Of a stretch of 5,379 bases of DNA, positions 1-5,379 are shown one piece after another. The stretch comes from a virus. Its lineage: Duplodnaviria > Heunggongvirae > Uroviricota > Caudoviricetes. The notes beneath the pieces are model-generated. The model saw only the letters and a list, made by a program, of their open reading frames with translations. It searched no databases and was not told the origin of the DNA. The position numbers were made by a program, and so were the translations under genes. Location: the IMG/VR virus record IMGVR_UViG_2537562119_000008. The stretch is one strand, 5' to 3'. Numbering within the stretch: position 1 is the stretch's first letter; each line of letters opens with the position of its first letter.

Positions 1-90
1 GCAAGGCTATACCAAAAAATCAGTGTAGGTTCAGAAAACGATGCACCATACAATCATCAATAATTTCAAATTGTCCATTGTGCATAAATC

Positions 91-133
91 ATAAAGAAAA
101 CCGCAGCACGTCGTATGCAAGAACGTGCTGCGG
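91..133 (-). terminator. Predicted intrinsic terminator-like hairpin distal to tI
   Basis: Perfect 10-bp inverted repeat CCGCAGCACG (101-110) / CGTGCTGCGG (124-133) with a 13-nt loop. On the minus strand it is followed by TTTTCTTTAT (reverse complement of 91-100). No T-tract follows it on the plus strand. Confidence 0.35.
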
Positions 134-292
134 TTGGCTGGTGAACTTTCGATAGTGCGAGTATTGAATGATTTCCAGCTGTTGCCGATTTTACTATGTT
201 TTCAGTAGAACACTTAGACAAAACTGAGGCACACAAATCTTTGCACTGGATTGCAAGGCTTTGTGCTTCTCTGGAGTGCGACATGTTTGATA

Positions 293-334
293 ACAAAAAA
301 TTAGCGCAAGAAGACAAAAATCACCTTGCGCTAA
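293..334 (-). terminator. tI / sib-region terminator hairpin downstream of int (lambda-like)
   Basis: Inverted repeat TTAGCGCAAG (301-310) / CTTGCGCTAA (325-334). On the minus strand it is followed by TTTTTTGT (reverse complement of 293-300). The minus-strand sequence GCGCAAGGTGATTTTTGTCTTCTTGCGCTAATTTTTT matches the lambda tI/sib hairpin as I remember it. Position is about 190 bp beyond the att core, as in lambda. Confidence 0.7.
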
Positions 335-575
335 TGCTCTGTCTCAGGTCACTAATACTATCTAAGTAGTTGATTCATAGTGACTGGATATGTTGTGTTT
401 TGTAGCATTATGTAGTCTATTTTTTAGACTAAAGATATTGTAACACATTGATATTAATGGTTTTTAATGTTTCGCGTTCAGCTTTTTTATACTAAGTTGG
501 CATTATAAAAAAGCATTGCTTATCAATTTGTTGCAACGAACAGGTCACTATCAGTCAAAATAAAATCATTATTTG
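328..575. other. attP: attP phage attachment site (lambda-type POP'), core at 481-495
   Basis: The 15-bp common core GCTTTTTTATACTAA is at 481-495. The P' arm (496-575, GTTGGCATTATAAAAAAGCATTGCTTATCAATTTGTTGCAACGAACAGGTCACTATCAGTCAAAATAAAATCATTATTTGATTTC) matches the lambda P' arm as I remember it. The P arm carries lambda-like sequence (AGGTCACTAATAC..., CATAGTGACTGGATATGTTGTGTTTT). The site abuts the 3' end of int. Phage-type sequence on both sides of the core indicates attP rather than a prophage attL/attR junction. Confidence 0.88.
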
Positions 576-1639
576 ATTTCAATTTTGTCCCACTCCCTGC
601 CTCTGTCATCACGATACTGTGATGCCATGGTGTCCGACTTATGCCCGAGAAGATGTTGAGCAAACTTATCGCTTATCTGCTTCTCATAGAGTCTTGCAGA
701 CAAACTGCGCAACTCGTGAAAGGTAGGCGGATCCCCTTCGAAGGAAAGACCTGATGCTTTTCGTGCGCGCATAAAATACCTTGATACTGTGCCGGATGAA
801 AGCGGTTCGCGACGAGTAGATGCAATTATGGTTTCTCCGCCAAGAATCTCTTTGCATTTATCAAGTGTTTCCTTCATTGATATTCCGAGAGCATCAACAT
901 GCAATACTGTTGGGATGGCAATTTTTACGCCTGTTTTGCTTTGCTCGACATAAAGATATCCATCTACGATATCAGACCACTTCATTTCGCATAAATCACC
1001 AACTCGTTGCCCGGTAACAACAGCCAGTTCCATTGCAAGTCTGAGCCAACATGGTGATGATTCTGCTGCTTGATAAATTTTCAGGTATTCGTCAGCCGTA
1101 AGTCTTGATCTCCTTACCTCTGATTTTGCTGCGCGAGTGGCAGCGACAGGGTTTGTTGTTATATGGCCTTCAGCTATTGCCTCTCGGAATGCATCGCTCA
1201 GTGTTGATCTGATTAACTTGGCTGACGCCGCCTTGCCCTCGTCTATGTATCCATTGAGCATTGCCGCAATTTCTTTTGTGGTGATGTCTTCAAGTGGAGC
1301 ATCAGGCAGACCCCTCCTTATTGCTTTAATTTTGCTCATGTAATTTATGAGTGTCTTCTGCTTGATTCCTCTGCTGGCCAGGATTTTTTCGTAGCGATAA
1401 AGCCATGAATGTAACGTAACGGAATTATCACTGTTGATTCTCGCTGTCAGAGGCTTGTGTTTGTGTCCTGAAAATAACTCAATGTTGGCCTGTATAGCTT
1501 CAGTGATTGCGATTCGCCTGTCTCTGCCTAATCCAAACTCTTTACCCGTCCTTGGGTCCCTGTAGCAGTAATATCCATTGTTTCTTATATAAAGGTTAGG
1601 GGGTAAATCCCGGCGCTCATGACTTCGCCTTCTTCCCAT
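569..1639 (-). CDS. int: Tyrosine recombinase, phage lambda-type integrase Int (356 aa)
   Basis: Full 356-aa ORF with ATG start. The translation (MGRRRSHERRDLPPNLYIRNNGYYCYRDPRTGKEFGLGRDRR ... HLLGHKSDTMASQYRDDRGREWDKIEIK) matches lambda Int as I remember it, including the C-terminal catalytic tyrosine motif (MASQY). The 3' end abuts the attP P' arm and the 5' end overlaps xis by 23 nt, as in lambda. Confidence 0.97.
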   Translation of the reverse strand: MGRRRSHERRDLPPNLYIRNNGYYCYRDPRTGKEFGLGRDRRIAITEAIQANIELFSGHKHKPLTARINSDNSVTLHSWLYRYEKILASRGIKQKTLINYMSKIKAIRRGLPDAPLEDITTKEIAAMLNGYIDEGKAASAKLIRSTLSDAFREAIAEGHITTNPVAATRAAKSEVRRSRLTADEYLKIYQAAESSPCWLRLAMELAVVTGQRVGDLCEMKWSDIVDGYLYVEQSKTGVKIAIPTVLHVDALGISMKETLDKCKEILGGETIIASTRREPLSSGTVSRYFMRARKASGLSFEGDPPTFHELRSLSARLYEKQISDKFAQHLLGHKSDTMASQYRDDRGREWDKIEIK

Positions 1640-1835
1640 TTCTGATCCTCTTCAAAAGGCTACCTGTTACTGGTCGATTTAAGTCAACCTTTACCGCTGA
1701 TTCGTGGAACAGATACTCTCTTCCATCCTTAACCGGAGGAGGGAATATCCTGCACTCGCGTACCCATCGACGAACTGTTTCAAGGCTTCTTGGGCGTCGC
1801 TGGCGTGCGTTCCACTCCTGAAGTGTCAAGTACAT
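1617..1835 (-). CDS. xis: Excisionase Xis (72 aa)
   Basis: The 72-aa translation MYLTLQEWNARQRRPRSLETVRRWVRECRIFPPPVKDGREYLFHESAVKVDLNRPVTGSLLKRIRNGKKAKS matches lambda Xis as I remember it. It sits immediately upstream of int and overlaps it, as in lambda. Confidence 0.95.
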   Translation of the reverse strand: MYLTLQEWNARQRRPRSLETVRRWVRECRIFPPPVKDGREYLFHESAVKVDLNRPVTGSLLKRIRNGKKAKS

Positions 1836-1865
1836 CGCAAAGTCTCCGCAATTACACGCAAGAAA
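1820..1865 (-). promoter_or_regulatory. PI promoter with cII-binding TTGC-N6-TTGC repeat, overlapping the xis start
   Basis: The minus strand reads CTTGCGTGTAATTGCGGAGACTTTGCGATGTACTTGACAC. The TTGC tetrads are the reverse complement of GCAA at 1858-1861 and 1848-1851, 6 nt apart. This is the classic cII-activated promoter architecture, and the lambda PI region lies in this position relative to the xis ATG (1835). Exact -10 and transcription start are not resolved here. Confidence 0.6.
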
Positions 1866-1887
1866 AAACCGCCATCAGGCGGCTTGG
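1862..1887 (-). terminator. Predicted intrinsic terminator overlapping the stop codon of the 55-aa ORF, just upstream of PI
   Basis: Minus strand reads AAGCCGCCTGATGGCGGTTTTTTCTT: a GC-rich stem CCGCC/GGCGG with a 4-nt loop, followed by six T. Confidence 0.45.
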
Positions 1888-2042
1888 TGTTCTTTCAGTT
1901 CTTCAATTCGAATATTGGTTACGTCTGCATGTGCTATCTGCGCCCATATCATCCAGTGGTTATAACAGTCGTTGATGTTCTCTGCTTCGATAACCCTGTT
2001 GAATGGCTCTCCATTCCATTCACCTGTGACTCGGAAGTGCAT
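1875..2042 (-). CDS. Small hypothetical protein (55 aa) between the accessory block and xis
   Basis: Not in the supplied ORF track (under 60 aa). ATG at 2042-2040 preceded by GGAG with a 7-nt spacer (minus strand ATGGAGATGATAAATG). Translation MHFRVTGEWNGEPFNRVIEAENINDCYNHWMIWAQIAHADVTNIRIEELKEHQAA. Its size (168 bp) and its 39-bp spacing from xis match the small unnamed ORF annotated next to xis in lambda, as I recall that annotation. Confidence 0.55.
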   Translation of the reverse strand: MHFRVTGEWNGEPFNRVIEAENINDCYNHWMIWAQIAHADVTNIRIEELKEHQAA

Positions 2043-2052
2043 TTATCATCTC

Positions 2053-2080
2053 CATAAAACAAAACTCGCCGTAGCGAGTT
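2053..2080 (-). terminator. Predicted intrinsic terminator-like hairpin between the 143-aa ORF and the 55-aa ORF
   Basis: 7-bp inverted repeat AACTCGC (2063-2069) / GCGAGTT (2074-2080) with a 4-nt loop. On the minus strand it is followed by TTGTTTTAT, immediately before the RBS of the 55-aa ORF. Confidence 0.35.
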
Positions 2081-2129
2081 CAGATATAATTTCCACCAAA
2101 GGCAGTAGTTGCTTGATGCTAAGAATTAT

Positions 2130-2561
2130 TCAATATCTATTCCTGTAATATCTTTTATCTTTTATCTTTTTCCTTGCAAAGCCTTTTGCTAGTGATTTTG
2201 AAACACTCATAAGTGTACTAATTCCCTCATCCTTAAAGTTTGTTTTTATAGCTTGCCAGACATCCTTTTGACGTAAGTCAGCAATAAAATCATGCCCTCT
2301 TGCTGTCAACCTCAGTGGTACTTCGATCCAACTATATCCAACACCTTCCCCTAACGCTTTGGACAATATATGACCGAACCCAGGTTTTCCATCAACCCTG
2401 ACTATTAATTCGTAGTCACATAATAATCGCATATGGAAAATAAAATCTTGGTCATATCTATTAAAGCCATTATCCTCTAGTTCACTAAGCATCGTGTCAG
2501 GGCCACGAGTTTTTTCGAATGCGATAAGTAGATCTTTTAGATATTGCTGGTCTAATTTCAT
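2130..2561 (-). CDS. Hypothetical protein (143 aa), AT-rich accessory gene with a basic C-terminal tail
   Basis: ORF with ATG start and a strong RBS (GGAGG, 5-nt spacer). Hand counts on two 60-nt samples gave roughly 27-37% G+C, against roughly 50% for a sample in int. The C-terminus is lysine/arginine-rich (KGFARKKIKDKRYYRNRY). I recognise no family with confidence; the N-terminal pattern weakly recalls small phage DUF-type proteins. Confidence 0.6.
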   Translation of the reverse strand: MKLDQQYLKDLLIAFEKTRGPDTMLSELEDNGFNRYDQDFIFHMRLLCDYELIVRVDGKPGFGHILSKALGEGVGYSWIEVPLRLTARGHDFIADLRQKDVWQAIKTNFKDEGISTLMSVSKSLAKGFARKKIKDKRYYRNRY

Positions 2562-2589
2562 TGCCGCCTCCGTGACATGTCACAGAGAT

Positions 2590-2928
2590 TTATATCATTA
2601 ATTTTGTTTCGTGCCAGCCTTTGGTCACCCAGCATTGTGAGTCACCATTACACGGGCATGAATTAACAGGAACTCTCTCGCCGCACTTACCGCACCGTTT
2701 TCTGCTGATCGATTTTATACGCCAGCGCACACGTGCATCATCCTGGCGGCTCAGTAACGCGATGTACTCACCAAACTCGCAAGGCGCACGCCTGAAGCGA
2801 CGCGTGGCACAGTTACGCTCCAGCATTTCAATTTCCTGAGCATCAAGTACAAGCTCCAGCTTACGCATACCGGATGATGCTTGCTTGGCTCTCTGATCGG
2901 CTTTGTGCTCTGTTGCTGATTTAGCCAT
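2590..2928 (-). CDS. Cys-rich hypothetical protein (112 aa), possible zinc-ribbon / Ea8.5-like protein
   Basis: ATG start with RBS AGGAAAAG about 8 nt upstream. One hand-counted 60-nt sample gave about 55% G+C, typical of the lambda-like flanks. The C-terminal half has a CxxC...CxC...C cluster (RKRCGKCGERVPVNSCPCNGDSQC). It lies 28 nt upstream of the 143-aa ORF. It is in the approximate position of lambda ea8.5 and of similar size if translation starts at the internal Met21 (92 aa). Homology to Ea8.5 is not verified. Confidence 0.55.
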   Translation of the reverse strand: MAKSATEHKADQRAKQASSGMRKLELVLDAQEIEMLERNCATRRFRRAPCEFGEYIALLSRQDDARVRWRIKSISRKRCGKCGERVPVNSCPCNGDSQCWVTKGWHETKLMI

Positions 2929-2969
2929 TCTGCTTTTCCTGCATCAGGAGAAAGACAATCATGGCGGCG

Positions 2970-3071
2970 CGGATACTTCCGGTATCTTTTTACGCGATAT
3001 TCCCCTTCAATGGCACATACAAGAAGAGAGCCATCAACAGGAGTGATTGAGGAATCGACAACCAGCAACGC
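2970..3071 (-). pseudogene. Remnant of an S24-family peptidase gene (UmuD / LexA / CI C-terminal-domain-like fragment)
   Basis: The minus-strand frame just after a TAA stop encodes LLVVDSSITPVDGSLLVCAIEGEYRVKRYRKYP. This aligns with UmuD [33 protein letters not shown] and with the LexA motif VARIDDEVTVKRL. No upstream coding sequence for the catalytic Ser (GDSM) motif was found in any frame, and similarity is lost after about 33 codons. The supplied 105-aa ORF (2751-3068) starts at TTG and otherwise looks like read-on into the 112-aa gene region. Confidence 0.5.
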
Positions 3072-3121
3072 TTAATTATCTATAGTGTCGTATTTGCTTC
3101 ATAAAATATGGCGAATAACAC

Positions 3122-3159
3122 AAAGCCCGCAGCAGCTCATTGTGCGGGCTTTTCTTATA
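3122..3159. terminator. Hairpin terminator downstream of the 204-aa secreted-protein gene
   Basis: 10-bp inverted repeat AAAGCCCGCA (3122-3131) / TGCGGGCTTT (3143-3152) with an 11-nt loop. The plus strand follows it with TTTTCTT; the minus strand follows it with a weaker TTTGTGTTATT. It lies in an AT-rich intergenic region 3' of the 204-aa gene. Confidence 0.45.
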
Positions 3160-3221
3160 CCTACTTCCTAGAGATAATTCTATGGAGGCATTAAATCAAT
3201 ACTGTCATTGGTAATATCATA

Positions 3222-3836
3222 TTATCTAAAAGTCTTTCCACTTTTAACATCTAGGTATATTCTGTTCGACAACGTCATTCCTCCGCAATATGTGAAATAG
3301 ATGTTTTCACCCTTATTGCTTGATGCCATCCACCCTCCGATTTCCTTAAAATCGCTTTCCGTGCAGACCCCTTCATTTATTAACTTCCTAGCTGCCGAAG
3401 AAAACTCTTTTTTGTATATACGGTAGTCATCAGATCCTTTGATTAAAGTATCATCTCCGCTCGCATTTTCAGCAGGATCTGATGGCCTTTCACTGCTAAG
3501 ATCACTAAGTTTAACCCATTCTGAAAACTTGCCATTAACGATTCCATTTTTTCTTGTGCAGGATTTATTACCTTCTTTAATATATTCGCTTTCCCCTCCA
3601 ACACATGAGGCTGAATATGGCTCAGTTATACGAACCCATTCACCTTTTTTTTCTAGAAAATCTACGCCTTCCCTGAAAAATAGTTTCCCAGCCACTCCAC
3701 ATTTACTTGAAGGGCAGGTATGTCTTTCCGTTCGATCAACAACAACCCATAGTTTTGATTCATTTTTTGCCATTGCCGATGGTATTTGAGATGAGACAAT
3801 TAACGTAAGCCCTAAAATTAGTATTGATTTTTTCAT
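3222..3836 (-). CDS. Secreted (Sec signal peptide) cysteine-containing protein of unknown function (204 aa), AT-rich moron
   Basis: ATG with RBS AAGGAA and a 6-nt spacer. The N-terminus MKKSILILGLTLIVSSQIPSAMA|KNE has a basic n-region, a hydrophobic core and an AxA-type cleavage site, with no lipobox Cys. The mature part has 6 Cys. Hand counts on two 60-nt samples gave roughly 33-38% G+C. Motifs GEWVRI and SEWVKL weakly recall SH3b-like folds. Confidence 0.7.
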   Translation of the reverse strand: MKKSILILGLTLIVSSQIPSAMAKNESKLWVVVDRTERHTCPSSKCGVAGKLFFREGVDFLEKKGEWVRITEPYSASCVGGESEYIKEGNKSCTRKNGIVNGKFSEWVKLSDLSSERPSDPAENASGDDTLIKGSDDYRIYKKEFSSAARKLINEGVCTESDFKEIGGWMASSNKGENIYFTYCGGMTLSNRIYLDVKSGKTFR

Positions 3837-4134
3837 TGTAATTTCCTTTTACTTTTTACAAAGCGTTTAATCATGGCTGATTATCTCTAAGTGTAGTAAC
3901 AGCCTTGTGCGAAACATGTTACCAAATCGCCATTTCAGTGTATCCGCAGTTAGGCTGCCACTTCAAGGATTCCTAATTACATGGTACGTAAGCGTAAAAT
4001 CCCGTTGGTTGGCGGGTAATAACTCTGATCAAATCTCCCTTGTCTTTTGCTCTTACGTATGCAGCTCTTGTGTATTCAACCCAGGCCTCCAGTTCAGCAA
4101 TACGCTTACTTCCATCCGAGATAACACCTTCTAC

Positions 4135-4386
4135 TCACGCTGCTCGTTGAGTTTTGATTTTTGCTGTCTCCAGCTCAACACGCAGTTTCCCCACCGTTAG
4201 CGCAATATCCTCGTTCTCCTGGTCGCGGCGTTTGATGTATTGCTGGTTTCTTTCCCGTTCATCCAGCAGTGTCAGCACAATCGATGGTGTTACCAGCTCA
4301 TGGAAAAGGTCCGCGTCAAATCCCCAGTTGTCAGGCATTGCCTGCTCTGCCGCTTCACGCAGTGCCTGAGAGTGAATTACGCTCAC
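4135..4386 (-). CDS. ea22: Ea22-like protein, N-terminal part (83 aa) ending at an in-frame TGA; likely a disrupted gene
   Basis: GTG start overlapping the stop of the upstream TraR-like gene (GTGA), at the position where lambda ea22 starts. The N-terminus MSVIHSQALREAAEQAMPDNWGFDADLFHELVTP... resembles the conserved N-terminus of Ea22-family proteins as I remember them. The frame continues open for 53 more codons after the TGA (see findings). Confidence 0.5.
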   Translation of the reverse strand: MSVIHSQALREAAEQAMPDNWGFDADLFHELVTPSIVLTLLDERERNQQYIKRRDQENEDIALTVGKLRVELETAKIKTQRAA

Positions 4387-4604
4387 TTCGAACCTCTCTG
4401 TTTACTGATAAGCTCCAGATCTTCCTGGCAACTTGCACAAGTCCGACAACCCTGAACGGCCAGGCGTCTTAGCTCATCTATGGGATCGCCACACTCACAA
4501 CAATGAGTGGCAGATACAGCCTGGTGGTTCAGGCGGCGCATTTTTATTGCTGTGTTGCGCTGTAATTCTTCAATTTCTGATGCTGAATCAATGATGTCTG
4601 CCAT
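4383..4604 (-). CDS. TraR/DksA-family C4 zinc-finger protein (lambda Orf73-like), 73 aa
   Basis: The translation has the C-x2-C-x17-C-x2-C zinc finger (CECGDPIDELRRLAVQGCRTCASC). This aligns with the F-plasmid TraR motif CEACGNPIPEARRKIFPGVTLCVEC. Length is 73 aa, and the stop overlaps the ea22-like start. Confidence 0.8.
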   Translation of the reverse strand: MADIIDSASEIEELQRNTAIKMRRLNHQAVSATHCCECGDPIDELRRLAVQGCRTCASCQEDLELISKQRGSK

Positions 4605-4656
4605 CTTCCATTAATCCCTGAATTGTTGGTTAATACGCTTGGGGGTAAATGCGAGC

Positions 4657-4680
4657 AATAAAAAAGGAGCCTGTAGCTCC
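4657..4680 (-). terminator. Weak intrinsic terminator-like hairpin between the 93-aa ORF and the TraR-like gene
   Basis: Stem GGAGC (4666-4670) / GCTCC (4676-4680) with a 5-nt loop. On the minus strand it is followed by TTTTTTATT (reverse complement of 4657-4665). The stem is short, so termination would be weak or partial. Confidence 0.3.
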
Positions 4681-4702
4681 CTGATAATTTTGCTTTTCAT
4701 GT

Positions 4703-4984
4703 TCATCGTTCCTTAAAGACGCCGTTTAACATGCCGATTGCCAGGCTTAAATGAGTCGGTGTGAATCCCATCAGCGTTACCGTTTCGCGGTGCTTCTTCA
4801 GTACGCTACGGCAAATGTCATCGACGTTTTTATCCGGAAACTGCTGTCTGGCTTTTTTGATTTCAGAATTAGCCTGACGGGCAATGCTGCGAAGGGCGTT
4901 TTCTTGCTGAGGTGTCATTGAACAAGCCCCATGTCGGCAAGCATAAGCACACAGAATATGAAGCCCGCTGCCAGAAAAATGCAT
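4703..4984 (-). CDS. Hypothetical protein (93 aa; alternative start at 4918 gives 71 aa)
   Basis: ORF with ATG at 4984. An internal ATG at 4918 overlaps the stop of a possible 27-aa upstream ORF (ATGA). No recognisable domain. It occupies roughly the position of lambda orf61 but does not match its size. Confidence 0.5.
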   Translation of the reverse strand: MHFSGSGLHILCAYACRHGACSMTPQQENALRSIARQANSEIKKARQQFPDKNVDDICRSVLKKHRETVTLMGFTPTHLSLAIGMLNGVFKER

Positions 4985-4998
4985 TCAGTGGTTGTCAT
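4915..4998 (-). CDS. Possible small hydrophobic peptide (27 aa), translationally coupled between orf63 and the downstream ORF
   Basis: ATG at 4998-4996 overlaps the orf63 stop (ATGA). Translation MTTTECIFLAAGFIFCVLMLADMGLVQ has a single hydrophobic, transmembrane-like core. Its TGA at 4917-4915 overlaps the ATG at 4918 (ATGA). Not in the ORF track (under 60 aa). It is mutually exclusive with the first 22 codons of the 93-aa reading. Confidence 0.25.
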   Translation of the reverse strand: MTTTECIFLAAGFIFCVLMLADMGLVQ

Positions 4999-5186
4999 AC
5001 CTGGTCTCTCTCATCTGCTTCTGCTTTCGCCACCATCATTTCCAGCTTTTGTGAAAGGGATGCGGCTAACGTATGAAATTCTTCGTCTGTTTCTACTGGT
5101 ATTGGCACAAACCTGACTCCAATTTGAGCGAGGCTATGTGCCATCTCGATACACGTTCTTAACTCAACAGGAGATGCTTTGTGCAT
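4995..5186 (-). CDS. orf63: Small early-left protein, lambda orf63-like (63 aa)
   Basis: 63-aa ORF with ATG start. Its size (192 bp), its 28-nt overlap with the upstream orf60a-like ORF and its distance from the exo stop all reproduce the lambda orf60a/orf63 arrangement as I remember it. The protein sequence itself was not verified against lambda. Confidence 0.6.
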   Translation of the reverse strand: MHKASPVELRTCIEMAHSLAQIGVRFVPIPVETDEEFHTLAASLSQKLEMMVAKAEADERDQV

Positions 5187-5341
5187 ACAGCCCCCCGTTT
5201 ATTATTTATCTCCTCAGCCAGCCGCTGTGCTTTCAGGGGATTTCTGATAACAGAAAGGCCGGGAAATACCCAGCCTCGCTTTGTAACGGAGTAGACGAAA
5301 GTGATCGCACCTACCCGGATATTATCGTGAGGATGCTTCAT
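5159..5341 (-). CDS. orf60a: Small early-left protein, lambda orf60a-like (60 aa from the ATG overlapping the exo stop)
   Basis: The ATG at 5341-5339 overlaps the exo TGA (5340-5338) as ATGA, giving a 183-bp ORF as in lambda orf60a. The ORF track starts 2 codons earlier, at the ATG at 5347. Translation MKHPHDNIRVGAITFVYSVTKRGWVFPGLSVIRNPLKAQRLAEEINNKRGAVCTKHLLLS. Confidence 0.6.
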   Translation of the reverse strand: MKHPHDNIRVGAITFVYSVTKRGWVFPGLSVIRNPLKAQRLAEEINNKRGAVCTKHLLLS

Positions 5342-5379
5342 CGCCATTGCTCCCCAAATACAAAACCAATTTCAGCCAG
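5338..5379 (-). CDS. exo: Exonuclease (lambda Exo / Red-alpha), 3' end only; gene truncated by the window edge
   Basis: The minus-strand frame entering from the right edge reads LAEIGFVFGEQWR then stop. This matches the C-terminus of lambda exonuclease (...DEALAEIGFVFGEQWR) as I remember it, and the stop overlaps the orf60a start as in lambda. Confidence 0.8.
   Translation of the reverse strand: MAEIGFVFGEQWR

Follow-up and report, generated by a model that had tools for sequence, protein, structure and literature searches.

A lambda-type phage attachment site with an HK97/434-type proximal P arm

The stretch of viral DNA analysed here (5,379 nucleotides, hereafter the window) holds the attP–int–xis–early-left region of a lambdoid phage. 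Att coordinates are given as window position minus 488, with the 15-bp common core at 481–495 as origin, and haplotype counts refer to a survey of lambda-core P arms in IMG/VR. The features of the locus are as follows.

293–342 (approximate), minus strand: region of the sib/tI retroregulation hairpin, which follows int on the leftward transcript.
340–359, plus strand: P1 arm-type Int site, with the motif CAGGTCACTAAT at 345–356; equivalent to lambda 'int 1' (27583–27602).
363–375, minus strand: core of IHF site H1, bottom strand AATCAACTACTTA; fits WATCAANNNNTTR in 65 of 65 haplotypes, 369–375 being part of the search pattern and hence invariant by construction.
377–386, minus strand: P2 arm-type Int site, bottom strand CAGTCACTAT; inside lambda 'int 2' (27615–27634).
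389–401, plus strand: Xis site X1, TATGTTGTGTTTT; same as lambda and present in 59 of 65 haplotypes.
402–408, plus strand: Xis site X1.5, GTAGCAT (lambda, ACAGTAT).
402–476, no strand: hypervariable P-arm block of fixed length, −86 to −12; holds 21 of the 25 window/lambda mismatches.
409–421, plus strand: Xis site X2, TATGTAGTCTATT; a single difference from lambda, at 419 (−69 G>A).
415–429, plus strand: 15-bp core of Fis site F, GTCTATTTTTTAGAC (lambda core, GTCTGTTTTTTATGC).
441–453, minus strand: core of IHF site H2, bottom strand TATCAATGTGTTA (lambda, TATCAATATATTA); an exact match to WATCAANNNNTTR.
454–476, no strand: A/T-rich H2 flank and spacer to the C site, with invariant TTT (463–465) and GTTT (469–472).
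481–495, plus strand: common core, 15 bp (C, overlap, C′), GCTTTTTTATACTAA; equivalent to lambda misc_recomb 27724–27738.
507–533, plus strand: IHF site H′, with an A6 tract at 507–512 and TATCAATTTGTTG at 521–533; same as lambda.
541–572, plus strand: arm-type Int sites P′1, P′2 and P′3; same as lambda and nearly invariant in the family.
569–1639, minus strand: int, lambda-type tyrosine integrase, 356 amino acids; 352 of 356 residues as in lambda Int.
1617–1835, minus strand: xis, excisionase, 72 amino acids; 71 of 72 residues as in lambda Xis.

The sites run in the order P1-H1-P2-X1-X1.5-X2/F-H2-C-O-C′-H′-P′1-3, and all the marks of a lambda-type attP are present (the core, the arm-type, IHF and Xis/Fis sites, the spacing, and adjacent int and xis genes). 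Arm-type Int sites follow the consensus (C/A)AGTCACTAT-like; the five in the window (P1, an inverted P2 and P′1–3) occupy lambda positions and orientations, and their motifs are identical to those of lambda. The predicted IHF sites H1, H2 and H′ all match WATCAANNNNTTR (a consensus reportedly due to Craig and Nash) at lambda positions, the core with its flanking C and C′ core-type sites (477–501) shows no difference from lambda, and the spacing between all att sites is that of lambda, without gaps from −188 to +112. The sib/tI region (300–342) is also unchanged in the alignment; its homologues are labelled 'sib retroregulation site' in the HK97 record and 'terminator' in the 434 record. An earlier note on this sequence had taken Int and Xis to be lambda-identical, which is slightly too strong: Int differs from lambda's by D81Y, H164P, A245V and I248V, and Xis by G59S. 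Among these residues, Int P164 and V248 are the family majority, as is Xis S59 (89 of 94 family members, 75 of the 94 having the exact window Xis protein), lambda's own Int H164 and I248 and Xis G59 being minority residues within the family, whereas Int Y81 is private to the window.

Alignment of 300–600 with lambda (J02459, 27543–27843) gave 301 columns with 0 gaps and 25 mismatches, at −145, −144, −129, −101, −86, −85, −82, −69, −61, −60, −58, −54, −53, −50, −48, −44, −42, −32, −29, −28, −27, −26, −22, −20 and −14. The 73 bp at 402–474 (−86 to −14) hold 21 of these, a divergence of 29% (10 transitions and 11 transversions), and none falls in 475–897, a span that takes in the core, P′ arm and start of int. 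The earlier note had described such a block, diverged from lambda at equal length beside a lambda-identical core and P′ arm, by comparison with a lambda P arm that it quoted; the pairwise alignment that it suggested bears the description out, with the quoted lambda string right base for base against J02459, the window string quoted beside it also right, and the window clearly distinct from lambda. Its distal P arm does not, as was claimed, simply match lambda: four substitutions lie there, including the G at 387 inside the quoted string. These four leave the arm-type motifs untouched, those at 343, 344 and 359 flanking the P1 motif (unchanged in all 65 haplotypes) and that at 387, the sole difference at P2, adjoining a motif that is itself inside the search pattern. 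Chance clustering of the mismatches is ruled out by both tests applied (hypergeometric P = 6 × 10−11 within the 301 bp; binomial P = 1 × 10−21 with the mismatch rate over all 1,863 bp of lambda-homologous DNA as background).

We also considered whether the block could be coding, because the record of Chlobot, the best overall match to the window, carries a 41-amino-acid 'hypothetical protein' over the P arm and core; the column pattern in the block tracks protein-binding sites rather than codons, and we therefore treat that gene call as spurious. Rfam models at gathering thresholds found no structured RNA across the whole window. A consensus scan of 1–700 for promoters and terminators, which also missed the tI hairpin and so says little about the block, found nothing in 400–480; its matches (two weak plus-strand hairpins at 239–281 and one promoter-like site inside int) were not meaningfully above shuffle expectation.

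The variability of the block is a property of the whole family of lambda-core P arms. An exact-pattern scan of IMG/VR with the H1–P2 junction recovered 96 P arms joined to a lambda core, comprising 65 haplotypes, all of lambda length; the seed patterns (window 369–386 and 483–495) make those positions invariant by construction and thus uninformative, and HK97, whose F site contains the 13-bp core string, is absent from this survey but included in the linkage test below. Prophage junctions, with CTTGAGCGAA after the core instead of the P′ sequence GTTGGCATTA, accounted for 71 of the 96, and P-arm length was kept in 96 of 98 sites, the remaining two being off by 1 bp. Mean pairwise difference was 20–22% in the block (−86 to −12), 4.4% from P1 to X1, 1.7% in the core and P′ arm, and about 1.2% in int at all positions or 2.65% at third codon positions, such that block diversity (approximately 20%) is around eight times that of int third codon positions. 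A further scan, with its seed at the end of int, yielded 115 lambda-core P′ arms, 96 of them the same as that of the window. A 45% 'diversity' of the sib region (228–339) in the ungapped comparison across phages was discarded as meaningless: the poly-A loop varies in length by 1 bp, which throws the sequences out of register.

Within the block, variation and constancy alternate on a fine scale. Entropy mapping placed the variable columns at −86 to −82 (X1.5), −79 to −75, −61 to −47 (F to H2), −44 to −41 (the NNNN of the IHF consensus), −32 to −26, −22 to −20 and −15 to −12, with a maximum of 1.88 bits at −53. By contrast with these columns, A-tracts, Xis repeats and arm-type Int motifs are invariant or nearly so: the H2 consensus WATCAANNNNTTR (bottom strand, −35 to −47) is exact in 59 of 65 haplotypes, the ends of the Fis core are kept (G−73 in 65 of 65, C−59 in 64 of 65), as are the pyrimidine–purine steps at −70/−69 (65 of 65) and −63/−62 (64 of 65), and both TTT at −25 to −23, the core of the A-tract beside H2, and GTTT at −19 to −16, to which no known contact corresponds, are invariant. 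All window/lambda differences sit at family-variable positions, and none of the 21 in the block is at a position known to be read by IHF, Fis, Xis or Int. X1.5, with three of them (−86, −85 and −82), is polymorphic across the family, and the window form is the commonest (23 of 65 haplotypes); the one changed position of X2 is one where lambda's own X1 and X2 disagree, and its Xis-contacted pair at −73 is invariant among haplotypes; and the changes in H2 are confined to the NNNN of the consensus. The window's Fis core GTCTATTTTTTAGAC is likewise the commonest (35 of 65), lambda's GTCTGTTTTTTATGC occurring in 3 of 65. Site pairs in the block failed the four-gamete test in 634 of 1,225 cases, adjacent sites included, a result that fits old, saturated alleles with repeated changes at the same positions.

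This pattern may be understood if positions −86 to −12 consist largely of spacer and of DNA recognised by its shape, not its base identity, and have to provide the H2 IHF bend, the bend at F (Fis/A-tract), support for the Xis filament and the exact helical spacing between P2 and the core. With needs only of shape and spacing, few positions and the overall length would be under selection, and the rest would have drifted close to saturation. The P′ arm is dense in binding sites and shows little variation, and the proximal P arm is rich in free positions. Thompson, Snyder and Landy are said to have described helical-phase dependence in attP in 1988–89, and Goodman and Nash reportedly found in 1989 that H2 is functionally replaceable by other bends. 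In the cryo-EM structures (PMC4880445), this stretch supplies the H2 IHF bend, the bend due to the A-tract and Fis, and the Xis filament by which P2 is positioned, and during model-building adjustment was permitted only in protein-free DNA, a picture that agrees with selection on geometry, not sequence, in this region.

The Fis/Xis interface is documented at the level of single bases. Through DNA shape, Fis brings Xis to X2; the C/G pair at position 7 is touched by both Fis Arg85 and Xis Glu19; and a pyrimidine–purine step at +3-4 is required, T-A, T-G and C-G keeping Fis–Xis cooperativity and T-C and C-C not (Hancock, Cascio and Johnson, PMC7145599). In that numbering, position 7 is −73 of the window and the 3-4 step is −69/−70. 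The position-7 pair is the same as in lambda, and −69 G>A, the only change inside the interface, converts the native C-A step to T-A, which we read as keeping Fis–Xis cooperativity because the T-A step is functional in vitro (PMC7145599).

Several differences could be taken to mean that the block is a functionally distinct regulatory allele, in which altered Fis, IHF and Xis site quality shifts the balance or efficiency of integration versus excision. Three substitutions in the 15-bp Fis core (−69, −61 and −60) turn its outer half-sites into a perfect inverted repeat (GTCTA/TAGAC), more symmetric than lambda's; H2 agrees, in inverted orientation, with the strong H′ site at 14/16 positions (lambda H2, 11/16); the T-tract adjoining H2 grows from T4 in lambda to T5; and X1.5 carries three substitutions. 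With the first three of these features, IHF or Fis affinity could be somewhat higher, and the excision set-point could hence differ measurably. We nevertheless regard a distinct regulatory allele as unlikely: all consensus and contact positions are intact, in vitro the T-A and native steps behave alike (PMC7145599), no other allele is as common in nature, this one combines freely with every int variant, and the 65 haplotypes form a continuum without a sharply bounded group, pointing to drift rather than to two functional classes. If, as we prefer, the block has drifted at free positions, all of the window's substitutions lie at such positions, and integration and excision should therefore run as in lambda; integration (Int and IHF) and excision (Int, Xis and IHF, helped by Fis) would then differ from lambda's at most quantitatively, and function is predicted to be equivalent.

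Comparison with named phages and bacterial genomes indicates that the window, not lambda, carries the ordinary allele. In the phage collection, identity to window 300–600 was 98.7% for HK97, 98.7% for ev099, 96.7% for HK106 and 95.3% for 434, versus 91.7% for lambda and its laboratory derivatives. A lambda-type X1-to-core stretch was found in 1,947 of 5,426 complete Escherichia coli genomes, with identities to the window of at least 99% in 179 (one exact), 95–99% in 524, 90–95% in 614 and 80–90% in 557; the exact match is to window 388–495 (108 bp, X1 through core) in one complete chromosome. The lambda-derived query, by comparison, matched 200 genomes at 99% or above and only 8 at 90–99%, and among the lambda-query matches listed, all 12 of 12 were 100% identical and came mostly from laboratory, K-12 or DE3 strains. 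With so few near relatives among E. coli genomes, the reference lambda P arm is the isolated allele, and the window lies in the main cloud.

The closest named relative, HK97 (AF069529/NC_002167, about 21049–21349), has the site order, core, P′ arm and length of the window and differs from 300–600 at only four positions (409, 427, 460 and 474); it has a lambda-type int, and its record reads 'attachment site core; identical to lambda att site core'. In HK97 a T at −61 gives an F region that repeats the core overlap perfectly over 13 bp, whereas the window, with G there, matches it at 12/13, and the DNA to the left differs, HK97 having tfa about 230 bp upstream of sib and no counterpart of window 195–292. 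Phage 434 (M60848; OL657226, about 24835–25135), which integrates at lambda attB, shares with the window the core, spacing, arm sites and H2 consensus; of the positions in −148 to +7, 23 differ between 434 and lambda, largely those that differ between the window and lambda, and 12 differ between 434 and the window, 434 having two substitutions just right of the core. Mascarenhas, Kelley and Campbell (Gene, 1981) reportedly set the att sequence of 434 beside that of lambda. Lambda itself shares the core, P′ arm, X1, P1 and P2 motifs, H1 and spacing, and its allele is rare outside laboratory strains. An HK022-type attP (AF069308/X51962) is ruled out by the lambda core and lambda-type int of the window: its distal P arm from P1 to X1 is nearly identical, with the same arm-site logic and similar length, but it has its own core (CCTTTAGGTGAATAA) and divergent proximal P and P′ arms, and the alignable attP and int stretch is about 72% identical in nucleotides, HK022 being of another integration specificity. 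From −86 to −14 the window shares the derived bases that set HK97 and 434 apart from lambda (its differences number 4 from HK97 and 25 from lambda over 300–600, and 12 from 434 over −148 to +7), and by sequence its P arm is assigned to a widespread HK97/434-type allele, already known and present in hundreds of E. coli prophages. The earlier note's suggestion of a natural variant of the excision control region accordingly holds in part: the X1.5/X2/F/H2 part is variant, beside a lambda-type core, P′ arm, int and xis, but it is neither new nor noteworthy, the allele being public (HK97 and 434) and its contacts and spacing intact.

The two sides of the core have different relatives. Chlobot is about 99.9% identical to the window right of the core, with three substitutions and one 7-bp indel over 4,900 bp, yet has 24 mismatches in 343–475, and a prophage (L104) shows a mismatch pattern like Chlobot's. 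Further left, Chlobot differs at 8 of 94 positions in 101–194 (8.5%) and has no homology in 195–292, which indicates that the whole left arm, not the block alone, is of different descent. An IMG/VR prophage junction (L017) has only two mismatches to window 1–499, one of them at 496, the first base past the core; window 340–495 (P arm and core) is exact in it, with non-phage flank directly after the core, so that integration of this P arm has taken place in nature. Together with the exact 108-bp match in a complete E. coli chromosome, this lends indirect support to recombination with the E. coli attB between gal and bio, excision being predicted to depend on Xis with stimulation by Fis. In 37 phages and prophages with both arms paired, distance in the P block was uncorrelated with distance in int (Mantel r = 0.015, P = 0.38), and 170 pairs with an int difference of at most 0.5% were still 22% apart in the block.

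We attribute the drop from 29% divergence to 0% at the core to separate histories of the att arms. Crossing-over at or near the shared core would reassort left arms (the P arm and DNA leftward of it) with right arms (P′–int–xis), and such reassortment is the simplest reading of these data. As to the kind of recombination, we infer that Int could have mediated the exchange, whether between two attP sites or with a resident prophage, or that it could have been homologous recombination within the invariant core and P′ DNA; the joint is placeable only between 475 and the first right-arm polymorphism (898 versus lambda, 1056 versus Chlobot), and both site-specific and homologous exchange therefore fit.

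That each half of the window has a closer relative elsewhere (the junction for 1–499; Chlobot and the L104 prophage for 481–5379), with the joint in DNA common to all lambda-att phages, is also what a chimeric assembly of two co-resident prophages through their shared core and P′ arm would produce, sequencing error being the other artefact to consider. We judge an artefact extremely improbable, given that an independent complete chromosome and an IMG/VR contig each contain the P-arm sequence without a mismatch, that the isolated phages HK97, ev099, HK106 and 434 carry intact attP sites of this allele family beside a lambda-type int, that arms are as a rule found in mixed combinations within the family, and that 21 clustered substitutions without an indel are unlike an error pattern. 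Arm reassortment in real phages is, in our view, the better account.

The contrast between 20–22% mean pairwise difference in the block and 2.65% at int third codon positions, together with the 634 of 1,225 four-gamete failures (indicating repeated changes, at adjacent sites too) and the entropy peak at −53, might instead point to locally raised mutation or diversifying selection rather than simply old neutral spacer (for example, selection for lower homology between co-resident lambdoid prophages, or for escape from a competitor's factor). The differences from Chlobot extend over the whole left arm, as an older left lineage would have it, the balance of transitions and transversions is that expected near saturation, and because the arms are unlinked, deep coalescence of the P arm is possible by that alone; we know of no mutational mechanism or selective agent for hypervariability of the block, and we consider this explanation highly unlikely. 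Alongside what is observed directly (the sequence itself, the pattern of conservation across the family and the unlinked arms), we favour with good confidence the reading that the window holds a working lambda-type attP with an HK97/434-type P arm, which has drifted at free positions, would function much as lambda's does and has come to its present right arm by reassortment.

The window's attP is on this evidence an ordinary wild lambda-type site, and its divergence mainly shows that laboratory lambda is atypical as a reference. The only mildly interesting point is the family-wide hypervariability with its lack of linkage to int, which needs population-scale confirmation; a literature search, in which the classical papers were thinly covered, found no paper describing the family-wide P-arm pattern. 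We put forward only tentatively the general proposition that in lambda-specificity att sites the proximal P arm (−86 to −12) is hypervariable and close to saturation yet constant in length, with about eight times the synonymous diversity of int and no linkage to it. If so, the att core would mark a natural module boundary, with constant reshuffling of the phage arms on its two sides; the wild alleles, in their thousands, would serve as an existing deep mutational scan of lambda intasome requirements; and some alleles (for example, those with a symmetric Fis core or an H′-like H2) may set different excision thresholds. That P arm and int are wholly unlinked is an example of a site-specific recombination site doubling as a mosaic joint in lambdoid genomes. 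For users of att tools and annotators of prophage ends, a proximal P arm that differs by 20–30% from the textbook sequence, with the known contacts intact, is to be expected. Independently of the crystallography that established them, natural variation points to the IHF consensus, Fis contacts and pyrimidine–purine step rule, and it also flags two invariant islands, TTT at −25 to −23, which fits the IHF A-tract element, and GTTT at −19 to −16.

The stretch of the Fis site at window 420-432 (TTTTTTAGACTAA) is a direct copy, at 12 of 13 positions, of the core string at 483-495 (TTTTTTATACTAA), and lies exactly 63 bp, or six helical turns, upstream of it. The match is complete (13/13) in HK97, as against 12/13 in the window, and falls to 11/13, counted by eye, in lambda. 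The core-like copy within the Fis site may reflect chance in T-rich DNA, a phased A-tract pair or the relic of a duplication. Nearer the core, a GTTT at window 469-472 (att coordinates -19 to -16), between the H2 flank and the core-type Int site C, was invariant or nearly so across the 65 P-arm haplotypes; we know of no base-specific contact at this position.

Small reading frames are annotated near this region in related phages; that of 434 lies immediately to the left of sib, where the record also marks two CII-binding sites:

434 (L003) 236-259, OL657226 24670-24693: CII-binding sites/small ORF (record annotation)
Chlobot (L118) 378-503, about window 370-495: 41-aa 'hypothetical protein' (record annotation)

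In the window, a 57-aa ORF (196-369) occupies a place similar to that of the 434 small ORF, and it had no match in the family searches. The 41-aa 'hypothetical protein', annotated across the attP P arm and core in the records of both Chlobot and Huey, is probably a spurious gene call.

Compared with lambda, HK97, Chlobot and other relatives, the DNA left of sib (window 1-292) is a mosaic: window 1-227 has no homology to lambda, window 91-194 matches HK97 (95%), Chlobot (91.5%) and others, and window 195-292 is absent from HK97 and Chlobot and is partly lambda-like from 228. By eye, a GC-rich hairpin is present at 101-133, followed by TTTTCTTT on the minus strand, and the two together form a possible second leftward terminator; the hairpin was not reported by a promoter/terminator consensus scan of window 1-700.

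The DNA between xis and the ea22-like gene (window 2091-4087) showed no homology to lambda, and holds the following:

2130-2561: DUF2513 (phrog_585) protein
2590-2928: phrog_536 transcriptional regulator
2751-3068: short UmuD-like fragment, in another frame and overlapping the phrog_536 regulator
3222-3836: 204-aa protein of unknown function (phrog_8310)

The window and Chlobot differ here by a 7-bp indel (window 2153-2159), which changes the C-terminus encoded by the DUF2513 gene.

Within Int and Xis, the window carries the wild majority residue at three positions where reference lambda is in the minority:

Int residue 164 (window 1149): P164 in 90 of 95 family members
Int residue 248 (window 898): V248 in 90 of 95 family members
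Xis residue 59 (window 1661): S59 in 89 of 94 family members

One further Int substitution, D81Y (window 1399), is private to the window: D is the residue in every one of the other 95 integrases of the family, and the underlying base differs from that in lambda, Chlobot, HK97 and the prophage L104 alike. Residue 81 lies in the linker region that joins the arm-binding domain to the core-binding domain, and the change may have arisen by mutation in this phage alone or through an error in sequencing.

Follow-up and report, generated by a model that had tools for sequence, protein, structure and literature searches.

The locus raises the question of how a phage whose genes on either side are collinear with those of phage lambda came to carry, between xis and exo, DNA that lambda lacks. 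The window, by which is meant the whole stretch of 5379 nucleotides that was analyzed, was compared with lambda (NC_001416) by BLAST, a check proposed in an earlier note made from the sequence alone, and it aligned as two collinear pieces and not gaplessly from end to end (Table 1). Window positions 228-2090 correspond to lambda 27471-29333 at 97.5% identity and are gap-free, and positions 4088-5379 correspond to lambda 30094-31389 at 96.1% identity with three small indels. The offset to lambda shifts by 1237 bp across the gap between these pieces (1233 bp over the whole alignment), very close to the ~1.23 kb that the earlier note had given. The same note spoke of extra DNA, and a net gain of 1237 bp is indeed present, but this is not a pure insertion: a block of 1997 bp (2091-4087) stands in place of 760 bp of lambda (29334-30093). 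Since the lambda DNA absent from the window comprises ea8.5 and, from ea22, the 3' portion encoding the C-terminal domain, the block is a replacement and more than additional sequence. No similarity between the block and lambda was detected at word size 7, and neither this search nor tblastn found any resemblance to ea8.5 or the Ea22 C-terminal domain in the window.

Table 1. Features of the window, with positions counted from its first nucleotide.
Feature	Position	Strand	Basis or remark
Left lambda-collinear flank	228-2090		97.5% identity to lambda; lambda annotation
attP core	481-495		Left flank
int	569-1639	-	Left flank
xis	1617-1835	-	Left flank
55-aa ORF (orf55)	1875-2042	-	Left flank
Terminator-like hairpin, left module boundary	2062-2081	-	Terminator scan; RNA fold -12.1 kcal/mol, z -3.2
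Replacement block, non-lambda	2091-4087		Full length in Chlobot, 130 complete E. coli genomes and 16 plasmids
DUF2513 gene, 143 aa, AT-rich	2130-2561	-	Pfam PF10711, phrog_585
7-bp tandem duplication, private to window	2153-2159		GATAAAA on minus strand
20-bp palindrome, core GTGACATGTCAC	2568-2587		-10.8 kcal/mol, z -3.0
orf112, 112 aa, intact, cysteine-rich C terminus	2590-2928	-	phrog_536
DUF2591/NinX-family gene, 3' tail	2937-2973	-	TL-2011b annotation; junction alignment; end of L007 NinX gene
humD/UmuD' (S24 peptidase) remnant, 37 codons	2961-3071	-	Residues 46-82 of 129-aa protein
orf204 hairpin, perfect 10-bp stem, T-rich tract after	3122-3152	-	RNA fold -22 kcal/mol, z -3.3
orf204, 204 aa, AT-rich cargo gene	3222-3836	-	Predicted signal peptide; N-terminal SH3b-like domain
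orf204 upstream leader, conserved with gene	3837-3978	-	L011 and NZ_CP099330 matches
EaA-like fragment of 284-aa gene, ~residues 148-178	4005-4083	-	phrog_20174, phrog_21749, tblastn
Right lambda-collinear flank	4088-5379		96.1% identity to lambda; family matches; all genes minus strand
exo 3' end and ea22 5' part	within 4088-5379	-	Right flank
Truncated ea22, 83 codons	4135-4386	-	Pfam Ead_Ea22; tblastn vs lambda Ea22 residues 1-102
orf73, TraR/DksA-like	4383-4604	-	Right flank
Hairpin terminator	4664-4682		Terminator scan
orf61-region ORF	4703-4984	-	Right flank
orf63	4995-5186	-	Right flank
orf60a	5159-5347	-	Right flank

With both flanks collinear and their gene families confirmed, the window belongs to the lambda-like int-xis...exo early-left region. 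The lambda exo-xis region itself (NC_001416 29079-31347) has the same flanks and the same cassette of ea22 5' part-orf73-orf61-orf63-orf60a at 96-98% identity; however, where lambda carries ea8.5 and a complete ea22, the window carries the DUF2513 gene, orf112, orf204 and four gene scraps, with ea22 truncated. The large indel and the missing ea8.5 and full-length ea22 separate the window from wild-type lambda, and the comparison supports its assignment to a mosaic lambda-like phage.

The three intact genes of the block, DUF2513, orf112 (phrog_536) and orf204 (predicted secreted SH3b protein), all lie on the minus strand, and the scraps are the truncated ea22, the EaA-like fragment, the humD fragment and the DUF2591/NinX tail. 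The block displays both acquisition (three intact genes) and decay (four fragments), in keeping with the mosaic, accessory-hotspot reading offered earlier. The two AT-rich ORFs that had been noticed were recovered as the DUF2513 gene (GC 0.363, GC3 0.30) and orf204 (GC 0.380, GC3 0.30), set against flanks with GC 0.43-0.48 and GC3 0.39-0.54. Calling the interval as a whole compositionally foreign fits these two genes but not the rest, as the mean GC of the block, 0.41, is close to the 0.424 of the replaced lambda segment and orf112 and the humD scrap are at ~0.50.

The right junction was found to fall at Ea22 residue 102, the boundary between the coiled coil and the C-terminal domain and the first residue of the published C-terminal domain construct (PMC10834534), and mosaicism at this very point has already been published (PMC10834534). 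The N-terminal/coiled-coil family PF13935 is matched at E 1.3e-20 (74.8 bits against a cut-off of 27), homology to lambda Ea22 stops at residue 102, and no intact frame runs on into a C-terminal domain. Beyond the junction the EaA-like fragment, 86% identical in nucleotides to phage-plasmid PhiR41_1, is joined in frame to the ea22 coiled-coil region. A TGA stop at 4135-4137 interrupts the reading frame and lies between two indels, one extra nucleotide in a run of A (near 4158-4162) and a loss of 4 bp (4131/4132); PGAP marks the gene as a pseudogene with the note 'frameshifted; incomplete', and its product could be no longer than an 83-residue coiled-coil stub that lacks the C-terminal domain. 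Of the two in-frame TGA interruptions that had been suspected, this one is real, but a second in a recognizable gene was not identified. The Ea22_V1-V3 variants of Stx phages share the N-terminal segment and coiled coil with the ea22 of the window, continue into unrelated sequence, and break at the same domain boundary, residue ~102 (PMC10834534, PMC7093339). Those variants carry intact, alternative folded C-terminal domains (PMC10834534, PMC7093339), unlike the window, where a 30-residue EaA-like scrap lies downstream and the frame is broken by the TGA. In L006, a ~3%-diverged copy of the mosaic, the ea22-EaA hybrid has acquired independent stop codons, and this fits ongoing decay.

These observations bear on whether the window could represent the ancestral state, with lambda derived from it by a deletion of ~1.2 kb. 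Laboratory lambda does have other derived lesions: against the window and the phrog_303 consensus, for example, its orf61 appears to carry a frameshift. The lambda slot, however, is occupied by 760 bp of unrelated DNA with an intact ea8.5 and the structurally characterized Ea22 C-terminal domain, it is the window that holds truncated scraps of ea22, EaA, humD and NinX, and a simple deletion cannot turn either state into the other. This derivation is considered very improbable.

At the left junction, lambda homology stops 9 bp past the hairpin at 2062-2081. This hairpin, which follows the DUF2513 gene, is part of the conserved lambda flank, within a 42-bp element that is retained where the neighbors on both sides differ. 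Among 5426 complete E. coli genomes the left flank was present in 2309, most alignments ending at window 2086-2090, and 173 of these 2309 run on across the left junction into the block; of the 2276 genomes sharing the right flank, 128 do so at the right junction. The two outer junctions recur as boundaries among E. coli prophages. The complete arrangement is present in 130 of the 5426 genomes, including a prophage at the lambda attB beside ybhC (NZ_CP030939; 99.8% identity over window 481-5379), and phage Chlobot (PP925838.1) is 99.3% identical over window 293-5379 with the same gene order and junctions. Chlobot and the matching prophages also share the ea22 frameshift and the humD scrap, both called pseudogenes by PGAP. 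An assembly artefact or chimera in the source sequence is hardly credible as the origin of the join: one 7-bp duplication private to the window (2153-2159) may have arisen as an error of sequencing or assembly, but both junctions recur base for base in an independent phage, in the 130 genomes and on the 16 plasmids.

The slot between xis and exo, a non-essential region in lambda, serves throughout the population as an accessory hotspot, with at least six different cargos found across E. coli prophages: an Ea8.5-family gene with a 241-aa Ea22, a 200-aa plus-strand gene, a PACE transporter with LysR, LprI with Ea22, Eag with a pyrophosphohydrolase, and IS1. Module swapping in this region of lambda-like phages is already known, being ordinary and published, and the present arrangement was already in public databases.

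The sources of the block were explored piece by piece. The DUF2513 gene covers all of PF10711 (profile positions 1-100 of 100; 42.5 bits against a gathering cut-off of 29.6) and matches phrog_585 at E 1.8e-34; it is scarce in phage records (3 of 50,697), and elsewhere it lies between the lysis and terminase genes of a Klebsiella phage. The orf112 product matches phrog_536, named 'transcriptional regulator' in PHROGs, over its full length (E 7e-48), and window 2597-2986 is 90% identical in nucleotides to the epsilon15-like phages TL-2011b and phiV10, in which the homologue adjoins the terminase genes; dN/dS against TL-2011b is 0.27. The DUF2591/NinX tail came along with orf112, and in the junction alignments, which show abrupt transitions, it and the humD fragment meet at a microhomology of GGA. 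The S24 remnant reported earlier was confirmed as a humD fragment annotated by PGAP as a partial pseudogene, with 89% amino-acid identity to the UmuD-like protein of PhiR41_1 by tblastn and nucleotide identities of 91% to PhiR41_1 and 83% to P1 humD; it carries an NCBIfam HumD match, but the S24 domain is incomplete and its scores are below the cut-offs (Pfam 14.2 bits against 23.3, HumD 53.4 against 120). Window 3220-3978, spanning orf204 and its leader, is 84.8% identical to the P1/P7-like contig L011, and E. fergusonii plasmid NZ_CP099330 carries the same match; in L011 humD is upstream of orf204, the reverse of the order in the window. The humD loci of P1, P7, D6, PhiR41_1 and NZ_CP099330 provide the nearest relatives of the humD (83-91%), EaA-like (86%) and orf204-leader (85%) pieces, but these elements have a full 129-130-aa humD and another gene order, and none has the three pieces contiguous.

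In sum, the block consists of at least five pieces, each with different nearest relatives, and these resemble P1-like phage-plasmids and epsilon15-like podoviruses. The identifiable donors are other phages of these kinds and not host DNA. No single donor was found that has the whole block, or even a pair of neighboring pieces ordered as in the window, and for segments 2091-2565 and 3072-3219 a source outside the same arrangement was not identifiable. Insertion of a single mobile element (IS, transposon or integron cassette) into a lambda genome is highly unlikely to have brought in this DNA. Copies of IS1 and IS5 do occur in or beside the slot in some genomes, but in the window an ORF and Pfam search found no transposase, target-site duplication and terminal inverted repeats are absent at 2091/4087, the 760 bp of lambda sequence is gone and not interrupted, and the piecemeal ancestry of the block argues against one event.

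The interpretation we favor, with a probability of about 0.9, is that a lambda-like temperate phage carries xis-exo cargo assembled stepwise from pieces of other phages and spreading by recombination in its flanks. We infer that the 2.0-kb cargo was probably built by illegitimate, microhomology-level joining of a DUF2513 cassette, a regulator cassette of epsilon15 type that retains a scrap of the gene upstream of it, humD and EaA-like scraps of the P1-like phage-plasmid kind, and the SH3b-protein gene with its terminator. Once assembled, the block would pass in one piece from one lambdoid prophage to another through homologous recombination in the flanks, at the hairpin by orf55 and in the ea22 coiled-coil region. 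The three intact genes are accessory cargo that would be transcribed leftward on the pL transcript and perhaps also from weak promoters of their own, and the four fragments are non-functional debris. The data establish the anatomy of the window, where its junctions lie, how the arrangement is distributed in the population and that orf204 is under purifying selection; the sequence of events, the mechanism of recombination and the expression of the cargo are inferences.

A moron, in the concept of Hendrix and Juhala, is an inserted transcription unit that is independent of the conserved phage genes on either side of it, and moron insertion had been suggested for this locus. As with the morons of lambdoid phages, the window has extra genes between genes that are neighbors in related phages, and two of its three cargo genes, DUF2513 and orf204, are lower in G+C; orf112 (GC 0.50) is not. 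A terminator of its own accompanies orf204 only, the hairpin at 3122-3152 being its probable intrinsic terminator. This hairpin and those at 2062-2081 and 4664-4682 bear out the hairpin terminators reported earlier, and the scan found 12 terminator-like hairpins in the window compared with 4.6 ± 2.2 in shuffled sequences. Upstream of the cargo genes no minus-strand sigma-70 match of at least 9 of 12 positions was found, and under relaxed settings a weak extended -10 element (3944-3916) was the best candidate. The suggestion of a moron therefore stands as regards extra genes in a hotspot and the orf204 terminator, but in the strict sense it is not fully demonstrated, as only orf204 has a terminator and a convincing sigma-70 promoter was found for none of the cargo genes, so that independent expression of the cargo is at most putative. 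Unlike morons, moreover, the cargo displaces resident genes and brings fragments of other phage genes with it.

One further interpretation is that DUF2513, orf112 and orf204 are not an accidental patchwork but a coherent functional module on which selection acts as a whole, with a role such as superinfection exclusion, protection of the envelope or anti-phage defense. Most copies have all three genes intact, orf204 shows strong purifying selection (dN/dS = 0.075) and its product is predicted to be exported with an SH3b domain of the cell-wall-binding type, and other prophages hold a predicted lysozyme inhibitor of the LprI family in the same slot. Note, however, that a search of PADLOC-DB v2 (E ≤ 0.01) gave no match for any of the three genes or the remnants, that each gene occurs elsewhere without the other two (in epsilon15-like phages, a Klebsiella phage and a P1-like plasmid), that orf112 of L006 carries an internal stop, and that gene scraps separate the three. 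Such a module is rather unlikely. Equally doubtful is its extension, in which the intact cargo would be a prophage-expressed host-benefit module with orf204 acting at the envelope and the 42-bp hairpin element and ea22 coiled-coil region as dedicated exchange points; if it were true, orf204 might act by keeping out superinfecting phage or by shielding peptidoglycan, and the two exchange points would serve module swapping among lambdoid prophages. No structural match in the PDB was found for the C-terminal domain of orf204.

The window and Chlobot differ at 24 positions in the attP P arm (343-475), and only the window has the duplication at 2153-2159, which shifts the frame of the final seven codons of the DUF2513 gene and is missing from Chlobot, L003 and L006; the E. 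coli matches listed for the block span 1990 bp against the 1997-bp query. The palindrome at 2568-2587 sits just 3' of orf112, and it recurs in phage TL-2011b behind the homologous gene.

Comparison of the window with 50,697 phage records by megablast showed that lambda and its derivatives match it as two collinear pieces, together 59% of the window, and that a single phage, Escherichia phage Chlobot (PP925838.1), covered window 293-5379 at 99.3% identity. Local BLAST against lambda (NC_001416) placed the left flank, window 228-2090, at lambda 27471-29333 (97.5%, ungapped) and the right flank, window 4088-5379, at lambda 30094-31389 (96.1%, with three small indels), the offset between the two pieces changing by 1237 bp. 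Down to word size 7, no lambda-like sequence was detected in window 2091-4087 (the block), and 1997 bp thus occupy the place of lambda's 760 bp (29334-30093), a segment annotated in lambda as containing ea8.5 and the 3' 40% of ea22. The net gain over lambda was +1237 bp, or +1233 bp across the full alignment including the small indels of the right flank. An earlier note had estimated an excess of ~1.23 kb from lambda coordinates, and this figure was correct; the extra DNA it described is real, although the event is a substitution (1997 for 760 bp) and not a pure insertion. The observation is thereby confirmed, and its interpretation as moron insertion and decay in a lambda-like phage is supported, with refinements. 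Every gene of the interval is on the minus strand and shares the orientation of lambda's pL transcript.

Coordinates of the features in and beside the block (window positions)
Feature	Position	Strand	Description
ea22	4386-4135	-	Alignable with lambda Ea22 over codons 1-102
EaA-like fragment	4083-4005	-	In-frame; corresponds to residues ~148-178 of an EaA-like protein (284 aa)
orf204	3836-3222	-	With leader: 3978-3220
Hairpin 3' of orf204	3152-3122	-	Perfect 10-bp stem, T-rich tail, -22 kcal/mol
humD/UmuD' remnant	3071-2961	-	37 codons, residues 46-82 of 129
DUF2591/NinX tail	2973-2937	-	About 40 bp, 3' end of the gene
orf112	2928-2590	-	Intact; full-length match to phrog_536 'transcriptional regulator', E 7e-48
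DUF2513 gene	2561-2130	-	Pfam score exceeds cut-off

At least five pieces make up the block, each with its own nearest relatives, and the internal joins are abrupt. The EaA-like fragment showed 86% nucleotide identity with the phage-plasmid PhiR41_1, while orf204 and its leader matched a P1/P7-like contig (85% identity) and were also carried by the Escherichia fergusonii plasmid NZ_CP099330. The S24 remnant of the earlier note, at 3071-2961, proved to be a fragment of humD, with 91% nucleotide identity to PhiR41_1, 83% to P1 humD and matches at the protein level too; it scores under all family cut-offs, and no LexA box (CTG-N10-CAG) was present within 2091-4087. This fragment meets the NinX tail at a 3-bp microhomology, GGA. 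Next, orf112 was 90% identical to its counterparts in epsilon15-like podoviruses such as TL-2011b and phiV10, and the palindrome GTGACATGTCAC downstream of it was shared with TL-2011b. Homologues of the DUF2513 gene were scarce among phages (3 of the 50,697 records), the one in a Klebsiella phage being located between the lysis and terminase genes. Literature searches found no work on phage Chlobot and nothing bearing on the function of DUF2513, and no solved structure for DUF2513 or orf112 was recovered by sequence search.

The phages and plasmids searched contained no single donor for window 2940-4100, only copies in the same arrangement or the separate pieces. The block contained no transposase, terminal inverted repeats or target-site duplication, and no direct or inverted repeats flank its ends, the short repeats seen being at chance level. 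Illegitimate recombination between phages and phage-plasmids sharing a host probably brought the pieces together, and homologous recombination within the conserved flanks would then carry the finished block from one lambdoid prophage to another.

At the right junction, the similarity to lambda Ea22 stops at exactly residue 102. Ea22 proteins are mosaic, with an N-terminal segment and coiled coil in common and unrelated C-terminal domains (CTDs), and the lambda Ea22 CTD construct used for NMR structure determination begins at residue 102 (PMC10834534); the right junction therefore coincides with a published domain boundary. Within ea22, an A-run near 4158-4162 has gained one A and 4 bp are deleted at 4131/4132; the frame-shifted stretch between these two changes includes a TGA at 4135-4137, so that the ORF ends after 83 codons. 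The same locus in E. coli is labeled 'frameshifted; incomplete' by PGAP. This TGA accounts for one of two in-frame TGA interruptions noted earlier, but a second interrupting a recognisable gene was not identified. Programmed recoding at the ea22 TGA was considered and rejected, as either choice of frame meets a stop, TGA without a shift and TAG with a +1 shift, and an independent lineage, E. coli F1267 (L006, NZ_OY754416), has the lambda-like frame there and other stops further on.

In that genome the mosaic occurs at 945-3402 as a copy diverged by roughly 3%, with the DUF2513 gene and orf204 intact. Its ea22 frame is lambda-like, yet two stops lie where ea22 meets the EaA-like fragment, and both orf112 and orf55, the 55-aa ORF beside xis, contain internal stops. 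These stop codons of its own show independent decay.

The distribution of the mosaic was studied further. Both junctions recur in Chlobot, in an E. coli prophage, in 130 of 5,426 complete E. coli genomes and in 16 plasmids. The prophage sits at lambda attB beside ybhC, and its homology to the window starts precisely with the att core (position 481), while the plasmids, from Citrobacter, Klebsiella, Enterobacter and E. coli, carry the junctions within IS5-adjacent prophage scrap. A 301-bp probe for the left junction matched the orf55/hairpin side in 2,309 genomes; nearly all of these matches stop at window 2086-2090, and just 173 genomes extend into the DUF2513 gene. Similarly, a right-junction probe matched the ea22 5' side in 2,276 genomes, most matches starting at window 4084-4088, and the junction was crossed in just 128. 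The outer junctions are thus population-wide boundaries in E. coli prophages.

On the large plasmids of the same four groups, the stretch from the DUF2513 gene to orf60a was 100% identical over window 2940-4100. In the Citrobacter freundii plasmid pA18-1 (NZ_CP022274, IncA replicon) it lies at 6194-9384 and adjoins IS5, the ars operon and Rac-prophage genes (trkG, lysis protein). It appears that E. coli prophage scrap was taken up by plasmids and then spread across genera.

A 7-bp tandem duplication (GATAAAA, minus strand) at window 2153-2159 was private to the window and exchanges the last seven residues of the DUF2513 protein, from ...KKIKDITGIDIE to ...KKIKDKRYYRNRY. It was missing from Chlobot, from the comparison sequence L003 and from E. 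coli F1267, and the E. coli genome matches listed cover 1990 bp of the 1997-bp query. It could be a genuine slippage mutation or a sequencing error.

The two AT-rich ORFs of the earlier note correspond to the DUF2513 gene (GC 0.36) and orf204 (GC 0.38), both with GC3 of 0.30, as against GC 0.43-0.48 and GC3 0.39-0.54 in the lambda-like flanks. The block as a whole (GC 0.41) has an AT content not above that of the lambda segment it replaces (GC 0.424; lambda ea8.5, 0.387), and orf112 and the humD fragment are at about 0.50, so the description 'compositionally foreign' fits the two genes and not the entire block. The hairpin terminators reported earlier were also recovered, at 2062-2081, 3122-3152 and 4664-4682, and the entire window contained 12 such structures vs 4.6 +/- 2.2 in shuffles.

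The product of orf204 is a well-conserved, predicted secreted SH3b protein. Its N terminus reads as signal-peptide-like, homologues of equal length occur in Pseudomonas and Aeromonas (60-69% identity), and a dN/dS of 0.075 relative to the plasmid copy indicates a real, constrained gene. The AlphaFold2 model was confident (pLDDT 90), and its C-terminal domain had no match in PDB or BFVD. Consensus and relaxed scans revealed no convincing sigma-70 promoter for the cargo genes, and the intact genes are presumably expressed within the leftward early transcript. The intact cargo, above all the SH3b protein, might constitute a host-benefit or exclusion module; a PADLOC defence-system scan of all cargo ORFs and remnants returned nothing relevant, and this role is considered improbable. 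The functions of the DUF2513 protein and orf204 are ordinary 'phage dark matter' questions.

In other genomes sampled, the xis-exo slot holds many different cargos, namely an Ea8.5-family gene with a 241-aa Ea22-like gene, a 200-aa gene on the plus strand, a PACE transporter with a LysR regulator, an LprI-family lysozyme inhibitor with a 202-aa Ea22-like gene, Eag with a dATP/dGTP pyrophosphohydrolase, and IS1. Lambdoid phages typically carry a cassette of ea22 with orf73, orf61, orf63 and orf60a in the exo-xis region, outside which there is 'considerable diversity', lambda having two additional genes there (PMC10834534). In NZ_CP024618, positions 3001-3042 equal window 2045-2086, a 42-bp hairpin element that is 100% conserved with both neighbors changed: a 99-aa gene replaces orf55 on the left, and the lysozyme inhibitor cargo lies on the right. 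Its conservation suggests that the element is functional or serves to anchor recombination.

The window illustrates how recombination renews the contents of the xis-exo slot, a non-essential part of lambdoid phage genomes; in E. coli prophages the exchanges recur at two points, the boundary between coiled coil and CTD in ea22 and the hairpin beside orf55. Morons and mosaic lambdoid genomes are an established concept, from the work of Hendrix and Juhala; the feature is an ordinary case of this textbook phenomenon, already sequenced and annotated, and has little significance beyond its correct annotation.

On the attP side, the P arm (343-475, Int arm-type sites to core) diverges from both lambda and Chlobot (24-29 differences in about 130 positions), while the adjoining int has just five mismatches to lambda in 1071 bp. 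Window 1-227 is non-lambda, indicating a further mosaic boundary in the b region, and together with the P-arm variant it is widespread in E. coli: at least 80% of window 1-520 is covered in 606 genomes. In the E. coli ET220 chromosome (NZ_CP100981), a complete attP (6001-6520; window 1-520, 99.8%) separates two lambdoid prophages arranged in tandem, with the tail-fibre end of the first on one side and the int gene of the second on the other; the counterpart of window 1-227 is located downstream of a diguanylate cyclase gene carried by a prophage, and the slot of the second prophage holds Eag and the dATP/dGTP pyrophosphohydrolase. In an Rfam search of the entire window (E <= 1), the sole match was to the Shigella sRNA CssrB at 37-132, outside the block, and scored below threshold (44 bits vs a gathering score of 76); no tRNA or tmRNA was found.

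Finally, a single additional T in lambda (lambda 30862; window 4853) cuts its orf61 frame at 61 aa, whereas the corresponding frame of the window (4703-4984) continues to a 93-aa ORF with a full-length match to phrog_303. The reference lambda orf61 therefore looks frameshifted. PGAP annotates a 71-aa protein at the orf61 region of E. coli prophages.

What the first reader, a model, noticed from the sequence alone, without database searches (positions are those of the whole stretch)
2130..2928. Two-gene cassette: Cys-rich 112-aa zinc-ribbon-like protein plus AT-rich 143-aa protein, in the ea8.5 position
Two tightly linked minus-strand ORFs sit 28 nt apart, with a strong GGAGG RBS for the second. 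The first (2590-2928) has normal G+C and a C-terminal CxxC...CxC...C cluster; it may be an Ea8.5-like homeodomain/zinc-finger protein, whose function is unknown even in lambda. The second (2130-2561) is strongly AT-rich with a basic tail and no recognisable domain; it looks like a separately acquired insertion between the ea8.5-like gene and the small ORF next to xis. With the left-hand lambda offset, its stop codon falls within 1 bp of where my remembered coordinates put the lambda ea8.5 stop. This region of lambdoid phages is a known hotspot for non-essential genes acting on host physiology or defence, so the pair is a candidate host-takeover or anti-defence module.
Basis: partly seen in the sequence, partly recalled or inferred. 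Interest (0 to 1): 0.6.

Follow-up and report, generated by a model that had tools for sequence, protein, structure and literature searches.

The report
Transplanted phage regulator cassette with operator
The two genes are real, but they are not Ea8.5-like or an anti-defence pair: they are two predicted DNA-binding regulators (a ribbon-helix-helix/zinc protein with a conserved 12-bp palindrome next to it, and a winged-helix DUF2513 protein) moved as one unit from epsilon15-like phages into a lambda-like phage, where the first gene seems to be decaying.

The parts
2590..2928 (-). Gene for a 112-aa protein: N-terminal YbfE-like ribbon-helix-helix domain (aa ~8-69) plus a C-terminal four-Cys module (C79, C82, C91/C93, C99). 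Family of phiV10 p55 / epsilon15 gp49 / TL-2011b gp20 (phrog_536).
   Evidence: ORF. phrog_536 E 7e-48 and no Pfam hit. hhalign of family profile A4 against E. coli YbfE: prob 93%, E 2.8e-7. Cys pattern CxxC-x7-10-C-x7-9-C across 57 diverse members. The window allele differs at near-invariant positions: R8H, Y50C, I60S.
2572..2583 (.). Perfect 12-bp palindrome GTGACATGTCAC, 6 nt after the 112-aa stop codon and abutting the Shine-Dalgarno of the next gene. Predicted operator of the 112-aa protein.
   Evidence: Single copy in the window. Identical in Cronobacter although the coding flanks have diverged. Present in 74 of 80 IMG/VR loci, 43 of them without DUF2513. GTGAC-N2-GTCAC, exact or with one mismatch, occurs next to or near family genes in 11 of 12 lineages down to ~25-30% identity. 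Nine exact copies in 55.8 kb of family loci against 1 in 330 kb of control loci.
2567..2571 (-). GGAGG Shine-Dalgarno of the DUF2513 gene, 5 nt before its ATG.
   Evidence: Read directly from the sequence. GGAG is conserved in Cronobacter, Enterobacter and Serratia copies.
2589..2597 (-). TGATATAAA, an extended -10-like motif overlapping the 112-aa stop codon, 5 nt upstream of the palindrome. It is a candidate internal promoter for DUF2513 and a consensus match only.
   Evidence: Read from the sequence. TATAAA or TATAGT lies at the same place in the Cronobacter, Enterobacter, Yersinia and Serratia copies. The promoter scan, which requires a -35, did not call it.
2130..2561 (-). Gene for a 143-aa DUF2513 winged-helix protein (MarR/PadR-like fold with a long C-terminal helix). 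This allele has a frameshifted last 8 residues.
2150..2170 (-). (AAAAGAT)x3 tandem repeat. The aligned relatives have x2. The extra unit shifts the frame, replacing ...ITGIDIE* with ...KRYYRNRY*.
   Evidence: DNA alignment with Chlobot and two E. coli prophages. The x3 allele also occurs in IMG/VR loci L064 and L072; the x2 junction was found in 17 of the 32 IMG/VR copies with the DUF2513 gene, and 30 of the 32 encode 142 aa.
2062..2081 (-). Intrinsic-terminator-like hairpin (GAACTCGC-tacg-GCGAGTTT + TGTTTT), 49 nt after the DUF2513 stop and inside the lambda-homologous DNA.
   Evidence: Terminator scan. It lies left of the mosaic junction at 2090/2091.
2091..4087 (.). Mosaic segment that replaces lambda ea8.5 and the 3' part of ea22. 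It holds the cassette (2091-2986), a umuD/humD remnant and a 204-aa secreted-protein moron.
   Evidence: blastn of the window against lambda: homology at 463-2090 (98.7%) and 4088-5379 (96%). The cassette segment 2597-2986 is 90% identical to TL-2011b, including the 3' end of its ninX-like gene.
2961..3068 (-). Remnant of a umuD/humD-like (S24 peptidase) gene just upstream of the cassette. The 105-aa ORF 2751-3068, annotated 'UmuD-like' in phage Chlobot, overlaps the 112-aa gene out of frame and is an annotation artefact.
   Evidence: PGAP 'DNA repair protein' pseudogene in E. coli AMSHJX01. 87% DNA matches to plasmid humD genes. Chlobot annotation.

Best explanation
The two ORFs form one regulatory cassette that originated in epsilon15-like (Uetakevirus-type) temperate phages and was recombined into the PL-distal 'ea' region of a lambda-like phage, in place of ea8.5 and part of ea22.

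Gene 1 encodes a sequence-specific DNA-binding protein. It has a YbfE-like ribbon-helix-helix domain fused to a four-Cys, probably zinc-binding, module. Its likely target is the palindrome GTGAC-N2-GTCAC that travels with the gene, placed right after its stop codon.

In the window this palindrome lies between a -10-like TATAAA and the Shine-Dalgarno of gene 2. A dimer bound there would therefore control transcription or translation entering gene 2. For an RHH protein, repression is the most likely direction. In the native epsilon15-like setting the same site guards the entry from the early operon into the terS late operon.

Gene 2 encodes a DUF2513 winged-helix protein, a second DNA-binding regulator whose target is unknown. 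It is the better-kept gene of the pair in lambda-like prophages.

In this lambda-like lineage gene 1 appears to be under relaxed selection, so here it may be weakened or non-functional.

Shown: homology, folds, the conserved cis element and its co-occurrence with gene 1, the mosaic history, and the decay signals. Inferred: that gene 1 binds the palindrome, the direction of regulation, and any role of DUF2513.
For: Gene 1 family and domains:
- phrog_536.
- 86-88% identity to the phiV10/TL-2011b proteins.
- hhalign against YbfE gives prob 93%, and the family HMM hits YbfE at E 5e-5.
- Four conserved Cys.
- Strong purifying selection across genera, dN/dS 0.05.

Palindrome:
- Perfectly conserved between E. 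coli and Cronobacter copies whose proteins are only ~60% identical.
- Present after the stop codon in 43 epsilon15-like loci that lack DUF2513.
- Present in relatives down to ~30% identity.
- The half-sites are invariant while the central 2 nt vary, which is the pattern expected for protein-DNA recognition rather than an RNA stem.
- 2-3 copies per phiV10/TL-2011b genome against 0.03-0.05 expected. Those genomes have no DUF2513.

Cassette unity:
- The same pair and spacer occur in Cronobacter and Yersinia.
- DUF2513 copies in Serratia and Enterobacter keep the 3' stub of gene 1 plus the palindrome.

Gene 2:
- Pfam DUF2513.
- Confident wHTH model with MarR/PadR-like matches.

Mosaic origin.

Decay of gene 1 in lambda-like copies:
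- Nonsense codons in 17 of 33.
- dN/dS ~1 within the lineage, from 7 nonsynonymous and 2 synonymous changes.
- R8H, Y50C and I60S at near-invariant positions.
Against: - No experiment links the protein to the palindrome. The association is purely comparative.
- The AF2 monomer model of gene 1 is poor (pLDDT 59), so neither the RHH fold nor the zinc site is seen structurally.
- In phiV10 and TL-2011b the extra copies of the palindrome sit right beside intrinsic terminators rather than obvious promoters. This fits a terminator-related or insulator role at least as well as classical repression.
- One divergent family member (L158) has no such site within 3.9 kb, and one (L152) has it inside the gene.
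- The -10-like element is only a consensus match, and the promoter scan found no full sigma-70 promoter on this strand.
- The counts behind the relaxed-selection claim are small, and the 16 codon-40 nonsense alleles probably stem from one mutation.
- DUF2513 has no consistent neighbour in 48 species, so nothing indicates what it regulates.
Confidence: 0.55

Rival explanations
1. Q-position late regulator, now a fossil. In epsilon15-like phages the 112-aa protein would be the missing late-gene switch (activator or antiterminator), acting at the palindrome in front of a short leader and terminator that precede terS. In the lambda-like window, which has its own Q, it would be a functionless passenger, and only DUF2513 would be maintained.
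For: - In phiV10 and TL-2011b the gene is the last one of the rightward early operon (cro-like, replication, accessory genes), directly before terS. No Q-like gene is annotated.
- In TL-2011b the order is gene, palindrome, 8-codon mini-ORF, strong terminator, terS.
- In other relatives the sites precede holin or terS genes (L151), or a conserved promoter-like element and then the late genes (L147).
- In lambda-like copies there are nonsense alleles and dN/dS ~1.
Against: - No Pfam hit to a Q or other antiterminator family, and a poor structural model.
- Two of the three phiV10 sites lie at the ends of operons, next to terminators and between convergent genes. That is not where an activator site is expected.
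- The candidate promoter around the palindrome is a weak consensus match read by eye.
- No expression data.
Confidence: 0.25
2. The palindrome acts as an RNA element rather than a protein-binding DNA site. It would form a hairpin that hides the DUF2513 Shine-Dalgarno (translational control or coupling), or act as a processing or stability signal at 3' ends.
For: In the window the RNA folds into a 9-bp hairpin (UCUCUGUGA/UCACGGAGG) that includes GGAGG. The energy is -10.8 kcal/mol with z = -2.3. Copies in phiV10 and TL-2011b lie next to terminator hairpins.
Against: - The extension that sequesters the SD is not conserved in Cronobacter, Enterobacter or epsilon15-like copies.
- The core alone is a 4-5 bp stem.
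- Across lineages the arms never show compensatory change, while the centre varies.
- No Rfam match.
Confidence: 0.1
3. The palindrome is the operator of DUF2513 (autoregulation) or of a host factor, and the 112-aa protein acts elsewhere.
For: - Winged-helix dimers typically bind palindromes at their own promoters.
- Serratia and Enterobacter DUF2513 genes keep the palindrome without an intact gene 1.
- Another DUF2513 subfamily has a different palindrome over a -10-like GATAAT upstream.
Against: - phiV10 and TL-2011b carry 2-3 copies of the palindrome but no DUF2513 homologue.
- 43 IMG/VR loci have the palindrome with gene 1 and without DUF2513.
- Distant gene-1 relatives from other hosts keep it.
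- 46 DUF2513-only control loci contain one exact copy in 330 kb.
Confidence: 0.08
4. One reading: an Ea8.5-like zinc-finger protein plus an independently inserted gene, forming a host-takeover, anti-defence or toxin-antitoxin-like module.
For: The ea/b region of lambdoid phages is a known accessory-gene hotspot (general knowledge). The pair sits exactly where ea8.5 lies in lambda. RHH proteins are common antitoxins (general knowledge).
Against: - No Ea8.5 similarity.
- No PADLOC hit for either protein.
- The partner is a winged-helix protein, not a toxin-like fold.
- The pair is co-inherited rather than assembled here.
- Gene 1 is freely lost by nonsense mutation while gene 2 stays, and gene 2 is freely lost in E. 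coli epsilon15-like phages. Neither would be expected for an addictive pair.
Confidence: 0.05

Closest known systems
phiV10 p55 / epsilon15 gp49 / TL-2011b gp20 (PHROG 536, annotated 'transcriptional regulator'; uncharacterised)
   Same: Same protein family, 86-88% identical over all 112 residues. Same Cys pattern, and the same palindrome immediately after the stop codon.
   Different: In those phages the gene is the last early gene in front of terS. Here it lies in the PL-distal ea region of a lambda-like phage and is followed by DUF2513. The window allele carries R8H, Y50C and I60S at near-invariant positions, and sister alleles are nonsense mutants.
E. coli YbfE (LexA-regulated ribbon-helix-helix protein) and the CopG/Arc/MetJ RHH superfamily
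   Same: A basic N-terminal arm, a beta-strand and two helices align with YbfE residues 37-93 (hhalign prob 93%; NCBIfam PRK11675 E 0.007). A short palindromic candidate site fits the way RHH dimers read DNA (established for Arc, MetJ and CopG).
   Different: YbfE has no C-terminal four-Cys module and is a chromosomal SOS gene of unknown function. No individual family member reaches a Pfam RHH model convincingly (best E 0.013-0.07).
DUF2513 (PF10711) and MarR/PadR-type winged-helix regulators
   Different: No sequence-level hit to the MarR or PadR families. DUF2513 has no described function (one incidental mention in the searchable literature). This allele has a frameshifted C-terminus.
Lambda Ea8.5
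   Same: Same map position between ea22 and the small ORF next to xis. Both are small Cys-containing proteins of the PL operon.
   Different: No detectable sequence or profile similarity. Lambda homology ends at 2090, so the locus is a replacement, not a diverged ea8.5.
Phage late-gene switches with zinc modules (lambda Q; P2 Ogr / P4 Delta)
   Same: A small phage protein with a Cys4 module, encoded just upstream of the late operon in its native phages, with a DNA site and a terminator between it and the late genes. This is a resemblance in layout only; the comparison with Q and Ogr rests on my own knowledge.
   Different: No Pfam match to a Q or Ogr family. The site differs in sequence and geometry: Ogr-type promoters use TGT-N12-ACA near -55 (from my own knowledge). 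The extra sites lie at operon ends.
DksA/TraR C4 zinc-finger proteins
   Same: The best, but non-significant, PDB sequence matches of the family profile are YbiI and TraR (E ~0.1), aligned over aa 49-109. hhalign against F TraR gives prob 50%.
   Different: The Cys spacing is CxxC-x7-10-C-x7-9-C, not CxxC-x17-CxxC. The aligned N-terminal part overlaps the much better supported RHH assignment. The window's own TraR-like gene (4383-4604) scores only 6%.

Membership tests
Lambda Ea8.5 family | Detectable sequence or profile homology to lambda Ea8.5 (93 aa) | tested here: not met
   BLASTP finds no alignment with E <= 100. hhalign of the 57-member profile against Ea8.5 gives prob 0.27%. The 143-aa protein also shows none.
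Lambda Ea8.5 family | Position between ea22 and the orf next to xis in a lambda-like PL operon | tested here: met
   Flanking lambda homology lies at 463-2090 and 4088-5379, and the cassette lies between. This is positional only.
PHROG 536 / phiV10 p55 family | Full-length profile match | tested here: met
   phrog_536 E 7.3e-48 over residues 1-111 of 112. 394 homologues, with 86-88% identity to the phiV10/TL-2011b proteins.
Ribbon-helix-helix (CopG/Arc/MetJ superfamily; YbfE-like) | Beta-strand, helix, helix motif detectable by profile comparison with a recognised RHH protein | tested here: met
   hhalign of A4 against E. coli YbfE (annotated RHH domain protein) gives prob 93.3%, E 2.8e-7, aa 8-69. 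The family HMM hits YbfE at E 5.4e-5. Hits to the Pfam RHH models themselves are only weak.
Ribbon-helix-helix (CopG/Arc/MetJ superfamily; YbfE-like) | Dimer that inserts a two-stranded beta-ribbon into the major groove of a (pseudo)palindromic operator | not testable with these tools
   Only a monomer AF2 run was possible (pLDDT 59, strand not formed). A conserved palindrome co-inherited with the gene is indirect support.
Zinc ribbon / Cys4 zinc-binding module | Four conserved metal ligands in two knuckles | tested here: inconclusive
   C79 and C82 are invariant, C99 is present in 56 of 57 members, and a third Cys lies 7-10 residues after C82 in nearly all. There is no confident structure and no Pfam zinc-ribbon hit for the window protein, and metal content is unknown. 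C50 and H106 are not conserved.
DksA/TraR C4 zinc finger (PF01258) | CxxC-x17-CxxC finger following a coiled coil or helix with an acidic tip | tested here: not met
   The spacing differs. The window protein has no PF01258 hit, and PF01258 is not among the 25 families listed for the 57 members scanned (14 further families were not shown). The PDB profile matches are non-significant (E 0.11-0.14), and hhalign gives prob 50%.
DUF2513 (PF10711) | Score above the Pfam gathering threshold over the whole domain | tested here: met
   42.5 bits against a cut-off of 29.6, covering profile positions 1-100 of 100. All but one of the 90 homologues carry a precomputed PF10711 hit.
MarR / PadR families of winged-helix regulators | Sequence membership (Pfam MarR or PadR) and a dimeric wHTH fold | tested here: inconclusive
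Known anti-phage defence systems (PADLOC-DB v2) | Match to any defence-system protein model | tested here: not met
   No family at E <= 1 for either protein or for the two neighbouring proteins.
Type II toxin-antitoxin (RHH antitoxin + toxin) | Obligate pairing of the antitoxin with a toxin-fold partner | tested here: not met
   The partner is a wHTH protein. Gene 1 occurs without DUF2513 in 43 of 80 loci, and DUF2513 occurs without gene 1 in 46 of 48 species loci.
Lambda Q-type / late-gene regulators | Gene immediately upstream of the late operon, with its DNA site and a terminator in between | tested here: inconclusive
   Met in the relatives phiV10 and TL-2011b but not in this window, where the gene lies in the PL-distal region. 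There is no Pfam hit to Q families, and no functional data.

The most novel reading that the evidence does not exclude
The 112-aa family is a previously undescribed class of phage transcription-unit switch. It would be an RHH-zinc protein encoded in the 'Q position' of epsilon15-like podophages, recognising GTGAC-N2-GTCAC sites placed beside intrinsic terminators: at the early/late boundary before terS, after terL, and at the end of the late or ant operons. From there it would control read-through (antitermination or insulation) rather than initiation. The window would then hold a transplanted copy whose only remaining target is the DUF2513 gene.
Probability: 0.2. Interest if true: 0.65.

Novelty: new variant of a known kind. 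Interest (0 to 1): 0.4.

Why it matters
The late-gene control of epsilon15-like (Uetakevirus) phages, including the O157 typing and diagnostic phage phiV10, is not described in the literature I could search. This work supplies a concrete candidate regulator, a precise 12-bp candidate operator and a map of its sites, which makes the question directly testable by EMSA, reporter fusions and a p55 knockout. It also gives DUF2513, a widespread domain of unknown function found in Proteobacteria, Acidobacteria, Nitrospirota and other phyla, a fold (winged helix) and a defined regulatory context. For the lambda-like window itself the result is sobering. The cassette is a mosaic passenger present in 141 of 5426 complete E. 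coli genomes. Its first gene is often inactivated, and nothing points to defence or anti-defence.

Tried and rejected
- **Ea8.5 homology.** BLASTP and profile comparison were both negative.
- **Structure of the 112-aa protein.** The AF2 model from a 15-sequence alignment reached only pLDDT 59, and Foldseek against the PDB gave meaningless hits. No structural claim is made for it.
- **DksA/TraR relationship of the C-terminal half.** The top PDB sequence hits are non-significant and the Cys spacing does not fit. It is kept only as a weak lead.
- **Defence or anti-defence.** PADLOC gave no hits.
- **A fixed partner for DUF2513.** The downstream neighbours in 48 species are heterogeneous (TerB x4, terS x3, MauJ x3, DUF58/VWA x3), so there is no conserved operon partner.
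- **Literature.** 'DUF2513' gave one irrelevant paper, the palindrome sequences gave none, and 'YbfE' returned only materials-science papers. The vB_EcoP_ZX5 paper concerns other regulators.
- **Rfam.** No match anywhere in the window.
- **Chlobot annotation.** I first took the split annotation ('UmuD-like' 105 aa plus 'transcriptional regulator' 46 aa) as a sign of a frameshift. The DNA is 100% identical to the window over 2500-3100, so it is only a different ORF call.
- **CRP or LexA site.** The palindrome does not fit either consensus. This check was by eye against consensus sequences from my own knowledge.
- **The search for related loci with the broad alignment A4** failed because no stretch was conserved enough. 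A1 was used instead and returned only close relatives.
Full report
**1. The observation**

The window is a lambda-like int-xis-ea-exo region.
- int is at 569-1639(-), xis at 1617-1835(-), and a 55-aa ORF at 1875-2042(-).
- Then come the two ORFs of the finding, a 204-aa ORF, an Ea22-like fragment, a TraR/DksA-like gene, and DUF1382 and DUF1317 genes.
- Window 293-5379 is 99.3% identical to Escherichia phage Chlobot. The same arrangement occurs as a prophage next to ybhC in E. coli.

The ORFs 2590-2928(-) and 2130-2561(-) are as described.
- The spacer is 28 nt, and GGAGG (2571-2567) lies 5 nt before the ATG.
- G+C is 0.504 and 0.363, against 0.434 for the window.
- Homology to lambda covers 463-2090 and 4088-5379. 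With that offset the lambda ea8.5 stop would fall at 2131 and the ORF ends at 2130. The positional remark is therefore correct, but it is a coincidence, because homology already ends at 2090.

**2. The 112-aa protein is not Ea8.5-like**

BLASTP against lambda Ea8.5 finds nothing, and a 57-member family profile aligns to it with probability 0.3%. The protein instead matches PHROG 536 ('transcriptional regulator', E 7e-48) and has no Pfam family.
- At the DNA level, 2597-2986 is 90% identical to phages TL-2011b and phiV10, where the gene is gp20 / p55 (similar to epsilon15 gp49).
- There are 394 homologues, mostly 112 aa and from Enterobacteriaceae. An all-against-all profile search finds 176 cluster representatives.
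- Among close relatives C40, C79, C82, C91, C93, C99 and H106 are invariant.
- Across 57 diverse members only a four-Cys pattern survives, CxxC-x7-10-C-x7-9-C. C40 is present in 37 of 57, H106 in 8 of 57, and C50 is unique to the window.
- The N-terminal half (aa 8-69) aligns with the E. coli ribbon-helix-helix protein YbfE at 93% probability (E 2.8e-7). The family HMM finds YbfE on its own, and NCBIfam had already hinted at this.
- A weaker resemblance of aa 49-109 to TraR/YbiI is non-significant and does not fit the Cys spacing.
- The AF2 monomer model is poor (pLDDT 59) and its fold search was meaningless.

I therefore read the protein as an RHH DNA-binding domain fused to a Cys4 module.

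**3. The 143-aa protein has a domain**

It is DUF2513 (PF10711, 42.5 bits against a cut-off of 29.6) and PHROG 585.
- The AF2 model is confident (pLDDT 86.9). It is a winged helix-turn-helix followed by two short helices and a long C-terminal helix.
- Relatives are 142 aa and end ...KKIKDITGIDIE. The window ends ...KKIKDKRYYRNRY.
- The cause is a third copy of a 7-bp unit, (AAAAGAT)x3 at 2150-2170, where Chlobot and the two E. coli prophages aligned have two copies.
- The x3 allele is also in IMG/VR loci L064 and L072. The x2 junction was found in 17 of the 32 IMG/VR copies that carry the gene, and 30 of the 32 encode the normal 142-aa protein.
- The 'basic tail' is therefore a slippage frameshift of the last seven codons, not a feature of the family.

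**4. The pair is one cassette, not two acquisitions**

- In Cronobacter epsilon15-like prophages a 112-aa homologue (60% identical) is followed after 27 nt by a DUF2513 gene (58% identical), then a terminator, terS and terL.
- Yersinia frederiksenii has the same pair.
- In Serratia and Enterobacter mori the DUF2513 gene is preceded by about 30 nt that still encode the last residues of the 112-aa protein (GWHETKL*), although the rest of that gene is gone.
- In E. coli phages of the phiV10/TL-2011b type the 112-aa gene is followed by the same spacer, a start codon in the same context (GATTATG), an 8-codon mini-ORF and the terminator. DUF2513 thus occupies exactly the slot between the spacer and the terminator. 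I infer, with moderate confidence, that those phages lost DUF2513 by deletion.
- DUF2513 itself is widespread: 48 species loci from Proteobacteria to Acidobacteria, Nitrospirota and Planctomycetota. Only one of these has gene 1 adjacent, and there is no constant neighbour.
- It is rare in sequenced phage isolates, appearing in 3 of 50,697 records.
- In the window the cassette spans about 2091-2986. On its left it carries 58 nt of the 3' end of a ninX-like gene, as in TL-2011b, joined to a umuD/humD remnant.

**5. A conserved palindrome travels with gene 1**

The spacer holds a perfect 12-bp palindrome, GTGACATGTCAC (2572-2583).
- It is identical in the Cronobacter copies, although the flanking codons have diverged to saturation (dS > 2).
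- It follows the stop codon in 74 of 80 IMG/VR loci, 43 of which have no DUF2513.
- Distant relatives keep GTGAC-N2-GTCAC:
  - P0213 (50% identity): CGTGACATGTCACG at the stop.
  - P0296 (~30%): GTGACAGGTCAC at +14.
  - P0287: overlapping the stop.
  - P0261: two exact copies, one 12 nt before terS and one upstream of the holin gene.
  - P0273: two exact copies 23 bp apart.
  - P0316: one copy inside the gene.
  - P0229, Yersinia and P0339: one-mismatch versions.
  - P0310: none, but a different palindrome at the same place.
- Exact copies number 9 in 55.8 kb of family loci against 1 in 330 kb of DUF2513-only loci.
- phiV10 has two further exact copies, at 2262 just after the terL terminator and at 19493 just before the late-operon terminator. 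TL-2011b has one after ant, before the same terminator. About 0.04 are expected per genome.
- Neither phage has a DUF2513 homologue. Chlobot has only the cassette's own copy.
- The arms are invariant, the centre varies and there are no compensatory changes. This points to recognition of DNA by a dimeric protein, and the protein that always accompanies the site is the RHH-zinc protein.
- An RNA hairpin that hides the SD can be drawn in the window (-10.8 kcal/mol, z -2.3), but its extension is not conserved.

**6. How it most likely works**

- Shown: two predicted DNA-binding proteins, a cis element tied to the first, a cassette layout, and the native position at the early/late boundary of epsilon15-like phages.
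- Inferred: the 112-aa protein binds the palindrome as a dimer. In the window the site lies 5 nt downstream of a -10-like TGATATAAA (2597-2589) and abuts the SD. A bound protein would therefore gate transcription or translation entering DUF2513.
- TATAAA or TATAGT is kept at this place in all DUF2513-linked copies. It remains only a consensus match, and the scan found no full promoter.
- A terminator-like hairpin follows DUF2513 at 2081-2062.
- The position of the extra phiV10/TL-2011b sites beside terminators keeps open a read-through or insulator mechanism, and a Q-like late-switch role in the native phages.
- What DUF2513 regulates is unknown.

**7. State of the genes in the lambda-like lineage**

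- Of 33 lambda-like IMG/VR copies, 16 have a stop at codon 40 and one a stop at codon 79 of gene 1. DUF2513 is open in all 32 copies that reach it.
- dN/dS for gene 1 is 0.05 between phiV10 and Cronobacter, 0.25 between the window and phiV10, and ~1 (7 nonsynonymous, 2 synonymous) between the window and its nonsense-bearing sister allele.
- The window protein has H, C and S where 54, 49 and 47 of 57 family members have R8, Y50 and I60.
- The counts are small and the codon-40 stop is probably a single event. Even so, the direction is consistent: gene 1 is under relaxed constraint here.
- DUF2513 within the lineage gives 0.56-0.68 on 8-9 nonsynonymous against 3-4 synonymous changes, which is not informative.
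- Three loci (L097-L099) have lost the 3' end of gene 1 together with DUF2513, and one E. coli strain has IS1 inserted at the palindrome.

**8. Verdict**

The Ea8.5, separate-insertion and anti-defence readings are not supported.
- Both proteins belong to existing but uncharacterised families, so nothing here is categorically new.
- The useful new element is the regulator-operator pairing and its distribution, which makes the control of epsilon15-like phages and the role of DUF2513 testable.
- The cassette (at least 80% of window 2050-3100) is found in 141 of 5426 complete E. coli genomes.
- Interest is moderate at 0.4.

Noticed in passing
window 3222-3836 (-), terminator about 3125-3150: AT-rich (G+C 0.38) 204-aa ORF with an N-terminal signal peptide (MKKSILILGLTLIVSSQIPSAMA). 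It matches phrog_8310 at E 1.8e-136, has only weak SH3_3 and lipoprotein-signal hits, and is followed by its own terminator-like hairpin. It looks like a secreted-protein moron inside the same mosaic segment.
   Followed up: partly
window 2961-3068 (-) and ORF 2751-3068 (-): Remnant of a umuD/humD-like S24 peptidase gene, about 87% identical to humD of ~100-kb E. coli plasmids. In phage Chlobot it is annotated as a 105-aa 'UmuD-like protein' that runs out of frame across the 112-aa gene, which is itself annotated only as a 46-aa fragment. The DNA is identical to the window, so this is a gene-calling artefact.
   Followed up: yes
window 4135-4386 (-): The 83-aa Ead/Ea22-like ORF is only the N-terminal part of ea22. 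The right-hand mosaic junction with lambda (4087/4088) lies inside the gene, and PGAP marks it as frameshifted/incomplete in an E. coli prophage.
   Followed up: partly
L157 (TL-2011b) about 11560-11625; L012 about 5440-5505: Between the terminator and terS of epsilon15-like phages there is a second conserved inverted repeat, ATTACCA-N3-TGGTAAT. In TL-2011b it appears as two direct GGTA(A)CTATTACCAC units. It may be a late-promoter operator or a packaging signal.
   Followed up: no
L144 about 2950-3010; L146 about 2990-3010; L147 about 2985-3040: A conserved non-coding element lies 70-100 nt downstream of the palindrome in three distant relatives. It has a good sigma-70-like promoter (TTGACG-18-TATAGT in L147) with a GGCCCTTTGG spacer, followed by AACGTGGAGTTGTTGCGTT, ahead of the late genes. 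It may be the regulated late promoter or leader.
   Followed up: no
L156 (phiV10) 2262-2273 and 19493-19504; L157 (TL-2011b) 32282-32293: Extra exact copies of GTGACATGTCAC lie directly beside intrinsic terminators. In two cases the unit palindrome + AGGCCGCTTTCGCGGCCT is shared between different operon ends (the late operon in phiV10, ant in TL-2011b), as if it were a portable module.
   Followed up: partly
L006 (E. coli FORC_031) about 4506-5270: An IS1 is inserted exactly at the palindrome, just upstream of GGAGGCGGCAATG. It removes gene 1 and everything beyond it, leaving an intact DUF2513 gene.
   Followed up: partly
L023, L028, L029, L031, L032 upstream of position 4001: A second DUF2513 subfamily (about 50% identical) has its own conserved upstream region, with a different palindrome (GGCAYTCA·TGAGTGCC) overlapping a -10-like GATAAT. 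This suggests that DUF2513 genes are often separately regulated units.
   Followed up: no
window 1-292: The left end of the window (1-292) does not align with Chlobot, apart from a 91% match at 101-194. The b-region or attachment side therefore differs from the closest sequenced phage.
   Followed up: no
L161 43-1195 and 1757-2302: A distant relative of the 112-aa gene lies downstream of Tad2-like and Sequestin-domain genes (anti-defence families, according to the precomputed Pfam labels). This shows that the family sits in accessory-gene regions that can also hold anti-defence genes.
   Followed up: no

Follow-up and report, generated by a model that had tools for sequence, protein, structure and literature searches.

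A putative humD relic between two recombination joints in the left arm of a lambda-like phage

Genes and features of the locus

The window (the whole stretch of DNA that was analysed, 5,379 nucleotides) is the left arm of a lambda-like phage, and its genes all lie on the minus strand (Table 1). Its lambda backbone is made up of positions 228–2090 and 4088–5379, which are 96–97% identical to lambda itself; lambda ea8.5 and the front of ea22 are replaced by window 2091–4087. Its identity to phage Chlobot is 99.3%, and that to a prophage of E. coli AMSHJX01, which occupies the lambda attachment site beside ybhC, is 99.8% for the part from position 481 to the right. The humD-derived segment discussed here is located in the accessory region between orf55/xis and ea22.

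Table 1. Coordinates of the genes and sequence features of the window
Feature	Position	Strand	Remarks
int	569–1639	-	
xis	1617–1835	-	
orf55	1875–2042	-	
DUF2513 gene	2130–2561	-	
orf112	2590–2928	-	
105-aa TTG ORF from mechanical ORF calling (humD remnant continuing out of frame through orf112)	2751–3068	-	judged not a gene
Lambdoid ninX 3' end remnant (last ~15 codons), out of frame with the humD piece	2929–2973	-	45 nt
3' crossover point, 'TCC' common to humD and ninX	2971–2973	-	
humD-derived remnant, codons 46–78 of the 129-codon HumD (UmuD'-like, S24 fold)	2971–3071	-	DNA and protein homology
In-frame TAA stop at the 5' breakpoint	3072–3074	-	
3' untranslated tail of the 204-aa cassette	3074–3221	-	strong hairpin
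204-aa gene	3222–3836	-	
ea22 remnant	4135–4386	-	
TraR/DksA-type gene	4383–4604	-	

The phage side of attP is present in window 1–480, where the match to the lambda P arm begins at 228 and that to Chlobot at 293, the match to the AMSHJX01 prophage starting only at 481. Because the window carries this side of attP, the source sequence was non-integrated or in phage form. No match to window 1–227 was found in lambda, Chlobot or the AMSHJX01 prophage. At 37–132 (plus strand) there is a sub-threshold similarity to the Rfam family CssrB (Shigella chromosomal sRNA B), which scores 44 bits where the gathering score is 76 (E = 1e-6). Another scar borders the replaced segment on its far side, namely the Ead/Ea22-like remnant of 83 aa, which is classified by PGAP as a frameshifted, incomplete pseudogene.

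The 204-aa gene is AT-rich, encodes a signal-peptide-like N-terminus, and forms a cassette that stands in place of the 5' part of humD. It could be assigned to no family, the only match being a weak one to SH3_3. The hairpin in its untranslated tail (~3152–3122) is predicted to be terminator-like in both directions. Among complete E. coli genomes, the cassette was never found without the humD remnant, and a search of one genome per species retrieved only distant relatives of the 204-aa protein, from Pseudomonas paracarnis (66%) and Roseateles (35%); neither search recovered the cassette in another context, i.e. the second parent of the 5' joint. IS1 lies within this gene or replaces it in YSP8-1 and in the records OY754443 and EC529, and is found just past its 5' end in ATCC 8739.

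On the other side of the humD-derived segment, the N-terminus of the orf112 product shows a weak match (E = 0.0068) to YbfE, a 'LexA regulated protein', and is presumably ribbon-helix-helix-like, while its C-terminus is Cys-rich (CGKCG...CPCNGDSQC). A near-perfect palindrome, CTCCGTGACATGTCACAGAG, occupies 2568–2587, in the 28 nt that separate orf112 from the DUF2513 gene; it overlaps a CTGT-N8-ACAG pattern with one mismatch, a kind of site that does not occur above chance.

Identity of the humD-derived segment

On the minus strand, window 3071..2970 reads ALLVVDSSITPVDGSLLVCAIEGEYRVKRYRKYP. The first-pass annotation had interpreted this stretch as the remnant, some 33 codons long, of an S24 peptidase gene around the catalytic lysine, and significant matches to HumD at both the DNA and the protein level confirmed this reading. 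In blastn searches, window 2966/2968–3071 matched genes annotated as 'HumD family' or 'S24 family peptidase' with 81–91% identity (E down to 8e-33); these matches sit on hundreds of non-mobilizable plasmids of ~90–120 kb. When the full 129-aa HumD was compared with the whole window by tblastn, residues 46–82 alone aligned, with 33 of 37 residues identical (E = 8e-21), and the NCBIfam HumD equivalog model NF051876 was matched over profile positions 46–99 (E = 3.8e-15). The segment stays below the whole-protein threshold of this model (56 bits against a cut-off of 120, intact HumD scoring 217.7 bits). Its match to Pfam Peptidase_S24 (PF00717) is also weak and sub-threshold (14.3 bits against a cut-off of 23.3, E = 0.034), so that homology could be established only by the comparisons at the DNA level and with the NCBIfam models.

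The closest known system is HumD of P1 and of phage-plasmids of the Cyrano/pEC881_2/pRM9975 type (NF051876, 'HumD family translesion DNA polymerase'), of whose gene the segment represents codons 46–78. Its DNA is 81–92% identical to intact humD genes overall, 83% to P1 humD and 91–92% to the phage-plasmid alleles. The window allele retains the counterpart of UmuD Lys97 (YRVKRY, codon AAA at 2990–2988). Among solved structures, only those of UmuD/UmuD' were matched (E ~5e-4), and the alignment with UmuD proposed in the first-pass annotation was reproduced against them (LLVVDSSIT.../LLIVDSAIT..., UmuD residues 71–100; PDB 1UMU, 1AY9, 1I4V and 8GMT). The fold family is common to both, but UmuD is the more distant relation (~50% identity over 30 residues); the remnant derives from the phage HumD branch and not from the chromosomal umuD gene.

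Only 101 of the 390 nt of humD are left. The N-terminal 45 residues of HumD, which include the serine motif, matched no frame of the window (best E = 0.43), as had been claimed for the region upstream, where the (G/A)DS(M/H) segment that should precede the LLVVD strand is missing. The C-terminal 50 residues (80–129) likewise matched no frame of the window (best E = 0.14). No exact LexA box (CTGT-N8-ACAG) occurs in the window, and sites with one mismatch are not above the chance count. Compared with humD of P1 and the phage-plasmids, the remnant is devoid of LexA box and start codon and has neither the serine motif nor the C-terminal third, so that it cannot supply a UmuD' function.

The lost gene had been described as self-cleaving repressor-like or UmuD-like, and it is the second term that applies, in the form of a UmuD'-type HumD. 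The fragment matches models of HumD and of polymerase V subunits only, and no repressor model; a self-cleaving repressor of the LexA/CI type was ruled out, considering that intact HumD of the donor type reaches 29 bits against a cut-off of 111 for the LexA model. In addition, HumD of the phage-plasmids begins with MGFPSPAADY, and its GFPSPAADY start corresponds to the residue after the UmuD cleavage site. As HumD starts past that site, the notion of a self-cleaving repressor was dropped. The ancestral gene is identified by these matches as HumD, a UmuD' of pre-processed type. In PMC7092418, citing McLenigan et al. (1999), HumD is described as the P1 counterpart of UmuD', produced already shortened and active; for its function, both PMC7092418 and PMC4713147 cite McLenigan et al. 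(1999, J Bacteriol 181:7005).

Joints, flanks and reading frame

The boundaries of the segment were set by a base-by-base comparison with eight intact humD alleles, and homology drops sharply at both ends. On the 5' side, its limit is position 3071, with the breakpoint at 3071/3072 (window ...TAATTAA|GCG... against humD ...CAGGGT|GCA...); the DNA upstream is unrelated to humD, and the stop codon that had been noted immediately upstream lies directly at this breakpoint. On the 3' side, the window follows humD to TAT at 2975–2973 and ninX from G2970 on, with patchy microhomology around the common TCC (window TATCCGCGCCGCCAT, humD TATCCACGTCAGCAT, ninX TCTCCGCGCCGCCAT).

The earlier statement that there was no similarity downstream holds for S24 proteins, but the 45 nt that come next were identified as the end of a lambdoid ninX gene, with 92% identity to ninX of many prophages. 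Strain PKF11 has an intact ninX with an orf112 homologue directly behind it, and this DNA is contiguous with window 2597–2973 at 91.5% identity. The ninX tail contains a Shine-Dalgarno-like AGGA nine nucleotides ahead of the orf112 ATG (2928–2926), and the stop codon of the ninX frame (TAA, 2924–2922) overlaps the orf112 start (AATGGCTAA). The tail thus appears to be the translational start region of orf112, and its role as supplier of the ribosome-binding site would explain why it has been retained.

The flanks of the remnant also occur separately elsewhere. A recombination scar between two AT-rich morons had been proposed; the scar stands, but of its two neighbours only the 204-aa cassette is AT-rich, the other being a GC-richer block that consists of the ninX tail and orf112. 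Judged from its breakpoints, its flanks and its frame, the segment is a pseudogene remnant at a lambdoid mosaic joint.

The arrangement of the window was found in 133 of 5,426 complete E. coli genomes, always with the 204-aa cassette, and also in a sequenced phage. This shared structure excludes the sequencing error that had been considered as an alternative, in which an intact gene would only seem broken. A chance match can be dismissed together with it: the sub-threshold Pfam score is the one point that could be raised for either, and against them stand the E values obtained at the DNA level and with the HumD model, the sharp ends of the homology with no trace of other parts of humD in any frame, and the identical structure of independently sequenced genomes.

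A 12-nt inverted repeat, AATTATCTATAG / CTAGAGATAATT (3074–3085 / 3168–3179, 11 of 12 positions complementary), flanks the terminator-like hairpin, and its outer arm abuts the 5' breakpoint of humD. The repeat could be due to chance, or it could mark the edge of a small mobile terminator cassette.

The reading frame was followed in a sample of 28 copies with the window-type 5' joint. In-frame stops are present in 13 of them, so that the frame is evidently not kept up: in 12 copies, GAA at 3002, four codons upstream of the lysine codon, is changed to TAA, and in one copy (locus L022) the lysine codon itself is changed from AAA to TAA at 2990. Other copies show changes of T to I, V to A, S to C, A to V and R to C. 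Six of the eight polymorphic sites among the truncated E. coli alleles fall at codon positions 1 or 2, whereas six of the seven fixed differences between all truncated copies and the plasmid-type humD fall at position 3 (binomial p = 0.0069; Fisher p = 0.041); some of the fixed states are seen in other intact humD alleles too. The excess of fixed differences at position 3 indicates that most of the divergence probably predates the loss of function of the donor gene, the later changes looking unconstrained. The donor would have been a working humD allele, distinct from the alleles sampled.

It is extremely improbable that the 105-aa TTG ORF is a real gene, whose product would act as a dominant-negative mimic against host UmuD'/UmuC or against HumD of a co-resident phage-plasmid. 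Its 34-residue UmuD'-like segment does include the conserved strand region around the lysine, and both the window lineage and Chlobot have the frame open, with the annotation 'UmuD-like protein' in Chlobot. On the other hand, the nonsense codons reported above arose by two independent mutations, no Shine-Dalgarno sequence or other ribosome-binding site precedes the TTG at 3068, and the segment scores less than half the family cut-off. Furthermore, 70 of the 105 codons are an out-of-frame read-through of orf112, and intact homologues of orf112 in its own frame exist elsewhere. It is also unlikely that one third of a beta-rich S24 domain would fold.

It should be noted that the Chlobot record (PP925838) carries both this ORF (2952–3269, 'UmuD-like protein') and an orf112 cut to a 46-aa 'transcriptional regulator' (2791–2931). 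Both look like annotation artefacts, and their correction is a practical use of the present analysis. In RefSeq, PGAP has independently classified the fragment as a pseudogene ('DNA repair protein', incomplete), and this call is the correct one.

Earlier states and origin of the locus

Two earlier states of the locus were found, and in what follows they are called stages 0 and 1, the window representing stage 2. An alignment of the locus to related prophages with an intact gene had been envisaged in the first-pass annotation, and such prophages exist. Besides the four complete genomes with the stage-1 form described below, four further chromosomes match only as far as the joint; the two that were examined, SB0258h1 and Ec-U3, have an intact 390-nt humD (WP_000506720.1) with its LexA box and its own terminator. 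The prophage that carries this stage-0 gene is P22-like and located at thrW; humD stands last in its early-left operon, just before an excisionase-like gene and the integrase, and is part of a block of 2,785 nt with 98.7% identity to the phage-plasmid pRM9975. The LexA box of one intact copy (L053) reads CTGTATGTGTATACAG, and a box is also annotated in P1.

Stage 1 was recognized when IMG/VR was scanned with the 29-nt core of the fragment. Of the 30 contigs retrieved, most have the window arrangement and seven have an essentially full-length humD (one of them internally gapped), while in three (L029, L033 and L036) humD nucleotides 1–239 are joined to the ninX tail, orf112, the DUF2513 gene and orf55, in a block that is 97.3% identical to window 1859–3071. 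In L033, the ATG is preceded by AAGAGG and by a CTGT-N8-ACAG LexA box (CTGTATGTATATACAG), and the joint, AAGTATCCGCGCCGCCATGATTG, is that of the window; the humD/ninX joint has the same sequence in the stage-1 intermediates as in the window. The same state is found in four complete E. coli genomes, where it is annotated by PGAP as a 'HumD family' pseudogene without the C-terminus; AST215 is among the stage-1 examples. Stages 0 and 1 are collinear on both sides of the replacement, and differ in that 1,248 nt stand in place of 247 nt (the last 151 nt of humD and the terminator region). While orf112 is intact in the window and in PKF11, it has an internal stop in ATCC 8739, TW14425, AH65 and the stage-1 intermediates.

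The stretch is very probably a non-functional relic of humD, enclosed between two illegitimate recombination joints and reached through this three-stage series. From an intact humD with LexA box and terminator, in P22-like prophages at thrW, the 3' part of the gene would first have been replaced at codon ~78 by the 1,248-nt block, with 3 nt of exact microhomology. Subsequently, the whole sequence ahead of codon 46, with LexA box, start codon and serine motif, would have given way to the 204-aa cassette and its terminator, resulting in the window. The block may have reached the lambda int/xis backbone by a homologous crossover in the common orf55, a likely site because the homology to lambda (to 2090) and that to the intermediates (from 1859) overlap there. 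Being located between two retained cassettes, the remnant would simply hitchhike, passively transcribed in the leftward early transcript and drifting neutrally. The loss of humD is thus best described as two successive replacements, and not as decay in place. With respect to the earlier proposal that the gene had once occupied this site and was lost by deletion or replacement, two replacements are supported by the comparison, but an intact humD is documented only in a sister lambdoid lineage and not on this lambda-int backbone.

The possibility that the remnant was captured directly as a fragment from a phage-plasmid, in one illegitimate event and without ever being intact in a lambdoid phage, is considered very unlikely. 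It would fit the fact that the closest intact genes are mostly on phage-plasmids and that none of the sampled prophage alleles is identical to that of the window. It conflicts, however, with the intact humD at the equivalent site of P22-like prophages and with the intermediates, which share the 3' joint, keep a complete 5' end with the LexA box, and show the same gene order as the intact-humD prophages (collinearity) to the left and right of the replaced stretch.

Two facts fit less readily with the three-stage series. The first is that the window allele keeps an open frame of 105 codons, for which one phage record annotates a protein. The second concerns the humD part of the stage-1 intermediates, which is a plasmid-type allele: 9 of its first 66 nt are not those of the window, while the 35 nt adjoining the joint are all the same. 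A straight line of descent from the sampled intermediates to the window allele is therefore only partly tenable: clustered differences, together with a single origin of the joint, imply an additional allele swap in one lineage, which would have recombined homologously with a phage-plasmid. Over at least 1.4 kb, the intermediates are ~99% identical to phage-plasmids of today, which suggests that the swap may have taken place in the intermediates.

A retention of the remnant for a role as DNA or RNA, either to space or insulate the orf112 ribosome-binding site from the terminator or as a patch of homology for exchange between prophages and phage-plasmids, appears highly improbable. In this respect, the 35-nt run next to the joint (~3005–2971) is identical to Cyrano-type humD alleles, the ~99% identical blocks shared by intermediates and phage-plasmids end exactly at the joint, and the arrangement is stable in the 133 genomes. 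Yet promoter and terminator scans, an Rfam search and RNA folding of window 2925–3225 gave nothing except the terminator-like hairpin: there was no promoter-like site on the relevant strand and no Rfam match, and the RNA fold was unexceptional (z = -1.9). In the alleles that were aligned, variable sites are also denser in the remnant (8 in ~100 nt) than in orf112 (19 in 339 nt) or in the 3' tail (5 in 148 nt), and linkage to the two neighbouring cassettes accounts for the co-inheritance. Equally little credence is given to the broader idea that the remnant is not wholly inert, whether through a peptide from the open 105-codon frame that perturbs the assembly of polymerase V or HumD or, more plausibly, because the 35-nt run is a recurrent crossover point for the exchange of early-region cargo between lambdoid prophages and phage-plasmids of the Cyrano/P1 type.

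Taken as a relic, the remnant is real, apparently non-functional, ordinary for lambdoid mosaicism, and already annotated as a pseudogene in RefSeq. As a discovery it is minor, because gene scraps are expected at the module joints of lambdoid phages. It is useful as a worked example in which three successive states survive, namely a gene that is intact, one cut at its 3' end, and one cut at both ends. The concept of lambdoid mosaic joints and of 'morons' reportedly comes from the phage-genomics literature of Hendrix and colleagues, and the sharp homology breaks, the independently distributed cassettes, the microhomology joint and the gene tail carrying the ribosome-binding site of the next gene all match it. 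The locus is a textbook mosaic joint, unusual in that two earlier stages survive.

The comparison also documents early-region blocks of kilobase scale that P22-like and lambda-like prophages share, at ~99% identity, with phage-plasmids of ~100–120 kb. Between P22-like prophages and the phage-plasmids Cyrano, pRM9975 and pEC881_2, these common blocks measure 1.4–2.8 kb (for example L053 3178–5962 against L048 1178–3962, and L046 5335–6710 against L048 2335–3710), and they point to recent exchange between integrated lambdoid phages and phage-plasmids. In the phage-plasmids, humD adjoins apbC and metG. The window arrangement itself was found at 11 places on plasmids. One of them, the 145-kb plasmid pABWA45_1 (NZ_CP022155.1), carries a prophage segment from int to the DUF1317 gene, humD remnant included, between two IS26 copies and together with cryptic-prophage debris (rrrD, trkG and ynaK).

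Unannotated humD-like pseudogenes were also noticed beside attP in lambdoid phages that integrate at sbcB (mEp234, Sf101, and the Stx2 phages 1717 and 2851), and their homology likewise starts at about codon 45/46. They differ from the remnant in residue identity (~54%), in their site, between the tail fibre genes and attP, and in having kept the 3' two-thirds of the gene rather than its middle third. A single truncation event for the window and for the mEp234/Stx2-phage fragments was ruled out, given the different lineages and the different genomic sites. In HK140 and HK639 the humD-like gene is intact, and in HK140 it follows dinI. In the extracted loci these sequences span 2501–2749 (L008, mEp234), 2501–2745 (L009, Stx2 phage 1717) and 2501–2890 (L007, HK140). 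Upstream of the mEp234 fragment, the reading 'LFIKP' recalls the UmuD N-terminus, and hints at an internal deletion.

Follow-up and report, generated by a model that had tools for sequence, protein, structure and literature searches.

What function could be served by a single short gene for an exported protein in the int-exo region of a lambdoid prophage? Functions in lysogenic conversion and exclusion have repeatedly been traced to exported proteins encoded in prophage accessory regions; to our knowledge, very few of the periplasmic ones are understood. The gene considered here came to attention in a first-pass annotation of a DNA stretch of 5,379 nucleotides (hereafter, the window), and it offers a clean test case: one gene with no partner, a confident predicted structure and a large family of hundreds of clusters. 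The analysis below suggests that the role of its product is most plausibly a protective one in the cell envelope.

The gene and the borders of its cassette

The host element is a lambdoid prophage of E. coli located at the lambda attachment site, beside ybhC, with the gene order int, xis, ..., exported-protein gene, ea22', dksA-like, ..., exo/bet/gam. The open reading frame (ORF) occupies positions 3222..3836 of the minus strand, stop codon counted, begins with ATG and encodes an intact protein of 204 aa, its coordinates and length being as annotated before. A Shine-Dalgarno sequence, AAGGA (3844..3848, minus strand), located 7 nt 5' of the ATG and kept in the copy from an E. fergusonii phage-plasmid, corresponds to the ribosome-binding site previously ascribed to the gene. 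The AT-richness of the ORF was also evident (G+C 38.0%, GC3 29.8%), compared with a window mean of 43.4% and 52% in the flanking ea22 fragment; the earlier figure for int, approximately 50%, had to be lowered to 45.0%. Across int, xis, ea22' and orf112, G+C is 45-52%. Composition as AT-rich as that of the exported-protein ORF was observed in a nearby DUF2513 gene as well.

The gene is embedded in what appears to be an imported cassette with the approximate extent 3069..4085 (minus strand), a sequence without counterpart in other lambdoid prophages: other E. coli prophages match the window only from about position 4085 upward, that is, in the ea22 and dksA-like genes. Directly upstream of the cassette lies a truncated ea22-like gene of 83 aa (4135..4386, minus strand; Pfam Ead_Ea22, E = 1.3e-20), which retains the N-terminal part only and is recorded in RefSeq as frameshifted and incomplete; its position fits the previous estimate that the exported-protein gene begins about where ea22 would end. 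Directly downstream, a fragment of a humD/umuD-like gene for an S24 peptidase (2968..3068, minus strand) shares 86% DNA identity with plasmid humD and appears in RefSeq as 'DNA repair protein, incomplete'. The E. fergusonii phage-plasmid has a complete S24 peptidase gene directly next to the homolog, on its upstream side. Sequence of the dksA-like and ea22 flank occurs in thousands of genomes, whereas the exported-protein gene was detected in 133 of the 5426 complete E. coli genomes.

A conserved non-coding leader of 142 nt (3837..3978, minus strand) travels with the gene, as revealed by alignment with the E. fergusonii phage-plasmid, which is 85% identical in DNA to window positions 3220-3978. 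The identity of the leader (82%) exceeds that at four-fold degenerate sites (59%; binomial p = 3.6e-9), so that conservation is stronger in the leader than at synonymous sites, a sign of constraint. Since the Rfam search of the window returned no family match, it does not represent a known riboswitch or sRNA. Within the leader, a candidate sigma-70 promoter, TTGAAG-N18-TACACT (3937..3966, minus strand; -35 at 3966-3961, -10 at 3942-3937), is weak, agreeing with the consensus at 8 of 12 positions, and both of its hexamers recur unchanged in the E. fergusonii leader; we regard it as a lead only, the stricter promoter scan, with a cut-off of 9 of 12 positions, having reported no site. On the 3' side of the gene, RNA folding revealed a G+C-rich hairpin (AAAGCCCGCA...TGCGGGCTTT) followed by UGUGUUAUU (3112..3153, minus strand), with its core at 3153-3122 and a folding energy of -22 kcal/mol over 71 nt (z = -2.3 relative to shuffled sequences). 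The hairpin reported in the first-pass annotation is therefore present, and its rating as a terminator is reduced: a simple terminator scanner scores it on the plus strand only, because the minus-strand loop exceeds the limit of the scanner and the U-tract (UUUGUGUUAUU) is interrupted, which makes an intrinsic terminator, symmetric enough to operate on either strand, plausible but not strong.

These signals bear on the conditions under which the gene is expressed. The gene is part of the early-left operon and shares its strand with exo, bet, gam and int, and no strong sigma-70 promoter was found for it; moreover, the pL operon is repressed in lysogens, which counts against expression of the gene there. 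This arrangement would suit a gene of lytic growth only, transcribed from pL with N antitermination, acting late on the envelope (for example, tuning lysis or keeping progeny from adsorbing to debris) and not made in the lysogen. Such a function leaves the constraint on the travelling leader unaccounted for, and is considered further below together with the other carriers of the gene.

Export and domain structure of the product

Residues 1-23 (MKKSILILGLTLIVSSQIPSAMA; 3768..3836, minus strand) were assigned to a signal peptide on the basis of the hydrophobicity profile, the Ala rule for positions -3 and -1 and pLDDT values, with signal peptidase I (SPase I) predicted to cut at AMA|K. The sequence profile is tripartite, comprising a basic n-region (MKK), a hydrophobic h-region (SILILGLTLIVSS) with the core peak at residues 8-11 and the hydrophobicity maximum of 3.07 at residue 9, and the stretch QIPSAMA|K, with Pro at -5 and the A-x-A motif, A-M-A|K, at residues 21-23/24. 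The AlphaFold model leaves this leader disordered and, as the confidence for residues 1-24 is low (pLDDT < 70), outside the fold. All 43 aligned homologs possess a type I signal, a lipobox (e.g., LLAGC, LISC, LSAC, LTAC) or an N-terminal transmembrane anchor. Judging from these sequences, the Sec leader proposed earlier for the product and an invariably extracytoplasmic location of the family are both strongly supported. Distant homologs are lipoproteins; for the E. coli protein such a reading was rejected, as there is no Cys in the leader, the first Cys being residue 41 rather than the +1 residue of a lipobox, and the LPAM_1 match is sub-threshold (14.1 bits vs 20).

Exactly six Cys, the number counted earlier, are found in the mature part, all beyond the predicted cleavage site (positions 41, 46, 78, 93, 158 and 184). 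C158 and C184 never vary, and each of the remaining four is retained in at least 90% of the 43 homologs, so the presence of six conserved Cys, enough for three disulfides, is strongly supported. The predicted structures are confident (pLDDT 90) and contain two domains. The first, an SH3b domain (residues ~27-115; 3492..3758, minus strand), includes a conserved insertion of ~32 residues (residues ~70-101) and the pairs Cys41/46 and Cys78/93; the second (residues 121-204; 3225..3476, minus strand) has the order alpha-alpha-beta-beta-beta, holds the invariant Cys158 and Cys184 and is marked by the motifs SDD[YF], GGW.KS and YFTYCGG. The alignment of homologs revealed 17 invariant and 36 nearly invariant residues. 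A compact fold composed of an N-terminal SH3b domain with a conserved insertion and a C-terminal alpha/beta domain of ~80 residues is thus strongly supported, and we consider this anatomy, together with the export of the protein, highly probable.

The weak SH3b-like motifs noticed before in the N-terminal part agree with the beta-barrel of SH3b type predicted there, while the Pfam SH3_3 profile (PF08239) scores the window protein at 16.2 bits (E = 0.012, residues 40-72), below the gathering threshold of 27. PF08239 is present in several homologs, and SH3_3 partners the C-terminal domain in 33 of 60 sampled proteins (E < 1e-3, best 1.6e-14). The C-terminal domain itself, represented in neither Pfam nor the PDB and having no informative structural neighbour, was found in 528 clusters, where it occurs stand-alone, in tandem or anchored; from its sequence distribution it appears to be an autonomous extracytoplasmic module of a widespread uncharacterised family. 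Profile matches to PDB sequences of de novo designed TIM barrels (E ~1e-6) were rejected as spurious, being built of several weak repeats (i-E ~5 to 110) on one helical segment, SDDWRDLKEAWKKGADILI. Searches of Pfam, NCBIfam, PADLOC and PHROGs returned no characterised family, but only the sub-threshold SH3_3 match and phrog_8310, a family of unknown function matched over the full length (E = 1.8e-136), which is consistent with the initial failure to recognise the C-terminal part.

Carriers, selection and gene neighbourhood

Canonical lambda is not known to carry such a gene, and among 50,697 phage records only 1 encodes the protein, namely Escherichia phage Chlobot. Homologs with 57-69% identity reside on a P1-like phage-plasmid, a ColE1-type plasmid, an Aeromonas prophage and Pseudomonas islands in which they adjoin an integrase. 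With the lambdoid prophage and an IS-dense region, the carriers amount to six kinds of element or mobile region, and at least five kinds have picked up the gene in Enterobacteria, Aeromonas and Pseudomonas. The lambdoid prophage and the unrelated P1-like phage-plasmid both carry the gene with its 142-nt leader. Copies on large plasmids were rejected as signs of independent mobility, since they proved to be pieces captured from this lambdoid prophage, neighbours included; independent plasmid carriage was accepted for the ColE1-type plasmid and the P1-like phage-plasmid only. The Gammaproteobacterial clade is found almost exclusively on mobile elements. In Alphaproteobacteria, chromosomal lipoprotein versions occur, for example between metW and pheT.

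The variety of these settings is difficult to reconcile with a purpose confined to lytic growth. The Aeromonas copy, located downstream of a Q-like antiterminator and ahead of the lysis genes, would accord with it, but the transcriptional context changes from early-left in the lambdoid prophage to late in Aeromonas and to a site next to humD in the P1-like element, and the gene is also found directly after int in the non-phage islands of Pseudomonas, on the small ColE1-type plasmid (5.3 kb), which lacks phage genes, and, as chromosomal homologs, in bacteria without phage context. We therefore consider a lytic-growth-only gene quite unlikely. Neither do the data favour a virulence or colonisation factor, released or exposed on the surface, whose SH3b domain would bind a host or environmental ligand in an adhesin- or invasin-like form of lysogenic conversion. 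The plain Sec leader would direct the protein of a diderm to the periplasm, no outer-membrane targeting, autotransporter or secretion-system signal was detected in it, no virulence genes were present among the neighbouring genes examined, and the family extends widely among free-living Proteobacteria of marine and soil habitats; this explanation appears very improbable.

The ORF proved to be conserved in its relatives, a point on which the first-pass interpretation depended, and to be under strong purifying selection, with dN/dS of 0.075 relative to the E. fergusonii copy and all 204 codons kept while synonymous sites are saturated. Some features of the locus could by themselves suggest a functionless hitchhiker, or a decaying remnant, in a patch of foreign DNA: the gene sits between two gene fragments (ea22' and humD'), reached large plasmids passively inside a prophage fragment, and has an IS1 disruption in two E. 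coli genomes, in which it is consequently dispensable. However, the low dN/dS, the frame that stays intact across genera, the invariant and nearly invariant residues and the confident predicted fold effectively refute this possibility, which we find barely credible. Movement of the gene among very different mobile elements under strong purifying selection is, on the contrary, strongly supported, and its repeated pick-up argues, together with that selection, for a portable function useful in any host.

Taken together, the atypical composition, the patchy occurrence, the discrete junctions at ~3069 and ~4085 beside gene fragments, the recurrence together with the leader, the constraint on the latter and the 3' hairpin support the initial view of the ORF as a moron, i.e., a functional, self-contained cargo gene of the lambdoid prophage.

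In the 77 loci compared, no conserved partner gene emerged, shared neighbours being limited to local synteny in Vibrio and to integrases in Pseudomonas, and the proteins co-occurring in the Pseudomonas islands gave one weak match to phrog_129 ('transcriptional regulator') and otherwise no PHROG matches. In roughly one third of the Gammaproteobacterial loci, defence genes are found no more than 5 kb away; they include CBASS HORMA/TRIP13, PDC-S46, PDC-M40B, DruA and an Eco29kI restriction-modification pair. Several of the PADLOC matches among the neighbours are generic (MotB-like, DinG, SNF2); the association is modest and partly to be expected for any cargo of variable islands. The window protein itself had no match in PADLOC-DB at E up to 1 and, according to Pfam and PHROGs, no homology to SieA/SieB, Imm, Spackle, Cor or Llp. 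A fusion with Imm_superinfect (P0157) was set aside as evidence for exclusion, since it is a lone case, one protein among 528 clusters, and the Imm_superinfect domain is essentially a membrane anchor.

A possible protective role and its known counterparts

Lysogenic conversion, superinfection exclusion and envelope modification, the functions named in the first-pass annotation, are hypotheses, whose only further support comes from the modest association with defence genes in some loci. The following scheme may be proposed for a protective function. Upon cleavage at the AMA|K site the mature protein would be oxidised in the periplasm. SH3b domains of endolysins and autolysins bind the cell wall, and because the SH3b matches are to such wall-binding domains, this part of the molecule could dock the protein on peptidoglycan or another envelope polymer. 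The C-terminal domain would bind a periplasmic target, and the protein sited at the wall could thus block an incoming wall-active protein, be it a phage tail lysin or ejection protein, a bacteriocin or a contact-delivered peptidoglycan hydrolase. Such a single-gene exclusion or immunity factor would benefit whichever element or host carries the gene. Blocking at the cell wall is a mechanism that we put forward tentatively, as possible but doubtful. Its bolder extension, that the C-terminal domain of ~80 residues constitutes a new class of periplasmic effector-blocking module, tethered by SH3b, acting as a single-gene exclusion or immunity factor against phage proteins that penetrate the wall or toxins that degrade it, and spread through Proteobacteria by prophages, phage-plasmids, small plasmids and integrase islands as partner-free protection of any recipient, seems unlikely. 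For the explanation as a whole (mobile cargo, exported to the envelope, protective) we see the chances as evenly divided.

It counts against a protective function that neither literature nor annotation ties a phenotype to any family member, and nothing was found in the literature search on the window protein or its motif, nor on similar prophage exclusion proteins with an SH3 domain. The ordinary chromosomal contexts of the Alphaproteobacterial homologs, in turn, suggest an ancestral housekeeping role in the envelope rather than defence. The protein might be a host-directed factor residing on peptidoglycan, an adaptor or activator of the cell's own wall enzymes or their inhibitor in the manner of periplasmic lysozyme inhibitors, which would alter the robustness or turnover of the wall; mobile elements would then carry a general fitness gene and not an exclusion gene. 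Yet no wall enzyme is a conserved neighbour, Pfam shows no match to Ivy, MliC/PliC, PliG or LytM-type regulators, the structural hints are all below significance, and the Gammaproteobacterial clade is, as noted, tied to mobile elements, so that we assess the host-directed factor as unlikely. Should the protective role hold, a wall-anchored periplasmic mechanism would be added to the known defences, and 'hypothetical' proteins across Proteobacteria would receive a function; should the protein prove a factor of wall homeostasis instead, a new extracytoplasmic domain would still be defined.

Compared with known systems, the window protein belongs to a family as yet uncharacterised and does not represent a novel type of system. 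It belongs with phrog_8310 and is 100% identical to the RefSeq 'hypothetical protein' WP_000748282.1 (copies 99-100% identical), entries that carry no annotation of function, domain or localisation. The closest known relatives are SH3b wall-binding domains (Pfam SH3_3, PF08239; the SH3b of lysostaphin, the PlyPSA/PlyPH type, the domain 9ovi of B. anthracis GBAA_2967). Endolysins, autolysins and NlpC/P60 proteins carry SH3b as well, whereas the window protein has no catalytic domain attached; its SH3b differs in the conserved insertion of ~32 residues and two family-specific Cys pairs, and is predicted to be periplasmic in a diderm, while the known SH3b acts on the monoderm wall from outside.

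With lambdoid morons and exclusion lipoproteins (Bor and Lom of lambda, Cor of phi80/N15, Llp of T5), likewise extra genes for envelope proteins, the window gene shares atypical composition, patchy presence, its own ribosome-binding site and a terminator-like hairpin. The protein has no homology to the Bor, Lom, Cor and Llp families; it is set apart from the exclusion lipoproteins by the absence of a lipobox Cys, being predicted as neither a lipoprotein nor an outer-membrane protein in E. coli, and its gene lies in the int-exo region, unlike classical lambdoid morons, which are found near lysis or tail genes. A general design is also shared with lysozyme inhibitors (Ivy, MliC/PliC, PliG) and immunity proteins of the Tsi/Tai type from T6SS, namely small periplasmic proteins, Sec- or lipobox-targeted and often disulfide-bonded, that bind a wall-degrading enzyme alone; sequence or fold homology of the window protein to Ivy, MliC/PliC and PliG was not found. 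Orphan immunity genes are common on mobile elements.

Phages offer precedents for exclusion by periplasmic proteins or lipoproteins: Llp of T5 blocks FhuA (PMC9586334), and Spackle (gp61.3) of T4, which acts in superinfection exclusion from the periplasm, inhibits the tail lysozyme gp5 (PMC7677548). T4 Spackle has no sequence or fold similarity to the window protein: it is all-helical according to the literature, whereas the latter is modelled as SH3b plus an alpha/beta domain. Spackle is, besides, an early gene of a lytic phage, and the window gene is cargo of temperate and non-phage elements. Both proteins are nevertheless small and phage-encoded, carry a signal peptide to the periplasm and act alone, and blocking of the wall-active protein of an incoming phage, the mode demonstrated for T4 Spackle, is the one proposed here for the window protein.

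The gene and its exported product

The first-pass annotation described an AT-rich moron at 3222-3836 encoding a secreted, cysteine-containing protein. The ORF of 204 codons indeed occupies these positions, on the minus strand of the window, and begins with ATG, preceded at 7 nt by AAGGA. The G+C content of the ORF is 38.0% (GC3 29.8%) versus 43.4% in the whole window, 52% in the adjoining upstream ea22 fragment and 45.0% in int; the contrast with the surroundings is real and the AT-richness stands, int being less G+C-rich than the approximately 50% proposed initially. The predicted hairpin (AAAGCCCGCA...TGCGGGCTTT, core 3153-3122) is present 68 nt past the stop codon (-22 kcal/mol by RNA folding, z = -2.3 versus shuffles). 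Its U-tract is broken on the gene strand, and a simple scanner reports the site on the opposite strand only; plausibly, it is a terminator which could act in either direction.

No promoter was found on the gene strand by a strict scan, nor any known RNA element in the window by Rfam search. The 142-nt leader is 82% identical in the copies from E. coli and Escherichia fergusonii, as against 59% at four-fold degenerate sites of the gene (binomial p = 3.6e-9), and is consequently under constraint. A sigma-70-like site identical in both copies, TTGAAG-N18-TACACT (minus strand, -35 at 3966-3961, -10 at 3942-3937), is a lead rather than a demonstrated promoter, since it matches 8 of 12 consensus positions. 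Of the seven homologs whose starts were compared, five (L002, L005, L006, L012, L015) do not begin with ATG: the E. fergusonii copy has GTG, and those of Aeromonas, Citrobacter and Pseudomonas (L002, L006) have TTG. Modest translation may result. A leader mini-ORF of 13 codons (3833-3874, minus strand; MIKRFVKSKRKLQ, then stop) overlaps the start codon of the gene by ATGA; its E. fergusonii counterpart begins identically and stops earlier (MIKIFSKK), so that its length is not kept, and it probably lacks significance.

The N-terminus of the product comprises a basic n-region (MKK), a hydrophobic core and the sequence A-M-A/K with Pro at -5, in agreement with the classical n-h-c pattern and the -3/-1 rule. 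The strongest evidence for export is the presence of an export device at the same position in every homolog: a type I signal ending with A-x-A in close relatives, a lipobox (LLAGC, LISC, LSAC, LTAC and others) in many distant ones, and an N-terminal membrane anchor, sometimes after a cytoplasmic zinc ribbon, in a few. Such interchangeable targeting devices, along with conserved cysteine pairs, indicate that the family is extracytoplasmic. A lipoprotein reading of the E. coli protein was ruled out, because its first cysteine is residue 41. All six cysteines (41, 46, 78, 93, 158 and 184) lie in the mature part, which, like the Sec-type leader and its predicted AMA/K cleavage, agrees with the initial description.

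The AlphaFold model built with a 43-sequence alignment (mean pLDDT 90, above 92 from residue 31 on; pTM 0.72) is unstructured at residues 1-24, the fold beginning at residue 27, which also speaks for an export leader. The weak SH3b-like motifs noticed previously correspond in this model to a genuine SH3b fold despite the sub-threshold Pfam score of the E. coli sequence; the N-terminal domain belongs to the SH3b class by its fold and not by its Pfam score, and its ligand binding is putative. Relative to the Pfam SH3_3 consensus pattern, the domain appears to contain a conserved insertion of ~32 residues (~70-101, with Cys78 and Cys93). Cys41 and Cys46 lie early in the SH3b domain.

The C-terminal part, previously said to match nothing recognizable, is indeed covered by no Pfam model. 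Its profile, searched against 1.84 billion representative proteins, retrieved 528 clusters at E <= 1e-3, of which 403 reached E <= 1e-10. Most commonly the domain follows SH3_3 on its C-terminal side (33 of the 60 proteins sampled), but some proteins of ~95-130 aa consist of it alone after a signal peptide, and tandem and membrane-anchored forms exist as well; single fusions with ankyrin repeats, IalB and an Imm_superinfect-type membrane segment were found. Its invariant positions (S135, D136 and D137 at a helix start, W169, S172, the Y-F-T-Y-C-G-G strand, N191 and Cys158/Cys184) look more like a disulfide-held binding surface than a hydrolase active site. The analysis thus shows an exported, disulfide-capable protein in which SH3b is joined to a domain without characterized relatives.

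Prophage setting and borders of the cassette

Identical DNA is present in 133 of 5426 complete E. coli genomes, annotated every time as 'hypothetical protein'. In strain AMSHJX01 the gene belongs to a lambdoid prophage adjoining ybhC (the lambda attachment region), with the order int, xis, small ORF, DUF2513 gene, 112-aa ORF, 'DNA repair protein' fragment, 204-aa gene, frameshifted ea22 fragment, dksA-like gene, three small ORFs, exo, bet, gam, kil and cIII. Since only one of 50,697 phage records, Escherichia phage Chlobot, encodes the protein, canonical lambda lacks the gene, as had been supposed. Both its base composition and its presence/absence pattern are those of a moron, and the first-pass reading as an AT-rich moron for a secreted protein with cysteines is supported; lysogenic conversion, superinfection exclusion and envelope modification, suggested there as functions, are candidates.

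Other E. coli prophages show homology to the window only from ~4085 upward (ea22, dksA-like genes), and at 2968-3068 (minus strand, inside the TTG ORF 2751-3068) lies part of a humD/umuD-like gene for an S24 peptidase, with 86% DNA identity to a plasmid humD gene, so the unit specific to the 133 genomes is ~1 kb long (~3069-4085). Bounded by two gene fragments, it looks as expected for replacement by an imported cassette, which appears to have taken the place of the 3' part of the ea22-like gene, now cut to 83 aa and frameshifted (4135-4386, minus strand, with homology on to ~4085). In the P1-like plasmid of E. fergusonii an intact humD-like gene lies directly upstream of the homolog; in the window the humD fragment lies downstream. 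This linkage in two elements in reversed order hints at derivation of the cassette from a P1-like element via some rearrangement.

Two genes downstream of the 204-aa gene, the DUF2513 gene (2130-2561, minus strand, 143 aa, phrog_585; 36.3% G+C, GC3 29.9%) equals it in AT-richness and looks like another cargo gene, imported separately into the int-exo region. The 112-aa ORF (2590-2928, minus strand) matches phrog_536 'transcriptional regulator' (E = 7e-48) and bears a weak, sub-threshold likeness to NF008671, a model of a LexA-regulated protein (E = 0.007).

Conservation and mobile carriers

Homology search yielded 83 relatives, including 204-aa proteins of Pseudomonas and Aeromonas with 57-69% identity and proteins of many other bacteria with 45-52%. 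Of the positions in the 43-sequence alignment, 17 never vary and a further 36 are kept in at least 90% of sequences, all six cysteines being among these. The E. coli and E. fergusonii copies (85% DNA identity) differ with dN 0.056 and dS 0.749 (dN/dS 0.075); versus more distant copies the synonymous sites are saturated, and the length is exactly 204 codons throughout. A decaying hitchhiker is rejected on these grounds, and the ORF is conserved in its relatives. In two E. coli genomes (NZ_AP027713.1, locus L098, 1623-3014; NZ_OY754443.1) IS1 splits the gene into pieces of 170 and 48 aa, which makes it dispensable there; the prophage copy concerned is itself degraded, its integrase being truncated and another IS1 lying close by.

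An 88-kb plasmid of E. fergusonii with P1-like features (repressor, recombinase, dut, theta-subunit homolog) carries the gene together with 142 nt of upstream leader (3220-3978; 85% identity), there directly preceded by the intact humD-like S24 peptidase gene. A homolog with 64% identity is one of the four annotated genes of a 5.3-kb ColE1-type Citrobacter plasmid, and in an Aeromonas hydrophila prophage the homolog lies between a Q-like antiterminator and a holin, with an Eco29kI restriction-modification pair nearby. One more homolog, amid IS elements, adjoins a DruA gene. The more distant alphaproteobacterial homologs are chromosomal lipoproteins in ordinary neighborhoods, e.g., between metW and pheT. 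On large IncA/IncF plasmids the copies belong to pieces captured from this lambdoid prophage and do not count as independent events: ~4 kb of the early-left region, including the DUF2513 gene, is found in plasmids of Citrobacter, Klebsiella, Enterobacter and E. coli (e.g., pA18-1 of C. freundii, L013, and pECO-cbb3 of E. coli, L014), adjoining trkG and lysis-gene remnants, with IS5, IS26 or Tn5403 at the edges and, once, adjacent arsenic-resistance genes.

In P. monsensis, P. aeruginosa and several other Pseudomonas the homolog is the first gene after the integrase (420-499 aa) in islands of ~5-6 kb at different chromosomal sites (L007, 537-6065; L002, 6402-11660; L018, 6184-11786; also L008, L009, L021, L023, L024), which may represent an undescribed satellite-like element. 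The further island genes form a recurring set encoding proteins of ~208-236 aa (weak match to phrog_129 'transcriptional regulator'), ~105 aa, ~130 aa and 333-337 aa, the last carrying no Pfam annotation in the source collection and giving no PHROG match in the one example scanned, that of L007; one variant carries a pRha-like gene.

Possible role at the cell wall

Strong purifying selection acts on this self-contained gene, which unrelated mobile elements have acquired again and again. No neighbor conserved beyond local synteny was found in 77 species-representative loci, so the protein appears to function without a dedicated partner. That the gene is of use to a lambdoid prophage, to a P1-like and a ColE1-type plasmid and to integrase islands, and falls into varied transcriptional classes across phages, makes a general benefit to the carrier cell more likely than service in a single step of phage development. 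A role confined to the lytic cycle is improbable. That the protein is a factor of host wall homeostasis is somewhat less so, though still unlikely. Other readings rank below the lytic one.

As to the nature of this benefit, we infer that protection at the cell wall fits best. Through SH3b the protein would dock on peptidoglycan, and through its C-terminal domain it would bind some periplasmic target, by which an incoming wall-penetrating or wall-degrading protein might be blocked; this mechanism, proposed by analogy, is the leading possibility, albeit a tentative one. Among 150 neighboring ORFs from 15 gammaproteobacterial loci we detected a complete HORMA/TRIP13 CBASS-type module, PDC-S46 (E = 1e-271) and PDC-M40B (E = 8e-49); with DruA (L020) and the Eco29kI pair (L005) included, a defence gene lies within 5 kb in about a third of the loci. 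Such proximity is only suggestive of a protective role, because variable islands gather these genes anyway and several other PADLOC matches are generic. The CBASS-type module (HORMA/HORMA/TRIP13) lies close to a family member in a Ketobacter MAG (L032, ~5200-9022), and the PDC-S46 candidate adjoins the family member in Shewanella canadensis (L046, 6814-8991).

The family is already in databases as phrog_8310 and as a RefSeq 'hypothetical protein', and our literature search found no paper on it. Pfam, PHROGs, NCBIfam, PADLOC and structure comparison revealed no membership, by sequence or fold, in known exclusion, defence, immunity or lysozyme-inhibitor families. T4 Spackle blocks the gp5 tail lysozyme (PMC7677548), and Llp of T5, a phage envelope protein, blocks at the receptor (PMC9586334); a like action of the 204-aa protein to that of Spackle or orphan immunity proteins would be analogy, not membership. 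As an accessory prophage gene whose product goes to the envelope, it is of a familiar kind; it is set apart by the joining of a predicted wall-binding domain to an effector domain without characterized relatives and by its unusual promiscuity among mobile elements, and the significance would be greater if the C-terminal domain were a new periplasmic defence or immunity module.

Follow-up and report, generated by a model that had tools for sequence, protein, structure and literature searches.

The window analysed here, a 5,379-nucleotide stretch of DNA from IMG/VR record IMGVR_UViG_2537562119_000008, comes from a lambdoid prophage and represents its early-left (pL) arm, with the minus strand as the reading direction (Table 1). 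The gene order, exo, orf60a, orf63, TraR-like, ea22, ..., xis, int, is that of phage lambda, and the ea22-like gene occupies the position characteristic of its family, namely, within the exo-xis region, downstream of a TraR/orf73-like gene. The host prophage is lambdoid, of the Chlobot type; around the truncated ea22-like gene, 771 nt match Escherichia phage Chlobot (PP925838) and many complete Escherichia coli genomes at 100% identity, and in these E. coli genomes the prophage adjoins ybhC, i.e., the lambda attachment region.

Table 1. Features of the analysed window, listed in the direction of the minus strand (haplotype B and contig L048 are introduced in the text).
Feature	Position	Strand	Remarks
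orf60a/DUF1317	5347-5159	minus	
orf63/DUF1382	5186-4995	minus	
93-aa ORF	between orf63/DUF1382 and the TraR/DksA-like gene	minus	
TraR/DksA-like, lambda orf73-type gene	4604-4383	minus	directly upstream of the ea22-like ORF
ea22-like ORF, 83 aa	4386-4135	minus	GTG start 4386-4384; TGA stop 4137-4135
A5 run with +1 insertion	4162-4158	minus	A4 in lambda, haplotype B and the intact contig L048
Out-of-frame segment, 9 codons	4157-4132	minus	IKTQRAA(stop)V for lambda SKLNEQREYY
4-base deletion site	between 4132 and 4131	minus	TTAC of lambda GAGTATTACGAAGG gone
Untranslated Ea22 remnant, 16 codons	4131-4084	minus	EGVISDGSKRIAELEA; last part of the Ead_Ea22 coiled coil
Phage-plasmid gene fragment, 79 nt	4083-4005	minus	WVEYTRAAYVRAKDKGDLIRVITRQP; fused in frame to the Ea22 stub
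Last 10 codons and TAG	4004-3973	minus	TGFYAYVPCN, then TAG 3975-3973; the 3' end runs into the ColE1-like fragment
ColE1-origin-like fragment	3982-3867	minus	~80% identity to the origin region of small ColE1-type plasmids
204-aa secreted-protein gene	3836-3222	minus	
Degraded UmuD-like pieces, then DUF2513 gene	between the 204-aa gene and xis	minus	
xis	1835-1617	minus	
int	1639-569	minus	

The start of the ea22-like ORF is translationally coupled to the TraR/DksA-like gene, with the GTG start overlapping the TGA stop of its neighbour (GTGA). Over the first ~300 nt, the gene shares 94.6% nucleotide identity with lambda ea22, and its 83-aa product matches the Pfam family Ead_Ea22 (PF13935; IPR025153) with 74.8 bits, compared to a cutoff of 27, while covering only positions 2-110 of the 139-position profile. 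The first-pass annotation had reported that this ORF ends at a TGA, that the same frame remains open for 53 more codons and that the homology to Ea22 continues across the stop. Both the coordinates and the translation were confirmed: exactly 53 sense codons (VEGVISDGSKRIAELEAWVEYTRAAYVRAKDKGDLIRVITRQPTGFYAYVPCN; 4134-3976) separate the TGA from the next stop, a TAG, and within them EGVISDGSKRIA is identical to residues 87-98 of lambda Ea22, as translated from NC_001416, where the protein reads ...ELETAKSKLNEQREYYEGVISDGSKRIAKLESNEV... around these residues. The accompanying arithmetic, 83+1+53 = 137 aa against the 182 aa of lambda Ea22, is correct as well. The Ea22 similarity past the TGA is, however, restricted to the first 16 codons, and the rest of the 53-codon stretch is not Ea22. 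Taken alone, an open run of this length is only mildly unusual, given that stop-to-stop intervals of at least 53 codons account for 7.5% of those in the six frames of the window and 4.6% in shuffled sequences. We count the feature as real because the homology continues, not because of the length of the open run.

What appears to be a single in-frame stop traces back to two indels. Compared to lambda ea22 DNA, the window contains exactly two, an insertion of one A and a deletion of four bases, TTAC, without a substitution at the stop, and the same two-indel pattern is seen when the window is aligned, pairwise or in a multiple alignment, with lambda ea22 and a second haplotype of the locus (haplotype B, below). 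The insertion, GCAAAAATC in the window versus GCAAAATC in lambda, sits 21 bases upstream of the TGA, and the deletion, GAGTA-GAAGG versus GAGTATTACGAAGG, lies 3 bases downstream of it. The intervening 25 bases do not differ from those of lambda but are read one base out of register, and the TGA itself is the out-of-frame CG-TGA-G that lambda reads as CGT GAG. The 83-aa product thus consists of Ea22 residues 1-76 followed by IKTQRAA. Together, the two indels amount to a net change of -3 that brings the downstream remnant back into the Ea22 frame, and it is because of this restored register that the locus looks as if it carried one in-frame stop. Each indel on its own also terminates translation, the insertion at the very TGA discussed here and the deletion at a TAG (GAG TAG), and neither rescues the other. 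The Ead_Ea22 module is accordingly not complete in any one frame: the remainder of its N-terminal and coiled-coil parts lies past the TGA, with nine codons out of frame. Once both indels are repaired in silico, the sequence scores 100.2 bits and spans profile positions 2-139 of 139, with the domain ending at residue 101 of the repaired protein; in lambda, residues 2-101 cover profile positions 1-139 of 139. The complete domain is also retained in haplotype B.

Among the options that had been raised for this stop, a nonsense mutation can be dismissed, given that the TGA was exposed by the inserted A and that the flanking DNA is that of lambda except for the two indels. By contrast, the view of the gene as a pseudogene is borne out, its frame being broken by the +1/-4 indels. 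Indeed, the locus is already annotated as a frameshifted, incomplete Ea22 pseudogene: the RefSeq/PGAP call at the identical locus reads 'ead/Ea22-like family protein; frameshifted; incomplete; missing C-terminus' (e.g., DTO54_RS17820, E. coli AMSHJX01). That call, made independently, concerns the same sequence as the window, but it resolves neither the two indels nor the other alleles (with two TAG codons, intermediate or intact), and it does not say where the tail came from.

An error of sequencing or assembly, with a sense codon as the true codon at 4135-4137, was another of the earlier options. One of the indels is indeed located in a homopolymer, the A5 run, which is a typical site of such errors. 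The other, however, is a 4-base deletion outside any homopolymer, and phage Chlobot shares the 771 nt at 100% identity with dozens of complete E. coli genomes, which come from different laboratories, hosts and countries. Because the identical sequence recurs in an independently isolated phage, in at least 81 complete E. coli genomes and, with the same two indels, in 30 IMG/VR contigs, an error can be considered excluded for all practical purposes.

The third option was that the UGA is read through or suppressed. In such a scenario of programmed recoding, UGA would be decoded by near-cognate tRNA-Trp or as selenocysteine, yielding a 137-aa variant of Ea22. The 53 open codons downstream, the first 16 of which are in the frame of the Ea22 family, would fit this scenario, but the open frame is accounted for by recent coding ancestry combined with the net -3 indel pair. 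Furthermore, the nine codons that precede the UGA are out of frame compared to all other members of the family, so that a readthrough product would carry a scrambled segment of the coiled coil. Haplotype B has no TGA at all and contains two TAGs downstream, a contig with only the +1 insertion (L049) is out of register, and the substitutions in the tail are almost all non-synonymous. The 71 nt that start at the UGA have a minimum free energy of -11.8 kcal/mol, compared to a mean of -14.3 for shuffled sequences (z = +1.03), and 170 of the 200 shuffles fold at least as well; given that this segment folds no better than the shuffles, there is no SECIS-like element, and specifically no SECIS hairpin directly 3' of the UGA, where a selenocysteine site would have one. 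In this neighbourhood, TGA is also the stop codon of six conserved genes, namely, xis, the TraR-like gene, orf63 and three others in the window, and a G following UGA reportedly makes a comparatively efficient termination context in E. coli (Poole, Brown and Tate 1995). Neither does the conservation resemble that of a readthrough gene: the TGA is absent in haplotype B, in lambda and in the intact contig L048, and homologues preserve neither the stop nor the downstream frame. Thus, recoding finds no support in the out-of-frame codons, the TAGs of haplotype B, the lack of structure or the usual role of TGA in the neighbouring genes, and we regard it as very improbable. At most, full-length product is expected as a background of UGA misreading, and low-level readthrough that gives a minor 137-aa isoform is much less likely than the selected truncation discussed below.

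A rescue by frameshifting or slippage at the A run was considered as well. A +1 slip that skips one A of the A5 run would restore the lambda frame, which then encounters the TAG (GAG TAG) created by the 4-base deletion. The -1 frame is unrelated, and a slip at the homopolymer thus gives no longer product of the family. The runs on which transcriptional slippage is known to occur are, moreover, longer than A5.

The sequence downstream of the stop is heterogeneous. The similarity to Ea22 in the window ends at 4084 (~residue 101 of lambda); up to this point, the untranslated remnant matches phrog_250, and residues 87-101 of lambda Ea22, like the corresponding part of other Ea22-like proteins through ...RIAELEA, are identical or nearly identical to it. 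The next 79 nt display 87-90% nucleotide identity, over 70-79 nt, to Escherichia phage/plasmid records of ~108 kb (Cyrano CYRAN_97, pRM9131-1), where they belong to the interior of a hypothetical gene encoding ~210-220 aa (CYRAN_97-like, WP_000108705-type). At the protein level, this piece corresponds to positions 137-165 of 208 in phrog_21749 and 150-178 of 284 in phrog_20174 (E ~1e-8), with the tail residues WVE(C/Y)TRAAYVRAKDKG(E/D)L(T/I)RV(V/I)T matching the protein interior. Unlike members of these two families, however, the tail includes only ~26 of the ~210 residues and is a fragment rather than a domain or a family member; the donor protein itself showed nothing significant when compared to Pfam. 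For the last 10 codons (TGFYAYVPCN), no homologue was found. They are followed, with a short overlap, by the ColE1-origin-like fragment, which covers ~50 nt upstream of RNAI together with the first ~60 nt of RNAI; the related plasmids are of the Rop/MobA ColE1 type and 3.1-9 kb in size. The RNAI family (Rfam RF00106) had no match in the window at E<=1, nor in the 3867-3982 sub-region at E<=10; for comparison, the RNAI of a homologous plasmid scores 80.3 bits, and ~60 of the 102 RNAI positions are present in the window fragment. We note as an observation in its own right that a piece of a plasmid origin (3867-3982) resides inside a lambdoid prophage, between the ea22 remnant and the 204-aa gene.

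Judging from these similarities, the post-Ea22 tail is a 38-aa patchwork and not a domain; it is a chimera that ends in ...YVPCN, where a C-terminal domain (CTD) with a K/RGE end would be expected of an Ea22 protein. The proposal that the 3' part of ea22 was replaced by a moron block hence holds with respect to the replacement, but not with respect to the block, given that the phage-plasmid and ColE1-like fragments intervene before the 204-aa gene. A protein search with the tail recovered only 6 short ORFs from public assemblies (P0001-P0006), all ending ...RIAELEAWVEYTRAAYVRAKDKGDLIRVITRQPTGFYAYVPCN. Their N-termini derive from TraR-like residues 1-29, from orf63 residues 1-11 or 1-17, or from other sequences, which suggests that the ORFs arose when deletions inside the exo-xis region fused these N-termini in frame to the tail. 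When the protein of contig L048 was used as the query, 6,127 Ea22-like matches were obtained; the best 120 of these 6,127 all stop aligning at ...RIAELEA, and none of these 120 carries the tail found in the window.

This junction coincides with a site that is well known in the Ea22 family. The boundary between the coiled coil and the CTD of Ea22 is at ~S102, and ea22 genes are mosaic, with unrelated CTDs that share a common K/RGE end being swapped there (PMC10834534, PMC7093339); this end motif is reported for Ea22 proteins (PMC7093339), and typical relatives terminate in ...RIKGE. Because the similarity to lambda ceases at ~residue 101, beside the published coiled-coil/CTD boundary, we place the junction at the known mosaic boundary. 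The mosaic variants from Stx and other lambdoid phages (Ea22_V1-V3 and the ~199-aa ...RIAELEA-REVQLPTRY...RIKGE type) share the N-terminal and coiled-coil module up to ...RIAELEA and switch their 3' modules at the same boundary as the window (PMC10834534), but what they acquired is a folded CTD of 50-130 aa, compared to the 38-aa tail here. Lambda ea22 (182 aa; PF13935), a pro-lysogenic gene of the exo-xis region, has the same operon position after the TraR/orf73-like gene and the same GTG start, and residues 1-76 and 87-101 are recognisably the same protein. By contrast, in the window the frame is broken by the +1/-4 indels, the product stops at 83 aa, and the dimeric CTD (residues 102-182) with its K/RGE end is absent, with unrelated fragments in its place (PMC7093339, PMC10834534).

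The locus is widespread. Among complete E. coli genomes, at least 81 records match the 251 nt downstream of the stop at 99% identity or more, most of this stretch is present in 131, and the 771-nt query is covered to at least 80% in 118. A scan of IMG/VR by junction pattern yielded 36 contigs, which, combined with E. coli and phage loci, gave 42 copies for classification of the alleles. These 42 copies fall into only two haplotypes, with perfectly linked alleles. Haplotype A (34 of the 42, including the window) contains the +1 insertion, the -4 deletion and an open junction (GAG 4089-4087 / TGG 4083-4081). Haplotype B (8 of the 42; e.g., E. coli EC21Z-014 and PI12) contains neither indel and holds the frame of lambda through ...EGVISDGSKRIAEL, where TAG GCC TAG at the domain junction terminates a 101-aa stub. 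Further decay is evident in some copies, including an additional T frameshift (L033), a third stop (L026) and deletions that fuse exo to the ea22 remnant (L037 and L046). Two haplotype B contigs from IMG/VR (L027 and L039) contain a 9-nt in-frame tandem duplication (GTGCTGGAACT..., resulting in LELLELL) in the N-terminal Ea22 ORF.

An intact allele was found neither in the 128 carriers of the locus among 5,426 complete E. coli genomes, where the best match to a synthetic intact query (no indels, open junction) was a haplotype A allele at 96.9%, nor in the 36 contigs from the junction-pattern scan; GTDB representative genomes yielded no match at all. A separate scan of metagenomes for sequences in which TTAC is present and the junction open identified two contigs. 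One of these, L049 (OGYT01011605; 107-416), has the inserted A, retains TTAC and is out of register; it looks like an intermediate but could be a recombinant, and the order of the two indels is thus tentative. The other, L048 (UERY01005753; 307-879, minus strand), from a human-gut metagenome at ~2.5x coverage, has neither indel nor any stops and encodes an intact Ea22-like ORF that ends ...RIAELEAWVEYTRAAYVRAKDKGELIRVITCQPTGYYAYVPCN and is 190 codons long when counted from the first start, or 182 aa when translation begins at MSEINYQ.... It is the sole intact short-tailed Ea22 variant that we found and has a longer N-terminus of the Stx-phage type; instead of representing the ancestor, this single contig may be recombinant or chimerically assembled.

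The relationship between the two haplotypes can be polarized by outside sequences. G 4089 is common to the window and lambda (CTG GAA), whereas TGG 4083-4081 and a GCT are common to the window and the phage-plasmid donor; therefore, the two stops of haplotype B, along with an A-to-F change, are derived. The common ancestor accordingly had an open frame across the junction. In the tail, the two haplotypes differ at 8 codons, comprising 2 nonsense, 5 non-synonymous and 1 synonymous change, a pattern to be expected without coding constraint. The polymorphisms in the 83 codons of haplotype A include 4 non-synonymous and 2 synonymous ones, tiny numbers that reveal no clear constraint.

Taken together, these findings lead us to propose, with a probability of roughly 0.86, that the ea22-like gene of the window, situated in the exo-xis region of a lambdoid prophage of the Chlobot type, is a decaying remnant inactivated by indels. 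The exo-xis region as a whole is dispensable for replication (PMC10834534). Under this scenario, decay would have been stepwise. The normal CTD would first have been replaced at the mosaic boundary, after ...RIAELEA (~residue 101), by the phage-plasmid fragment, joined in frame, and then the ColE1-origin-like fragment, producing a short-tailed ORF such as that of L048. As comparison of the alleles shows, an A was inserted into the A4 run in the lineage of the window, shifting the frame, exposing the hidden TGA and cutting the product to 83 aa, a stage that L049 seems to represent. The 4-base deletion, evident from the same comparison, would have followed, 3 bases past the stop, in sequence that was by then untranslated, and the net -3 effect, a one-in-three chance, returned the dead downstream part to register. 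The sister lineage, represented by haplotype B, kept the frame and gained the two TAGs at the junction instead, and other copies have accumulated further frameshifts, stops or deletions.

What remains of the gene is probably still expressed. Given that a Shine-Dalgarno sequence, GAGAGG, is present ahead of the 83-aa ORF and that the GTG start overlaps the stop of the TraR-like gene, the stub is probably translated from the pL transcript. In published work, Ea22 activity is tied to the full-length tetramer, and the CTD alone is inactive; no data on the N-terminal part alone were found in the literature. Because of this link to the full-length tetramer, the 83-aa stub, devoid of the end of the coiled coil and of the CTD, is most likely inactive or only weakly active. 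Nevertheless, the stub may have retained some function, given that its allele is widespread and that Chlobot, which carries it, is a phage isolate that forms plaques.

Alternatively, truncation could have been selected for. The CTD-less stub, 83 aa in the window and 101 aa in haplotype B, would then be a functional short isoform that arose by convergent truncation of an ancestral short-tailed fusion, once by the +1/-4 indels and once, in the sister lineage, by the two TAGs, the tail having been removed twice independently as harmful or useless. Compatible with this possibility, both independent routes stop translation close to where the coiled coil ends and leave the start, the ribosome-binding site and the N-terminal ORF intact in most copies, the allele is frequent and is found in a phage that is viable, and haplotype B keeps the complete Pfam Ead_Ea22 domain. 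The stub encoded in the window, however, lacks the last quarter of the domain and terminates in 7 out-of-frame residues, the N-terminal part of some copies has suffered additional frameshifts, stops or deletions, the few polymorphisms in haplotype A (above) give no clear sign of constraint, and published Ea22 activity belongs to the full-length tetramer, with the CTD alone being inactive. Thus, we consider selected truncation unlikely, albeit clearly less so than recoding. If true, it would turn a CTD-less coiled-coil stub into a functional, perhaps dominant-negative, modulator of the lysis-lysogeny decision.

Under the preferred reading, namely, stepwise decay of a remnant, the feature is real but ordinary and matters little in itself, and the 83-aa ORF should remain annotated as a pseudogene. 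Its broader implication is that an apparent in-frame stop followed by continuing homology can arise from a pair of compensating indels; because such indels mimic an in-frame stop, a DNA-level alignment to relatives should precede any interpretation in terms of readthrough or a selenoprotein. The locus further provides a small example of stepwise decay in the exo-xis region, with intact, +1 and +1/-4 alleles beside an independent TAG/TAG lineage. The boundary of the Ea22 CTD, in turn, appears to be a recombination junction that accepts even fragments that are not domains.

Several minor observations concern the surroundings of the locus and the database records. Opposite the ea22 remnant, an antisense 97-codon ORF with a GTG start (3907-4200, plus strand) encompasses a hypothetical CDS annotated in Chlobot (XNS39575.1, CDS0046); the gene call is probably spurious, given that this ORF matches no PHROG and that the strand opposite to it derives from coding sequence. 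The region at 2590-3068 (minus strand) is annotated inconsistently: Chlobot has a 'UmuD-like protein' plus a small 'transcriptional regulator', whereas RefSeq lists a pseudogene for a 'DNA repair protein' (missing C-terminus) and, next to it, a hypothetical protein of 112 aa that carries the label 'internal stop' in other strains. A further gene of this block thus seems to be in decay. Beyond int, on the att/host-flank side of the window, positions 37-132 (plus strand) yield a sub-threshold Rfam match to CssrB, a chromosome-encoded Shigella sRNA (44.1 bits compared to a gathering score of 76; E = 1.1e-6), which consists mainly of the 3' terminator hairpin. Finally, the GenBank record MW057783.1, 'Campylobacter phage CJLB-4' (48,361 bp), in which ea22 and the TraR gene are annotated, has the coverage and identity of the lambda records at nearly identical coordinates and looks like a lambda genome deposited under the name of a Campylobacter phage.

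Follow-up and report, generated by a model that had tools for sequence, protein, structure and literature searches.

Single-helix membrane proteins of 50 aa or fewer are well known in enterobacteria and include KdpF (29 aa), AcrZ, MgtS and CydX. Gene pairs coupled through an ATGA overlap, where a stop codon and a start codon share nucleotides, are common in phage and bacterial operons. Few genomes in biology have been studied as intensively as those of lambda and the Shiga-toxin phages, and their exo-xis region has been examined for how it affects the choice between lysis and lysogeny and the release of toxin. Here, we analyzed a 5,379 nt stretch of tailed-phage DNA (the window; IMG/VR record IMGVR_UViG_2537562119_000008). 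From comparisons among related phages, the DNA that lies between orf63 and the orf61-like gene probably constitutes a separate, conserved small gene encoding a 27-aa hydrophobic peptide, rather than a spacer or the N-terminus of a 93-aa protein.

The putative peptide resembles KdpF, AcrZ, MgtS and CydX in its size, its one hydrophobic helix and its operon location, a resemblance of form that does not draw on sequence comparison. In contrast to these four, its gene is phage-borne and appears evolutionarily young, and the peptide itself is a predicted membrane protein. The gene arrangement is like that of ATGA-coupled pairs in its 4-nt stop/start overlaps on one strand of one operon, from which coupling is suggested here; it differs from the usual pairs in that two consecutive overlaps flank a 27-codon gene, which exactly fills the 76-nt gap in the RefSeq annotation.

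The first-pass annotation, made from the letters of the window, had proposed that orf63, the 27-aa ORF and a 71-aa gene are linked by two ATGA overlaps, and its coordinates are right on the minus strand (Table 1). The stretch can be read in two ways: as a single 93-aa ORF that starts at the ATG at 4984, or as the 27-aa ORF followed by a 71-aa gene that starts at the ATG at 4918, where the 93-aa and 71-aa frames share a common end at 4703. The upstream gene, orf63, matches its Pfam family with 109.6 bits, above the cut-off of 27. Two such junctions had been called unlikely by chance, and we obtain a probability of about 0.006 for an ORF with both junctions bridging the 76-nt spacer, a figure that takes in the need for matching frames, for an A at either side and for a frame that stays open. 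Moreover, the comparative evidence favors the chain of orf63, peptide and 71-aa protein over the single ORF because selection is specific to the frame, the junctions are kept, a mosaic breakpoint lies at the ATG of the peptide, and distant homologues begin at the 71-aa start.

Table 1. Positions of the chain genes, their junctions and neighboring features in the window.
Feature	Coordinates	Strand	Remarks
orf63 (DUF1382)	4995..5186	(-)	Upstream gene of the chain; Pfam PF07131, lambda/RefSeq annotation
27-aa hydrophobic ORF MTTTECIFLAAGFIFCVLMLADMGLVQ	4915..4998	(-)	Proposed small-protein gene
First ATGA junction	4995..4998	(-)	TGA of orf63 overlaps ATG of the peptide
Second ATGA junction	4915..4918	(-)	TGA of the peptide overlaps ATG of the 71-aa gene
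71-aa gene	4703..4918	(-)	Proposed full length of the 'orf61-like' protein
22-codon N-terminal extension of the 93-aa ORF	4919..4984	(-)	Judged non-coding
ATG at the lambda orf61 position (5012-5014), nine codons and in-frame TGA (4985-4987)	4985..5014	(-)	
A6 tract	4853..4858	(-)	A7 in lambda
31-aa ORF (29 aa from its second ATG)	4611..4706	(-)	Coding status uncertain
orf73, TraR/DksA-type zinc-finger protein	4383..4604	(-)	Next operon gene; Pfam PF01258 and annotations

The peptide has a GRAVY of 1.62 and a best 19-residue Kyte-Doolittle window of 2.33, placing it at the top in hydrophobicity among the 58 short ORFs (20-40 aa) of the window. With 27 residues, it is within the 50-aa limit for small membrane proteins, which contain a membrane-spanning stretch, and appears long and hydrophobic enough for one membrane helix. 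It is uncharged-to-acidic and, like KdpF, contains no basic residues, which is unusual for a membrane anchor; as Lys and Arg are both missing, standard tryptic proteomics would overlook it. Lambda codes for the identical peptide, with its ATG at 31008 and that of the 71-aa gene at about 30928. The peptide occurs in 3142 of the 5426 complete E. coli genomes, which together hold 4,248 copies. Gene calls on 981 contigs include the ORF as a hypothetical protein, and some GenBank records also carry it as hypothetical. It is unannotated in all RefSeq records inspected, and the searchable lambda literature contained no mention of it in a full-text search by peptide sequence or in a keyword search. 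The extra lambda ORFs listed for the region by PMC8614690 are 7 aa and 31 aa long only, and the 27-aa ORF is not among them. A tblastn search of 50,697 phage records returned no homologues outside E. coli lambdoid phages, to which the peptide appears confined, with all copies at least 92% identical.

Sequence variation was evaluated across 411 sequences with 129 haplotypes, with smaller sets also run, and the peptide was tested on the 76 nt that belong only to the 27-aa ORF (window 4994-4919). This test rests on 33 variants among closely similar copies: read in the 27-aa frame, 16 of them are synonymous and 17 non-synonymous (pN/pS 0.33, p = 0.0016). When only variants found in at least two haplotypes are counted, there are 11 synonymous and 6 non-synonymous changes (pN/pS 0.17, p = 4e-4), 12 of these 17 falling on third codon positions; when three or more haplotypes are required, pN/pS is 0.10. 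Over the same nucleotides, pN/pS in the 93-aa/orf61 frame lies between 0.75 and 1.40, which looks neutral. Past the second ATGA, the 71-aa frame has pN/pS values of 0.34, 0.25 and 0.11 (variants in at least one, two and three haplotypes), and the other frames have values of about 1. The frame that carries purifying selection therefore switches at the second ATGA; in particular, selection on the orf61 frame is absent upstream of window position 4918 and present only downstream of it. The amino acid sequence of the peptide is under purifying selection, in the 27-aa frame only.

A conservation check of the ORF and its junctions had been proposed in the first-pass annotation, and both turned out to be well preserved: the 84-nt ORF and the two junctions are intact in 148 of 159 unique sequences, and 117 of these 148 encode the identical peptide. 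The four bases of the first ATGA do not vary in any intact haplotype. The second junction reads ATGA in 132 of the unique sequences; in 16 others it is GTGA, an A>G change that is synonymous (CAA/CAG) in the peptide's frame. A further scan of genome contigs returned only lambda DNA contaminating unrelated assemblies, and therefore added no diversity.

The first overlap is also found behind a different upstream gene. In a mosaic that occurs in E. coli CV839-06, LH13-b and 68 IMG/VR contigs, a methyltransferase takes the place of orf63, resulting in the gene order exo, DUF1317, N6-adenine methyltransferase, 27-aa ORF and 71-aa gene. The mosaic's homology to the window starts exactly at the ATG of the peptide, where the methyltransferase stop overlaps the peptide start as ATGA, and the junction is recreated as GCATGA. 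The mosaic has a strong Shine-Dalgarno sequence, GGGAGG, 4 nt upstream of the peptide ATG (ΔG -10.3); in the orf63 context, the peptide's Shine-Dalgarno sequence is only moderate (ΔG -5.6). Overall, the chain shares with coupled genes the ATGA overlap of stop and start codons on one strand of a single transcription unit, and this overlap is conserved among relatives, including those with the methyltransferase.

More distant arrangements lack the ORF. In one variant (L005), the 71-aa gene follows a different, 250-aa gene and has its own GAGG Shine-Dalgarno sequence, and the peptide ORF is missing. The peptide ORF is also absent from two loci (L306 and L307) whose version of the 71-aa gene is a distant homologue that directly follows the upstream gene; because of this organization, the peptide gene appears to be young. 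Further, no homologous ORF follows the distant DUF1382 homologues of a P1-like phage, Sf11, phi191 and Sasha. Sf11 does have a 23-aa hydrophobic ORF, which was judged to be a chance occurrence, since it coincides with a hairpin that in Sasha has no ORF. For a homologue with 65% identity (P0102), viral and metagenome contigs did not yield the locus.

These absences, together with the high identity of all copies and the missing distant homologue, are what would be expected if the 27 codons were a chance ORF in a non-coding spacer, conserved through close phage kinship or through an RNA or DNA signal. Such a spacer is highly improbable in light of the codon-position periodicity and the synonymous excess, both limited to one frame, the low chance probability of the geometry, and a mosaic breakpoint that falls exactly at the ATG. 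A conserved signal finds little support in the region: the peptide region has no stable RNA fold (z = +1.5) and no match to an Rfam family, and no promoter-like site was found on either strand of 4300-5379. There are also no terminator-like sites between the chain genes on the minus strand. Within 4300-5379, the minus strand has just two terminator-like hairpins, at 4664-4682 and 5255-5277, neither of them in the peptide zone; a terminator-like site on the opposite strand is located at 4834-4851, inside the 71-aa gene. The same results bear on a comparison with type I toxin peptides (Ibs, ShoB, Ldr and Hok), which the peptide resembles in being short and very hydrophobic. It differs from these toxins in lacking a basic C-terminus and in having its gene inside a polycistronic operon, and the antisense RNA with its own promoter that defines a type I toxin-antitoxin system has no counterpart among the promoter-like sites and Rfam matches sought here.

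About 20 homologues of the 71-aa protein, 69-75 aa long and 32-48% identical to it, align from Met1 with residues 1-71 against residues 1-71, and the protein belongs to phrog_303 (E = 4.7e-36). RefSeq E. coli chromosomes, annotated by PGAP, carry a 216-nt CDS that corresponds to the 71-aa form and leaves the 76-nt gap. The evidence thus says that 71 aa is the likely true extent of the 'orf61-like' protein, with its start at the internal Met. The PGAP name for the 71-aa protein, ZapA (PF05164), is unsupported; its Pfam ZapA score is 15.7 bits, below the cut-off of 23.8. It has no match to an NCBIfam family, Foldseek found nothing in the PDB at E<2, and a PDB sequence search returned weak ankyrin-repeat matches only. 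A 'homeodomain-like' label is likewise unsupported by Pfam, NCBIfam, Foldseek and the PDB sequence search.

The usual phage annotation (Chlobot, 933W L0070 and the RefSeq phage records) has instead a single 93-aa protein from the ATG at 4984, with the 27-aa ORF as an untranslated by-product. The 93-aa frame is the longest ORF, PHROG 303 spans all 93 of its residues, and its ATG is intact in nearly all haplotypes. One haplotype, however, changes this ATG to AAG, and a usable Shine-Dalgarno sequence is absent from the 93-aa start (ΔG -3.8). The extension frame is unselected, whereas the frame overlapping it is selected; the extension is missing from the distant homologues and the L005 mosaic, and in E. 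coli chromosomes PGAP begins the gene at the 71-aa start. Moreover, the AlphaFold pLDDT of the 93-aa protein is 41-56 for residues 1-20, compared with 74-92 for its core. Low confidence for the extension has also been reported in PMC8614690, which finds that residues 1-23 do not model consistently. We consider a single 93-aa protein very unlikely, and judge its 22-codon extension, on sequence and structure prediction, to be probably non-coding.

The first-pass annotation had also noted that the ATG at 5014-5012 opens a short frame, MRETRYDNH, that reaches a TGA directly before the ATG at 4984 and in the same frame. This is correct; its suggestion that the segment has diverged from lambda did not hold up, as the lambda alignment it called for gives 97% identity between the segment and J02459 30609-31210, which has orf63 and orf73 as flanking genes too. 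In lambda, orf61 is annotated as a 61-aa ORF whose start lies 20 nt inside orf63; in the window this ORF is not continuous, and the TGA cuts off the lambda start codon. The TGA differs from the lambda GGA by one G>T change that is synonymous in the 27-aa frame (ACG/ACT, Thr). Among haplotypes, this codon is TGA, GGA, AGA or TAA, with TGA the majority allele, and all variants at the position are synonymous or conservative in the peptide's frame; its variability is explained by the orf61 frame not coding there.

A recoding event, in which the TGA is read through or bypassed to produce a lambda-orf61-like protein from the ATG at 5014, might be proposed from the position of the TGA, in frame between two ATG-initiated pieces, and from the continuous frame of lambda. 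The probability of such an event is negligible. Read-through is rejected because the codon is polymorphic and freely variable; the frame from the ATG at 5014 is unselected, no structure is found downstream of the TGA, and the continuous frame of lambda ends early through its own frameshift. In particular, lambda has an A7 tract in place of the A6 tract of the window, a frameshift through which the 71-aa gene is shortened to 29 aa in lambda. The A7 form is limited to the lambda lineage in the sample, making lambda the odd one out. A programmed -1 frameshift that would fuse the peptide to the 71-aa protein was also considered and dropped, with no X XXY YYZ heptamer found by inspection of the peptide's frame.

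Lambda Orf61 has previously been noted as truncated relative to the Stx phages (PMC8614690). If our reading is right, lambda 'orf61' (30839-31024) is largely a mis-drawn frame and an annotation artefact; it would consist of a wrong frame across the peptide gene, followed by a 71-aa gene cut by the A7 frameshift. The 93-aa 'Orf61' of Phi24B and 933W (L0070) lies at the same locus, and its 3′ two-thirds correspond to the protein of the 71-aa gene. In contrast to both annotations, the upstream 66-96 nt are here assigned to another gene in another frame. The Orf61 protein has been described as insoluble and intractable, and in the deletions all of orf61 was replaced (PMC6213356). Since orf61 reads through the peptide gene in the wrong frame, the published orf61 deletions would also have removed the peptide gene.

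Downstream, a 31-aa ORF is joined to the 71-aa gene by a third overlap, ATGA/GTGA. Its first ATG is GTG in about half of the haplotypes, and selection on it is borderline (pN/pS 0.26-0.52, p = 0.04-0.09). A 31-aa ribosome-profiling ORF, 'orf2313', has been reported in this region of lambda (PMC8614690), and is probably the same ORF, a match made by length and region. Besides the overlap of the 71-aa gene with the 31-aa ORF, the window contains a 4-nt overlap between orf73 and an Ea22-like ORF (GTGA).

The arrangement of the chain suggests how it may be expressed. The proposed setting is the early leftward (pL) operon, where ribosomes that finish orf63, or the Dam-type methyltransferase of the common mosaic, would terminate at the TGA of the first ATGA and re-initiate at the overlapping ATG to translate the 27 codons. 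Termination at the second ATGA or GTGA would then allow re-initiation on the 71-aa gene, whose own Shine-Dalgarno sequence in the window is weak. Termination-reinitiation coupling across the ATGA junctions may therefore be expected from the geometry of the overlaps, and the peptide would be predicted to insert into the inner membrane.

Coupling of this kind could also operate with a peptide that has no function and is degraded, the 27 codons serving only to carry ribosomes from orf63 to the 71-aa gene. In favor of such a relay, each junction keeps its 4-nt overlap as ATGA or GTGA, and the 71-aa start is weak in Shine-Dalgarno sequence and a GTG in 16 haplotypes; further, where the ORF is missing (L005, L306 and L307), the 71-aa gene either possesses a Shine-Dalgarno sequence of its own or directly overlaps the gene upstream. 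Ribosome transfer requires an open frame only, yet non-synonymous variants are depleted as much as in the flanking genes. An identical peptide in most intact sequences would be unexpected, and the strong hydrophobicity would be left unexplained. A peptide without function is unlikely on these grounds, and a separate gene whose product is itself conserved is the reading preferred here.

As a small membrane protein, the peptide may modulate a membrane component of the host or of the phage. A more specific proposal is possible, and we offer it tentatively and with more doubt than confidence: the peptide could be a recently born, lineage-specific membrane microprotein of E. coli lambdoid and Shiga-toxin phages, with a target in the host inner membrane, and could, instead of any 'Orf61' protein, lie behind at least some of the published orf61-deletion phenotypes. 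These would be the altered lysogenisation, the altered timing of prophage induction and the reduced Phi24B adsorption. If the proposed gene model is true, orf61, one of the five "conserved genes" of the region, has been mis-drawn; structural, two-hybrid and overexpression work would have used a partly wrong polypeptide, and the published orf61 deletions would have taken out two genes. There would also be an uncharacterised membrane microprotein at a locus found in 3142 of 5426 complete E. coli genomes.

Downstream of orf63, the first-pass annotation had set a single 93-aa ORF against a chain of orf63, a 27-aa hydrophobic peptide and a 71-aa protein joined by two ATGA junctions. The chain and both of its overlaps are borne out by the sequence, as is the short frame opened at the position where lambda orf61 starts. 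The double junction is also, as had been proposed, improbable by chance; the chance of an ORF bridging the 76-nt spacer with both overlaps is about 0.006, an estimate that requires matching frames, a flanking A on either side and no intervening stop. Further, the window encodes 58 ORFs of 20-40 aa, and among them the peptide ranks first in hydrophobicity (GRAVY 1.62; best 19-residue window 2.33), with acidic Glu5 and Asp22 and no basic residues.

Features of the orf63 region and its neighbours (window positions)
Feature	Position	Strand	Source
orf63 (DUF1382)	4995-5186	minus	Pfam
27-aa ORF, MTTTECIFLAAGFIFCVLMLADMGLVQ	4915-4998	minus	ORF listing
93-aa ORF	start ATG 4984	minus	ORF listing
71-aa gene, from ATG 4918 internal to the 93-aa ORF	4703-4918	minus	ORF listing
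First ATGA overlap, orf63 stop / 27-aa ORF start	4995-4998	minus	sequence
Second ATGA overlap, 27-aa ORF stop / 71-aa start	4915-4918	minus	sequence
orf61-position frame, nine codons, then TGA directly before ATG 4984, same frame	ATG 5014; TGA 4987-4985	minus	sequence
31-aa ORF, joined to 71-aa gene by a third ATGA	4611-4706	minus	sequence
Ead/Ea22-like ORF, 83 aa, GTG start overlapping orf73 stop as GTGA	4135-4386	minus	sequence
orf60a-like gene (DUF1317), longest ORF 62 aa from ATG 5347	5159-5347		
A6 tract in 71-aa gene	4853-4858	minus	alignment with lambda

The chain model is supported by frame-specific selection, natural mosaics and distant homologues. In total, 467 related loci were gathered from IMG/VR, metagenomes, phage records and E. 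coli genomes, and selection was calculated on 411 ungapped copies (129 haplotypes), counting each distinct variant once.

pN/pS by reading frame, for all variants and for those in at least two or three haplotypes
Region	Frame	All	At least 2	At least 3
Peptide zone, 76 nt (4994-4919)	27-aa	0.33 (p = 0.0016; 16 syn, 17 non-syn)	0.17 (p = 4e-4; 11 syn, 6 non-syn)	0.10
Peptide zone	93-aa/orf61	0.75	1.31	1.40
Peptide zone	third	~1	2.11	1.40
71-aa gene body	71-aa	0.34	0.25	0.11
71-aa gene body	other two	~1	1.16, 0.77	1.80, 1.37

Of the 17 recurrent variants in the peptide zone, 12 affect third codon positions in the 27-aa frame, which, together with these ratios, indicates that the selected frame switches at the second ATGA. 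Constraint on the peptide ORF is about as strong as on the neighbouring 71-aa gene, and the main rival explanation, that the 27-aa ORF serves only as a relay, leaves this selection on amino acid sequence unexplained. None of the common polymorphisms at 4987 (T/G), 4927 (G/A) and 4918 (A/G) alters the encoded peptide. The "stop" codon of the orf61 frame appears as TGA, GGA, AGA or TAA among copies, a pattern of a non-coding frame that argues against any recoding.

The ORF and its junctions, whose conservation had been suggested as a check, are intact in 148 of 159 unique sequences, with a 5′ ATGA and a 3′ ATGA (132) or GTGA (16), and 117 of the 148 encode the identical peptide. The exceptions are two Gln27>stop variants, the L005-type mosaic without the peptide ORF, one frameshift, one indel in the downstream gene and one sequence whose homology begins partway into the ORF, apparently an IS3-disrupted prophage copy (L231). 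Roughly one copy in four or five (32 of the 148 unique sequences; 68 IMG/VR contigs) has a Dam-type N6-adenine methyltransferase gene in place of orf63; homology with the window then starts exactly at the peptide ATG, which overlaps the methyltransferase stop as ATGA and has a strong GGGAGG Shine-Dalgarno sequence 4 nt upstream. In the L005 mosaic (product P0025, in a cluster of 344 members), the peptide ORF is lacking and 7 nt separate a 250-aa gene from the 71-aa gene, which has its own GAGG. These breakpoints and L005 indicate a modular peptide ORF, with its ATG as a gene boundary, and a 71-aa gene able to stand alone from its internal Met.

An exhaustive HMMER search matched the 71-aa protein to about 20 distant homologues (32-48% identity) of 69-75 aa, aligned from residue 1 to residue 71, and the N-terminus of the family is thus fixed at the 71-aa start; the search also returned multi-stretch matches to long proteins. 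At two related loci, L306 and L307, the gene directly follows an MT-A70-type methyltransferase gene with an ATGA or 14-nt overlap and no ORF between them. The 93-aa start has no usable Shine-Dalgarno sequence (ΔG -3.8); ΔG is -4.7 at the 71-aa start, and -5.6 (orf63 context) or -10.3 (methyltransferase context) at the peptide start. AlphaFold pLDDT for the 93-aa ORF is 41-56 over residues 1-20 and 74-92 in the core, and residues 1-23 of this form were reported not to model consistently (PMC8614690). The PGAP name "ZapA" for the 71-aa protein found no support (Pfam score 15.7 bits, short of the 23.8-bit cut-off). NCBIfam gave no family match and Foldseek against the PDB no significant fold match; a PDB sequence search gave weak ankyrin-repeat-like matches around GFTPTHLSLAIGMLNGV in the C-terminal half (best E = 3e-4).

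Alignment shows that the window does not carry an unchanged lambda orf61. The TGA closing the orf61-position frame arises from one G>T change, which leaves threonine in the 27-aa frame (ACG>ACT); the A6 tract of the window and almost all relatives is A7 in lambda, and lambda's frame therefore shifts to an early stop. From these differences, lambda "orf61" (MRETRYDNHGMHFSG...KKSQTAVSG) is the 93-aa ORF frame, extended upstream and truncated downstream. The truncation relative to Phi24B/933W is already published (PMC8614690). Lambda encodes the identical 27-aa product; after it comes the 71-aa gene, reduced to a 29-aa remnant. The TGA noted earlier is the majority allele among haplotypes, and at 97% identity over the tested 601 nt the segment is not strongly diverged from lambda. 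In a few haplotypes outside the lambda lineage, one base has been gained or lost independently in or beside the homopolymer; sequencing error or genuine frameshift mutation of the 71-aa gene could account for this.

The window comes from a lambdoid phage or prophage, at its int-xis-to-exo end; its genes lie on the minus strand, with Pfam calls for integrase, excisionase, an Ea22-like ORF, a TraR/DksA zinc-finger protein (orf73), DUF1382 and DUF1317; Escherichia phage Chlobot is 100% identical over the same tested length. The Ea22-like ORF is much shorter than its annotated relatives (948 nt in AU5Stx1, 549 nt in lambda), and the next ~300 nt contain no long minus-strand ORF. The orf60a-like gene is annotated as 60 aa in Lambda and Chlobot, from an ATG two codons downstream (5341), and as the 62-aa form in AU5Stx1 RefSeq; both ATGs have one common GGGGAG Shine-Dalgarno sequence. 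The 31-aa ORF, 29 aa if read from its second ATG, has GTG as its first ATG in about half of haplotypes and a borderline selection signal (pN/pS 0.26-0.52). Within it lies a classic hairpin of intrinsic-terminator type at 4664-4682(-), GGGAGC-TACAG-GCTCC then TTTTTTATT, which may be one of the leftward-operon terminators of lambda.

Among 5426 complete E. coli genomes, 3142 carry the region, with 4248 copies in all. No peptide homologue was found outside E. coli lambdoid phages, and the ORF follows none of the distant DUF1382 genes examined; together with its absence at L306 and L307, this makes the peptide gene a young one, specific to its lineage. In Shigella phage Sf11 (L226, 960-1031), a 23-aa hydrophobic ORF connects a distant DUF1382 homologue to the gene after it, overlapping at both its start and its stop; it is probably fortuitous, because the sequence forms a conserved GTGCGC...GCGCAC hairpin, with stops in Salmonella phage Sasha (L228). 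The mRNA structure is not unusual (z = +1.5), no Rfam family matched and no promoter-like site was found. All species-representative genomes with orf63 come from unrelated taxa (L088-L103; Nanosynbacter, Shewanella, Bradyrhizobium, Paenibacillus, Kitasatospora, Segatella and others) and match orf63 at the lambda level of 94%, except Nanosynbacter MAG L088 (98%); most DNA copies have the lambda-type A7 indel and several contigs are ~48.4-48.5 kb, which looks like lambda control DNA contaminating assemblies. Similarly, MW057783.1 ("Campylobacter phage CJLB-4"; 48,361 nt, lambda-sized), 97.2% identical to the window over the 601-nt query, as lambda is, is probably lambda DNA deposited under that name.

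Existing annotations treat the region differently. RefSeq E. coli chromosomes name the 71-aa CDS either "hypothetical protein" or "cell division protein ZapA" and leave the 76 nt empty, RefSeq phage records, 933W and Chlobot have the 93-aa ORF, lambda has orf61, and some GenBank submissions (981 contigs; UniRef A0A0A2SGE8) have the exact 27-aa sequence as "hypothetical protein"; literature searches found no paper mentioning the peptide. Dydecka et al. replaced the entire orf61 by a scar and could not obtain Orf61 as a soluble protein (PMC6213356), which fits a two-gene deletion and a mis-framed construct.

Overall, comparative analysis shows a predicted gene of 27 codons under purifying selection, with 4-nt overlaps conserved on both sides and the 71-aa gene downstream. 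Ribosomes reaching the TGA of orf63 (or of the methyltransferase gene) would stop there, restart on the ATG that overlaps it and make the peptide; a second restart, on the ATG or GTG that follows, would begin the 71-aa protein. The peptide would form a single hydrophobic helix that partitions into the inner membrane and, more speculatively, may act as other small membrane proteins do, by binding a larger membrane protein. It is of a known kind, the small hydrophobic phage proteins of translationally coupled operons, here predicted from sequence. The finding is not categorically new, since RefSeq or the literature already contains half of the model, namely the 71-aa start and the truncation in lambda; it corrects a long-standing lambda annotation.
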